The notes under the pieces are model-generated. The model was not told the DNA's origin. It made no database searches and worked only from the letters and a program-made list of their open reading frames with translations. From assembly GCF_028641065.1 (NCBI RefSeq), contig NC_073394.1, positions 41,230,001 through 41,294,000 on the forward strand: a stretch of 64,000 bases of DNA. Direction: 5' to 3'. The stretch is from Leucoraja erinacea (Eukaryota). Each line of letters begins with the position of its first letter. The stretch's first letter is position 1. The position numbers and the translations under genes were made by a program. Of the stretch, positions 1 to 64,000 are shown piece after piece.

Positions 1-280
1 ATGACTCTGTGACTATGACTATGTGCTGCCAGGTTTGATACACAGTGGGTGGTGGGTGACTGGAACGCGCCGCCAGGGTTGGTGGTGGAGGCAGATACGA
101 CAGTGACGTTTAAGAGGCTTTTGGATAGACACATGGATATGCTGGCAATATAGGGATATGGGTTATGTACAGGTAGATAAGTGATGGTCTTGGCATCATG
201 TTCAGCACAGACATTGTGGGCTGAAGGGCCTGTTCCTGTGCTGTACTGTTCTATGTTCTATGTTTCAGCAAAAGCATTAC

Positions 281-370
281 CTTCCTGTTTTACTGCACTT
301 GGATTTTCCAGATTCCTTGCTTGATTTTCATCCTCATCGGGACTTCCTGTGGTGACATCTGTAACCGGCG
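281..370 (-). CDS. NCR3LG1: NCR3LG1-like cytoplasmic 90-bp repeat exon D ([31 protein letters not shown])
   Basis: tttaatacag|CG ... GAAG|GTAATG; phase 1-1; open. Confidence 0.72.
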
Positions 371-3300
371 CTGTATTAAAACACAAGAAGGAGTCTCACA
401 TGTAATGATGCCAACACTGCCTGAGAAAATGTATCCCAACACATTCCGAGAAGCTGGATCACAGGACTTGAACTTTTGTAGTTTCCCATCAATAATTTAA
501 GAGCTCAAAAGAGAAGCCTTAACCTGACTAAAGATCTGCAATTTGCTGCTGCAAAAGTTACGTACAATTGTTATTTAATTAAATACATCAATCTAGACAT
601 CAAAATTCCACTGATCCCGTCCCTGCTGTAAGCCAAATGTTTACTAGACTTCAGAATGTACATTTCTGGGCTATTCACACTGGACAAAATGTCTCTCTGT
701 CAACCCAGGGAATATAATATGAAACAATTCAGCAAGTATGCTTAGAGTCATAGAGTCATAGAGTGATACAACTTGGAAACAGGCCCTTCGGCCCAACTTG
801 CCCACATCGACCAACATGTCCTAGCTACACTAGTCCCAGTTACCCAGATTTGGTCCATATCTGTTTTGATATATGTTTGCTTACAAAATAAGTAAACTAG
901 CACATAATATACAGAGAAAGATGGCTGCACACTCACTTGTGTTTGGATCAAAACAGGAATGATTTATTTCCAAGTCAAAGGTCTTGACTGATTTACTAAG
1001 CATGTGCGAGAATGAGTACAGCTCATACGCATAAGTTACATGGATATTGTCACATCCTTTCCTTTTTGACGTTTTGGGATTACATTTCCAACGATCCAAA
1101 ACAAAGTAAACTTAAACACTTTTCATAATATTACACCGTAGTAATATGGTTTAACAACAAAATAAAACAACTGTTCTGTCTTATCTCACAATTTCAATCA
1201 TAGTCACACTTGTGACATTTCAATAACATAAAATAATGTTCACATGCTATCTTCTCATAAGCATGTAGGTACATCACAACAAAACACATTACTTTGTGAC
1301 ATACTCGCCGTACCTCTCCGCCGGTCCGACAGCTCTTCCTGCCCTAGTCTTTGTGATGGTGTTTCTTTCAAAAGTGTCTTCTTTTCAGTGTGTACATTCT
1401 GTGCATCACTTCTAGTTTCTTCTCTTGTGCCACTTTGTTTTTGTTTAGATTTCTCTGTGTTATGAGTTTCACAAGTTGCATCTTTTTCTGGTGATGCTTG
1501 TTGTGTTGGTATATTTTGTGTCAGCTGAGGTTGCAAAGGTTTCTCAGTCTTCTCCGCGACTGGTGGTTTCTCAGGAGTTATGTGTGGGGGTAGTTCTCCG
1601 GTCTTCTTCAGATCCACTCTCGTCGGATTAGAAGTCCTGACTCTCTCGACTTCGTATGATCTCTCATCCNNNNNNNNNNNNNNNNNNNNNNNNNNNNNNN
1701 NNNNNNNNNNNNNNNNNNNNNNNNNNNNNNNNNNNNNNNNNNNNNNNNNNNNNNNNNNNNNNNNNNNNNCTGCCATCTGGTATCTTCTAGTTTATAGGGT
1801 TTGAGTCTTACGACATCACCTTCTTCCAGGATTGGCAGATCCTTGGCATGTTGGTTGTAGATTTTTGACTGTTTTCCTTGCAAATCCTTCATCTTTTTCC
1901 TCTCTTCTGTGAGTATCTCAGCACCACGCGGTTTGAGGAGGTTTTGAACCCTCGGTTGAATTTGCTAGGACTTGGGGAAGCTTTATGCAACATTTTCACA
2001 CAATATAAATTGTCCCCTCTCCAACTGTTATAATAATTCTTTTACCTTCATAGGTGAAACGGACTTGACGACAAACAGGGACGGACTTGACGACAAATTC
2101 TTTGCAGCCCAGATTCTGTTTTGCTTTTTTTTCTAGTTTAGGGGGTTTTGTTTTTCTCTTTTTTCTCATTCTTTTTTTTCTTTTTATCTTTTTGTTTTTA
2201 TATATACAAGTTCTCTTTTAAACACTTAACTATATTTACATAGAGACCGGGAGGTCTATACTCAATGTGTATTTTGACACTGGACTCATATTTAGGTTCT
2301 ACTTGTTATTTATGTAATCCTGATCCCTATGTATCAATATCATTGTTATGTTTATCATTATTTTAATTTTATTTTTTTGTTTTGTTTTTGTTTTTGAAAA
2401 AAACGAATAAAAAGATTATAAAAGCCAAAAAAAGAGGTTAGATGTAGTTGGAAGTGTCTTTCTTGTTCTCCTTCCATGTAATCTTTGTTCCAGACTACTG
2501 TTCACTCCCTCAAGTCCCACTTTCTCCCATGGTTGAACTGGGAGGTCATGGGGCATCAGAGTTTCTTTCTGATTCTGTTGTTCGTGCGTCCTGCAGGCTT
2601 CACAGTTTGAAATGAACTGCTTCACATCAGAGTTCATTCCGGGCCAGAAAATGCATTCTCTAGCACGTATGGGGGTTCCTTCCACTCCCAGGTGAGAGAT
2701 GTGGAGTGTCTTCTTCATATCTTTGCGTAGAGTGACAGGGATTACAACTCTCTCTCCTGTGAATAATAGGCCGTCTTGCACACTCAACTCGTCTCTGACG
2801 TTGAAGTATGGTGGTGCTGCCTCTGGGACTTCTGCCTTGTGATCTGGCCATACATTTTGGATTACTCTCTTAACTGTTTGTAGTGTTTCATCTTCCCTGA
2901 TATGGGCTTGGATGCGTTTGACCTTGTCCTCTCCCATGCTCAAGGACTCAACTACGTTGACATCAGTGAATCTGGTTGATCCTGTGGTGTCAGGGAGGTA
3001 TGCTCGGGAGAACATATCTGCTAGATGCATGTCGTTTCCCTTTACCCACTTGATCTTGATGTCATAGTGTAGCATCCTCATCATCATGCCATGGAGACGT
3101 CTTGATCCTCTATGCAGAGGCTTTTTGACAATGACTTCCAACGGCTTGTGGTCACTCTGAATGATCACTCTCTGTCCGTAGGTTTTACTGATGGAAGCGC
3201 TGGAGGGCAAACACTATTGCTAGTGCCTCCTTCTCAATCTGAACATATCTCTGCTCGGTTGGCGTCAATGCTCGACTCACATAGGACAGTGGTTGTCCTT

Positions 3301-6300
3301 TCTGCATAAGTGTTGCACCTAGACCTGCCTTGCATCACATTGTATGGCCAGCTGTTCATCTGGTGTGTAGTATGCAAGGATAGGTGCCGTTGTCAACAGA
3401 TCCTTGATCTTTGACATTGCCATGTCATGTTCTGATGACCATTCCCACTCTGTTTCCTTGTGGGTCAATCGCGTCAAAGGCTCGAATGTGTCCGACAACA
3501 TTGGCAGGAATCTTGCCAAGTAGTTTACACTGCCTTGTAATCTTTGGATTTCTGTTGGATTGGTTGGGTTGGGCATCTCTAGGATAGCTTGGATCTTCTT
3601 CCGATCCGGTTCCAGGCCACGATCTGTAACTATATGTCCTAAATGTGATACACGTAGTTTTCACTGCCGACTTCTTCCGGTTCAGCTTGATCGCTCTGTC
3701 TCTGTATCGCTGAAGAAGATCTTGCAGTCTTGCTTCGTGATTCCTTTCTGCATCTTCTCTGGTGTCCCCTACTCCGAATAGGATGATGCATCTGCAACAC
3801 ATTCCATTCCCTTTCATCCTTCTAGTGCTTGTTGCAGCTTCTTCTGGATGATCTCTGCACTTACTTTCTGTCCAAATGGCCACCTCTTCCAACGATATCT
3901 CACAAAAGGAGTGTTCATGATTGTTAGGAAATTGCTCTCCTCATCTAGTTCGCAGTGGAGGTATCCTGACTTCAGATCGAATCTGGAGAAAATCTTTGCC
4001 TTGGACAGCTCAGGGAGTACATCCTCTATGATAAGTAGTCTGTGGATCTCCCTTTTCAGGACTTTGTTGAGGGGTCTAGGATCTATGCAGAACCTCAACT
4101 CTGTTCTGTTCTTTTACTCCGTGACGACCAGTCTGCTACACAACTCAGTTGGTTCTTCGACTTGAGTCAAGATGTCCTGCTCGACCAGCTTCATGAGACC
4201 ATTCATGACCTTCTCTTTCATGGCTACAGATACCGGCTTTGCAGGACACTGTGATGGGGTCACATCCTCCAACCTAGTTACCAACTTGACCTTGCCAGGC
4301 AGTCTCCCAGATCTTTCCTCATCAAAGATATCTTTGTAGCTCTTGAGTAATGAGCCAGCCTCGCTAACAGCATTCAGGCTCTTGAAGTTCTCGTAGTGAA
4401 CCGTGATGAGTTTCATCAGTTGTGCAGCTTTGTCGCTCTGGAGCGGTGTGAGCCAGCCTTTCTCTACCACTATGAAGTGAACATGGTACTTCCTGTTGTT
4501 CCTCTCTTTCCGGAGTATGACTTTCGTCCTACCTTCGGCCAGCAGGTTGGATCCGTTGTATATCTTTAAGATGATTTTCTCTCGTCTAATGTCCTCTTTG
4601 TTGGGTACAAGATCCTTGGGAATCACATTAACACTAGCACCAGAGTCAATCTGAAACATGATGGCTTCTGTGCCGACCTGCATCTCAGCGAGTAGGCCTG
4701 AAGAGGAATTGTTTCCAGCTGCATTGATCTCAATGCAACTCACAAACTCTGTGTCAGAAATGGACGTTGTGTCAGATGTCTCTACGACCTTGTGCAGACC
4801 CCGTTTCTGCATGCTCTCCTTCCTCTACGTGCAGCAGCAGGTGAAGTGGTTTTGTCGTCCGCATCTGTTGCAGTCCTTCCCATACGCTGGACATTCCTCC
4901 TTCCTACATTTGTATCCTTGCACAAAACTTACACTTGACTAGTCCCTGATTCTTCCTCTGCGTAGGAAAATCAACCATCTTTTCCCTCGGTTTGAATCGT
5001 TCCACCTTGTGTATTGTCAGCTCTTCGCCGATGACCTGCATTCTTGCTGCTGTTACCTCCGAGGATCTACATATGTCCACAATCCCCTGCAGTGTCAGAT
5101 TCCTCTTCTGAAGGAGTGGCTTCCTAGTTGACTGGTCCTCAATACCAATGATGATGCGATCTCGAATGAGGCTTTCACTCAGGCACTCAGAAGTTGCATA
5201 AACATAGCAAGCTACTTCAGCTCTGCAACATACGATTCAATGCTTTCCCCTGATTTCTGGTCTCGTTTATTGAAAATGAATCTTTCATACGTTTCATTCA
5301 TCTCTCCTATGATGATGGTCGACATCTTGTGGATGATGACTTTCACATCACAGATATCTGCTGCCGTTTCGAATGGCAGGGTACTGAAGATTCGCAGTCC
5401 TTCCGGTCCAACAGAATGCAGGAATATTGCTTTTTGATACAGTTTCTCTTTCCTATCCAGTTCTGTTATCACTGCATAATTTTCATATATATGTCTGCTT
5501 ACAAAATAAGTAAACTAGTACATAATATACAGAGAAAGATGGCTGCACACACACTCGTGTTGGGATCAAAAATAGGAATGATTTATTTCCAAGTCAAAGG
5601 TCACTGACTGACTTACTGAGCATGTGCAAGAATGAGTACAGCTCATGCGCATGAATTACATGGATATTGTCACAATATCCCTCCAAACCTGTCCATGTAC
5701 CTGTCGAACAGTGTCTTAAATTTTGTGATAGTCCCCGTCTTAACTACCTCCTCTGGCAGCTTGTTCCATACACCCACCAAAAAGTTATCCCTTAGATCTT
5801 TTCCCTTTCACCTTAAACCTATGTCCTCTGGTTCTCAATTCACCTAATCTGGGCAAGAGACTCTGTGCCCTCTCATGATCCTATACACCTCTGTAAGATC
5901 ATTCATCATCCTCCTGCACTCCAAGGAATAGAGTCCCAGAGTACACAACCTCTCCCTGTAGCCCACACCCTCTAGTGTTCCGCACTATGACTCTGTGACT
6001 ATGACTATGTGTGGGGCAGGTTTTATACACAGAGGGTGGTGGGTGGTAGGTGGTGGGTGACTGGAACGTGCTGCCAGGGGTGGTGGTGGAGACAGATACG
6101 ATAATGGCATTTAAGAGACTTTTGGATAGACACATGAATATGCTGGGAATAGAGGGATATGGGTTATGTGCAGGTAGCTAATTGATGGACTTGGCATCAT
6201 GTTCAGCAGAGACATTGTGGGCTGAAGGGCCTGTTCCTGTGCTGTACTGTTCTATGTTCAATATTTCAGCAAAAGCATTACCTTCCTGTTTTCCTGCACT

Positions 6301-9300
6301 TTGATTTTCGAGATTCTCTTTTTCCATTTTACCCTCATCGGGACTTCCTGTGGTGACATATGAATCCGGCGCTGTATTAAAACACAGCAACGTGACAACA
6401 ACTGAACTTGAATGCATGTAGTCCCACAAATTTCACATATTTTTGCATTGACTTGAATATTATGTATAACTAGACCAAGTGCAGACCCGTTGGGTCTGCT
6501 CCCCCAACGCAGCCATTCCCTACCCGTAGCCCCCACGGGAGACGTGGTCCTCCAGCTCAAGCGGCTCAAGAATCAGCAGTGCGGCTGTTTTTAAATGGCG
6601 TCTTTGAGGCGAGATGCGGGCGCCAGCAGCCGTTATGGTCGCCGGCCAGCAGGAGTCGACAAAATGAGTGAGTGGGGGTGGCAACCACAAGACAGGCAGA
6701 AAGCCAGCAACCAGCAAGCAGGCACACAGTTTTAATATGATATCGATATAGATAGATAGATATTTGCAGGGCATAACTAAATCTATATCATGTACAGTCT
6801 GCAGACAATGACTGGACATCAAATGCCACTGAAAGGCCAACAATACTCTGGATGCTTTGAGAAATGTCGTACCTTCACTTGCTCCTGCATTTTGGGTATC
6901 CTGCCTCTCTGTCTCCTGTTCACCTTCATCACAACTCCCTGTGGCAGCATCTGACTTGGGCACTGCATTTAAACAAATGAAAGTCTCTCAGATGTGATAA
7001 TGGCAACACAGCCTGAGACAAGGTATATGAGAAGCTGGATCACACCTCAAAGAACTTTATTATTCTTCCCCACAGTGAAGTCTTCATCTGCCAAAGGATC
7101 TGTATCTCACTCCTGCAGAAAATACCTTAAACTATTCTTTTCTTTGAACCTCATTTGACTTTAGACTTGAGAGACTCAGCCCTTTGGCCCATCGAGTCCA
7201 TGCTGACCAGTGACCAGTACACTAACGCTATCCTACACACTAATGACTATTTACAATTTTACTTTTACCAAACACAAATTAGGAGTGGCACGATGGAGCA
7301 GTGGACGAGTTGTTGCCTTACAGCGCCAGTGACCCGGGATCGATTCTGACTATGGACACTGTCTGTATGGAGTTTGTACATTCTCCCCGTGACCAAGTGG
7401 GTTTTCTCCGGCTGCTGTGGTTTGCTCCCGCACTCCATAGATGTACAGGTTTGTAGGTTAATTAGCTTTGGTACAAACTGTCCCTGATGTGTGGGATAGT
7501 GCTATGTATGGGGATCACTGGTCGGCACGGACTGGGGAAGCCTGGAATACAAGAGATATTGTGGTTCCGGCCGGAGAAAAGGAGGAGTGGACCAGGAAGA
7601 AGAACTGGGATCACGTGACTCCCTGGAGGAGCATCGGGATGTAGGAGTTACTTCAGAAGGAAATTAGAATGAGGAAGAGAAGGCATGAGATCACTTTGGC
7701 TGAGAAGATTAAGGAGAATGCAAAGAGTTTTTATAAGTATATGAAAGGGAATAGAGAATTGGATTAGTATAGGATGCAGAATTGGCCTGAAGTTCATAAG
7801 TTCTTGGAGCAGAATTAGGCCATTCAGCCCATCAGTATTCACTGCCATTCAATGATGAATGAAGCAGAGGGTGGTGGTGGAAAACACAAGCAACCGTAGA
7901 TGCTGGTTTACATAAACATGGACACAAAGTGCTGGAGTAAGTGGTTCAAGTAGCATCTGTGGAAAACATGGATATGTCATATGAGGAAAGATTGAAAAGA
8001 CTAGGCTTGTATTCACTGGAGTTTAGAAGGATGAGGGGCTCTCTTATAGAAAAATCTACAATTATAAAAGGACTGGACAAGCTAGATGCAGGAAAAATGT
8101 TCCCAATGTTGGGCGAGTCCAGAACCAGGGGCCACAGTCTTAGAATAAAGGGGAGGTCATTTGAAACTGAGGTGAGAAAAAACTTTTTCACCCAGAGAGT
8201 TGTGAATTTATGGAATTCCCTGCCACAGTGGGCAGTGGAGACCAAGTCACTGGATGGATTTAATAGAGAGTTAGATAGAGCTCTAGGGGCTAGTGGAGTC
8301 AAGGGATATGGGGAGAAGGCAGGCACGGGTTATTGATAGGGGACGATCAGCCATGATCATACTGAATTGCGGTGCTGGGTCAATGGATTGGATGGCCTCC
8401 TCCTGCACCTATTTCTATGTTTCTATGTAATCTTTCGGGTTGGAACCTTTTTTGGACTTGAGACCCTGTCTAGTGGTGTGCCTCCCATTGCTGTTTGTTA
8501 TCTACATCAATGATTTAGAAGAGAATGACAAGGCATTATTAGATATTACCTGAGGTAACTTTGAGGACTGTAGAGTGCATTTCAGACCAAGTGGCATCTG
8601 GAGTGTTTGATTTGTGTTCAATATTGATCTGAGCGGCATCGTCCATGGATAAATCAGGCTGCACCTTAATACAGCAGTGAATGCGTGAAAGACCTGGATG
8701 GATAGTTTGTAATTCAGGTGGAAAATCCAAGGGTGGAGGGGTTTGCTTCATGACCAACAACAACTGGTGCAACCATAAGGATATTAAGATGCTTTCCTGT
8801 TCCTGCTCGTCGGACCTGGAGTATCTGACGATCTCATGCCGTCCATTCTACCTTCCCCTGGAGTTCAGCAGAGTCATCATAACAGCGGTCTACATACCAC
8901 CGCATGTGGACACCGACACGGCACTATAGGTCCTACATAATGTGTTATGTCAGCATCAGAACAAGCATCCTGACACGGCTATGGTGGTGGCTGGGGATTT
9001 TCATTGGGCGAACCTCAAAAACATTATGCCTAACTTCTGCCAACTCATCACTTGTGTTTCCAGTGGGGAAAGAACTTTGGACCACTGTTACACACCGTTC
9101 AAGAAAGGATACAAGGCCGTTTCTCTCCCTCCTTTTGGAAAATCTGACCGCGCTGCCAATTTTCTGCTGTCGGAGTATAAACAACGGATAGTACGGGAAG
9201 TGGCAGTGACGAAGGACGTAAAGCGGTGGTCTGACCATTTAGAGGCCATGCTACAGGATGCACTGAGTGACGTTGACTGGAATATGTTCCACTCAGGTTC

Positions 9301-12300
9301 CAGATACGTCAGTGAGTTTGCGGAAGCTGTCACAGACTTCATAGCAACACTAGCCGACAACATCATCCCCATGGTAAGGGTTAGCATCTTTCCTAACCAA
9401 CAACCCTGGGTGGACAGGTCTATTCGCGTTGCTTTGAATAATCGCACCGCTGCTAACAACTCCGGCCTGGCATCCGGCAACATGGATGACTACAAGGCAG
9501 AGTCCTACAAACTGCGGAGGGCGGTGAAGGACGCAAAAAGCAGGTACAGGGACAGGATGGAGTTGCAGCTGGAGCAGCGTGACACCAGATGCCTTTGGCA
9601 GGGGCTACGGACTATAACAAATTACCAGAGCAGACCCACTCAACCGGGAGTGGCGGCACCTCGTTAGCTGATGACCTGAACTCTTTCTATGCACGATTTG
9701 AGGTGACAACATTATCCCTAGCTCGCCGGCTAACAACAACAACATCATCAACGCGCTGGCTAACACGGCTGGAGTGAGTTCCACCGCTGGGGATGTACAC
9801 ACATTCTCAGTGTCTGAGCACGACATGAGGAGGGCTCTGATGCATGTGAACACGAGGAAAGCTGTTGGCCCAGATGGTATATCTGGGCAAGTACTAAAGT
9901 AGCTAATCAGCTAGCTCCAGTGTTCACCACAATATTCAACCTCTCCCTGGCCAAGTCCGTGGTCCCTGCCTGTGATCCACTATTGTCCCATTGTCTAAGA
10001 ATGCCTCTCCAGCCTGCTTGATGACTACCGACCAGTAGCCCTCACCTCACTGGTCATGAAATGCTTTGAGAGACTGATGAAGAACTACATCTGCGCCTTC
10101 CTCCCTCGTACCATGGACCCGCTGCAGTTCGCATACCGTCCAAACAGATCCATGGATGATGCGGTCTCCCAGGTTTCACACACCACTCTCTCTCACCTTG
10201 ACAGCCAGAAGGGGGGCTATGTGACGATGCTGTTCATTGATTTCAGTTCAGCTTTCAACACCATAGTCCCCACCAGACTTGCTGAGAAGCTGCTGGAACT
10301 GGGACTGAACACTCCCCTGTGTGCCTGGGTCCTGGACTTTCTCACCGCCAGGCACCAGGTGGTCAAGATGGGGAGACATACCTCCAACCCCCACACCCTG
10401 AACACAGGATCCCCCCAGGGTTGTGGCCTCAGCCCCCTACTGTACTCCCTGTACACACATGACTGTGTGGCCAGGTTCAGCTCCAACTCCATCATCAAGT
10501 TTGCTGATGACACTGTGTTGGTGGGCCTGATCTTCGATAACGATGAGAAGGTTTACCTGGAGGAGGTGGCTGATCTGGCACTCTGGTGTCAGGACAACAG
10601 TCTCCTCTTGAATGTCACAAAAACTAAGAAGCTGATTATGGACTTTAGAAGGACACAACAACTGAGAACGTACACACCACTGGGGATTAATGGGACTACT
10701 GTGGATAGGGCGAGCAGCTGTAAATAAATACCTGGGAGTCCACATCACAGAGGATCTGACATGGACAACATTCATTGCCAAACTGGTGAGAATGGCAAGG
10801 CAGAGCCTTTACCACCTCAGGCAGCTGAGGAAATTCAGATACTCTCTGAGGATCCTTCATTCCTTCTACTCTGGTGCTGTAGAAAGCATCCTGCCAGATA
10901 CATCTCCATCTGGTTTGGCAACAGCTCTGCCCAGGACAGGAAGGCTCTGCAGAGAGTAGTGCGTTCTGCCAAACACACCACGGGAACTACATCCACCCCC
11001 CCCCTTCAGGACCTATACACCAGGAGGTGCAGATCCAGAGCCAGCAGGATCATGAAGGACCCCTACCACCCCAGCAACGGACTGTTCCAGCAGCTGCGGT
11101 CAGGCAAACGCCTCCGCTGTCACACTGCGAAAACAGAGAGGATGAGATGCAGTTCCTTCCCACAGGCCATTAGGACTGTAAACTCTGATCTCATGCTGTT
11201 GCATCTACTTTTTTAAATGTAAATACTGGTTATGTTCTGTTCTTTCGTGTTGTTTTGCACAATCCCGTAAGCATTGCCACCCTCATTTCACTGGACATCT
11301 TGTATGAGTATGTGACAAATAAAGTTGACTTGATGTTTCAGTAAAAGCATTACCTTCCCATTTTCCTGCACTTTGATTTTCCAGATTCATTGCTTGCCTT
11401 TCGCCCTCATCGGGACTAATGTAGCTGGGACATGTTGGCCGGTGTGGGCAAGGTGGGCCGAAGGGCCTGTTTCCAAGCTGTATCATTGTATGACTGTTTG
11501 ATTATGAATGGCCAATTTCTATAACCTATGAACTTATGAACATGGAGAAAACCCGCACAGTCACAGAGAGAACGTGCAAACTCCATACAGACAGCACCCG
11601 TGGTTTTGTGCTAATGTTTCTAAACTTGGTTTAAAAGTTCATCTAATTGTGTGTGTCGTGGGAAGAATAGGAATCTTGTATTCGATATAATTAATCACCA
11701 TAATCAATTACCTCGTGCAGTTTGTGAGCCCGTCTTGGCGATAAGTGGTGTACGGTTTGGGTCTTCAACGTCCGTTGTATTTACCTGTCCTGAACAACAT
11801 AAACAAGACAATTAGCCGGGAAACAAGCTGACCAGGTGCCAGTTTAAAAAGTATAAAAATACACAGATCAATTCCAGCTTTCTGGACAATATATCTTTCT
11901 CTGGAATGCCAGAGGTTGAGGGGAGATCTGATGGAAGTAAATAAAATGATGAGAGACATAGATAGGGTAGACAGTCAGAATTTTCACTTTTTTTGTTGAT
12001 TGCTATAAGATGGAAAAGCGTTTACCTTTAAATTTCTTCTTCCAGGTATAAAATGCTATGCACACAACACAGAGAAATATGCTGATGCCACAGATGCCTC
12101 CGATAATCAGTCCAGTTTTTCCACGTTCTGTTAAAACAGGCATAGATCTATGAAAACGTGAATAATAAATATACTAGGCCATTTACAACATTCATCAGAG
12201 ACACTAGAATCTGCAGATGTTGGAATCTTGAACAAAACACAAAGTGCTGGAGGACTCAGTGGGTCAGGCAGCATCTGTGGAGGGAACATCACCTCTCCAT

Positions 12301-15300
12301 TCCTTCCACAGATGCTGCCTGACCCGTTCAGTTCCTTCAGCACTTTGATTTATGTACAATATTCCACAGAATGTATCACTAACTTATTCTACTTATCAGA
12401 TTGGTTTAATCCCTCATGGAATTGGTGTAGTTCTGGTCACCCCATAACATAAAGAATGTGGAGGCTTTGGAAAGCGTGCAGAAGAGGTTTATCAGAGCGC
12501 TTGCTTGGATTAGGGGGATCAGCTACACTGAGAGGTTGGACAGATTTGGATTGTTTTCTTTGGAATGACGGAAGTGGAGGGGAGAACTGATGGAAGTATA
12601 TACAATTGTGAGAGAAATAGATAAGGTGCAGTCAGAATATTTACCCAGGGTGTATTAGTGAGAATCTGGACAGCATAGTTTTAAGGTGAGAGAGTAAAGT
12701 TTAAACAAGATGTACAGGGCATGTTTTTAAACAGAGAGTGGATGCCGAGAATGCACTGCTATGTGTGGTGGAGGCAGATACGAACGATAGTGGCGTTTGG
12801 GAGGTTTATAAATAGACACATGGATATGCAGGGAATGGAGGGACATGTACCACACACAGGCAGAGAAGATGAGTTTATCTTGGCATCATGTTCAACACTG
12901 TGGGCCAAAGGGCCTGCTCCTGTGCTGTACTGTTCTAGGTTCTGTACTTAACTGGTACATATTGTGTTTATTTCCCGGGTGTGAAACAGCTGCAGCATTT
13001 AAGATTCCAAGGATTATACATATCATCACCATGATGCAGATTATAATTAAAGAGTAATTTGATTTCTGGTCTTTGAATAAAAGAAGCAATAGATTGACTT
13101 AAATGGCCAGGAATGTGTTAATAATCCTTGATTTGATGAATTGTATTGAATTGAATTGAGAGATTGAATTGATTGATCAGACCCTAAAGCCCACCAAGAC
13201 CATGCTGACCATCGATCACCTGTTCACACTAGTTCTATGTTATCCCACTTTCTCATCTTCTCCCTACAAACTAGGGGCAATTTACAGAGGGCCAATTAAC
13301 CTACAATCCTGCACGTCCTTGTGATGCTGGAGCACCCGGAGGAAACCCACGTGGTCACAGGGAGCACGGGCAAACTCCACACAGACGGCACCCGTGGTCA
13401 GGATCGAACCTCGGTCTCTGGAGCCATGAGGCAGCAACTCTACTTGATGCAATTCTGTGCTGCCCCAGACTCTGGGAATGATCAGTGGTCCTTTATGTAC
13501 AAGTTTCTAGACATATGGCAATCTGCAAAGTTGTATATATCTAGATTAATTTTCTAGAACCTGACTTGTTAGACATAACCAGACAAACATTGAACCGGTG
13601 GTGATTCAACTGTGGAACACTGCTCATTGCCCTGAATCCATTTTGCCGCTGAGCCACACACTGACTCCATCAGTGAAACAGTTATCTCCAGAGCTGAGGG
13701 TCCTGATGCACTTCACATCTGACCCCTCACTTTATTCATGGATGATGTACATCAGCGCTCATTACAAAAGGCTGACACCTCTAATTATTTAATTATTAAA
13801 TGTGTATTGAATCATGAGAGGAATAGATGGGGTGGATGCACAGAGACTTTTACCCCCCAGCCAAGGGGAATCAAGAACCAGGGGACATAGGTGAGTGGGG
13901 AAAGATAGGAAGCTGAGGGGAAACGGTCACATTCAGAGGGCGGTGGGTAAATGGAACAAGCTGCCAGAGGAGGGAGTTGGGGCTGGTACTATAACAGCAT
14001 TTAAAATATTTTTGTACAGTACATGGATAGGAAAAGTTTAGAGGGATAAGGGCCAAATGCTTAGATAAGTTCAAATTCATATGATAGGAGCAGAATTAGG
14101 CAATTCAGACTAATTCATCAAGTCTACTCCACCTTTCAATTATGGCTGATCTATCTTTCCCACCCAATCCCAATCTCCTAGCTTCTCCCCATAACCCCGA
14201 CACCCGTACTAATCAAGAATCCGAAAATCTGCCTTAAAAATGCCCAATGACTTGACCTCCACAGTCGTCTGTGGCAATGAATTCCACAGATTCACCGCCC
14301 TCTGACTAAAGAAATTCCTCCTCATCTGTCTAAAGGTGCGTCCTTGATTCTGAGGCTGTAGCCTCTGGTCCTAGACTCTCGCACTGTGTTCAACTCACCT
14401 GGCACGATGAGAGAAGGTTCTATTGTGAGACCATTCAGTAATGTTTGATGTGTCACAACGCATCTGTATTGATCACCATTATCCTTCAATGTCGGGTGAA
14501 TCTTCAGTTCACTCTCAGCATTGAAAGTGCGATCACCATTGGCAGTGATTTGAGTTGTATAGTTAGTCATGGAAACATTTCTTCTTCCTGTTATCTTCAC
14601 CCAGGTGATCTTTATCGGTCGAGGGTAAAATCCACTGGCTTTGCATGTCAGAGAAACTTCTGAACCTTTCTCAGTTGTGATGGACTGTGTCAATATAACG
14701 TTTGGTCGAGCTGCATTAAAAAATGTACATTTAAATATTAAAGGAAGAGACTGCAGGTGCTGGAGATAGAAAACAAAAGCAGACAATACTGGAAGCACTA
14801 AGCAGGTCCAAAACATTGCCAGGGAATGGAACAGGGTCATTTCTTCAGGCTGGGGTCTCTTCATCAGAGTTAGGAATGTTAGAACCATTAGCATCTGAAG
14901 ACATTAATATGATAAAGTAGGCACATGGTGTGCTTGCATTCATTGGTTGGGGCTTTGAGTATAAGAGTCAGGAAGTCATGATTCAGCTTCATGGGACTTT
15001 GTTTCACCTGCATTTAGACTGTTGTGGGCAGTTCTGTTTCACGTCAGTTTAGTTTATTGTCACATGTAAAGAGGTACATAAAATACTTTGGTTGCATGCT
15101 AACCAGTCAGTGGAAAGACAATACATGATTACATCAAACCATTCACAGTGTACAGATGCATGATAAGGGAATTACCCCTACTGCAAAATAAAGCCAGTAA
15201 AGTCAGATTAAAGATAGTCCAAAGGTCACGAATGAAGTAGATAGTAGTTCAGGACTACTCTCCACTTGTGGTAGGGTGGTTCTGCTGCCTGATAATAGCT

Positions 15301-18300
15301 GGGAAGAAACTGTCCATGAATCTGGAGGTGTGCGTTTTCACACTTCTGTTCACCCCATTACAGGAAGGGTCTGGAGGGTTTGGAGAGAGTGCAGAGGAGA
15401 TTTCCCAGAATGGATGGATTCGAGGGCATTAGCTACAGGGAGAGCTTGGACAGACTTGGATTGTTTTCTCTGGAATGCCAGAGGTTGTAGAAAGACCTGA
15501 TTGAAGTATATCAAATTATGAGAGGCGCAGGTAGGGAAGACAGTCAGAACCATTTTCCCAGGATGAAAATATCAAATACTAGAAGCCGCTGCTTTAAGGT
15601 TAGAGGAGCAAAGTTTAAAGGAGATGTGTGGGGCAAGTTTTTTTACACAGAGGGTGGTGGATGCCTGGAATGCACTATAACAGGGGTGGTGGTGGAGGCA
15701 GATACGATAGTGACATTTAGGAGACTTTTTGATAGGCACATCCAAAACATCCCCTACAACTTCCACCAACTTCTACAGATACACTGTGGGAAGCATTTTA
15801 TCGCCTTGTTTGGGAACAGCTGCAACCAAGACCGCATGATATTGCAGCGAATTGTGGACACAACTCAGACCATCGCACAAACCAACCTCCCTTCCATTGA
15901 CTCCATTTATACCTCATGCTGCCTCGGCAAGGCCAGCAACATAATCAAGGATGAGTCGCATCCTGGCCACTCCCTCTTCTCCCCTCTCCCATCAGACAAA
16001 GGATATAGAAGTGTGAAAATGCACACCTCCAGATTCAGGGACAGTTTCTTCCCAGCTGTTATCAGGCAACGGAACCATCCTATCACCAACTAGATAACAA
16101 TAGACAATAGACAAAAGACAATAGGTGCAGGAGTAGGCCATTTGACCCTTCAAGCTAGCACCGCCATTCAATGTGATCATGGCTGATCATCCCCAATCAG
16201 TACCCCGTTCCTGCCTTCTCCACATATCCCTTGACTCCGCTATTTTTAAGAGCCCTATCTAGCTCTCTCTTGAAAGCATCCAGAGAACCTGCCTCCACCG
16301 CCCTCTGAGGTAGAGAATTCCAGAGACTCACCACTCTCTGTGAGAAAAAGTGATTCCTCGTCTCCATTCTAAATGGCTTACTCCTTATTTTTAAACTGTG
16401 GCCCCTGGTTTTGGACTCCCCCAACATCGGGAACATGTTTCCTGCCTCTAGTGTGTCCAAGCCCTTAACAATCTTATATGTTTCAATGAGATATCCTCTC
16501 ATCATTCTAAACTCCAGAGTGTACAAGCCCAGCTGCTCCATTCTCTCAGCATATGACAGTCCCGCCATCCCGGGAATTAACCTTGTAAACCTACGCTGCA
16601 CTCCTTCAATAGCAACAATGTCCTTCCTCAAAGTGCTGAAATACCATCTACCTCTTTGGTGAGCCATGGACTATCTTTGATTGGACTTCACTGGCCTTAT
16701 CTTGCACTGAACGTTATTCTCTGATCATGTATCTGTTGTTGTTGTTTGTTGTTCATCCTGCATAGTCGAAGAAGACGATGACTTCAGTGTTTTTGTTAGT
16801 GGGTCCCCAGGTGACTGGTGAGCCCGATCCGGGCCTGGAAGGCTCGTTCACATATGGGACACAGCTGGGTGGGCGTCGCAGTAGAAGCCAAAGTGGCCCG
16901 AGCCCCACGCGCGGCGCGTTTCCTCTGTGTCTCTGTGGCGCGCCCCTTCCCAGCTGCATGCGCTCCTGTGGTGATCCTGCTTCGCCCAGTTGTACACTAT
17001 AGATGGCTCAATTGTAATTGTCTTTCCACTGACTGGTTAGCACACAACAAAAGCAACAAAATGCACACCTTGATACGACGATAAACTAAATCTACTGCAC
17101 TGATAAACACATGGAAATGCAGGGAATGGAGGGATATGGGCTACACATAAGTACAGGTAGATAAGAGATGGTCTTGGCATTATGTTCAGAGTACAAAAAG
17201 TAGTAAACACTGCCCAGTCCATCATCGGCTCTGACCTTTCTTCCATCGAGGGGATTTATCGCAGTCGCTGCCTCAAAAAGGCTGGCAGTATCATCAAAGA
17301 CCCACACCATCCTGGCCACACACTCATCTCCCTGCTACCTTCAGGTAGAAGGTACAGGAGCCTGAAGACTGCAACAACCAGGTTCAGGAATAGCTACTTC
17401 CCCACAGCCATCAGGCTATTAAACCTGGCTCGGACAAAACTCTGATTATTAATAACCACTTTCTGCTATTTGCACTTTATCAGTTTATTTACTCATGTGT
17501 GTATATATTTATATCATGGTATATGGACACATTTATCTGTTTTGTAGTAAATGCCTACTATTTTCTGTGTGCTTAAGCAAAGCAAGAATTTCAATGTCCT
17601 ATACAGGGACACATGACAATAAACTCACTTGAACACTCACTTGAACTTGAACACTTGAGTAGACATTGTGGGCTGAATAGCTTGTTGCTGCGCTGTTCAG
17701 TTAAGTTGCAGAGAGGGGAGCATTCTTTTTTTAATTTGTTTTAAAATATTTTTATTAGAAGTAGTGTACAATAATATAAGACATGAATAACATGTTACAT
17801 TTCATGTACAACTTCTTATTTTAAATTTAATAGTAAAAAAGAAGAGTAAGAAAAGCAAGAAATAGAGAGGAAGAGAATATTATATAAAGTAGTAATATTG
17901 TTAATTCGTGAAAAAATAGGGGGAAAAAAGAGCTCATAAGGCCTTATAGCCCGAAAGAAAACAAGAAGGTGATGTGAAATAAGAAAGAAAAGGAATAGAG
18001 AAGAAAAAAAGAGAAGAAAAAAGAGAAATTGAAAGGGATATACCTACTTCGTATCTTTCGTATCTTTACGACTCTCGTCAGCAGCGGCCTCTGCAGCCCG
18101 TCCGCGTTTTTATTATTTGCTGTCTATGTTTTTATGTAGTTTTTGTTATTTTTTGTTGGGGTGTGTGTGTGGGGGGGTGGGGGTGGGGTAGGAGGGAGGG
18201 GGAAACTTTTAAATCTCTCCCTGCACGGGAGACCCGACCTTTTCTTGTCGGGTCTCCGTTATCGTTGGGGCTGCAACGAGGTGCGGCCTCCAACAGGAAG

Positions 18301-21300
18301 AGACCGGGGACTCTGGTGCCGACGACTCACCGTCACCGTCGCGGGGCTGGCCGAGTCCGGAGTGGGTGGAGCGGTGGAGGAGCGCTGCTGCTGCTACTGC
18401 TGCGGCCCGACTTCCGGAGATTCGGAGGCTTCAACTGCAGGTCTGGTGAACGGCAGCATCGGGAGCCCGCGGGTCCCTGGAGGGAGACCGCTTTTCAGGG
18501 CTCTCGCAACGGCGACTTCTCCCGCCCGAGTTGCGGGGTCGAAGAGCTCCTGGAGCGGGGCCTGACATCACCGCCCCGCGAGGCTTGGAATGGCCGCGGG
18601 ACTCTGCGAGCGCACGCCGGGGGCTCCAACACCAAGACCCAGTGTGCGACCTCGCACCACCCGGCGTGTCTTTAATGGCCGCGGGACAATTGCCATCACC
18701 AGCCGGGGGCTTTGACTTTGACTCTGACATCGGGGGGGGGGGAGAGTGCAGTGGGGAGATAAGTTTTTTTTTGGCCTTCCATCACAGCGATGTGATGGAT
18801 GTTTATGTAAAATGTAAATTATGTTGTGTCTTGTGTCTATTTGTTTGTAATGTATGGCTGCAGAAACGGCATTTCGTTTGGACCTCAAGGGGTCCAAATG
18901 ACCATAATATGGTTGAGTTCTTTAGGATGGAGAGTGACATTGTTAATTCAGAAACAATGGTTTTGAACTTAAAGAAAGGTAACTTTGAGGGTATGAGACG
19001 TGAATTGGCCAAGATTGCCTGGCAATTAATTCTAAAAGGGTTGACGGTGGATAAGCAATGGAAGGCATTAAAAGACTGCATGGATGAAGTACAAAAATTG
19101 TTCATCCCAGTATAGCAGAAGAATAAATCAGGGAAGGTAGTGCATCCATGGATAACAAGGGAAATCAGGGATAGTATCAAAGCAAAGGATGATGCGTACA
19201 AACTAGCCAGAAAAAGCAGCATACCGGAGGACTGGGAGAAATTCAGAGACCAGCAGAGGAGGACGACGGGCTTAATTAGGAAAGGAAAAATGGATTATGA
19301 AAGAAAACTGGCAGGGAACATAAAAACTGACTGCAAAAGTTTTTATAGATATGTGAAAAGAAAGAGATTAGTTAAAACAAATGTAGGTCCCTTGCAGTCA
19401 GAAACAGGTGAGTTGATCATGGGGAACCAGGATATGGCGGACCAATTGAATAACTACTTTGGTTCCGTCTTCACTAAGGAAGACATAAATGATCTGCCGG
19501 AAATAGCAGGGGCCCGCGGGTCAAAGGAGGTGGAGGAATTGAGTGAAATCCAGGTTAGTCGGGAAGTGGTGTTGGGTAAATTGAATGGATTAAAGGCCGA
19601 TAAATCCCCAGCGCCAGATAGGCTGCATCCCAGAGTACTTAAGGAAGTAGCTCCAGAAATAGTGGATGCATTAGTAATAATCTTTCAAAACTCTTTAGAT
19701 TCTGGAGTAGTTCCAGAGGATTGGCGGGTAGCAAACGTAACCCCACTTTTTAAGAAGGGAGGGAGAGAGAAAACGGGGAATTACAGACCAGTTAGCCTAA
19801 CATCGGTAGTGGGGAAACTGTTAGAGTCAGTTATTAAAGATGGGATAGCAGCACATTTGGAAAGTGGTGAAATCATTGGACAAAGTCAGCATGGATTTAC
19901 GAAAGGTAAATCATGTCTGACGAATCTTATAGAATTTTTCGAGGATGTAACTAGTAGCGTGGATAGGGGAGAACCAGTGGATGTGGTGTATGTGGACTTC
20001 CAGAAGGCTTTCGACAAGGTCCCACATAAGAGATTAGTATACAAACTTAAAGCACATGGCATTGGGGGTTCAGTATTGATGTGGATAGAGAACTGGCTGG
20101 CAAACAGGAAGCAAAGAGTAGGAGTAAAAGGGTCCTTTTCACAATGGCAGGCAGTGACTAGTGGGGTACCGCAAGGCTCAGTAACCATATAATAACCATA
20201 TAACCATATAACAATTACAGCACGGAAACAGGCCATCTCGACCCTTCTAGTCCGTGCCGAACACATAATCTCCCCTAGTCCCATATACCTGCGCTCAGAC
20301 CATAACCCTCCATTCCCTTCCCATCCATATAACTATCCAATTTATTTTTAAATGATAAAAACGAACCTGCCTCCACCACCTTCACTGGAAGCTCATTCCA
20401 CACAGCTACCACTCTCTGAGTAAAGAAGTTCCCCCTCATGTTAGCGCTAAACTTCAGTCCCTTAATTCTCATGTCATGTCCCCTTGTTTGAATCTTCCCT
20501 ACTCTCAGTGGGAAAAGCTTTTCCACGTCAACTCTGTCTGTCCCTCTCATCATTTTAAAAACCTCTATCAAGTCCCCCCTTAACCTTCTGCGCTCCAAAG
20601 AATAAAGCCCTAACTTGTTCAACCTTTCTCTGTAACTTAGTTGCTGAAACCCAGGCAACATTCTAGTAAATCTCCTCTGTACTCTCTCTATTTTGTTGAC
20701 ATCCTTCCTATAATTAGGCGACCTAAATTGTACACCATACTCCTGAATTGGCCTCACCAATGCCTTGTACAATTTTAACATTACATCCCAACTTCTATAC
20801 TCAGTACTGGGACCCCAGCTATTTACAATATATATTAATGATCTGGATGAGGGAATTGAAGGCAATATCTCCAAGTTTGCGGATGACACTAAGCTGGGGG
20901 GCAGTGTTAGGTGTGACGAGGATGCTAGGAGACTGCAAGGTGACTTGGATAGGCTGGGTGAGTGGGCAAATGTTTGGCAGATGCAGTATAATGTGGATAA
21001 ATGTGAGGTTATCTATCTTGGTGGCAAAAACGGGAAAGCAGATTATTATCTAAACGGTGGCCGATTGGGAAAGGGGGAGATGCAGCGAGACCTGGGTGTC
21101 ATGGTACACCAGTCATTGAAGGTAGGCATGCAGGTGCAGCAGGCAGTAAAGAAAGCGAATGGTATGTTGGCTTTCATAGCAAGAGGATTTGAGTATAGGA
21201 GCAGGGAGGTTCTACTGCAGTTGTACAGGGTCTTGGTGAGACCACACCTGGGGTATTGCGTGCAGTTTTGGTCTCCAAATCTGAGGAAGGACATTATTGC

Positions 21301-24300
21301 CATAGAGGGAGTGCAGAGAAGGTTCACCAGACTGATTCCTGGGATGTCAGGACTGTCTCTTATGAAGAAAGACTGGATAGACTTGGTTTATACTCTCTAG
21401 AATTTAGGAGACTGAGAGGGGATCTTATAGAAACTTACAAAATTCTTAAGGGATTGGACAGGCTAGATGCAGGAAGATTGTTCCCGATGTTGCGGAAGTC
21501 CAGGACAAGGGGTCACAGCTTAAGGATAAGGGGGAAATCCTTTAAAACCGAGATGAGGAGAACTTTTTTTCACACAGAGAGTGGTGAATCTCTGGAACTC
21601 TCTGCCACAGAGGGTAGTTGAGGCCAGTTCATTGGCTATATTTAAGAGGGAGTTGGATGTGGCCCTTGTGGCCAAGGGGATCAGAGGGTATGGAGAGAAG
21701 GCAGGTACGGGATACTGAGTTGGATGATCAGCCATGATCATATTAAATGGCGGTGCAGGCTCGAAGGGCCGAATGGCCTACTCCTGCACCTAATTTCTAT
21801 GTTTCTATGTTTCTATATTTGTGTGTAATGTATGGCTGCAGAAACGGCATTTCGTTTGGACCTTAAGGGGTCCAAATGACAATTAAATATTTCTGTTGCT
21901 ATTCTAAAGGGGAATTTTAAAAGGAGAGCAATCCTCTTTCTGCATTATTATCCAGTCTACTTGTTGAGCAGACTTGTCCAACCCATGAATTGCATTTTTG
22001 ATCTCATATCTTCAAAGTGTAACATTTCCGACATGTTTGAAATCCACATTTTGAGCGTTGGTGTGGGTGCATTTTTCCAGAATTTAAGTATAAGTTTGTT
22101 GCCGTTATTAAGCCATAATTAAGGAGACATTTTTGAAACAAAGTCAGCTTACAGTCTTCCATTGATCCAAAGATAATCAGTTCTGTATTGGGGTTCAATT
22201 TTATTTTAAATAATTTTGTAAAAATTCACAAGATGTCATTCCAAAATGTATGAAGTTTTATGCAAGAGACAAAAGAGTGTACTATAATAGCATTTTGAGA
22301 TAAGCATTTATCACATATGGGAGAAACATTTGGAAAAATGTTTTATTCAGTTTGGTTTTTGAGTAATATAATCTGTGTAAAATTTTAAATTGAATTGTTA
22401 TCTTACATTAATCGAGCATTTATGTACATATAGCAAGTATTTTTCCCATCTGTCATTCGGAATTTTTATAGATAATTCTTGTTCCCAGTCCATTCTAATT
22501 GCCTCTGACGATGGTATTTCTATATTTAAAATGATGTTATACAAATATGATATTAAATTACTTGATTCTGCTTTTCTGTTCATTCCTTCATCTAATAGAT
22601 CTGAGGTTAAGGTTTGATATTCTTGTGTGTGTTTCTTCAAGTAATCTCGGATTTGTAGGTATTTGAAATATTGATTGCTTTTCAGGTTGTATTTTAGTTG
22701 TAGTTGTTGAAATGATAAAAGTTTTCCCATTTCATACATGTCTCCAAGCGTTTTAATTCCTATTCTTTCCCTATGGGTAAACGTTTTATCAATAATAGAT
22801 GGTTTAAGTGACGGGTTATTAACTATTGGAGAAAGAAGCGATAGATTTCTTAATTTGAGAGTTAATTTTATTTGTTTCCAAATTCGTATTGTACTATGAA
22901 TAATTGGATTCTTCTTGTATATTGTATTATTCCGTTTTAATCGGGGAGAGATGGATCGCTCCTATATTAAAAGGAGAGCAATCCTCTTTCTGCATTATTA
23001 TCCAGTCTACTTGTTGAGCAGACTTGTCCAACCAATGAATTGCATTTTTGATGTTCACTGCCCAATAATAATACACAAAATTGGGGCGGTGTCAGTCCGC
23101 GCCGCGTCCCGGCGCGCGGCGCGCCGCGGCGCGGCGCGCGGCCTTCGCGCGCGGGGGCGCCGCGGGCGCTCGGCGCGGCGCGCGCGCGCGCGGCGCGCGC
23201 GGCGCGGGCGGCCGCGCGCGGCGCGCGCTAGCGCGGGCGGCGGCGCGCGGCGCGCGCGGCCCGGGCGCGCGCGCGCGCGCCGGCTCCGGGGGGCGCGCGC
23301 GCGCTGCGCGGCGGCGCGGCGCCGCGCGCGCGCGGCGCGCGCGCGCGCGCGCGGCGCGCGCGCGGCGCGCGCGCGCGCGCGGGCCAAATTCCGCGCGCGG
23401 GCGCGCGCGCGCGCGCCCGCGCGCGGCGCCCGCGCGCGCGCGCGCGCGCGCGCGCGGCCGCCGCGCGCGCGCGCGCGCGCGCGCGGCGCGCGGCGCGCGC
23501 GGCGCCGCGCGCGCGCGCGGCGGCGCGCGCCGCGCCGCGCGCCGCGCGGCCCGCGCGCGCGCGGCGCGCGGCCGCGCGCGCGCGCGCGCGCGCGGCGCGC
23601 GCGCGCGCGCCCCGCCGCGCGCGCCGCCGGCGCGCGCCCGCGGCGCGCGCGGGGCGCGCGCGCGCGCGCGCGCGCGGGCGCGCCGCTCGGCGCGCGCGGC
23701 CGGCGCGCGCGGGCGGGCGCGCGGCGCGCGCGGCGCGCCGCGCGCGCGGCGCCGGCCGCGCCGCGCGCGCGCGCGCGCGCGCGCGGCGCGCCGCGCGCGC
23801 GCGCGGGGGCGCCGCGTCGCGCGCCGCGGGCGCGCGCGCCGCGCGCGCGGCCGCGGCGCGCCGCGGCGCCCGCGCGCGCGCGGCCGCGCGCCGGGCGAAT
23901 GCGCCCCGCCGCGCGCGCCGCGCGCGCGCGGCGCGCGCGGGGGCGCGGCGCGCGCGCGCGCGCGCCGGCCGCGGCGCGCGCGCGCGGCCCGCGCGCGGCC
24001 GCGGGCGCGGGGCGGCGTGAGCCATTGACCGGCGGGCGCGGGCGCCGGGCGGGCGGGCGCGCGCGCCGGGCGCGCCCGGCGCGTTCCTATTGGGCGGCCC
24101 ATATGAAGCGCGGGGAGCGCCCGCCGGCGGCCGCAGCCGCGGCGGGCGGCGCGCGGCGGTGGGGGCGGGGGCGCAGTTATTAAGATGGGCGCAGGCATTT
24201 GGAAAGTGGCGCGGGGGACGGCGGCGTCAGCATGGATTTACGTATGAGGGAATTTTGCAATAAAAAGTAAGTTTGCATGACACTAAAGATTTAAATTTAG

Positions 24301-27300
24301 CTAGTAATTTGGATGCTAGGAAATACTTAAATCTTTCTGACTTGCATATTCTAAAGGTGATTTTAAAAGGTTTCGGCAGATTGAGGTTTTATCGTCATAA
24401 TTTCGCTTGTGAGGTTATTCTATATCCTAAAAAGGAACCAAATTCCTCTATTAAATTTAATATTATTGGTATGCTGCCGATTGCGATTTTGTAATGTATA
24501 ATAATACGTCATCATGGTACATATCATGAAGGTTTTATGTTTGAGTGTTTGGTATTATAAGAAAGCGATATTCGTATGTATTCTTATATTTTCTGCTAGG
24601 GGCTCTATCACAAGAGCAAATAGCAGGGGCTATAATGCGCATCCCTGCCTATTGCCCTGGATAGTAGAAATTTGGAGGATTGTGAAGTAACAGTTTTTGT
24701 TTTAAAAAATACGAAATAAACGAAAAATTATTGCACAGAGAATTAAAACACAATGATCCAGCTTCATTAGGGATGGGATAGTCAAATGAACCAGTTCTAT
24801 TCACTTTTGTGTTTTTCTAGGCAGTTATATCACTAGAGGACAGAAACACCTACTAAATATTTTTCTCTTAACATACCTAAAGAAAGCTTTTACTCTCCTT
24901 TATATTCTTGGCCAGCTTCCCTTCGCACTTCATCTTTTAACCCCGTATTGTCCTTTTTGTTACCTTTCTGTTTGTCCTTTGAAGGTTTCCCAAGCTCTGG
25001 TTTCCCGCTACTCTTTGCTATGTTATACACCTTTTCCTTTAGTTTTATTCCACAGAGAGTGGTGAATCTGCCTGGAACTCTACTCCCCTTAGAATAGTTG
25101 AGGCCAGTTTTGGCTAATTTAAATGGGATCCTAGATCTTTCCCCTTTGGCTGAAATGATCCTGGATCAGGGGATTATGCCCAGAAAAGGCAGGTATTGGA
25201 TACTGAGTTGGATGATAGGATCCTTCTCCAGTCTACCTTAGCCAGCTCCTCTCTCATGCCTTCATAGTCCCCTTTGTTCAACTGCGACATTGACACTTCT
25301 GATTCAATCTTCTCCCTCTCAAATTGCAAATTAAAACATCATATTGTGGTCACTATCTCCTAGCAATTCCTTAACCTTGAGTTCCCTTATCTGTTTCATT
25401 AGATAACACTAAATCTAGAATTTCCTTCTCTCTGGTTGATTCCAGTGCAAGCTGCTCTAAGAATCCATATCGGAGGCACTCCACAAACTCCCTTTTTTGG
25501 GTCCAGAACCAACCTGATTTTCCCAGTCTACCTGCATATTGAAATCTCCCATAACCACAGTGGCATTACCTTTGTCACATGCCAATTTCATCTCCTGCTG
25601 CAACTTGCACCCTATATCCAGGCTACTGTTTGGGGGCCTGTAGATAACTCCCTTTAATGTCTTCTTACCTTTACAATTCCTCAATTCTATCCACAGCAAC
25701 TCTACATCGTCAGTCCCTATGTCACCCCTCGCAAGGGACTGAATTTCATCCCTCACCAGCAGAGCTACCACACCTCTTCTGCCCACCTGCCTGTCCTTTC
25801 TATAGGACGTATAACCGTGAATATTCGGTTCCCAGGCCCGATCCTCCTGCAGCCATGTCTCTGTAATCCCCACAATGTCATATCTACCAATCTCTAACTG
25901 AGCCTCAAGCTCATCCACTTTACTTCTTATACTTCATATATAATACTATTAATCAATTACTCTCCTCACCTTTCACATCGATTCCTATTTCAGTTGGCCA
26001 TACTCTCCTATCCCTTTGCGAGCTTGCTTTCTGCCCCCCCCACCCCCCCAATCCCCCACTATTTAGTTTAAAGCCACCCGTGTAGCAGTGACAAGCTTGT
26101 CTGCCAGAATTCTGGTTCCCCACCTGTTAAGGTGCAACCCGTCCCTTGTGTACAATTCACCCTTACCCCAAAGCAGATTCCAGTGGTCTAAGAATCTAAA
26201 TCCCTGTTCATCCTTGTTTCAAACTTCTAAACCATTTCCTTGGAATTATATTCCTGAATGTTATCATTAATCTTACCTAACACGTGCATTGTTGAAAAGC
26301 GACTGTCACTTTCAGGGACGATAAACACAGTGCATGTGTACATTCCTTCGTCAGAGATCTGGACTTTTGGAAGATGAATTGAAGCGTTTCCCTTCAGTAA
26401 TTCAGCCTCAGAAATATTGGCACCAGATCGATTTTGCTGTTTAGTTCCTCCTTCAAAGGAAAACACTTCTGTTTTCTCATTAAGGGTCCATATGACTGCC
26501 ATCTTATTTAAGTCAACGTTTCCAGACCCAGTAACCACGCATTTCAGAGTCACATTGTCATTTACAAATACCATCAGTGGACTTGCAAATATCTCCAGCT
26601 CAAGGGTATCTAAAAAAAGCATAAAAAACATAAATTGTGAAAGACGTATATAATGATGACCTGATAAAAGTATATAAAATTATGAGAAGCATTGTAAACA
26701 TCCACACAGGAACCCACATCATGGACCGGGAACATGGGAACACACGACATGGTCCGGGAACACGGGAACAAACACCACGGACCGGGAACACGGACTGGGA
26801 ACACATTAACCCACGTCACGGACCATGAACATGGGAACACACGCCATAGACCGGGAACACGTGAACCCACGCCACGGACCAGGAACATGGGAACACGTGA
26901 GCACGGACTGGGAACATGGGAACTCATGCCATGGACCGGGAACACGTAAACCCACGCCACGGACCATGAAACTTGGGAACACGGGAGCACGGACTGGGAA
27001 CATGGGAACACGGGAACATGGACTGGGAACATGGGAACCCACCATGGGCCGGGAACACGGGAACCCACACCACGGACTGGGAACATGGACCGGGAACACG
27101 GGAACATGGGACTCCATACCACGGATGACCTACCCTGATAGGAGGGCCTGTGAGCATGTGGGCTGCGGGAGGGAGTGAATGGCCTCGGTGGGGGAGTGGG
27201 CCGCTGGAGGCCCTGCAACAGCCTAGGGCTCGGTTGGACCGGGTGCCACTCCAAGAGGCGGAGCGCGTGGACCGGATGCGGCCTATAGCGGTGGAGCAGT

Positions 27301-30300
27301 GACGGAGGACACCATGGCTACGCTTGGCCAGGCCAACCCTGCAACACCGTCAGCACAACGGGCCTTCATAGTCGGGTCAAGAACCCTGCACTCACAACAA
27401 CTGGGACTTGGAAATGGTGCCAAACTGGTGACTCTAAACTGTCTCTGTGGACCACCGCTATACTGTTCATATCACCTCGTTATCACCTCCTCCACAGCCA
27501 AATATGGACCATTGTGCTGGCTCTGATCTGTTCTGTACCTCTTCATATCTCTAGTTTCCCTCTCCCTTGACTCTCAATCTGAAGAAGGGTCTCAACCCTA
27601 AACGTCACCTGTCCATGTTCTCCAGAGATGCTGCCTGACCCACTGCCCGAGAAGGTCGACGCTATCTGTCGCTTCCCGAGGCCTCTATCTGTCAAGGGCC
27701 TGCAGAAGTTTATCGGGATGGTTAATTTCTACTACCGACTCATCCCGTCAGCAGCCACCATCATGCAGCCGTTGTTCCAATGTCTGGCCGGTAAGCCTAA
27801 GGGCCTGGTCTGGTCCAAGGAGGCGGAGAAGGCGTTCGAGGGGGCTGACACTGCATTGGTCAATGCCACTATGTTAGAACACCCTAGGGCATCAGCCCAA
27901 ACGGCCCTCACCATGGACGTCTCCGACGTCGTGGTAGGTGCCGTCCTCGAACAACGAGTAGGTAGCCGCTGGGTGCCACTGGCATTTTTCAGCAGGCAGC
28001 TGCGAGCCCCCGAAGTTAAGTATAGTGCTTTCGATTGGGAACTCCTCACGCTCTACCTAGCGACCCGCCATTTCCGATAACTTCCTAGAGGGGCGCGCGT
28101 TCTCCGCATTCAAGGACCACAAGCCACTCACGTTCGCTTTGACCAAGGTGTCCGATCCCTGGTCTGCCAGGCAGCAGAGGCACCTGGCCTACATTTCCGA
28201 ATTCACATCTGATATTCGGCATGTGGCGGGGAAGCTGAACGTTGTGGCTGACGCGCTGTCCCGTCCGGCAGCACCCGAAGTTTCAACGTTAAGTCTAGGT
28301 GTGGATTATGAGGAGCTGGCCGCTGCCCAACAGGTAGATGTTGGTATGGAGGTTTACCGCAATGCTGAGTCAGGCCTTAAGTTGTTCAAGGTGCCCTGCG
28401 GCGTCACCGGCGTGCGAGTCCTTTGCGATGTCTCCACGGGCAAAGCCCGTCCCATTGTCCCGGTTGCTTGGAGGCGTCGGATTTTCGACACTATCCACAG
28501 CCTAGCACACCGGTCCATTCGCGTCACCTCTGCCTTGGTCACGGCCAAGTTCGTCTGGCATGGGTTATGGAAGCATGTCGCAGCATGGGCCCGTTCTTGC
28601 ATCCCATGCTAGACTTCCAAGGTACAGATTCATGTGTGCCCGCCCGTGCAGGATTTCGCTGTTCCAGACGGCAGGTTCCTGCACATCCATGTCGACCTGG
28701 TGGGTCCCTGACTATCGTGGACAGGTTTAGCAGGTGGGCGGAGGCAATACCGTTAAAGGATACCTCCGCTGAAGCTTGCGCGCGGGCCATCATCTCGCAT
28801 TGGATCGCTCGTTTCGGGGGTCCCTTTCCAATATCACTACTGATCGTGGGGCCCAGTTCACGTCCTCCATGTGGTGTGGTATGGCGCAGCTGTACGGCGC
28901 GAAGCTGCACCAGACCACCGCGTATCACCCGGAGTCCAACGGTTTGGTTGAGCGTTTCACAGGCACCTCAAGTCGGCATTGAAAGTCTGGCTCACCGGCC
29001 CCGATTGGGTCGACCAGTTGTCTTGGGGTCTCCTGGGCATCAGAACTATGCCTAAGGAAGAACCCAACGCCTCCTCGACCGAGCTTGTTTACAGCTCAGT
29101 TTTGCGGGTACCTGGGGATTTTCTGCCCGTCCCCCGGGATCAGGAGGTCCCGGCTTCAGTGGTACTAGCTGACCTTCGCGAGCGCGGGTCGTCCGCGGTG
29201 CATGTGCCTACTATGTTACGGGATTGTGCTTATGTTTTCCTTCGTAGGGATGTTCACCGCTCGCCGTTACAGCGGGTGTACGAAGGTCCATACAGGGTGC
29301 TGAGGACTGGTACCTCGACGTTCACGTTGGACATGGGTGGCAGGGAGAAGTTTGTCTCCGTGAGCCGCCTTAAGCCAGCCTACGTCGATGAGGATAGCCC
29401 GGTGGCTGTGGCCACTCCGCGGCGTAGAGGGCATCCGCCGGCCGTTTTGCCGTCGTCTGCACCTGTTATCCCCAGTTATGTTTCACCGGTCCCCTCTGTT
29501 ATGCCCGTTCCTCGTTCGCGTTTGTCGCGTCCCTCCGGTTCTGTTTTGCTAGACCTGAATGTTACGCTCGCCCCGCGACCTTGGACTACGCGTTCCGGTC
29601 TGACCGTCCGGTTACCCGTGCGTTTCCGTACGTAGTGGGGATGGGGGGCATGTAGCGGCGCCTACTGGCGCACGCAGGTATCGAACCCGGCGTTCATAAG
29701 CCGCGGTCACGTGACTCGGGAGGGGCTGCTTGTTTTCGCGCCGTTTTGCTTTCGCGCGTTAGTTCAGTGCTGACCACCGTTGTGGCCAGACGTGTCGTGA
29801 GAGCCTGTAAACTGAGAAGTGATTTTCTGAATAAAAAATTGTTTGTAAACTCAGTTGTCGTTCTTGAGACCGCCAAAGTACCATTATTATCATTACCATT
29901 GTTACTGCAGGATCTGAATGTAAAGTCCTGACATTTATTACAGATCATGTTACACTTGATTTGTAACTTTGCCAATCAGTAAAGAGTGGACTTTGATAAG
30001 AAATGTACAAATAGACTGTACAACCTTTAATTCATTTTGTACTTTGTCGTGCAAATACTTATTGCTTGTAGGTTAATTGGCCCCTGGTGTGCAGGAAGTG
30101 AATGACAAAGTTGGATGACATAGAGCTACTGTGAACGGGTGATCGATGGGCTGCGTGGAATCGATGGGCCAAAGGGCTGCAGCTTTCAATCAATCAATAT
30201 GCAGAAGGCCATTCAGCCCATGAGCTAGCACAGAGGCAGCTAGCACAGAGGAAAGTTGTCAGTATGGGGGGATGCTGCCATAATATTCCCCCCTCACTTA

Positions 30301-33300
30301 TAACGGACTGGGAACACGGGAACCCATACCACGGACCGGGAACATGGGAACCCATGCCACAGCCCGGGAACAGGGGAACATGGACAGATCACGGGAACAT
30401 GGACTGGGATCACGGGAACACAGACTGGGATCACGGGAACATGGACTGGGAACACGGGAACATGGACTGGGATCACGGGAACATGGACTGGGAACACAGG
30501 AACATGGACTGGGATCACGGGAACATGGACTCACGGGGATCACGGGAACATGGACTGGGATCACGGGAACATGGACTGGGATCACGGGAACATGGACTGG
30601 GATCACGGGAACATGGACTGGGATCACGGGAACATGGACTGGGATCACGGGAACATGGACTGGGATCACGGGAACATGGACTGGGATCACGGGAACATGA
30701 ACTGGGATCACGGGAACATGGACTGGGATCACGGGAACAAGGACTGGGAACACGGGAACATGGACTGGGAACACGGGAACATGGACTGGGATCACGGGAA
30801 CATGGACTGGGATCACGGGAACATGGACTGGGATCACGGGAACATGGACTGGGACACGGGAACACGGACACGGGAACATGGACTGGGATCACGGGAACAT
30901 GGACTGGGATCACGGGAACATGGACTGGGATCACGGGAACATGGACTGGGATCACGGGAACATGGACTGGGATCACGGGAACATGGACTGGGATCACGGG
31001 AACATGGACTGGGATCACGGGAACATGGACTGGGATCACGGGAACATGGACTGGGATCACGGGAACAAGGACTGGGAACACGGGAACATGGACTGGGATC
31101 ACGGGAACATGGACTGGGATCACGGGAACAAGGACTGGAAGCACGGGATCATGGACTGGGATCATGGGAACCCACCACAGATCTGGAACACGGGAACCCA
31201 CACCACGGACCAGAAATACGTGAACCCGCCCGAAAAGCCCACCCTGATAGGAGGGCCTGTGAGCATGTGGGCTGCGGGAGGGAGTACATGGCCTCGAGGG
31301 GGGAGTGGGCCGCTGGAGGCCCTGCAACAGCCTGGGGCTCGGTTGGACCGGGTGCCGCTCCAAGAGACGGAGCGTGTGGACCTGATGCGGACTACAGCGG
31401 TGGAGCAGTGGCGGAGAACACCATGACTACGCTTGGCCAGGCCAACCCTGCAGCACGATCAGCACAACGGGCCTTCATTGTCGTGTCAAGAACCCTGCAC
31501 TCATAACAACTGGGACTTGGAAATGGTGTCAAACTGGTGACTCTAAACTGTCTCTGGACCACTGCTATACTGTTCATATCTCCTCGTTATCACCTCCTCC
31601 ACAGCCAAAAATGTACCATTGTGCTGGCTCTGATCTGTTCTGTACCTCGTCATATCTCTAGTTTCCCTCTCCCTTGACTCTCAATCTGAAGAAGGATCTC
31701 AACCCTAAACGTCACCTGTCCATGTTCTGCAGAGATGCTGCCTGACCCGCTGAGTTACTCCAGCACTTTGTGTCCACCTTCGGTATAAACCAGCATCTGC
31801 AGTTCCTTCCTACACTAGTATGAACTTGTACTGTGCCTGAGATATATATCTAAGAGCTTATGTATAGTGATACTTGAACTGAACTGTATACAAAAATGAA
31901 TATCACTGCGCCTCAGTACATGTTACAAATAACGTGCCATTATTATCATTACTAATGTTACTGCAGGATCTGAATGTAAAGTCCTGACATTTATCACAGA
32001 TTAAGTTACACTTAATTTGTAACTTTGCCAATCAGTAAAGGGTGGACTTTGATAAGAAATGTACAAATATACTGTACAACCTTTCCATTTTGTACTTTGC
32101 CATGCAAATAATTATTGGTACCATATAACCATATAACCATAACAATTACAGCACGGAAACAGGCCATCTCGACCCTTCTAGTCCGTGACGAACACGTATT
32201 CTCCCCTAGTCCCATATACCTGCGCTCAGACCATAACCCTCCATTCCTTTCCCGTCCATATAACTATCCAATTTATTTTTAAATGATAAAAACGAACCTG
32301 CCTCTACCACCTTCACTGGAAGCTCATTCCACACAGCCACCACTCTCTGAATAAAGAAGTTCCCACTCATGTTACCCCTAAACTTCTGTCCCTTAATTCT
32401 CAAGTCATGTCCCCTTGTTTGAATCTTCCCTACTCTCAGTGGGAAAAGCTTATCCACGTCAACTCTGTCTATCCCTCTCATCATTTTAAAGACCTCTATC
32501 AAGTCCCCCCTTAACCTTCAGCGCTCCAAAGAATAAAGCCCTAACTTGTTCAACCTTTCTCTGTAACTTAGTTGCTGACACCCAGGCAACATTCTAGTAA
32601 ATCTCCTCTGTACTCTCTCTATTTTGTTGACATCCTTCCTTTAATTAGGCGACCAAAATTGTACACCATACTCCAGAATTGGCCTCACCAATGCCTTGTA
32701 CAATTTTAACATTACATCCCAACTTCTATATTCAATGCTCTGATTTATAAAGGCCAGCACACCAAAAGCTTTTTTAACCACCCTATCTACATGAGATTCC
32801 ACTTTCAGGGAACTGTGCACAGTTATTCCCAGATCCCTCTGTTCACCTGCTTTCCTCAATTCCCTACCATTTACCATGTACGTCCTATTTTGATTTGTCC
32901 TGCCAAGATGTAGCACCTCACACTTATCAGCATTGAATTCCATCTGCCATCTTTCAGCCCACTCTTCCAACTGGCATAAATCTCTCTGTAGACTTTGAAA
33001 ATCTACTTCATTATCCACAACCCCACCTATCTTAGTATCATCTGCATACTTACTAATCCAATTTACCACATCATCATCCAGATCATTGATGTACATGACA
33101 AACAACAGTGGACCCAACACAGATCCCTGTGGCACCCCACTAGTCACTGGCCTCCAACCTGACAAACAACCATCCACCATTACTCTCTGACATCTCCCAT
33201 TCAGCCACTGTTGAATCCATCTTGCTACTCCATCATTAATACCCAACAATTGAAACTTCTTAACCAACCTTCCATGAGGAACCTTGTCAAAGGCCTTACT

Positions 33301-36300
33301 GAAGTCCATATATACAACATCCACTGCTTTACCCTCATCAATTTCCCGAGTAACCTCTTCAAAAAATTCAAGAAGATTAGTCAAACATGCTACATACCAA
33401 GGACATACGGGCTTGTAGGTAAATTGGCCCCTGGTGTGCAGGGAGTGGATGCCAAAGTGGGATAACATAGAACTACTGTGAACGGGTGATCGATGGTCAT
33501 CGTGGACTCAGTGGGCCAAAGGGCTGCAGCTTTCAATCAATCAATATGTAGAAGGCCATTCAACCCATGAGTCTATGGCAGCTAGCACAGAGGAAAGCTA
33601 TCAGTATGGAAGGATGCTGCCTCAGTATTCCCCCCTCCCTTATAATCTATTAATCAATCCATACATCATCTCCCTCCCTGTATTCCTGCCACCCACCTAC
33701 ACTGAGGGGTAATTTGTAGTTGCCAATTAACCAGGCCACACAGTCACAAGGAGAACATGTAAACTCCACACAGTCAGCACTTAAACATAGAGCATAAAAC
33801 AGTACAGCATGGGAACAGACCCTTCAGCCAAAGTGTCCGTGACGAATATTATGCCAAATTAAACTAATCTCCTCTGCCAGCACGTGATCCCTCCATTCCC
33901 TGCATATCCATGTGCCCTCCAAAAGCCTCTTAAACTGTCATATCTTGAAGTCAGGATCCAAGCCAGGATCTCCAGTGCACCATTATTTCACCACTATGGA
34001 GGGCAGTGGGGGCCAAGTCATTGGATGGATTTAAGAGAGAGTTAGATAGAGCTCTAAGGGCTAGTGGAGTCAAGGGATATGGGGAGAAGGCACGCACGGG
34101 TTATTGATAGGGGACGATCAGCCATGATCACAATGAATTGCGGTGCTGGCTCGAAGGGCCGAATGGCCTCCTCCTGCATCTAGTTTCTATGTTTCTATGC
34201 AACCCTTAACCAAATATCGAACCTAGACTGCAGGGCCTGAACTACAGGGAGAGGTTGGGCAGGCTAGAACAGGACGATGAGTGGTGATCTTACAAAGGTG
34301 TATTAGATCCTGAGGGGAATAGATAGGATGAATGCACAGTGTCTTTTACCCAGAGTAGGGGAATCACTTTATCTCCCACTCCCATTCGCACACTGACCTT
34401 TCTGTCCTGGGCCGCCTCCATTGTCAGAGTGAGGCCCAGCGCATATTGGAGAAACAGTACCTCATATTTCGCTTGGGCAGCTTACACCCCAGCGGTATGA
34501 ACATTGACTTCTCTAACTTCAAGTAGCCCTTGCTTTCCCTCTCTCTCCATCCAACTCCCTTCCCAGTTCTCGGACCAGTCTTACATCTCCGACTACATTT
34601 TATTCTCTGTTTGCTTTGTTGTTACCTTCTACCAGCGAACAATGATCTATTCTACATTGTCCTTGATCTACATTCCCTTTGTCCTATTTTCACACCTTAC
34701 ACTTCCTTATCAATGTATCTCCCTCTCCCCTGACATCAGTCTGAAGAAGGGTCTTGCCCTGAAACGTCACCCATTCCATCTCTCCAGAGATGCTGCCTGT
34801 CTCGTTGCGTTACTCCTGCATTTTGTGTCTATCTTCAATAACCAGGGAACAGAGGTTTAAGTGAGAGGGGTAAGATTTAATAGAAATTTGAGCAGCAACT
34901 TTTTCACACAGAATGGTGGGTGTATGGAACAAACTGCCAGAGGAGGTAGTCGAAGCGGGTACTACAAAACAAAATTTAAAAGACATTTGTACAGTTACAT
35001 GGATGGGAAAAGGTTTAGAGGAATATGGGCCAAACGCGGGCAGGTGGGACTAGTGTGGATGGGACATCTAGGTCGGTGTGCATGAGTCAGGCCGACGGGC
35101 CTGTTTTTGTGCTGTATGGAAGTATAACTATGATAGACAATGCAGGAACAGGCCCTTTGGCCCACAATGTCTGTGCCAATCTTGATAGAGTCATAGAGTG
35201 ATACAGTGTGGAAACAGGCCCTTCAGCCCAACTTGCCCACATCGGCAAACATGTCCCAGCAACACTAGTCCCACCTGCCTGCGTTTAGCCCATTTCCCTC
35301 TAAACCTGTCCTATCCATGTACATGTCTAAATGTTTCTTAAATGTCGCAATAGTACCTGCTTCAACTACCTCCCGCGGCAGCTTGTTCCATACACCCACC
35401 ACCCTTTGTATGAAAAAGTTACCGCTCAGGTTCCTATTAAATCTTTCCCTCCTCACCTTAAAACTAAATCCTCTGGTTCTCGGTTCCTCTCCTCCGGGCA
35501 AGTGACTCTGTGCATTTACCTGATCCATTCCTCTCGTGATTTTGTACACCTCTATAAGATCACCCCTTCCCGCTATGTTAAATTGATTCCATTCCTTCTC
35601 TCCAGAGATGCTGTCTGACCCACTGAGTTACTCCAGCATTTTGCGTGTCTTCGGTGTTAACCAGCATCTGCAGTTCCTTCCCGCCACCTTAAATTAATGC
35701 CGATTTAAACTGGATATGTTCTATATCCATCCATTTCCTGCTTGTTCCCCTCCAATGCCTCTTAAAGAAAACGGCATTGGTTTTAGTATTGGTTTAACGC
35801 GTACCGAGATACAGCACAAAGCTCTGCTTTGCATGATATCCAGGAAGATCATACCACATAGGTGTGTACAATCATATGGTGGCGCAACGGTAGAGTTGCT
35901 GCCTTACAGCGCTTGCAGCACCGGAGACCCGGTTTCCATCGCGACTACTGTGACTGCGTGGGTTTCTGTGTGACTACATTCTCCCTGTGACTGCGTGGGT
36001 TTTCAGCGAGATTTTCGCTTCCCTCCCACACTCCAAGATGTGTAGGTTTATAGGTTCATTAGCTTGGTGTATTTGTAAAGAATTGTCCACAGTGTGTGTA
36101 GGATAGTGTTAATGTACGGGATCACTGGACGGTGCGGACTCTGTGGGCCGAAGGACATGTTTCCGCCCTGTATCTCTAAACTATACAAAACATACCAAAC
36201 ATGAGTGTAACAGGTAGTGCAAAAAGAGAAATAAAACTGAGTGCAGAGTATAGTGTAACAGAGAGGGAGAAGGTAAGAAAAACTGATCAGTAATACTTCA

Positions 36301-36350
36301 CCTGATGCTGAAATAAATGAGACCACACTGCAAAGAGTCAGAATGTTCAT
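281..36350 (-). CDS. NCR3LG1: B7-H6 / natural cytotoxicity triggering receptor 3 ligand 1-like gene, spliced: 36350-36302, 26609-26277, 14710-14399, 12127-12026, 6962-6873, 6371-6282, 370-281; 3' end lies outside the window
   Basis: All seven exons have canonical AG/GT boundaries and phase-1 junctions and join into one open frame: signal peptide-IgV-IgC1-TM-acidic repeat tail. Motifs [28 protein letters not shown] and [15 protein letters not shown] resemble human B7-H6 as recalled ([43 protein letters not shown]). Orthology versus paralogy not established. Confidence 0.82.
1670..1769. other. Assembly gap (100 N)
   Basis: Run of N. Confidence 1.
1947..2430 (+). mobile_element. Probable L1/Tx1-like 3' UTR fragment inserted in the Gypsy integrase
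   Basis: T-rich segment ending AATAAA plus an A-rich tail; interrupts the integrase frame (..PTTSNL / LLKPRG..). Confidence 0.5.
6282..6371 (-). CDS. NCR3LG1: NCR3LG1-like cytoplasmic 90-bp repeat exon C ([31 protein letters not shown])
   Basis: tttaatacag|CG ... GAAG|GTAATG; phase 1-1; open. Confidence 0.72.
6470..6760 (-). mobile_element. Non-autonomous Helitron (~290 bp)
   Basis: Minus strand A|TCTATC...ATTAAAA start; terminal hairpin GCAGACCC-AAC-GGGTCTGC (6481-6499) followed 7 nt later by CTAG|T; no TSD. Confidence 0.75.
6873..6962 (-). CDS. NCR3LG1: NCR3LG1-like cytoplasmic 90-bp repeat exon B ([31 protein letters not shown])
   Basis: aaatgcag|TG ... GAAG|GTACGA; phase 1-1; homologous to exons C and D. 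Confidence 0.7.
7284..7535 (+). mobile_element. tRNA-derived SINE
   Basis: A/B-box-like head (ggcacgatggagcagtgg...gggatcgattc) and body gtttgtacattctccccgtgacc shared with other copies in the window. Confidence 0.7.
7972..8430 (+). mobile_element. CR1 LINE 3' fragment
   Basis: [18 protein letters not shown]...[16 protein letters not shown]-terminus; TTTCTATG tail. Confidence 0.9.
8670..11333 (+). mobile_element. Rex1/Babar-type LINE, APE endonuclease plus RT, frameshifted
   Basis: GGGVCF, VVAGDF, TLDHCY (APE); [30 protein letters not shown] (RT); tail gacaaataaagttgacttga. Confidence 0.88.
11354..11417 (-). pseudogene. Truncated repeat exon A (..[22 protein letters not shown]), acceptor half missing
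   Basis: Donor GAAG|GTAATG and the last 64 bp match exons C and D; homology stops at 11417, where a retroelement 3'-tail sequence begins. Confidence 0.7.
12026..12127 (-). CDS. NCR3LG1: NCR3LG1-like transmembrane exon (102 bp): [34 protein letters not shown]
   Basis: Read directly (not in the ORF track): acceptor gttttaacag|AA, donor AAAG|GTAAAC, phase 1-1, ~22 hydrophobic residues followed by a KKKFK stop-transfer. Confidence 0.85.
12225..12365. repeat. Inverted repeat of Penelope terminal sequence (hairpin remnant)
   Basis: caaagtgctg...gggtcaggcagcatctgtgga mirrored by tccacagatgctgcctgaccc...cagcactttg. Confidence 0.7.
12950..13070 (-). other. Candidate alternative transmembrane-like exon ([33 protein letters not shown]...)
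   Basis: Polypyrimidine tract and acceptor cttcttttattcaaag|AC in phase 1 with the IgC1 donor; strongly hydrophobic; no strong phase-1 donor found, so the 3' end is uncertain. Confidence 0.4.
13190..13470 (-). mobile_element. tRNA-derived SINE
   Basis: Reverse complement of the SINE body and head seen at 7284 and 35878. Confidence 0.7.
14399..14710 (-). CDS. NCR3LG1: NCR3LG1-like IgC1-domain exon (312 bp)
   Basis: Acceptor aatgcag|CT, donor CCAG|GTGAGT; [14 protein letters not shown]...[11 protein letters not shown]1-set signature. Confidence 0.92.
15745..16092 (+). mobile_element. Rex1-type LINE 3' fragment
   Basis: [10 protein letters not shown]...[18 protein letters not shown]...RFRDSFFP. 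Confidence 0.75.
16100..16632 (-). mobile_element. CR1 LINE 3' fragment
   Basis: [14 protein letters not shown]...[14 protein letters not shown]; (TATTGTC)n tail. Confidence 0.9.
17187..17655 (+). mobile_element. Rex1-type LINE 3' fragment
   Basis: [10 protein letters not shown]...RFRNSYFP; tail gacaataaactcacttgaac..ttgaac. Confidence 0.78.
18062..18903 (+). mobile_element. Unclassified GC-rich retroelement 3' portion with terminal stem-loop; its tail resumes at 21817-21890
   Basis: Sharp compositional boundaries; ends ttggacc-tcaagg-ggtccaa-atgac(aattaaa), similar to Rex-like 3' tails. Confidence 0.45.
18900..21815 (+). mobile_element. CR1 LINE, 5'-truncated, ORF2 (RT) nearly intact
   Basis: ORFs 19140-20192, 20765-21400 and 21256-21621 give [34 protein letters not shown]; (TTTCTATG)n tail. 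Confidence 0.95.
20184..20799 (-). mobile_element. Second CR1 subfamily 3' fragment nested antisense in the CR1 above
   Basis: 7-bp duplication CTCAGTA (20177-20183, 20800-20806); (TATGGTTA)n tail. Confidence 0.9.
23095..24230. repeat. ~1.1 kb near-pure C/G low-complexity tract, probably a sequencing or consensus artefact
   Basis: Irregular (CG)n with almost no A/T, embedded in AT-rich L1 ORF2; the right flank is also degraded. Confidence 0.8.
24870..25935 (-). mobile_element. CR1 LINE, APE endonuclease region
   Basis: [34 protein letters not shown]. Confidence 0.85.
26277..26609 (-). CDS. NCR3LG1: NCR3LG1-like IgV-domain exon (333 bp)
   Basis: Acceptor ttttttag|AT, donor TTAG|GTAAGA; [11 protein letters not shown]...VTLKC...VIW...DEGMYTC with canonical V-set Cys/Trp/D-x-G-x-Y-x-C. 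Confidence 0.92.
26705..27125. repeat. Degenerate GGGAACAC/ATGGAC minisatellite (duplication copy 1)
   Basis: Irregular tandem units related to the 21-bp array at 30390-31165. Confidence 0.85.
27640..29877 (+). mobile_element. Ty3/Gypsy LTR retrotransposon 3' half (RT end, RNase H, integrase, PPT, 3' LTR)
   Basis: [57 protein letters not shown]; PPT 29635-29650; LTR starting TGTAGCGG at 29651 with AATAAA at ~29830. Confidence 0.92.
30305..31215. repeat. Minisatellite, 21-bp unit GGGAACATGGACTGGGATCAC (homogeneous core ~30390-31165)
   Basis: Over 30 near-identical tandem units are visible. Confidence 0.97.
32119..33388 (-). mobile_element. CR1 LINE (RT), 5'-truncated
   Basis: ORF 32641-33468 [24 protein letters not shown]; TATGGTTA tail. 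Confidence 0.93.
34370..34840 (+). mobile_element. Penelope-like element 3' fragment with terminal repeat
   Basis: End of the GIY-YIG ORF (DLSVLG.LHCQSE...LIFRLGSL) and the same 3' terminus as the element at 51846-53251. Confidence 0.8.
34737..34772 (+). ncRNA. Minimal type I hammerhead ribozyme motif (Penelope-associated)
   Basis: CUGAAGA - stem II AGGG/CCCU - GAAA - CGUC; predicted cleavage after GUC at 34768. Confidence 0.65.
35160..35570 (-). mobile_element. CR1-like LINE 3' fragment
   Basis: ORF 35265-35549 [15 protein letters not shown]. Confidence 0.8.
35876..36182 (+). mobile_element. tRNA-derived SINE
   Basis: tggtggcgcaacggtagagttgctgccttacagcgc head and shared body; ctaaacta tail. 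Confidence 0.75.
36302..36350 (-). CDS. NCR3LG1: NCR3LG1-like exon 1: signal peptide [16 protein letters not shown]
   Basis: ATG at 36350, hydrophobic 16-mer, phase-1 donor TCAG|GTGAAG matching the phase-1 IgV acceptor; non-repetitive island. Confidence 0.75.
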
Positions 36351-36414
36351 CCTTGCTTCACCCCTTTACACCATTTTATATCCATGAACGGTTTGGTTAT
36401 TGTAAGAAACACTG

Positions 36415-36470
36415 TTTTACTTCCTAGGCCAGATCAACCTTTGTACAATTCAATACTAAGTGAAAGTAAC
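36415..36470 (-). promoter_or_regulatory. Candidate proximal promoter motifs of the NCR3LG1-like gene (ETS and IRF/PRDM1-type sites)
   Basis: AGGAAGT on minus at 36419-36425 and AAGTGAAAGT at 36458-36467, 70-120 bp upstream of the ATG in non-repeat DNA. Confidence 0.3.
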
Positions 36471-36527
36471 TGAATGATTTGCTAGATGAAGAATATAAAG
36501 AACATGTGATAAGGAAAGTAAAGCTAT

Positions 36528-37456
36528 AAACATATAACAATTACAGCACGGAAACAGGCCATCTCGGCCCTTCTAGTCCGTGCCGAACACTTATTCTCAC
36601 CTAGTCCCATCTACCTGCACTCAGACCATAACCCTCCAATCCTTTTCCGTCCATATACCTATCCAATTTATTTTTAAATGATAAAATCGAACCTGCCTCC
36701 ACCACTTCCACTGGAAGCTCATTCCACACAGCCACCACTCTCTGAGTAAAGAAGTTCCCCCTCATGTTACCCCTAAACTTCTGTCCCTTAATTCTCAAAT
36801 CATGTCCTCTTGTTTGAATCTTCCCTACTCTCAGTGGGAAAAGCTTATCCACGTCAACTCTGTCTATCCCTCTCATCATTTTAAAGACTTCTATCAAGTC
36901 CCCCCTTAACCTTCTGTGCTCCAAAGAATAAAGACCTAACTTGTTCAACCTTTCTCTGTAACTTAGTTGCTGAAACCCAGGCAATATTCTAGTAAATCTC
37001 CTCTCTACTCTCTCTATTTTGTTGACATCTTTCCTATAATTTGGTGACCAAAATTGTACACCATACTCCAGAATTGGCCTCACTAATGCCTTGTACAATT
37101 TTAACATTACATTCCAACTTCTATACTCAATGCTCTGATTTATAAAGGCCAGCACACCAAAAGATTTCTTTACCACCCTATCTACATGAGATTCCACCTT
37201 CAGGGAACTATGCAGTTATTCCTAGATCCCTCTGTTCAACTGCATTCCTCAATTCGCTACCATTTCCCATGTACGTTCTATTTTGTGTTGTCCTGCTAAG
37301 ATGTAGCACCTCACACATTAGCATTATCAGCATTAAACTCCATCTTTCAGCCCACTCTTCCAAATAGCCTAAATCTCTCTGTAGACTTTAAAATCTACTT
37401 CATTATCCACAACACATATATATATATCCATATCTTAGTATCATCTGCATACTTAC
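36528..37456 (-). mobile_element. CR1 LINE 3' fragment
   Basis: ORF 36601-37197; same subfamily as 32119-33388. Confidence 0.9.
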
Positions 37457-39552
37457 TAATCCGATTTACCATATCATCATAGAAACATAGAAAATAGGTG
37501 CAGGAGTAGGCCATTCGGCCCTTTGAGCCTGCACCGCCATTCAATATGATCATGGCTGATCATCCATCCTGTACCTGCCTTCTCTCCATACCCCCTGATC
37601 CCTTTAGCCACAAGGGCCAAATCTAACTCCCTCTTAAATATAGCCAATGAACTGGCCTCAACTACATTCTGTGGCAGAGAATTCCAAAGATACACCACTC
37701 TGTGTGAAAAATGTTTTTCTCATCTCGGTCCTAAAAGATTTCCCCTTTATCCTTAAACTGTGATCCCTTGTTCTGGACTTCCCCAACATCGGGAACAATC
37801 TTCCTGCATCTAGCCTGTCCAACCCCTTAAGAATTTTGTAAGTTTCTATAAGATCCCCCCTCAATCTTCTAAATTCTAACGAGTACATGCCGAGTCTATC
37901 CAGTCTTTCTTCATATGAAAGTCCTGACATCCTAGGAATCAGTCTGGTGAACCTTCTCTGTACTCCCTCTATGGCAAGAATGTCCTTCCTCAGATTAGGA
38001 GACCAAAACTGTACGCAATACTCCAGTTGTGGTCTCACCAAGACCCTGTACAACTGCAGTAGAACCTCCCTATCCTTCAAATCCTTTTGCTATGAATGCT
38101 AATAGTTAGATTAAACGAGAACTTACCAGTTTGAAGTTTGATCTATATTTTATGAGGAGTTACGATGAGCGATTACGTGAAGAACCCCGCCAGTCCGCAT
38201 GCGCGTCAATCTTCAAAGCAGCGGTGTGAAATCACAGGTAACAGTAATTGAAGTAACATAGGAAGATTAGAAACTTAGAAACTACCGGATGACCTTTGTG
38301 ATATGAGGGTTTGGAGCGGTGGGCATGTAATCGCTCATGTAACTCCTCATAAAATGAAGATCAAACTTCAAACTGGTAAGTTCTCGTTTAATCTTACTAT
38401 TTTACTTCGGACTCATGTGAGTGATTCCGTGAAGACTTCAAAGCTCTGTGATTTCATGGCGTGTATACGAGTACATGTGACACACTGCCTTGGTTTGCAC
38501 AGGATGAGTAATAACAATTAAAGCATTCCAACATAATACAGACTTAACCAGGTTGATGCTTTATTTAACAAAAAAAGGAAAATAATAGCAACCCCTCTGT
38601 CCCAGGGGAAAGCTATAAAACAGAATTTAGAATCGAGTGCCCAAATACCCCGGTGTGGCAAGAGGTTTGTGATAGAACCTCTCAAACGTCAATTCATTGG
38701 ACCATCCTGCGGCCGCGAGGATTTGGTCGAGAGGGACGTCCTGTGCCCCCGCTGCTGACGTTCAAGCCACCTTGGTGGAGTGAGATTTAAACACATCAGT
38801 GTCCACTCCAGCACAAACCGGAACCTGTTTTAACCACCTTGAGATGGTCAGTACTGACACCTTGTTTTGAGGCTTTTTATAACTGACGAATATTGCCAAT
38901 TCAGAGCCTCTGAGGTTCTTGGTGACCTTGAAGTGCGTGACTACACTGAGGCGAAGGTCTATGGGGTATGCCATAAAATTAAGTTTAAGCCCTGACGTCC
39001 TTGGCCTGTTCTGCTTAAGTAAATCATAAACATAAAAGGTTACGTTGTTTACAGATTAAACCATCCTGTCCAGTCGAAGCTTCTGGCTCATGACAAAACC
39101 AGCGCCATGAGCATAACCACTTTGAGAGTTAGTCTGGCCAACGACAGAGATGTTGCTGGAGCCCGAGGTAGGATGACAAGGCACTATTGATGGCACTGAA
39201 GCTTAGTCCCTCATCAAAATATAATGTGGAAAGAAATTCCAACACATCAGGTACCCTTGCCGTGTGATACGAAACATTGGACTGCAAGCAGAACTTATCC
39301 AATTTCTTGATATGAGAAATATATTATTTTTTAGTGCTATCCCTCCAGGCCGCAGTAATCACATCTACCGTACGCCCTGATAGTCCAAGCCACAGGCACG
39401 GTCTCATCAGAATCTGCAAACCAACAGATTAATACGCTCATGTAGTGGATGATTTTCCCCAGTTATAGGATGAAACAGCAGGCTTCTGCTTTTGGGGATA
39501 GCCATAAAAGGCTGTGGTTTTAATCTTAGAATTAGTGAGAACCATGGTTTTT

Positions 39553-42388
39553 GTAATAATAATAATAATCAATTTTATTTATGGGCGCCTTTCAAGAGTC
39601 TCAAGGACACCTTCCAAAAATTTAGCAGGTAGAGGAAAAACATGTAAGGGGAATTAAATAAATAGTAGAGACATGACTAGTACACAAAGTAAAGACAGAA
39701 TTCAATTCAAACACAATATGAGGCAATTAATGCACAGATGAAAAGGGAGGGGGACGTGGGGCTAAGGATAGGCAGAGGTGAAGATATGGGTCTTGAGGCG
39801 GGACTGGAAGATGGTGAGGGACACGGAATTGCGGATCAGATGGGGGAGGGAGTTCCAGAGCCTGGGAGCTGCCCTGTAGAAGGCTCTGTCCCCAAAACTG
39901 CGGAGGTTGGACGTGGATGGAGTGGAGACCGGCTGATGTGGATCTGAGGGACCGTGAGGGTTGGTAGGGGGAGAGGAGGTCAGTGAGATATGGGGGGGGG
40001 GCAGATGGTGGAGGGCTTTGTAGGTGAGGATCAGGATTTTGTAGGTGATCTGGTGGGAGATGGGAAGCCAGTGAAGTTGTTTGAGGACTGGAGTGATGTG
40101 ATGCCAGGATTTGGTGTGGGTGATGAGTCGGGCGACTGCGTTCTGGACCAGTTGGAGTCGGTTGATGTAGGTGGAGCTGATGCCAAGGAGAAGTGAGTTG
40201 CAATAGTCCAGTTGGGAGGAGATGAAGGCATGGATGAGTCTTTGAGCAGCGGGAGGTGTGAGAGAGGGTCTGAGTTTGGCGATGTTGCGGAGATGAAAGA
40301 AGGAGGTTTTAATGATATGGCGGATGTGAGGCTCAAGGGAGAGGGTGGAATCAAAGATCACGCCAAGGTTGCGGGCCTGGGGAGATGGGGAGACAGTGGT
40401 GCCGTCGATGGTGAGAGTGGGGTTGTTGATTTTGCTGAGTGTGGCTTTGGAACCTATGAGGAGGAATTCTGTCTTATCGCTGTTGAGGAAGTTATGTTGC
40501 ATCCAGGTTTTTATAGCTGACAAGAGGGGGGGGTTGTGTGGGGATTTGGTGCCGAGGTAGCTCTGGGTGTCATCGGCGTAACAGTGGAAGTCCAGGTTGA
40601 AGTGGCGGAGTATCTGACCAAGGGGGAGGATGTAGATGATGAAGAGGAGGGGGCCGAGTACGGAGCCTTGGGGAACGCCTTGAGTGACTGTGGCTGTAGC
40701 AGATGTGTGGTTATAGAGAGAGATGAAGTGGGATCTGTTGGAAAGGTAGGAACGGAGCCAGCTGAGTGCAGAGCCTTCAATGCCGAGGTCTTTGAGTCTG
40801 GTGAGCAGGATGTTATGGTTCACTGTATCGAAGGCTGCGCTCAGGTCGAGGAGGCTGAGGATGTTGAGGGAACCAGTCAGCAGAGGTGAGGAGGTTGTTG
40901 AGGACTTTGAGGAGAGCAGTTTCTGTGCTATGGAGGGGGTGAAAGCCAGATTGGAGGGGTTCAAGTAGGTTATACGCAAGGAGGTGGGAATGAAGTTGTG
41001 ACGCAACGATACGCTCCAGGGTTTTTGAAAGAAAGGGGAGGTTTGAGATTGGGCGGTAGTTAATGAGAGAGGAGGGATCAAGACCAGGTGTCTTTAAGAT
41101 TGGTGTGACAGCAGCAGTTTTGAAAGCAGAGGGAACAATTCCTTGGGACAATGAGGAGTTGAAGAGATTAGTGAGGTTGGGGTAGAGAACGGGGAGGCAG
41201 GACTTCAGCAGGGTAATGGGGAGAGGGTCGAGGGAGCAGGTAGTTGGTTTGGAAGAGCTGATGAGTTTGGAGATTTCAGTAGGGGTGACCAGGTCAAACT
41301 GGGAGAGGAAGCAGTGTGGAGGAGGGGTAAGGGGGTCAGTGGAGATGTTGAAAGGAGGGGCCTTGGTAGGTGGTGGAGTAGATGCTGGTGAGTCGGGTAC
41401 AGGGGATAAAGATTGATAGATGGTGCTGATTTTATCAGCGAAAAAGTGGAGGAATGAGTTGAAGAGATCCGGAGTAGAGTTAGGGAGAGTGTTGGCTCGA
41501 GGCTTGAGGAGGTTGCCCACTGTGGAGAAGAGGGTTCTGTGGTTTAGGCAGGGATCGGTGAATATGGAGGAGAGGTAGGCAGATTTTGCAGCAATGAGGG
41601 CATCTTTGTAGTCAGTGAGGTGGAGTTTGTAAGCTTCAAGGTGGACTGTGAGAGATGATTTCTTTGTGAGTCGTTCAAGTCAGCGACCAGTCTTTCAGTA
41701 TACGAAGTGCAGTTGTGTACCAGGGTGAAGATGTGTTGAAAGTTACGGTTCTTGTTTTGAGGGGGGCCATAGTGTTAAGGGAGGTAGACAAGGTGGAGTT
41801 GAGATGGTTTGTGAGATCATCAGGTGAGATATGGGTTGAGTCCAGGGGAGAGTGGTGGAGAGCAGGTCAGAGAGATGGTGGGGATCAATGGATTTTAGAT
41901 TACGGAAGGTGATTTCTCGGAGGAAGCGGGGGTGAGGTGTCGGAGAAGGGATGGTGAACCGTATAAGCTTATGATCAGAGAGGGGGAAGAGTTATGGATG
42001 GAGGTCAAGTACCGGTTGATTTTTGGAGCAGACCAGGTCAAGGATGTGACCTTTGTCATCGGTGGGAAAGGTGACGTGCTGAGTGAGAGAGAAGTTGTCA
42101 AGTAAAAAGGCAAATTCAGATGCGAGCTTGCAGGTGGGGGAGTCCATGTGAATATTTAGCAGCAGACGTGGGGAGAGGGATGAGGCAAGTGTGAGGAGTT
42201 CAGTGAAGTCAGATAGGAAGGAGGGGTTTGGTTTAGGTGGCCGGTAAATGAGGATGACTGTCATGGAGGAAAGGGCTTTGAAGGCGAGGAATTCAAACGA
42301 TGCTACTGGGGGGAAGGTGAGTTCAGTGATCCGAAAATTCTGGTTGAAAATAACAGCGAGGCCACCTCCATGGCGGGAGGGGCGGGGT
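39553..42388 (-). mobile_element. L2-clade LINE nested in DIRS #1
   Basis: IYRPPK (APE); [48 protein letters not shown]; (ATT)n tail at 39554-39569. Confidence 0.9.
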
Positions 42389-44026
42389 CTGGAGTATGGT
42401 GTGCAATTTTGGTCACCTAATTATAGGAAGGATGTCAACAAAATAGAGAGAGTACAGAGGAGATTTACCAGAATGTTGCCTGGGTTTCAGCAACTAAGTT
42501 ACAGAGAAAGGTTGAACAAGTTAGGGCTTTATTCTTTGGAGCGCAGAAGGTTAAGTCAAGTCAAGTCAAGTCAAGTCAAGTTTCAAGTCAAGTCAAGTCA
42601 AGTCAAGTTTATTTGTCGCATACACATACGAGATGTGCAGTGAAATGAAAGTGGCAATGCTCGCGGAACAAAACAACCAAACAAATTATAAACACATAAC
42701 ACACATATTATTTTACATAATAAATAATAGAAGGAAAAACGTTCTGTACAGTTAGTCCCTGGTGAGAAAGGCGTTTACAGTCCGAATTGCCTCTGGGAAG
42801 AAACTCCTTCTCAACCTCTCCGTTCTCACTGCATGGCAACGGAGGCGTTTGCCTGACCGTAGTGGTTGGAACAGTCCGTTGCAGGGGTGGAAGAGGTCTC
42901 TCATGATTTTTTTTGCTCTGGAGTTGCACCTCCTGTTGTATAGTTCCTGCAGGGGGGTGAGTGAAGTTCCCATAGTGCGTTCGGCTGAACGCACTACTCT
43001 CTGCAGAGCCTTCTTGTCCTTGGCAGAGCAATTCCCGAACCAGATGGTAATGTTCCCGGACAAGATGCTTTCCACCGCCGCTGCACTGGAGGATCCTCGG
43101 AGACACTCTGAATTTCCTCAATTGCCTGAGGTGGTAAAGGCACTGCCTTGCCTTACTCACCAGTGCTGAGGCGTGTGATGACCATGTCATATCCTCAGAG
43201 ATGTGGACTCCCAGATATTTAAAACAGTTCACCCTATCCACAGGATCCCCATTTATACTCAATGGAGTGTACGTCCTCGGATGATGTGCCCTCCTAAAGT
43301 CCATGATCAGCTCCTTCGTTTTTTTGATGTTCAAGAGGAGGCTGTTCTCCTGGCACCAGAGTGCTAGATCAGCCACCTCCTCCCGGTAGGCCCTCTCATC
43401 ATTGTCTGAGATCAGGCCCACCACCACAGTGTCATCAGCAAACTTAATTATTGAATTGGAGCTGAACCTAGCCACACAGTCATGTGTGTACAGGGAGTAC
43501 AATAGGGGGCTGAGGACGCAACCCTGGGGCGATCCTGTGCTCAGGGTGAGGGACTTCGATGTATTCCCTCCCATCTTGACTACCTGGGGCCTGGCGGTGA
43601 GAAAGTCCAGGACCCAGGCACACAGGGAGGTGTTGAGCCCCAAGGGGGCTTGATAGAGGTTTTTAAAATGATGAGAGGGATAGACAGAGTTGACGTGGAA
43701 AAGCTTTTCCCACTAAGAGTAGGGAAGATTCAAACAAGGGGACATGACTTGAGAATTAAGGGACTGAAGTTTAGGGGTAACATGAGGGGGAACTTCTTTA
43801 CTCAGAGAGTGGTAGCTGTGTGGAATGAGCTTCCAGTGAAGGCGGTGGAGGCAATTCCGTGCTGTAATTGTTATATGGTTATATGGTTATATGGACGGGA
43901 AAGGAATGGAGGGTTGTGGTCTGAGCGCAGGTATATGGGACAAGGGGATAATACGTGTTCGGCACGGACTAGAAGGGTCGAGATGGCCTGTTTCCGTGCT
44001 GTAATTGTTATATGGTTATATGGTTA
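42389..44026 (+). mobile_element. CR1 3' fragment split by a Rex1 insertion (42389-42555 and 43643-44026)
   Basis: [16 protein letters not shown] | (G)DLIEVFKMM continuity; TATGGTTA tail. Confidence 0.88.
42554..43642 (-). mobile_element. Rex1-type LINE 3' part with (CTTGA)n tail
   Basis: ORF 42708-43643 GSPQGCVLSP, KFADD; (TCAAG)n at 42554-42607. Confidence 0.9.
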
Positions 44027-46358
44027 AAATGGGGAAAATGCATATAAAAACATTCCACCCCAGTGTAGCGAGAATGCATCCACTGCTACTGCCCCTGGGT
44101 CTGGTTCCCATGAAACATACTTTGGTAACTAGTGATTCAATCTGGATGTAAACAAATCAATGTCTGGTACACCATACCGAGTGACAATCTCTTTGAATAT
44201 TTCACGATTCAACATCCATTCTGTGTTGTCATTGAATTTTTGTGACCTGGTATCCGCCACCATGTTAAATCTACTGGTACGTAGATAGCTGAAATCCAGA
44301 TGTTTCTTGTAATACACCAGTGGCAAATAAGGTTAGACAACGTATCACATGATACCGATTTGATTCCACCCACGTGATTAATGTATGCTACTGCTGTAGT
44401 ATTGGCAATCTGAAGCTGCAAATGCAAATCATGCATATTAGTACAATACGCTTTTAGGCCATAGAGTGCACCCAACAAATCTAAATAGTTAATACCATGT
44501 GATTGAAGAAGTAATGCATATTGCATCTGCCACCACAGCTGGAGATGGTATCAGTAGCTCCCCATCCTAGAGCACTAACATCAGTTTGTAAAACAACTGA
44601 ATGTCTGTCAATCCGCATTTTACCGGTGCAAAGCGAAATATTTGCTATCCACCATAGTAACTCAGCAACGGCTTCAGCTGGTAACTATTAAAATGCCCTG
44701 CATGACTTTTGAGTGCGTGCTCCTTTGCACGTTGCAAATTTTGATAATGCAGAGGTCCAAACTGTGCGGCTGGAAAAGCAGCCACTAATTTGCCAATTGT
44801 ACTAGCAACCTGCCGAATAGAAGATTGTTGCTCATCAACGATCGTGCTGCAGGCTTCGAGTAACTCTAGCCTCTTGCCTGGAGGTAGAGTCACAGATATG
44901 TGAGTTGAATTAATGGTGAACCCCAAATAATCAATGACTCTGGATGGGATCAATTTGGATTTAACAGGATGGATGAGAAACCCCAAACTCTCAAACATGC
45001 GTTTGGTAGCTGAAACAGATAATTCAGCTGATTTCTGAGTTTTGCCTATGATTGGGATATCATTCAAATAGGCCATTACAATATGATTTTGAGCCCGGAG
45101 AAGGCCCAACACTGGTTTTAACAATTTTGTAAATAACCTAGGAGCCGAAGTTAAACTATTAAGGCAATGCAACTGCCACAATTGCCGCATCCAGCTAAAT
45201 TTCAAATATCTCCGATGATTGTGATGAATGGGTTCTGAATAGTATGCATCTTTGAGGTCTATCATGTAGCATCCTTTAGAAACCAGCTGTTTGGCAGTAA
45301 GAAAGGTTTAGATTTTGAAATGTTTATACTGCATATGGAAGTTAAGCCGAATTAGTTCAAGAATGATTTGACACCCACCATCCTTCTTTTGTCTAGGAAA
45401 TATATTAGAGACAAATTGGTGAGATTGATGAAAAGATTTCTCAATTACCCCTTTTTTCGCTAGTGTTTCAATCTCAGTTTGTACATCTAAAGACTCTTGT
45501 TGTGAAAAAGACAATGTCCGGCTAGGTGTATACTGTGTAGGTGGACATAATTTGAAAATGAATTCAATCCGGAAACCTAATATACTGTGCAGGATAAACG
45601 AGTCTGATGTTATACGACACCACTGATTGAAAAACAAACGTAATCTCCCACCAGGTTGTAACTGGCCACCAACCTCCATGGTTGGTGGAAACTTCTGCCC
45701 TCGTGTTCTGGAGCGGAATGTTGGCGTGCGCCAACTGCGCATACTTGGCAAGGGCCGGCTTGGTCTTTGGCCTGAACCCAATTCAACGGACCATTTGTAG
45801 GAGTGCTGCCGCCGGTGAGGATTTTTACTGGTCGGTGGTGTTCTTATGAGGCCAACCGTTTTTGCCTCATCATCCAACTCTCTCACCTGTTTTGACAGGT
45901 CGTCCCCGAACAGCAAATTCGGCGGCTGCACGCTGCTTGCCTTGCATAGTGCTGCAAATTTTGGATTGAGCATCGGCCGGATTGCACTTTTCCTCAGGCA
46001 GTTGATCTCGAACTGCGCATTGCACATGAGGGCAAGCGCATCCTGCTGCACTTCAGTCAGAGCCTCACCATCCACCGACCTGGCAAATGCTGTTATTCCT
46101 GAAGCAAGGAGCTTGAGGATCTCTGAAGCTTTAGTTCTTGGGCTCTGATTCCCGCTGCCATGTGCCCCCAGATTGGGTGGTTCACCGCTGGGACTTTGAG
46201 TGATGCACAATTATCCAGCGTTTGGTACTTTCTGGAGGTTTCCTCCATCGTGAGGTCTTGTAACTGATGAGAGACCATGTAATTTATGGTCCTGGCCAGA
46301 ACCTCATTCAGAGGTTCACCAGTTCCGGCAGGTATGGCGAATTTGGATGCCATGCTTG

Positions 46359-48422
46359 TAGGTATGTTGCAAAACCTACCTGAAGCGTCGCTGAGAATCT
46401 GCCCCAGCCCGTGTGCGCGATTTTGGCGCTGTTTAGAGGGGCGGGTTTAAAACGCGATTTTTACTAGGCTGTTCCAATCGAAGATGTTCAGCCTAGTAAA
46501 TCATTAACGAAAAATCGCTGAAAGACCCCGTCGCAAAAGGTATTATTAGTTTTATAGGCCTCGAATAATAGTTATAATAGTTTTAAAATCACTCTCTCAA
46601 CCCGCGACCTCTCGCAGCCCCAGGGTTTTATAAAGCAAACAACTAAAGGTATGTACCTTATTTTTACATTAAAAGGGGCTTCTTAAGACCCCTTTATACA
46701 AAGTTTACTATAGCGAGTAGTTCATTTTGGGCGCTTTATATCCCGCAGTACTTTTCTCAGTATTTGAGGGCACAAATCTACCGCAATGTGAACGTTCTAA
46801 ACCAGCGCGTTCCACAGGGACCCACTGGAAAGCTGATTTAAAATGGGCATTTATTTACAGCAATTGAACACTAAATTCCTTCCATTTGGCCTATAAATTA
46901 ATGTAAATGAGATATAAAAATCATGTTATATTGTGAATTATTTGTGAATAATCTTTGGACACTTAGGCTATTTAAAAATGTTAATCTTTCCTTAAAAAAT
47001 GGATAGATGTTTATATCTAGTAATTGAATTTTGATTAAACATGATTTTCTTTTTTAGTATTTACTATTTGTTTTAGCGTTTAACTTTATAATTTCTACCT
47101 TTTTTTCCAAAACTGCAAATAATAACTTGTTTCTGTTAATGCTGTTCAGTGTTTTTTTTTAATTTACATTGTAAACAGATGTCTCCAAAGAAGAAATGTA
47201 AAATTGTCAATCCAAAAGCCCAGCCAGGCATAGCTAGAGTTCAACTTGAAGTGAATTTCTCTGTCATGCCCAAGTCTATGAGGGATCTTAAAAATGGACA
47301 CATCTTGTACTTGTTTACCTCATTTGGAAAAAGTCTGCCTGAAACGGAGAAATCACTGAGTTCACATTTCTCTTTGTCGGATGCAGAAGGCTATTCATGT
47401 GCTGCGGTTAAGTTAAGAGTGCAGGCTCTCGTTAAACGGACTTTGCTTAAGTTTAAAAAACTCACCAATCCCAAGGAATTTGGAGCATTTATGGAAATTT
47501 GTGATTAAACTTTTAAACTTCAAAAAGGCAGTCGACACATTTCTTTAGATGACATTCCACTGCCTGGTGCTCAAGATCCTGAATCTTCTTGACATCAGCT
47601 GAAAGTCAAGTGCCCATATTTCTTCAGATTTAGACAACATTCGCAGAGATTATCCGAATTTGGACTATTCCAAATGTGATGATCTACACGACATTATTAG
47701 TGGGAAAGTAGTTGGCAGAAAGGCATGCCATGCATGGTTTGAAGATCAAAAACTTGTAGTTTACAATGCCAAAATTGAAAAATTGAGGAAAAACAACGTG
47801 TACAGAGTTGCTTATTGGTTGCAGTCTGAGGAGTATGATGATGCTACTGATTATGATATGCCAATGTACCGACTAGCAACTGATCTTCTCCATAAAGACT
47901 TGGTCTTTTGCTAGAAATTGTAATTTATTTACCTATCCATAAAGGACTTACAGCATATTATACAATAATATTAAAGTTCTGATCTTGAGAATATCACATT
48001 TTTTCATTTTCAAGGCAGTCTGGTTGTTTATTACTATTTCTGTCACATCGGTCAATTTTGTAATTAGCTACAATTAGGTAATTAGCTAATTATATGCTTT
48101 AATTTCAGGTCATCCAAGTAAGATTGTTTTATATTTTTTCAAAATGCTTCAATCTATGATGTGAAAATTTCATTCAGTTCTCTTAATTCTTAAGAAATTT
48201 ACGGGCTTTTGACTATCCAAGATCACAGCTTTTTTGTAATGTCCATAGAAAATCAATAGGGAACAAGATGCTAATTTCCGAGTATGAAAATGGCCATAAC
48301 TTTTTTAATACTTGAGATATGAAAGTGAATTTGGTGTCAAATTAAACTTATTTTTATGCTTTATCTGATGGGATAAATTGCAGACTTGATTTTTAAAATC
48401 TCAAAATTTTGTAACATTGCTA
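46359..48422 (+). mobile_element. Internally deleted cut-and-paste DNA transposon (hAT-like), copy 1
   Basis: Imperfect 16-bp TIRs TAGGTATGTTGCAAAA / TTTTGTAACATTGCTA; 7-bp TSD ATGCTTG (46352-46358, 48423-48429); residual ORFs 47169-47508 and ~47630-47914. Confidence 0.8.
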
Positions 48423-49384
48423 ATGCTTGGCACCCCTAACTCCTGGCTTCCTTGCCTGGAGGTATGCTCATCAGCTATACCTCCGACCTCGGAGTCAGAA
48501 CAAAACTGACTCCGTGTACTCTCTTCCTCCAAGAGGGAGACATTATGCAGCCCTCTACAGGTGCTGCTGCCACGGGTCCCCGAGGAGACCCGCGGATATA
48601 AGGCTCGTCTTCCTCGAGCACATCGTGATGGAGCATCCTCTCCATCAGGAGCTCCATCCTGGACAGCCGCCCAAAAACGGCATCCATCATCAGAGTCAAC
48701 GGGCCTATTCAACTTTTTAGTGGCTTTCCGGCCCACCGAAGTAGCCATGGTGCCTTCCACCGGCACCAAGTCGGAAGCCACTGGCCGTGCCGCCAGTGAC
48801 TCTGAAGGCGAGAGGGACGGCCGCCCACTACCCGCACTCCCGCGGTGTTCTGTAGCTGTTCTCGCAGCGGACCGCCTCGACCTTCCTTTTACCTTTTTCT
48901 CCATAACGGTCTTGCTCCTGTAAACAAGATTTCCCGACCGGAGAAAAGACCTCAGCTAAGTTTAAAACTTACCTCAGGGTTTTTAACTTACCGCTGTTGG
49001 AGCTGCGCCCTGCTAGCCCGTCAGTGCGCCATGCGTCAGACGTTATAACGCGCATGCGGACTGGTGGGGTTCTTCACGGAATCAATCACGTGACTCTGAA
49101 GTAAAACATACCATTCGCTTTTTTCACTGCCTGCTGCATCTGCATGCCTACTTTCAATGACTCGTGTACCATGACACCCAGGTCTCGTTGCATCTCCCCT
49201 TTTCCTAATCGGCCACCATTCAGATAATAGTCTACCTTCCTGTTTTTGCCACCAAAGTGGATAACCTCAAATTTATCCACATTATACTGCATCTGCCATG
49301 CATTTGGCCACTCAGCCAGCCCATCCAAGTCACCTTGCAGCCTCCGGGCATCCTCCTCACATCTAACACTGCCCCCCAGCTTCG

Positions 49385-49541
49385 NNNNNNNNNNNNNNNN
49401 NNNNNNNNNNNNNNNNNNNNNNNNNNNNNNNNNNNNNNNNNNNNNNNNNNNNNNNNNNNNNNNNNNNNNNNNNNNNNNNNNNNNNNNNNNNNNNNNNNNN
49501 NNNNNNNNNNNNNNNNNNNNNNNNNNNNNNNNNNNNNNNNN
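49385..49541. other. Assembly gap (157 N)
   Basis: Run of N. Confidence 1.
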
Positions 49542-49622
49542 GTGGTTTTTCAGGCGAGTGCCCCTGAGCTTAAAGGTCAAAGACTGTCGCTGAAAAGTCG
49601 TGTAAGTGGGACAGGCCCTTAA
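49542..49622. mobile_element. MITE end, possibly PIF/Harbinger-type; a similar end lies at ~58445-58535
   Basis: Shared terminus GTAAGTGGGACAGGCCCTTAA at both sites, ending in TAA. Confidence 0.45.
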
Positions 49623-49739
49623 CACCATTTTATAAGAAGCCGGTACTCAACCTAAAAGGTTATAGAAATGAAGGTTTATCAGGCACCAAAAAATAGAATC
49701 ATTGGATCTGTACTTTGTTACATTTAGTTTACTTTGGTT

Positions 49740-50023
49740 TAGAGATACAGCATTGAAACAAGCCCTTCAGCCCCAAGTACATGTTGACAAACAATCACCA
49801 TACACTAGTTCTATCCCACACGCTAGGGACAATTTACAGAAGCCAATTACCCTGCAAACTGCAAGTCTTTAGAGTGTGGGAGGAATCCGCAGCACCTGGA
49901 GAAAACCCATACAGTTACAGAGAGAGCAGACAAACTCCCCAAGGACAGCTCCCGTAGTTAGGATGGAAGCCGGGTCTCGCACTGTAAGGCAGCAACTCTA
50001 CCGCTGCACCACTGAGCCGCCCT
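49740..50023 (-). mobile_element. tRNA-derived SINE
   Basis: Reverse complement of ggcggctcagtggtgcagcggtagagttgctgccttacag head and body. Confidence 0.75.
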
Positions 50024-51845
50024 ATAAACAGCAATAAACGTTTGTACTTTCCCCAACCAAGATGGCCAATGCCCCACTTTGCATTTCTGAGAGGGAGTGG
50101 CTTGCTTTGTGACTGTAATGGGGAAGTCTATTCATTTAGTTCATTGATATGAACATCTGGGCCATTGTCTACATAAAGAGAACTCAGCAAGCGTGTGAAG
50201 AGTTGAACCAACAGGAGTAAGTCATAGAGCCATATAGCACAGGAACAGGCCCTTCAGCCCAACTTGTCCATGCCGACAAGTTGCCCCATCTAAGCGAGTC
50301 TCATTTGCCAACATTTGCTCCATAGCCGTCTAAATCCTTAGTATCTATATATCCTTCAAATTTCTTTGAAATGCTTGTGAGAACTTGGACCATATAGGAA
50401 GCCAGAAAGGTGCACAAGCAATGACAATCATTTAGAGTTATCAAGTTATGTCTCCGAAGAAGAAATGCCAAATGCCCAGCAAAAGAGACTGTTTTAGACC
50501 GCATTCGCTGAGGTTATCCGAATTTGGACTACTCCAAATGTGGTGATCTACAGAATGGGAAAGTAATGGGCAGAAAGGCATGTCATGCGCGGTTTGAAGA
50601 GCAAAAACATGTAGTTTACAATTCCAAAATTGAACAGTTGAGGAAAGGCAAGGTGTACAGAGTTGCTTGTTGGTTACAATGTATGATGATGCTACTGATT
50701 ATGATATGCCAATGTATCAGCCAGCAACTGATCTTCTCTATAAAGACTTGGTCTTTTGCTAGAAATTGCAATTTCTTTACCTGTCTGTCACGGACTAACA
50801 GCATATAATAGTAAGATTAAACGAGAACAGTTACCAGTTTGAAGTTTGATCTGTATTTTATGAGGAGTTACGATGAGGGATTACGTGAAGAACCCGCTCA
50901 GCACACATGCGCGGCATACTTCAAAGCAGCGGTGTGGAATCACAGATAGACACAGTTATTGAAGTAAACATAGTAAAGATAAGGAGGCATCAGTTTTTGA
51001 ATTTGACCCATATTATTGAGGGTGGGAGCGGAGGGCAGGTAATCCCGCATCGTAACTCAGAATATACAGATCAAACTTAAAACTGGTAAGTTCTCGTTTA
51101 ATCTTACTATTTTACTTCAGAGCCACGTGAGTGATTCCGTGAAGATTTCAAAGCTCTGTGATTTCAAACCGTGTAACAGTTATTACTACATCACTGCCGA
51201 AGTCTTTGAGGGAGGAAGTGTGTTATTGTAACCAACCAATGAATCTGTTTGTAGAAAAACACAATGGTATTTTTTAACAATAACAACAAAGAAATTAAAT
51301 TGCTCCCCTGGGCTTAAATTAAATATTCGCAGTCTGTAAAATCTTTCCTGCAAATAAAACAAGTTTTGCCAACGGCTTATTATAAAATTTCTGAATGGTC
51401 TTTCCCCCCACCATCCTGCTGTAGCCAGGATGTGGTTTATAGGCACGTCCATTCTTTTAGCCATCGACGTGGATGCTGCCCTGGCGGAATGAAATTTGTA
51501 CGTTAGTTTTTATCCCAGCAGCTTTTAGCACCTGCTTGAGCCATCTCGAAATGGCTCGTCACCCGACCATAAGGTTTTTTTATGACTGACCCACAAGGCT
51601 TTTCATCTCCCTCGAATATTTTGGTTGTGTCTATGTAGGATAGTAGGGTCATGGCACATAACCGTGATTCTGGCGGGTAAACCTGGAATTCCACGACTGG
51701 ATTAGGTGTTCCTGTACTGCTCTGTTTGATCATTCCCTGGATAACGACAGAGATCTGGTCTGGAGCTGTGAGCATGGTGTCCAGTCGCAATAGGTGTAGT
51801 GACTGGACCCTCTGTGCAGATACAAGTGCCATCAACATGAGTGTT

Positions 51846-53251
51846 CGAGAAGGAACTGCAGATGCTGGAAGATCGAAGGTACACAAAATTGCTGGAGAAA
51901 CTCAGCGGGTGCAGCAGCATCTATGGAGCGAAGCAAATAGGCGACGTTTCGGGCCGAAACCCTTCTTCAGACTGATGGGGGGTGGGGGGAGAAGGAAGGA
52001 AAAAGGGAGGAGGAGGAGCCCGAGGGCGGGGGGATGGGAGGAGACAGCTCGAGGGTTAAGGAAGGGGAGGAGACAGCAAGGGCTAGCAAAATTGGGAGAA
52101 TTCAACGTTAATGCCATCAGGACGCAAACTACCCAAGTGGAATATGAGGTGCTGTTCCTCCAATTTCCGGTGTTGCTCACTCTGGCAATGGAGGAGACCC
52201 AGGACAGAGAGGTCGGATTGGGAATGGGAGGGGGAGTTGAAGTGCTGAGCCACCGGGAGGTCAGGTTGGTTATTGCGGACTGAGCGGAGGTGTTCGGCGA
52301 AACGATCGCCCAACCTCCGCTTAGTCTCCCCGATGTAGATCAGCTGACATCTAGAGCAGCGGATGCAGTAGATGAGGTTGGAGGAGATACAGGTGAACCT
52401 TTGTCGCACCTGGAACGACTGCTTGGGTCCTTGAATGGAGTCGAGGGGGGAGGTGAAGGGACAGGTGTTGCATTTCTTGCGGTTGCAACAGAAAGTGCCC
52501 GGGGAGGAGGTGGTACGGGAGGGAAGGGAAGAATTGACAAGGGAGTTGCGGAGGGAGCGGTCTTTGCGGAAGGCAGACATAGGGGGAGATGGGAAGATGT
52601 GGCGAGTGGTGGGGTCACGTTGGAGGTGGCGGAAATGGCGGAGGATTGTGTGTTGTATTTGCCGGCTGGTGGGGTGAAAGGTGAGGACCAGGGGTATTCT
52701 GCCCTTTTTGCGAGAGCAGGGATGGGGAGAGAGAGCAGTGTTGCGTGGTATGGATGAGACCCTGGTGCGAGCCTCATCTATGGTGGCAGAGGGGAATCCC
52801 CGTTCCCTGAAGAACGAGGACATTTCCGATGGCCTGGTATGGAATGTCTCATCCTGGGAACAGATGTGGCGTAGGTGGAGGAATTGGGAGTAAGGGATGG
52901 AGTCTTTATAGGGGGCAGGGTGGGAAGACGTGTAGTCCAGATAGCCATGTGAGTCAGTTGGTTTGTAGTGTATGTCGGTCAGAAGTCTGTCCCCTGCGAT
53001 GGAGATGGTGAGGTCAAGGAATGGTAGGGAAGTGTCGGAAATGGCCCAGGTGTATTGGAGTGCCAGATGGAAGTTGGTGGTGAAGTGGATGAAATCATTC
53101 AGTTGTGTGTAGGTGCAGGAGGTGGCTCCAAAGCAGTCGTCAATGTAATGGAGGTAGAGGTCGGGGATGGGGCCCTGGTACGTACTGAAGAAGGATAGTT
53201 CAACGTACCCGACAAAGAGGCAGGCGTAGCTGGGGCCCAACATAGTTGAGT
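51846..53251 (-). mobile_element. Penelope-like element (RT C-terminal half plus GIY-YIG endonuclease), 5'-truncated, open frame
   Basis: ORF 52083-53240: YIDDC, PFLD, NLIYCIRCSRCQLIYIGETKRRLGDRFAEH; flanked by a 17-bp duplication CCATCAACATGAGTGTT. Confidence 0.93.
51939..51974 (-). ncRNA. Minimal type I hammerhead ribozyme motif in the Penelope 3' terminus
   Basis: CAGU-CUGAAGA-A-GGGU UUCG GCCC-GAAA-CGUC-GCC. Confidence 0.68.
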
Positions 53252-55959
53252 CCATCAACATGAGTGTTTTGAGCATAGATAGTTCCAGGTTGAGGGATCT
53301 GGCTGGTGGCCATCCCCTGAGGTATGTCAGGACCACACTGACATCCCATATATAGGTGTACCTTGGTATAGGGGGTTAGAGTTGTAAATACCCTTCATTA
53401 GTTTGACCACCAGCTGGTGGGACCCCATGGCCTGTTGGCCTGGAGCTGGTTTTAAATAGACAGGCAGGGCAATAACCATGTCATGGAGTATTGGGAACCA
53501 TGGCTGTATAGGCCAGTCGGGTACTATCAAAATACCTGAAGCAGAGTCCATTTGTACTGTGCGTAGTCCCCTGCTGATGAGGCAGAAGGGAGGAAGTGCA
53601 TAGAAGAAGAATTTCCCCAATCCAGCGCGAACGCATCTACCGTGCTGCCTCAGGGTCTGGTTCCCAAGCGACACACATAGGTACCTGGTGATTTAGCCTT
53701 GATGCAAATAAATCGATATCTGGCGTGCCCTATTGCTTGATAACTTTTGTGAAAAAATTTTGGGGGTTTTAATATCCATTCGATGTTGTCATTAAATTTA
53801 CGTGACCTGGTGTTTGCCACTGTATTTAGCTTACCTGGCAGGTAAGTTACTGATAGCCAAATATGTCTTTGGACACACCATTGCCAAATTGTGTTGACCA
53901 ACTTGTCGCATGATACCAATTTTATGCCGCCCATATGGTTAATGTAGGTCACCACCGCAGTATTATCTATTTATAACCGTACATGCAAGTGATGCATATT
54001 TATGCATATGCTTTTAAACCATAAAAGTCACCCAACATCTCTAGATAATTAATGCCCAGTGTAAGTGGTAATGATGATTCTAGGTTAGACCATCTACTAC
54101 TTGTGCTGGATATAGAGTTAGTTGCTCCCCAGCCTTGAGCACTGGCATCTGTTTGGATAACTGACGTAGGGTTAGTGATGATAATAGGCTGAAACTATGT
54201 CAAACGTTTTTTGCCCACCACTGTAGTTCTGATATTACTTCAGTGGGTAACTTCATGAAACGATCATAATGACCTGTATGTCATTTATGGTACAACGGTC
54301 GGAATTATGTAGCCGGAAATGCTGCTACCATTTTCCCAATTACTCTGTTACTTGTCGAGTAGTTGGTAGTTTGTTGACCATTAAATTGTTGCATGATTGT
54401 GCCAATTCAACTATGTTGTCTCTTGGCAATGTTACAGTCACGTAGACTGAATTAATTGTGAAGCCCAAGAAGTCCATGATTGTGGATGCTTCAACTTAGA
54501 TTTATCTGGATGTAAGACAATCCCAGGGTTTTGAATAACTGTTTGGTAGCTGAACAGCTAACATAATCAATTTCATGGTCTTGCCTACCATTTAGGATAT
54601 CATCAAGATATGCCATGACAATATGTTTTTGTCTTCTGAATATTGCCAGAGCTGGTTTTAGTGTCTGGGTGACACTCTTGGGCTGATGTGAACCCATTGG
54701 CTAACGCTTTAAACTGCTATAGCTGCCCCATCCAGGTATATTTCAGGTATCTGCGATGATCCTTGTGAATGGTACTAAATAGTAAACATCTTTAAGATGA
54801 ATGCTTGCCATGAAGTATCCTTTGGAATTTAGTTGTTTGGCAGTAACAACCGGTTCCATTTTGAAATGTATATACTTAACAAACATATTTAGTGAAGTTA
54901 AGTCAATGATGATGCGACATCCACCATCTTTTTTGGGTTTAGTGAATATATTTGATACGAATTGCAAGGGTTCAGGTTTTCCCATGATACCCTTTGTAAT
55001 TATTCTCACCAGTTCAGCTTGTCCCTCTTGTTTCTTTAACAGAGAGGGGAAAAATACCCTCTGGGGTGAATGTTGACCTGGTGGCAATTTTTCTAGTATG
55101 AATTGTATTTGTATTCATTAATGCCATTGAGTATATACTGATCACTCGTGATAGACTCCCATGTGTTAGTATTACTCCATATGCTGGTAGGAACCAGACC
55201 CACCTACCTCCATGGTTATGGGTATTCTTCTGTTTCCTGCCGGTCCAACGAGTGTTGCACGTCGTCTGACGTGGCGGTGACGTTGGGGGGTGGCACATCC
55301 GCTCTGGGCTCTGGTCTAAAGAAGCCTTTCAGTGATAGAATGCGGACCCCGAGCTTTCATCAGTCCGATATGGTAGACGTTGACTGATGGACGCGATGGG
55401 GTGCTGCTGCGTAGGAATTACTGTTTTTGGTTTGCTCGTCCCGGCCCTGCCCTCATGAGCCGAAAGTTTTGTAAAACCTCTTGCATGTCCTTCATATGCT
55501 TTGTGAGGTTTTTGCCAAAGAGCAGTGGGTCTGGCTCAGTGGCTGGGTATGCACCTGCAATGTAGGATTTTATGGCAGGTCTTATGACGTTTACGAAGGT
55601 TGTGGTCATCTCCGTATTTGTCCATGGAACGAGGAAAAAACAATGTGATGGCTGATGTCAGGCTTTTAACGGCCTCCTGCACGTGGTGTTTCCACGTGGC
55701 TGTCCACCACACCTAGCAGCTCTTACTGTTCCTGCACCCCTTGCATACTCCCGAGATCTTCAGCCATTGCCCCTGTTCTTGACCAGCCCAGTCCTGGTCA
55801 CCAAAGCTATCCTCTGGAAAGGAGGAAGCAGTGCACAAGGCACTGTGGAGGGAGTGACTGACCCCCCTCTGCGAGAGCGCCCCTCCTGGGGTGCACCTCA
55901 GTGGAGCTCCTGCTCCAAGAGCCGCTCCATGCGGCTCAGGCGGCTGTCTCTCCCCCGCC

Positions 55960-56480
55960 TGGGTGGAGACGTCCCCATCCGACAAGTCGGAGCCACCGGC
56001 CGGACGCCTCTTCCATGGCTTTACATCCAGCCCGCTGCTCAGGCGCTAGCGGGCTGGGCTGGGCGCGGTGCCGGGATATAGCGGACCGCCCGGTAAGTGG
56101 ACCTACCGCCTTATTGCAGCCCCCGCGAGATGGAACGCTCCTTGGTGGAGTCGAGCGGGGGCAGGTCTGTTCAGGCGGCTGTCTTTCCCCCCCGTGCGGG
56201 TGGAAAGACGTCCCGTCCGATAAGTCGGAGCCACCGGCCGGACGCCTCTTCTGTGGCGGTACTTCCAGCCCGCTGCTCAGGCGCTAGCGGGCTGGGCTCG
56301 GCACGGTGTCGGGATAGCAGAGCGCCGGGTAAGTGATCCTACCGCCTTGTTACTGCACCCCCCCCCCCTCCCAGATGGAACGCTCCTCCGTGGTGTCGAG
56401 CGGGGAACAGGTCTGTTCTGTTGCTGCCCCCCCCCAGATGGAACGCTCCTCCGTGGAGTCGAGCGGGGACAGGTTTGTTC
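55960..56480. repeat. Internal tandem repeats in the DIRS #2 gag region (~240-bp unit twice plus shorter copies)
   Basis: aagtcggagccaccggccggacgcctctt...gcgctagcgggctgg and agatggaacgctcc..gtcgagcgggg recur. Confidence 0.8.
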
Positions 56481-57539
56481 TAAAGCCTTTCTTCTCTGCC
56501 TGAAAGCAGAAGGCTCCCTGTGAACGAAAAACCCAACGTCAGCTTACCTGACGGTCCGTTCTTTCACCTCCATAACGGGAGCGCCTGACTCTCGCTGTGC
56601 CGCTGTTGCTCTGCTGGACGTAATGCCGCGCATGCGTGCTGAGCGGGTTCTTCACGGAATCACTCACGTGACTCCGAAGTAAAATACAATAATATTAAAG
56701 TTCCGATCTTGAGAATATCACTTTTTTGAATTTTCAAGGTAGTCTGGGTGTTTATTACTATTTCCATCACAACGGTCAATTTTGTAATTAGCTACAATTA
56801 GGTAATTAACTAATTATATGCTTTAATGTTAGGTAATCCTAGTAAGATGTTTTATATTTGTTTCAGGATGCTTCAATCTAAAATAACTGAAAATTTCATC
56901 CAGCTCTTAATTTTTAAGAAAGTTATGGGCATTTGACTGTCCTCGATCACAGCTTTTGTCTTAAGTCAATGGAAAAGCAATAGGGAACAAGATACTAATT
57001 TCCGAGTATGAAAATGACCATAATTTTTTTAATACTGAAGATATGAAAGTGAATTAGGTATCAAATTAAAGTTCTTTTTATGCTTTATCTGATGGGATAA
57101 ATTATAGGCTTGATTTTTTTAATCTCAAAATATTGTAACATTCCTACAAAGGAGGTTGATTAAATATGAATTCACTTGACAAGTTTAGAACTCTCGGACA
57201 GGTAAACACATATCATCACAGTTGCTGGGAAGAAGCTGTCCCTGAACGTGTATGTAACAGTTTTCAGGCTCCTGTACCTTCTTCCTGAAGGCAGGGGGTG
57301 AGGCGAGTGTGTGGCCAGGGTGGTGTGGGTCTCTGATGATGCTGGCTGACTTTTTGAGACAGCGACTCCTGTAGATGCATTTGAAGGTGGGGTCAAACAA
57401 CAGAGAACGTCTCAATAAAGATTAACAAGGAAGCAAACATTCAAATATGAGATAAAACCAGAAATGTTAAAAAAATGATGAGAATACCTGTAGGTTTTCA
57501 AAATCAAAAGAGTTAAACATGTGAACTAAACTTGCTTTG

Positions 57540-57901
57540 TAATTCCGGAAGTGAACTTTAAAGATCTAAAGCCTCAGTGTATGTTCTTGTCTGCCTTGAC
57601 TTTGTTGGATAATAATAGTGTAATCCTACCTGTTTTGTACAGCAGAAACTGCAGTAAAGAATAAAACATTGGTGAAGATTCAGTTTCACTAAATTATAGG
57701 AGGCGTTGGAACATACAAACCAAAAGAACGTGAACTTTCTGGTTTGTCAACAGAGCAACAAGTGAATTGCAGCCAGTCCTGGAGCAGAGACTTTACAAAT
57801 CCAGTCCGTGGGCAGATGTGAGCCATTGGATTGCAAGTCGGAGCCGGAGCAGCAGCTTGGAGCAGCAAGCACGTTGATTAATTATAGCAAGTGAACTTCA
57901 G
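57540..57901 (+). promoter_or_regulatory. Candidate promoter and non-coding first exon of the dioxygenase gene
   Basis: Unique DNA with CCGGAAGTG (ETS/GABP-type, 57545-57553), ATTGG (reverse CCAAT, ~57825) and a donor-like TCAG|GTTAGT at 57901. Confidence 0.35.
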
Positions 57902-58249
57902 GTTAGTGATGAGGTGGAATGTTGGCACGGAGGGTGATGGGAGAACGATTAGTGGACAGAATAGGGACGAGAAAGGCAGGGAGAAAGGCTGTGAGCAAAG
58001 CAGGGAGCAAGGAAGGACTGTGTAGGGAGGAACTCCAGATGCTGGTTTAAACCAAGTTTGCAAAAAAAGTAATGATGATCAAGAAAGCCGTCCATTCCAA
58101 CGACGTACAGGTTTGGAGGTTAATTGGCTTGGGTTTTTTATACTTGGTATAAGTATAAATTGTCCCTAGTGTGTGTAGGATGGTGGTGTTAATGTGTGCG
58201 GATCGCTAGAATCCGCCCCACTTCTACTCCCAGAGTGGGGCCAAGAAAA

Positions 58250-58444
58250 TTGAAGATAGACACAAAATGCAGGAGTAACTCAGCAGGACCGGCAGCATCT
58301 CTGGAGAGAAGCAATGGGTGACATTTCGGGTCAAGACCCTTCTTTTCAGACTGAAGAAATCTCGACACGAAACATCACCCATTGCTTCTCTCCAGAGATG
58401 CTGCCGGTCCCACTGAGTTACTCCAGCTTTGTGTCCATCTTCAA
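58250..58444. repeat. ~195-bp near-perfect palindrome formed by two head-to-head Penelope termini
   Basis: Left arm 58250-58345 is the reverse complement of right arm 58350-58444. Confidence 0.88.
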
Positions 58445-59099
58445 ATGATGTCACGCGCTCCAGACGGCTTCACAGGACCATCTCGTCTCACGTAATTTGC
58501 GTGCCAAAGGACACGTAAGTGGGACAGGCCCTTAACTCTAAACTAAACTAAACATTGTTAGCTGTGGGCACGGTGAAAACTCGTATAACTCATACAAGGT
58601 GTCTAACTCGTTCTCACCTTGACCACAATTAACAATGGACTATTGAGTCTAAGGAAGGGTCTCGATACACGAAACATCACCCATTCCTTCCATCCAGAGA
58701 GGCTGCTTGTCCCGCTGAGTTACTCCAGCATTTTGTTTCTATCCTCTACAACAATAAAAGGCTTGGCGGAACTGTGTTTGAATGTGACAGGGAAATTAAC
58801 AAAGGTATGAATCCAGAGAGGTAAAAACTCATCAAATCATACAGATCAGAAACAGGAATTAATCCAATCTATATGCTGATTAAAATTAAAAGCACACATG
58901 ATAATTGCTGCTGCATTTCTGTTCTTTCCATGTTCTCCCATTTACAGTTTGTACTGTCAATAGGCAACATGTTTGAGGTCTTTACAGTTTAGTTTATGGT
59001 CACGTGTACCGAGGTGCAGTGAAAAGCTTTTGTTGCATAATCAAGCCATTTACAGTGTATAGATACATGATAAGGGAATAACGTTCAGGGCAAGATCAC

Positions 59100-59460
59100 C
59101 AATGAGGTAGATAGTAGTTCAGCACTGCTCTCTGGTTGTAGTAGGATGGTTCAGTTGCCAGATAACAGCTGGGAAGAAACTGTCCCTGAATCTGTGCGTT
59201 TTCACACTTCTATACCTTTTGCCTGATGGGAGAGAGAAGAGGGAGTGGCCAGGGTTCGACTCGTCCTTGATTATGCTGCTGGCCTTGCCGAGGCAGCGTG
59301 AGGTATAAATGGAGTCAATGGAAATGTGATAGACACAAATAGAAATAGACAATAGATGCAGGAGTAGGCCATTCTGCCCTTTGAGCCAGTACCGCCATTC
59401 ACTGTGATCATGGCTGATCATTCACAATCGGTACCCCATTCTTGCCTTCTCCCCATAGTG
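59100..59460 (-). mobile_element. Rex1-type and CR1 3' fragments
   Basis: [21 protein letters not shown]; CR1 3' UTR. Confidence 0.7.
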
Positions 59461-61377
59461 ATAGACACAGTGCTGAAGTAACTCTGTGAGTCAGGCAACA
59501 CCTCCAGAGAAGAAGAATGGCCGATGTTTGGGGTCGGGACCCGTCTAACTTGCAGTAAATGCTAGTTATTGATCAGCTTGCACAGAGAAGTGTGCATTTA
59601 CCTTTTGCTTCAAAGGTTATTTCCTGAAGCTTTTTTTTGTTTACAGAGCAAGTAAATGATTAGCACCCGTCTGAAATCTGATTTGGTATTTTGTCCAAGA
59701 TCCACATTACTGCAAAAAAAATAGGATAAATATTGAAAATGATACATTTGGAATCTGAGCACCAAAGGATTTTTCAGAATTGTAAAGCATTGTTCAAATT
59801 TTCAAAACCATTTCATGTTTCCTTCAAAGGCTTATTTTATTTGGAATTGTGGGCACCCTAGAATTGTGGAGGCTTTTTTACAGATTACAGCTACTGGGTG
59901 GGTCGTAGAGTATATAAAATTATGAGGCCTCCCAGGGGATAGCAATAAGGTGAGAGTGGGAAAGTTTAATGGAGATGTGCAGGGCAAGATTTTTTACAGA
60001 GTGGTCGGAGCCTGGGATGCATTGCTGGGGTTGTGGTGGAGGCAGATATGATAGTGGTGTTTAAGAGGCTTTTAGACAGGCACATGGAAGTGCAGGCAAT
60101 AGAGGGATGTGGATAATGTACAGGCAGATAAAATCAGTTTAACTCCATCATGTTCGCTACACACATGAGCTGCAGGCTCCATTCCCGTCCTGTGCTCCTC
60201 TATACTGGTCTTTAATTTGAAGAGTACATTTTTTTCTAATTATTTGAGAATTATGATAAAAATGGATCCGTCCCATTACTTGTCTCCAGAGGTTCTGCCA
60301 GTCCCGTTGAGTTACTCCAGCACTTTGTGTCTACCTTTGGTTTAGTCCAGCATCTGCAGTTCCTTCCTACACCTTCCAATGAAAGATCTGTAAACCATCT
60401 GTCCAATGCCTCTTAAGATGCCAGAAGCAATGTAAACATTCCTGAATGATTTTCTCACCTAATGGAAGTGAGGAATTGAAGAGAAGGAAAGAGCGTGGGA
60501 GAAATGATTCAATTCATAGAATTGTAGTTTTTCTTTAGTCTCCAGCTACAATCAGTTTTATTGAAAGGTGTTTAGAAAATACCTCATACATTCCCAATAA
60601 TTTCCTCTCAATGTAAAATGTGCCTCCAGAGAAATGAAACCAGAAAATAGATGAGACATCATCAATGGAGAAATAGTCAGCTTTTCCACTCTTTGATAGA
60701 AGTCAGTACATTTTTTTAAATAGACAGTCAGAGCCTGTTTCCCCAAGGTGCGAATGTCAAAGACTAGAGGGCACAGCTTTAAGGTGAGAGGTGCAAAGTT
60801 GAAAAGACATTTATGGGACAAGTTATTTTTTGCACAGAGGGTGAAGGATTCTAGAACGTGCTGCCAGGGGTGGTGGTGGAGGCAGATATATGATAGTGGC
60901 ATTTAGGAGGCTACAAGATAGGCGCATGGATATGCAGGGAATGGGGGGATATAGATCACATGCAGGCAGTGGAGATTAGTTTCATTTAACATCGTGTTTG
61001 GCACGGACATTGTGGGCCAAGGGGCCTCATTATACCAAAGATGTGCTGAAAAGTTAATTCACTATGGTAAATTATTCACATTGTATGCAAAACATGGACT
61101 AAGACGGAACAGAAGAGCACAGGACAGGCCCTTCGGCCCTCAATGTCTGTGCTGGATATGATGCCTGGTTAAATTACTCTCTGCTGCACATGATCCATAT
61201 CCCTCCATTCCCTGCACTTCCATAGTCTAACTAACAGATTGTTAACACCATTATCGTATCTGCCTCCACCAACACCACTAGCAGTGTGTTCTAGGCACCC
61301 ACTATCCTCTGTGTAAAATATTATCTTCATTTACCCTTAAACCTGGAGCACGTTGACCTGTGAATAAATAAAGACCG

Positions 61378-61752
61378 TAGATAGACACAAAATACTGGAG
61401 TAATTCAGTGGGTCGAGCATATTCTCTGGAGAGAAGGAATGGTGACATTTCAGGGCGAGACACTTCTTCAGATGAGAGTCAGGGGAGAGGGAAACTGGAG
61501 ATGTGTAAAGGCACTGAACAAACAGCCGGAACCGATGACTCAGGAAAGGTGGAGCCCACAATGGTCCATTGTTGGCAGTGGAGGAGGTGATAAAGAAAGG
61601 GATGCGAACAGCAAGGTGACTAGTGTGGGAGAGGTACAGAGAGGGAGGGAATGCAAAGGTTACTTCAAATTATAGAAATCAATTTTCATACCATTGGATT
61701 GTAAGTTGCCCAAGATAAATATGAGGTGCTGTTCCTCTAATTTGCATGTGGC
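61378..61752 (-). mobile_element. Penelope-like 3' fragment with hammerhead-like core at 61441-61474
   Basis: EEQHLIFILA end; CUGAAGA..GAAAUGUC. Confidence 0.7.
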
Positions 61753-61853
61753 ATGGTCTTTAACCATGTTGGTGCCAGTTAGAATCAGGTTGAATAATTC
61801 ACGCAGCCCTGTGTTACAGGAAGTCCTTACGAGGCCAGAATCGTTGGAAGAAG

Positions 61854-63229
61854 ATGAGTGTCACTGTGGTTGACTTTGGCTCATTTGCCTTGGGTCAAGC
61901 TGTACCTTCAGCCCATGAAATGAAACGATTATCCACAGAGATCGGACGGGCATTCAGTCAACTTGGATTTGTGTACCTCAAAAACACCGGCATCAAAGAT
62001 GAGCAAGTATGCACGCACTTTAATATCCCGTTATATTGTGCTGTACTACTGTCTAAGGAGGATGGTGGCAAGGTGTGGAGACTCTGGTCTCAAAAGACAA
62101 TCTAGCATCATCTGATACGATCAATCCACTTTCACATCTCTTTGTGAAGCTGGAGGAAGGAAGAAAAATGTGAGGAGAGAAATAGGTGCAGGTCCAGATG
62201 GGACACAAGGGAAGGGGGAGGGGAGGGGGGGGGGGGGAGAGAAAGAAGTGGGGAAGAAGGGAAATGGGAGGTTTATGTAGTTACCTAAAATAGAAGAATT
62301 CAATGTTCATACCACAGGGGTGTAAAGTACCCAAACAGAAGATGAGGTGCTGTTCCTCCAGTTTGTGCGAGGCTTCACTCTGGCAATGGGGGAGGCCCAG
62401 GACAGAAAGGTCAATGTGGGAATGGGAAGGGGAGTTAAAATAGTTTGCGACCAGGAGATCCAGCAGGCATAGGTGGAGCAAGCGTAGAAATGTAGAAGTC
62501 AGTTGCATTTGGAAAGAGGAGATTTATTAATTATCACCTATCTCACCCTTTGAGAATCGTTAACAATGGACATGAACCTTAGTGTACCTATGCCAATTGT
62601 ACAGTACATTTAATCTTGGACCATTGCTCCACAGGTGTTTGAAGCAATGGACATCTGCAGGAAGTTCTTTCTACTTCCCAAGGCCATTAAACAGCAATAT
62701 GCTCGTTCCAAGGACTCAGATATTCCATGCCATGGCTGGATAGATTTTCAGACTGAGAGGTAAGGTTCCCAACAGATTTCCCTTTCTTGCATCCACATTG
62801 CTGAAAGGAAATATTATGAAGCACATACCAGGAAGATTATTTATTGAATGCATAAACTGTAAGGTCTGACATCACGGCACTCTGGTGCTGTGGGTAGAGC
62901 TGCTGCCTTACAGCACCAGAGACCCGGGATCAATCCTGACTGCGGGTGCTGTATGTACACAGATTGTACGTTCTCCCTGTGACCGCGTGGGTTTCTTCTG
63001 GTGCTCGGTTTCCTCCCACATCCCAAAGTCTTATGGATTTGTGGCTTAATTGGCTTCTGTAAATTTATTCAACACATCTGTGGAAGTGTCAGGACAAATG
63101 ACTGAGTAACATTTAAGCACGGATCTTTATATAAACAAATGTAAATATTCTTCTCTTCACAGCTTAAACCCAACGGAACTGAATGACCTGAAAGAAGCCT
63201 TTAATGTGACATCGTTGTCTTCCACTGAC
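61854..63229 (+). CDS. 2-oxoglutarate/Fe(II)-dependent dioxygenase (IPNS-like, DIOX_N N-terminus); coding exons 61854-62006, 62635-62759, 63163-63229; continues beyond the window
   Basis: MSVTVVDF...EIGRAFSQLGFVYLKNTGI / ..RKFFLLPKAIKQQY...HGWIDFQTE / SLNPTELNDLKEAFNV; GT-AG junctions in phases 0, 2, 0 keep one frame; acceptor tgttacag|G at 61820 implies an upstream UTR exon. Confidence 0.88.
62200..62485 (-). mobile_element. Penelope-like 3' fragment in dioxygenase intron 1
   Basis: FNSPSHSHIDLSVLGL..KLEEQHLIF. Confidence 0.8.
62873..63062 (+). mobile_element. tRNA-derived SINE
   Basis: Head ggtagagctgctgccttacagcaccagagacccgggatcaatcc and shared body. Confidence 0.72.
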
Positions 63230-64000
63230 GTAAGATCTCAGAATTCACATTGAGATTGGTTTGCAATCCATGTCATTGTCCACATGCCAGGAACGAGGCA
63301 TTCTGGCTGTTGTGCCACTGGGGAAATGTTACTCACAAACACAGAACATAGAGCATAGAACAGCACCGCAGAGGAACAGACCCTTCAGCCCACACTGTCC
63401 ATGCTGAAAATGATGCTGTTAAATAAATCTCCTCTGCCTGCACGTGATCCATATCTCTCCGTTCCCTGCATATCCATGTAGCTATCCAAAATTCATTTAA
63501 ATGCCACTGTCGAATCTGCCTCCACCATCATCCCTGACAGTGCGGAGTCTGTGTGGAGTTTGCACGTTCTCTCTGCTATTATTCGGGTGCTCAGTTTCTT
63601 CCCACATCCTAAAAACATGTGGGTTTGTTGGTTAATTGGCCCTCTGTAAATTTCCCATAGCGTGTAACGAGTAGGTGAGAATTTGGGGTAACATAGTCAA
63701 GTCAATTTTATTTCTAAAGCACATTTAAAAACAACTCTCGTTGACCAAAGTGCTTTACATTAGTGCAGGTACTAACATGCTACAAACAGTGGTACATAGA
63801 TCAACAATACATACCTAAATACATACATACAGCGCTCCCTCAGAGGACCTCAAGAAATGCTTGTGAGTAAAAATAGGTTTTAAGTCTAGACTTAAAGGAG
63901 TTGATGGAGGGGGAAGTTCTGATGGGAAGAGGGATGCTGTTCCACAGTCTAAGTGCTGCAACCGCAAAAGCGCGGTCGCCCGAGCTTATACCGGGATAGT

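Follow-up and report, generated by a model that had tools for sequence, protein, structure and literature searches.

A B7-H6-like gene of the little skate and an array of 90-bp exons that may encode its cytoplasmic tail

Results

In the little skate, Leucoraja erinacea, the window (the whole 64,000-nucleotide stretch of DNA analyzed) carries a gene with the exon plan of the B7 family, in which the leader, IgV, IgC and transmembrane (TM) segments each occupy an exon of their own and are joined by phase 1 introns. Small tail exons and transposon remnants lie behind it, as listed below in window coordinates.

36302..36350, minus strand: leader (signal peptide) coding exon with a phase 1 donor; exact match to the first 16 amino acids (aa) of P0001 (NCBI model XP_055505900.1)
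26277..26609, minus strand: IgV exon, 333 bp, phase 1-1; Pfam V-set match of 40.5 bits, above the cut-off
14399..14710, minus strand: IgC1 exon, 312 bp, phase 1-1; Pfam C1-set match of 56 bits
12026..12127, minus strand: TM exon, 102 bp, phase 1-1, with a basic stop-transfer stretch at its end
11712..11789, minus strand: E0, 78 bp, the first exon of the tail; phase 1-1 provided that splicing uses its donor
11354..11417, minus strand: exon A, a C/D-type unit reduced to its 3′ 64 bp; donor present, acceptor replaced by a repeat
8720..11333, plus strand: degraded non-LTR retrotransposon, antisense to the gene; it contains open frames resembling reverse transcriptase, and further copies occur in the region; ends approximate
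8550..8718, minus strand: I/F, what remains of the 3′ part of a degenerate C1-like exon, related to the first post-TM exons of paralogues
6873..6962, minus strand: exon B1, 90 bp, one of the array's 4 type B copies, AG..GT, phase 1-1, open
6282..6371, minus strand: exon C1, 90 bp, type C (3 intact copies), AG..GT, phase 1-1, open
869..5674, minus strand: broken LTR retrotransposon (so labelled from reading the sequence) in the intron between exons C1 and D1; LTRs at 869-1054 and 5487-5674, 92% alike
281..370, minus strand: exon D1, 90 bp, type D (6 copies), AG..GT, phase 1-1, open

The original prediction had placed array exons at 281-370, 6282-6371, 6873-6962 and 11354-11417, three of them intact, open and 90 bp long in phase 1-1 and the fourth truncated. 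All four were located correctly, but E0 and the I/F relic had been missed. The TM exon was single copy in a genome search and was 76-78% identical to the TM segment of a Rhinoraja longicauda protein, XP_078271721.1 (P0007). E0 was 72% identical to an internal exon of the same protein, and read-through past its donor adds two residues and a stop, which is where the NCBI model P0001 ends.

The top structure matches of the IgV exon were B7-family structures, and the best Pfam match of the second domain was C1-set. Per V-C pair, human B7-H6 was the best solved structure, with 97 bits compared with 56-59 bits for single-pair CD276 chains; 4-Ig CD276 chains reached 112 bits only through the summing of two pairs. 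NCBI names the protein CD276-like, and its nearest relatives are named NCR3LG1-like. The V-C pair scores and the names of these relatives place the gene as B7-H6-like (NCR3LG1), as far as sequence comparison can assign it. In human, B7-H6 adjoins KCNJ11. The skate KCNJ11, at 20.217 Mb of contig C18, is adjoined by a separate V-C1-TM gene, which is a different gene from that of the window (41.24-41.27 Mb), 21 Mb away. The gene predicted as B7-H6-like is thus confirmed in its V-C1-TM organization and best match, but it is a paralogue and not the KCNJ11-linked B7-H6. In the skate, C1-set Ig exons follow the TM exon in each of the four other family members that were examined, the KCNJ11-linked gene among them. 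One of these four, a neighbor in the cluster, has an exon array of its own with 45-bp units, whose alignment with the 90-bp units was no better than that of shuffled sequences (p 0.07-0.64).

Behind the V-C1-TM gene, 13 intact 90-bp phase 1-1 exons and 4 truncated copies extend over 60.7 kb. Three of the intact exons lie in the window and 10 to its left, where the original prediction had allowed for more, reaching C18:41180725. A profile of the exons, run over 464 kb around the window, detected 19 strong copies: the 13 intact ones, 4 that were 5′-truncated and 2 orphans on the opposite strand. Each of the 13 full-length exons is bounded by AG and GT, measures 90 bp in phase 1-1 and contains no stop. 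The array expanded at this locus in duplicated multi-exon blocks, and the LTR retrotransposon of the C1-D1 intron was duplicated together with the exons. The encoded units consist of 89% disorder-promoting residues, with 22% D+E, 9% hydrophobic and 0.5% aromatic residues. No ITIM-like pattern was observed in the tails of P0001, P0006, P0007 and P0009, and no Gag family occurred among the Pfam matches to P0006, all of which were below the cut-off.

I/F has lost its natural acceptor. A weak-looking cryptic AG within it would yield an in-frame 144-bp exon (8550-8693), and an intact 432-bp copy of the I/F exon lies at C18:41329694-41330125. Pfam returned nothing for three I-type exons, and AlphaFold, given an alignment of three rows only, produced an unusable model of the I/F exon (pLDDT 38.7). 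With a home-made profile of five post-TM C1 exons, the Rhinoraja I exon scored 21.8 bits, where the highest of 300 shuffles reached 7.4; the little skate copy scored only 14.0 bits (best shuffle, 11.1).

When the array unit was compared with 1.84 billion protein representatives, two strong matches were obtained, both in skates, consistent with the lineage-specific array that had been proposed; a cod protein (P0008, E=1e-4) was dropped as a compositional match. In Rhinoraja, a single NCBI annotation model, P0007, joins the whole structure as V-C1-TM-E0-F-B-I/F-B followed by five C/D-type units, and the TM, E0 and I segments of the two skates are 72-83% identical. NCBI splits the little skate locus: XP_055505900.1 (293 aa, short tail) ends at E0, and F holds the start of LOC129705962, whose repeat-only protein begins at an ATG within I/F (8646). 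A search with the V exon among proteins of 194-2000 aa found the 293-aa form as the sole form. The repeat-only gene has at least eight NCBI protein variants (clusters of 7 and 1); in the two isoforms that we read, C2 and C3 were used differently, exon C1 was skipped and B1 was used in both. The prediction of a modular tail tuned by splicing therefore draws support from the joined Rhinoraja model and from this use of C-type cassettes, and is opposed by the NCBI split. A run search with the C1 exon yielded one raw RNA run, from a relative; when this run and three contig runs were aligned to 200-14800, repeats dominated, and no exon junction was among the 15 top joints listed.

The split could mean that the gene underwent fission in the lineage of the little skate: the non-LTR element, which we take to be a LINE, would have cut an ancestral V-C1-TM-array gene into a 293-aa short-tailed ligand and a TM-less cytosolic repeat protein with its ATG in F. 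The NCBI models, with their many repeat-only variants, describe the locus in this way; the antisense LINE sits at the split point, and the acceptor inside I/F that the Rhinoraja model implies reads ATG in the little skate. However, E0 has kept a canonical donor, all exons downstream are in phase with it, and AATAAA and ATTAAA are absent from the 1.5 kb following the E0 stop. Moreover, it is common for automatic annotation to break a gene at a long intron filled with repeats. We regard fission as rather unlikely, though a serious minority reading. The continuous gene that we favor is supported by the B and C/D unit types common to both skates, against which stand the NCBI split, the lost I/F acceptor and the LINE. 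In the little skate, the tail may thus be detached from the membrane protein.

The intact exons had accumulated 79 parsimony changes, among which there were no indels and no stops, where the flanks predict 6.9 and 3.3, respectively (P ~0.001 and 0.035); this test has a bias, as it was run on exons chosen for being intact and left out the four truncated copies. All three copies outside the gene were frameshifted (85, 79 and 85 bp). The comparison of synonymous and nonsynonymous change suggested in the original prediction gave 5 versus 47 changes on the shallow branches (p=0.006), and divergence was 8.5% in exons versus 6.0% in flanks. The pooled nonsynonymous rate equaled that of the flanks (0.174 versus 0.179), so that positive selection can be considered at most for the D-type exons (0.25 versus 0.098), and strong positive selection across the whole array was not accepted. 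The alignment of the B flanks looks inflated. In the array, frame and splice sites have been retained and sequence has not. Since the amino acids change at the neutral rate or faster, it is not the proposed phosphosite motif that has been kept. The TGSPDE phosphosites and the Tyr confined to exon C, both part of the original prediction, did not hold up: the exact TGSPDE motif occurs in 3 of the 13 units, S-P in 7 and a nonconserved Tyr in 2, and conserved phosphosite or tyrosine signaling was rejected on these counts.

The same rates could be read as those of an array in decay, a by-product of tandem duplication that is still transcribed and spliced while its protein serves no use, as could the truncated copies and the exonized transposon fragments (G, H and the last exon) in the NCBI variants. 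We consider this improbable, because changes free of indels and stops include the deep split between B and C/D units, the orphan copies did decay, and units have stayed open in another genus of skates as well. It is likewise hard to credit that the repeats are mainly extracellular, extending a secreted V-C1 protein, made by skipping the symmetric TM exon, with an acidic stretch rich in Ser and Thr. The phase of that exon would permit it, a TM-less isoform is annotated for the manta orthologue (P0005), 5 of the 13 little skate units contain an N-glycosylation sequon, and the post-TM C1-set exons of the paralogues encode a fold usual outside cells. Nevertheless, the sole joined model (P0007) includes the TM segment, a sequon is found in only 1 of 7 Rhinoraja units, and several paralogue post-TM C1 exons are without a canonical Cys, as cytoplasmic domains might be.

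The distribution of the unit in the genome was that of a locus-specific sequence. Among 40 scored genome matches of the C exon with its flanks, 15 were at the array locus and the remaining 25 hit intronic flank only; the B exon had 6 matches, 5 in the array (4 exons and 1 intron piece) and 1 broken copy on the small contig C232. Exon matches were thereby confined to about 210 kb of C18, apart from that one copy, compared with 1259 candidates for the G exon, a true repeat. Although high-copy repeats occur in the flanks, the idea that the 90-bp unit is an exon-like part of a dispersed repeat family, which the original prediction had named as fatal to its reading, is refuted within the limits of this search and has next to no probability.

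Discussion

On balance, we favor a skate B7-H6-like leader-V-C1-TM gene whose 13-exon array likely encodes a long, acidic, predicted-disordered cytoplasmic tail of tunable length. Exon skipping, donor read-through and unequal crossing-over would set this length. In the little skate, E0 would be joined either to B1 or to the cryptic in-frame AG at 8693, and the short-tailed read-through form would coexist with the array-tailed form. The tail module (TM-E0-I/F-repeats) may derive from a chain of C1-set Ig exons that followed the TM exon in the ancestor of the family, with I/F as its relic; in skates, repeats would have replaced this chain, and the module would have recombined onto different ectodomains. 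Such a tail could act as a spacer that tolerates sequence change and can be tuned in size and charge, and not as a string of docking motifs, modulating the surface residence, clustering or trafficking of a putative NKp30-type ligand. B7-H6 is down-regulated by human herpesviruses (PMC6514059), and fast tail change might help to evade pathogen proteins that strip ligands of this kind from the cell surface. A broader scheme can be put forward tentatively: skate B7-H6 would carry an exchangeable cytoplasmic module, an ancestral inner-side C1 chain replaced or extended twice independently by tiny acidic exon arrays (90 bp and 45 bp) in a subtelomeric cluster, swapped between ectodomain paralogues and diversifying under pathogen pressure as a splice-tunable tail of an NK-cell ligand. 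The array itself offers a clear example in which frame and splicing, rather than sequence, are under selection.

The closest known relative of the tail is that of Rhinoraja P0007, which has the TM, E0, I/F, B and C/D units of the little skate in one annotated protein. It differs in having 7 units rather than 13, an intact I domain and another V-C1 paralogue (identity 47% in V and 34% in C1); no close counterpart of this paralogue was found in the little skate genome (best V 47%). The closest ectodomains are those of the stingray and manta NCR3LG1-like proteins (P0002-P0005; V 61-65%, C1 54%), whereas their TM segments look unrelated (18-28%) and their tails in NCBI models measure about 10 aa or less, without repeats. 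Human B7-H6 (NCR3LG1) is likewise a type I protein with an IgV + IgC ectodomain, but its tail is Gag-like with ITIM, SH2 and SH3 motifs (PMC2715080); none of these features was seen in the skate. With the human Gag-like tail, the stingray stubs, the C1 chains of the paralogues and the skate array side by side, the B7-H6 tail looks repeatedly replaced, providing a natural series for asking what these tails do.

The original prediction had recognized this architecture in no described B7-family gene; the chicken BG genes of the B7/butyrophilin family are a precedent. These (PMC5938342 and PMC4046983) encode IgV-type surface proteins in a cluster that expands and contracts, with a cytoplasmic tail of many tandem small exons, split at their first codons and variable in number; intron read-through truncates the tails and recombination generates hybrid genes. 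Like them, the skate gene has a long series of small in-frame exons in tandem behind its TM exon, but it lacks the 21-nt heptad and the coiled coil: its units are 90 nt long, polar and predicted to be disordered, and it has a B7-H6-like V+C1 ectodomain, whereas BG has one V domain. The two exon-array tails are probably of independent origin. If so, the skate gene would be a second, independent tandem-exon cytoplasmic tail in the B7/butyrophilin family, here of the disordered type, and would belong to the most ancient lineage that possesses adaptive immunity.

Anatomy of the exon array

Upstream of its transmembrane (TM) exon, the B7-H6-like gene on the minus strand of the window carries a C1-set exon, a V-set exon and a leader, and the V exon is a 100% match to the 293-aa NCBI protein XP_055505900.1 of Leucoraja erinacea. 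In the V-C1 intron, a nearly pure C/G low-complexity stretch of about 1.1 kb (23100-24200) lies within a LINE and looks like an assembly artefact. The original prediction placed the TM exon and four exon-like pieces behind it correctly on the minus strand, but two further exons were overlooked:

11712-11789, minus strand: E0, the next exon after the TM exon
8550-8718, minus strand: I/F, 3′ relic of a 432-bp Ig-like exon

Read-through of the E0 donor leads to a stop that forms the C-terminal end of the 293-aa protein. A degraded antisense LINE occupies the place of the lost 5′ part of I/F, and the 432-bp exon is intact at C18:41329694 (C18, the contig holding the locus). There it belongs to an inverted orphan tail fragment (G000:C18:41328605-41337590, plus strand), which also holds a D-type exon with a frameshift and a copy of E0 that shows no difference over 141 bp; no TM exon was found upstream of this fragment. 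A second broken D-type copy lies at 41391290, in a tandem duplicate of the fragment, and one broken B-type exon lies on a small unplaced contig (C232:10113-10214).

Around the window (G000:C18:41230001-41294000), a profile search of 464 kb detected 13 intact 90-bp phase 1-1 exons, arranged B C D B C B C D B D D D D, together with four unit copies without the 5′ part and two opposite-strand orphans. The array, 60.7 kb long, continues to the left of the window, as had been suspected. The unit is not dispersed genome-wide, since genome searches place it almost only at this locus. Growth occurred by duplication of multi-exon blocks, which are 93-98% alike; D4 and D5 do not differ at all and sit in blocks that are 98% alike, so that uncollapsed haplotypes may account for some of the copies.

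A paralogue within a gene cluster

For each V-C pair, the best solved-structure match was human B7-H6, in agreement with the predicted B7-H6-like identity. However, the L. erinacea neighbour of KCNJ11, where B7-H6 would be expected, is another V-C1-TM gene (C18:20.18-20.20 Mb), and the window gene is a paralogue, located in a cluster of at least four at 41.2-41.5 Mb. Four other B7-H6-like genes were located:

G000:C18:20184496-20203194 (L057-L059): KCNJ11-linked gene
G000:C18:41365590-41378781: cluster gene
G000:C18:41423004-41445931: cluster gene
G000:C18:41491278-41516943: cluster gene

In these genes V, C1 and TM exons precede a run of 2-6 C1-set-like Ig exons, of which several have no canonical Cys; by exon order rather than transcripts, all four TM-bearing members examined have them behind the TM exon (5, 2, 5 and 6). 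The Pfam C1-set cut-off was passed by four of seven post-TM exons tested, the three misses being I-type exons, and I/F shares 29-30% identity with the exon that directly follows the TM exon in two neighbours. The post-TM exons apparently encode cytoplasmic Ig chains, possibly of wider interest than the 90-bp array. Exon order also places a second, apparently unrelated array in a neighbouring paralogue, behind its C1 chain:

G000:C18:41451054-41466437, plus strand: six tandem 45-bp phase 1-1 exons encoding an acidic 15-aa unit, with Tyr in five of the six

V exons 83-92% identical to that of the window occur on small unplaced contigs (G000:C1692:19722-59794 and C543:31040-31243), one intact and the others broken; tblastn detected no C1, TM or tail exons on these contigs.

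The window-gene ectodomain clusters with short-tailed NCR3LG1-like proteins of stingray and mantas (97/98 support), whereas TM, E0 and I match 72-83% to P0007 (XP_078271721.1, from the skate Rhinoraja longicauda), with ectodomains only 47% and 34% alike. Transfer of the tail module from one paralogue to another is therefore likely, although the pattern would look no different if P0007 were a chimeric annotation. For the manta orthologue, one annotated isoform, P0005 (Mobula birostris isoform X2), lacks the TM exon and is a predicted soluble form.

Constraint on frame, not on sequence

Mapped on a fixed tree, 79 changes separate the 13 exons, none of them an indel or a stop, against an expectation of 6.9 indels and 3.3 stops drawn from the flanks; leaving out the four truncated copies biases this test. 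All three copies outside the gene are frameshifted, although assembly errors are possible in the C232 copy. The protein sequence is not conserved: shallow branches show 47 nonsynonymous against 5 synonymous changes (66 against 11 overall). The pooled nonsynonymous rate is neutral relative to flanking introns, D-type exons change about 2.5-fold faster than these introns at nonsynonymous sites, and synonymous sites evolve at about half the intron rate (p=0.07). The simplest reading would be selection on frame and splicing, with amino acids changing neutrally to mildly diversifying.

Thr-Gly is the sole invariant motif in 20 of 20 units of two species, seven Rhinoraja units having been located by that motif. 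The proposed conserved phosphosites did not hold up: exact TGSPDE occurs in 3 of 13 units, while 2 of 13 contain a Tyr, which lies outside any ITIM context. Unit composition predicts disorder.

Possible joining of the array to the membrane protein

Searching 1.84 billion protein representatives with the unit profile gave three hits, two of them strong. P0007 (691 aa) is annotated as V-C1-TM-E0-F-B-I/F-B followed by five C/D-type units. In L. erinacea, NCBI models a repeat-only gene starting at an ATG in F; its isoforms X7 (P0006) and X3 (P0009), the two read for exon use from clusters that together hold eight sequences, each contain 11 of the 13 exons, differ in using C2 or C3, and both skip C1. 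These isoforms also include exonised transposon pieces (G000:C18:41194214, 41187962, 41185648, 41212450 and 41168809, minus strand): three G exons of 135 bp each, derived from a high-copy repeat of recent origin, an H exon, and a last exon inside a Tc1/DDE-like transposase remnant.

The join is thus annotated in one skate and absent from the L. erinacea models, where E0 could continue in frame to B1 or to a cryptic AG at 8693. In our judgement, the array is probably joined to the membrane protein in skates in general, and in L. erinacea the chances are about even. Gene fission in L. erinacea, in keeping with its separate gene models, is the main rival to the predicted modular tail, for which the joined P0007 model argues. 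The array itself is real, skate-restricted, frame-constrained and located behind a B7-H6 paralogue, and is likely a modular cytoplasmic tail.

Proposed working and comparison with known systems

Because the exons are symmetric, the reading frame survives their skipping, duplication or loss, and read-through of any of the donors soon runs into a stop (after 2-7 residues for E0, F and D-type); skipping and read-through could therefore yield tails of about 28 to about 480 residues. With the frame constrained but the sequence unconstrained, such a tail would most likely work through its size and charge: a disordered spacer with an effect on how long an NK-cell ligand stays at the surface or how it clusters. 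A plausible driver of tail change would be pathogen pressure, because human cytomegalovirus proteins are reported to direct B7-H6 to lysosomes (PMC6514059).

In the literature searched, including PMC12227049, PMC10751288 and PMC11599192, neither the 90-bp array nor post-TM C1 chains in elasmobranch B7-H6 turned up; the C1 chains may be new. The tail of human B7-H6 is described as Gag-like (PMC2715080), unlike the exon array of the skate gene. The architecture had been thought unlike that of any described B7-family gene, but its principle is already known from chicken BG genes, described as homologues of B7-family butyrophilins. Their tails are reported to be encoded by 21-nt exons, 27-37 of them in tandem, and both hybrid genes and read-through of introns occur (PMC5938342, PMC4046983). 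The skate array would likewise build a tail from tandem exons; the BG tail, however, forms a coiled coil.
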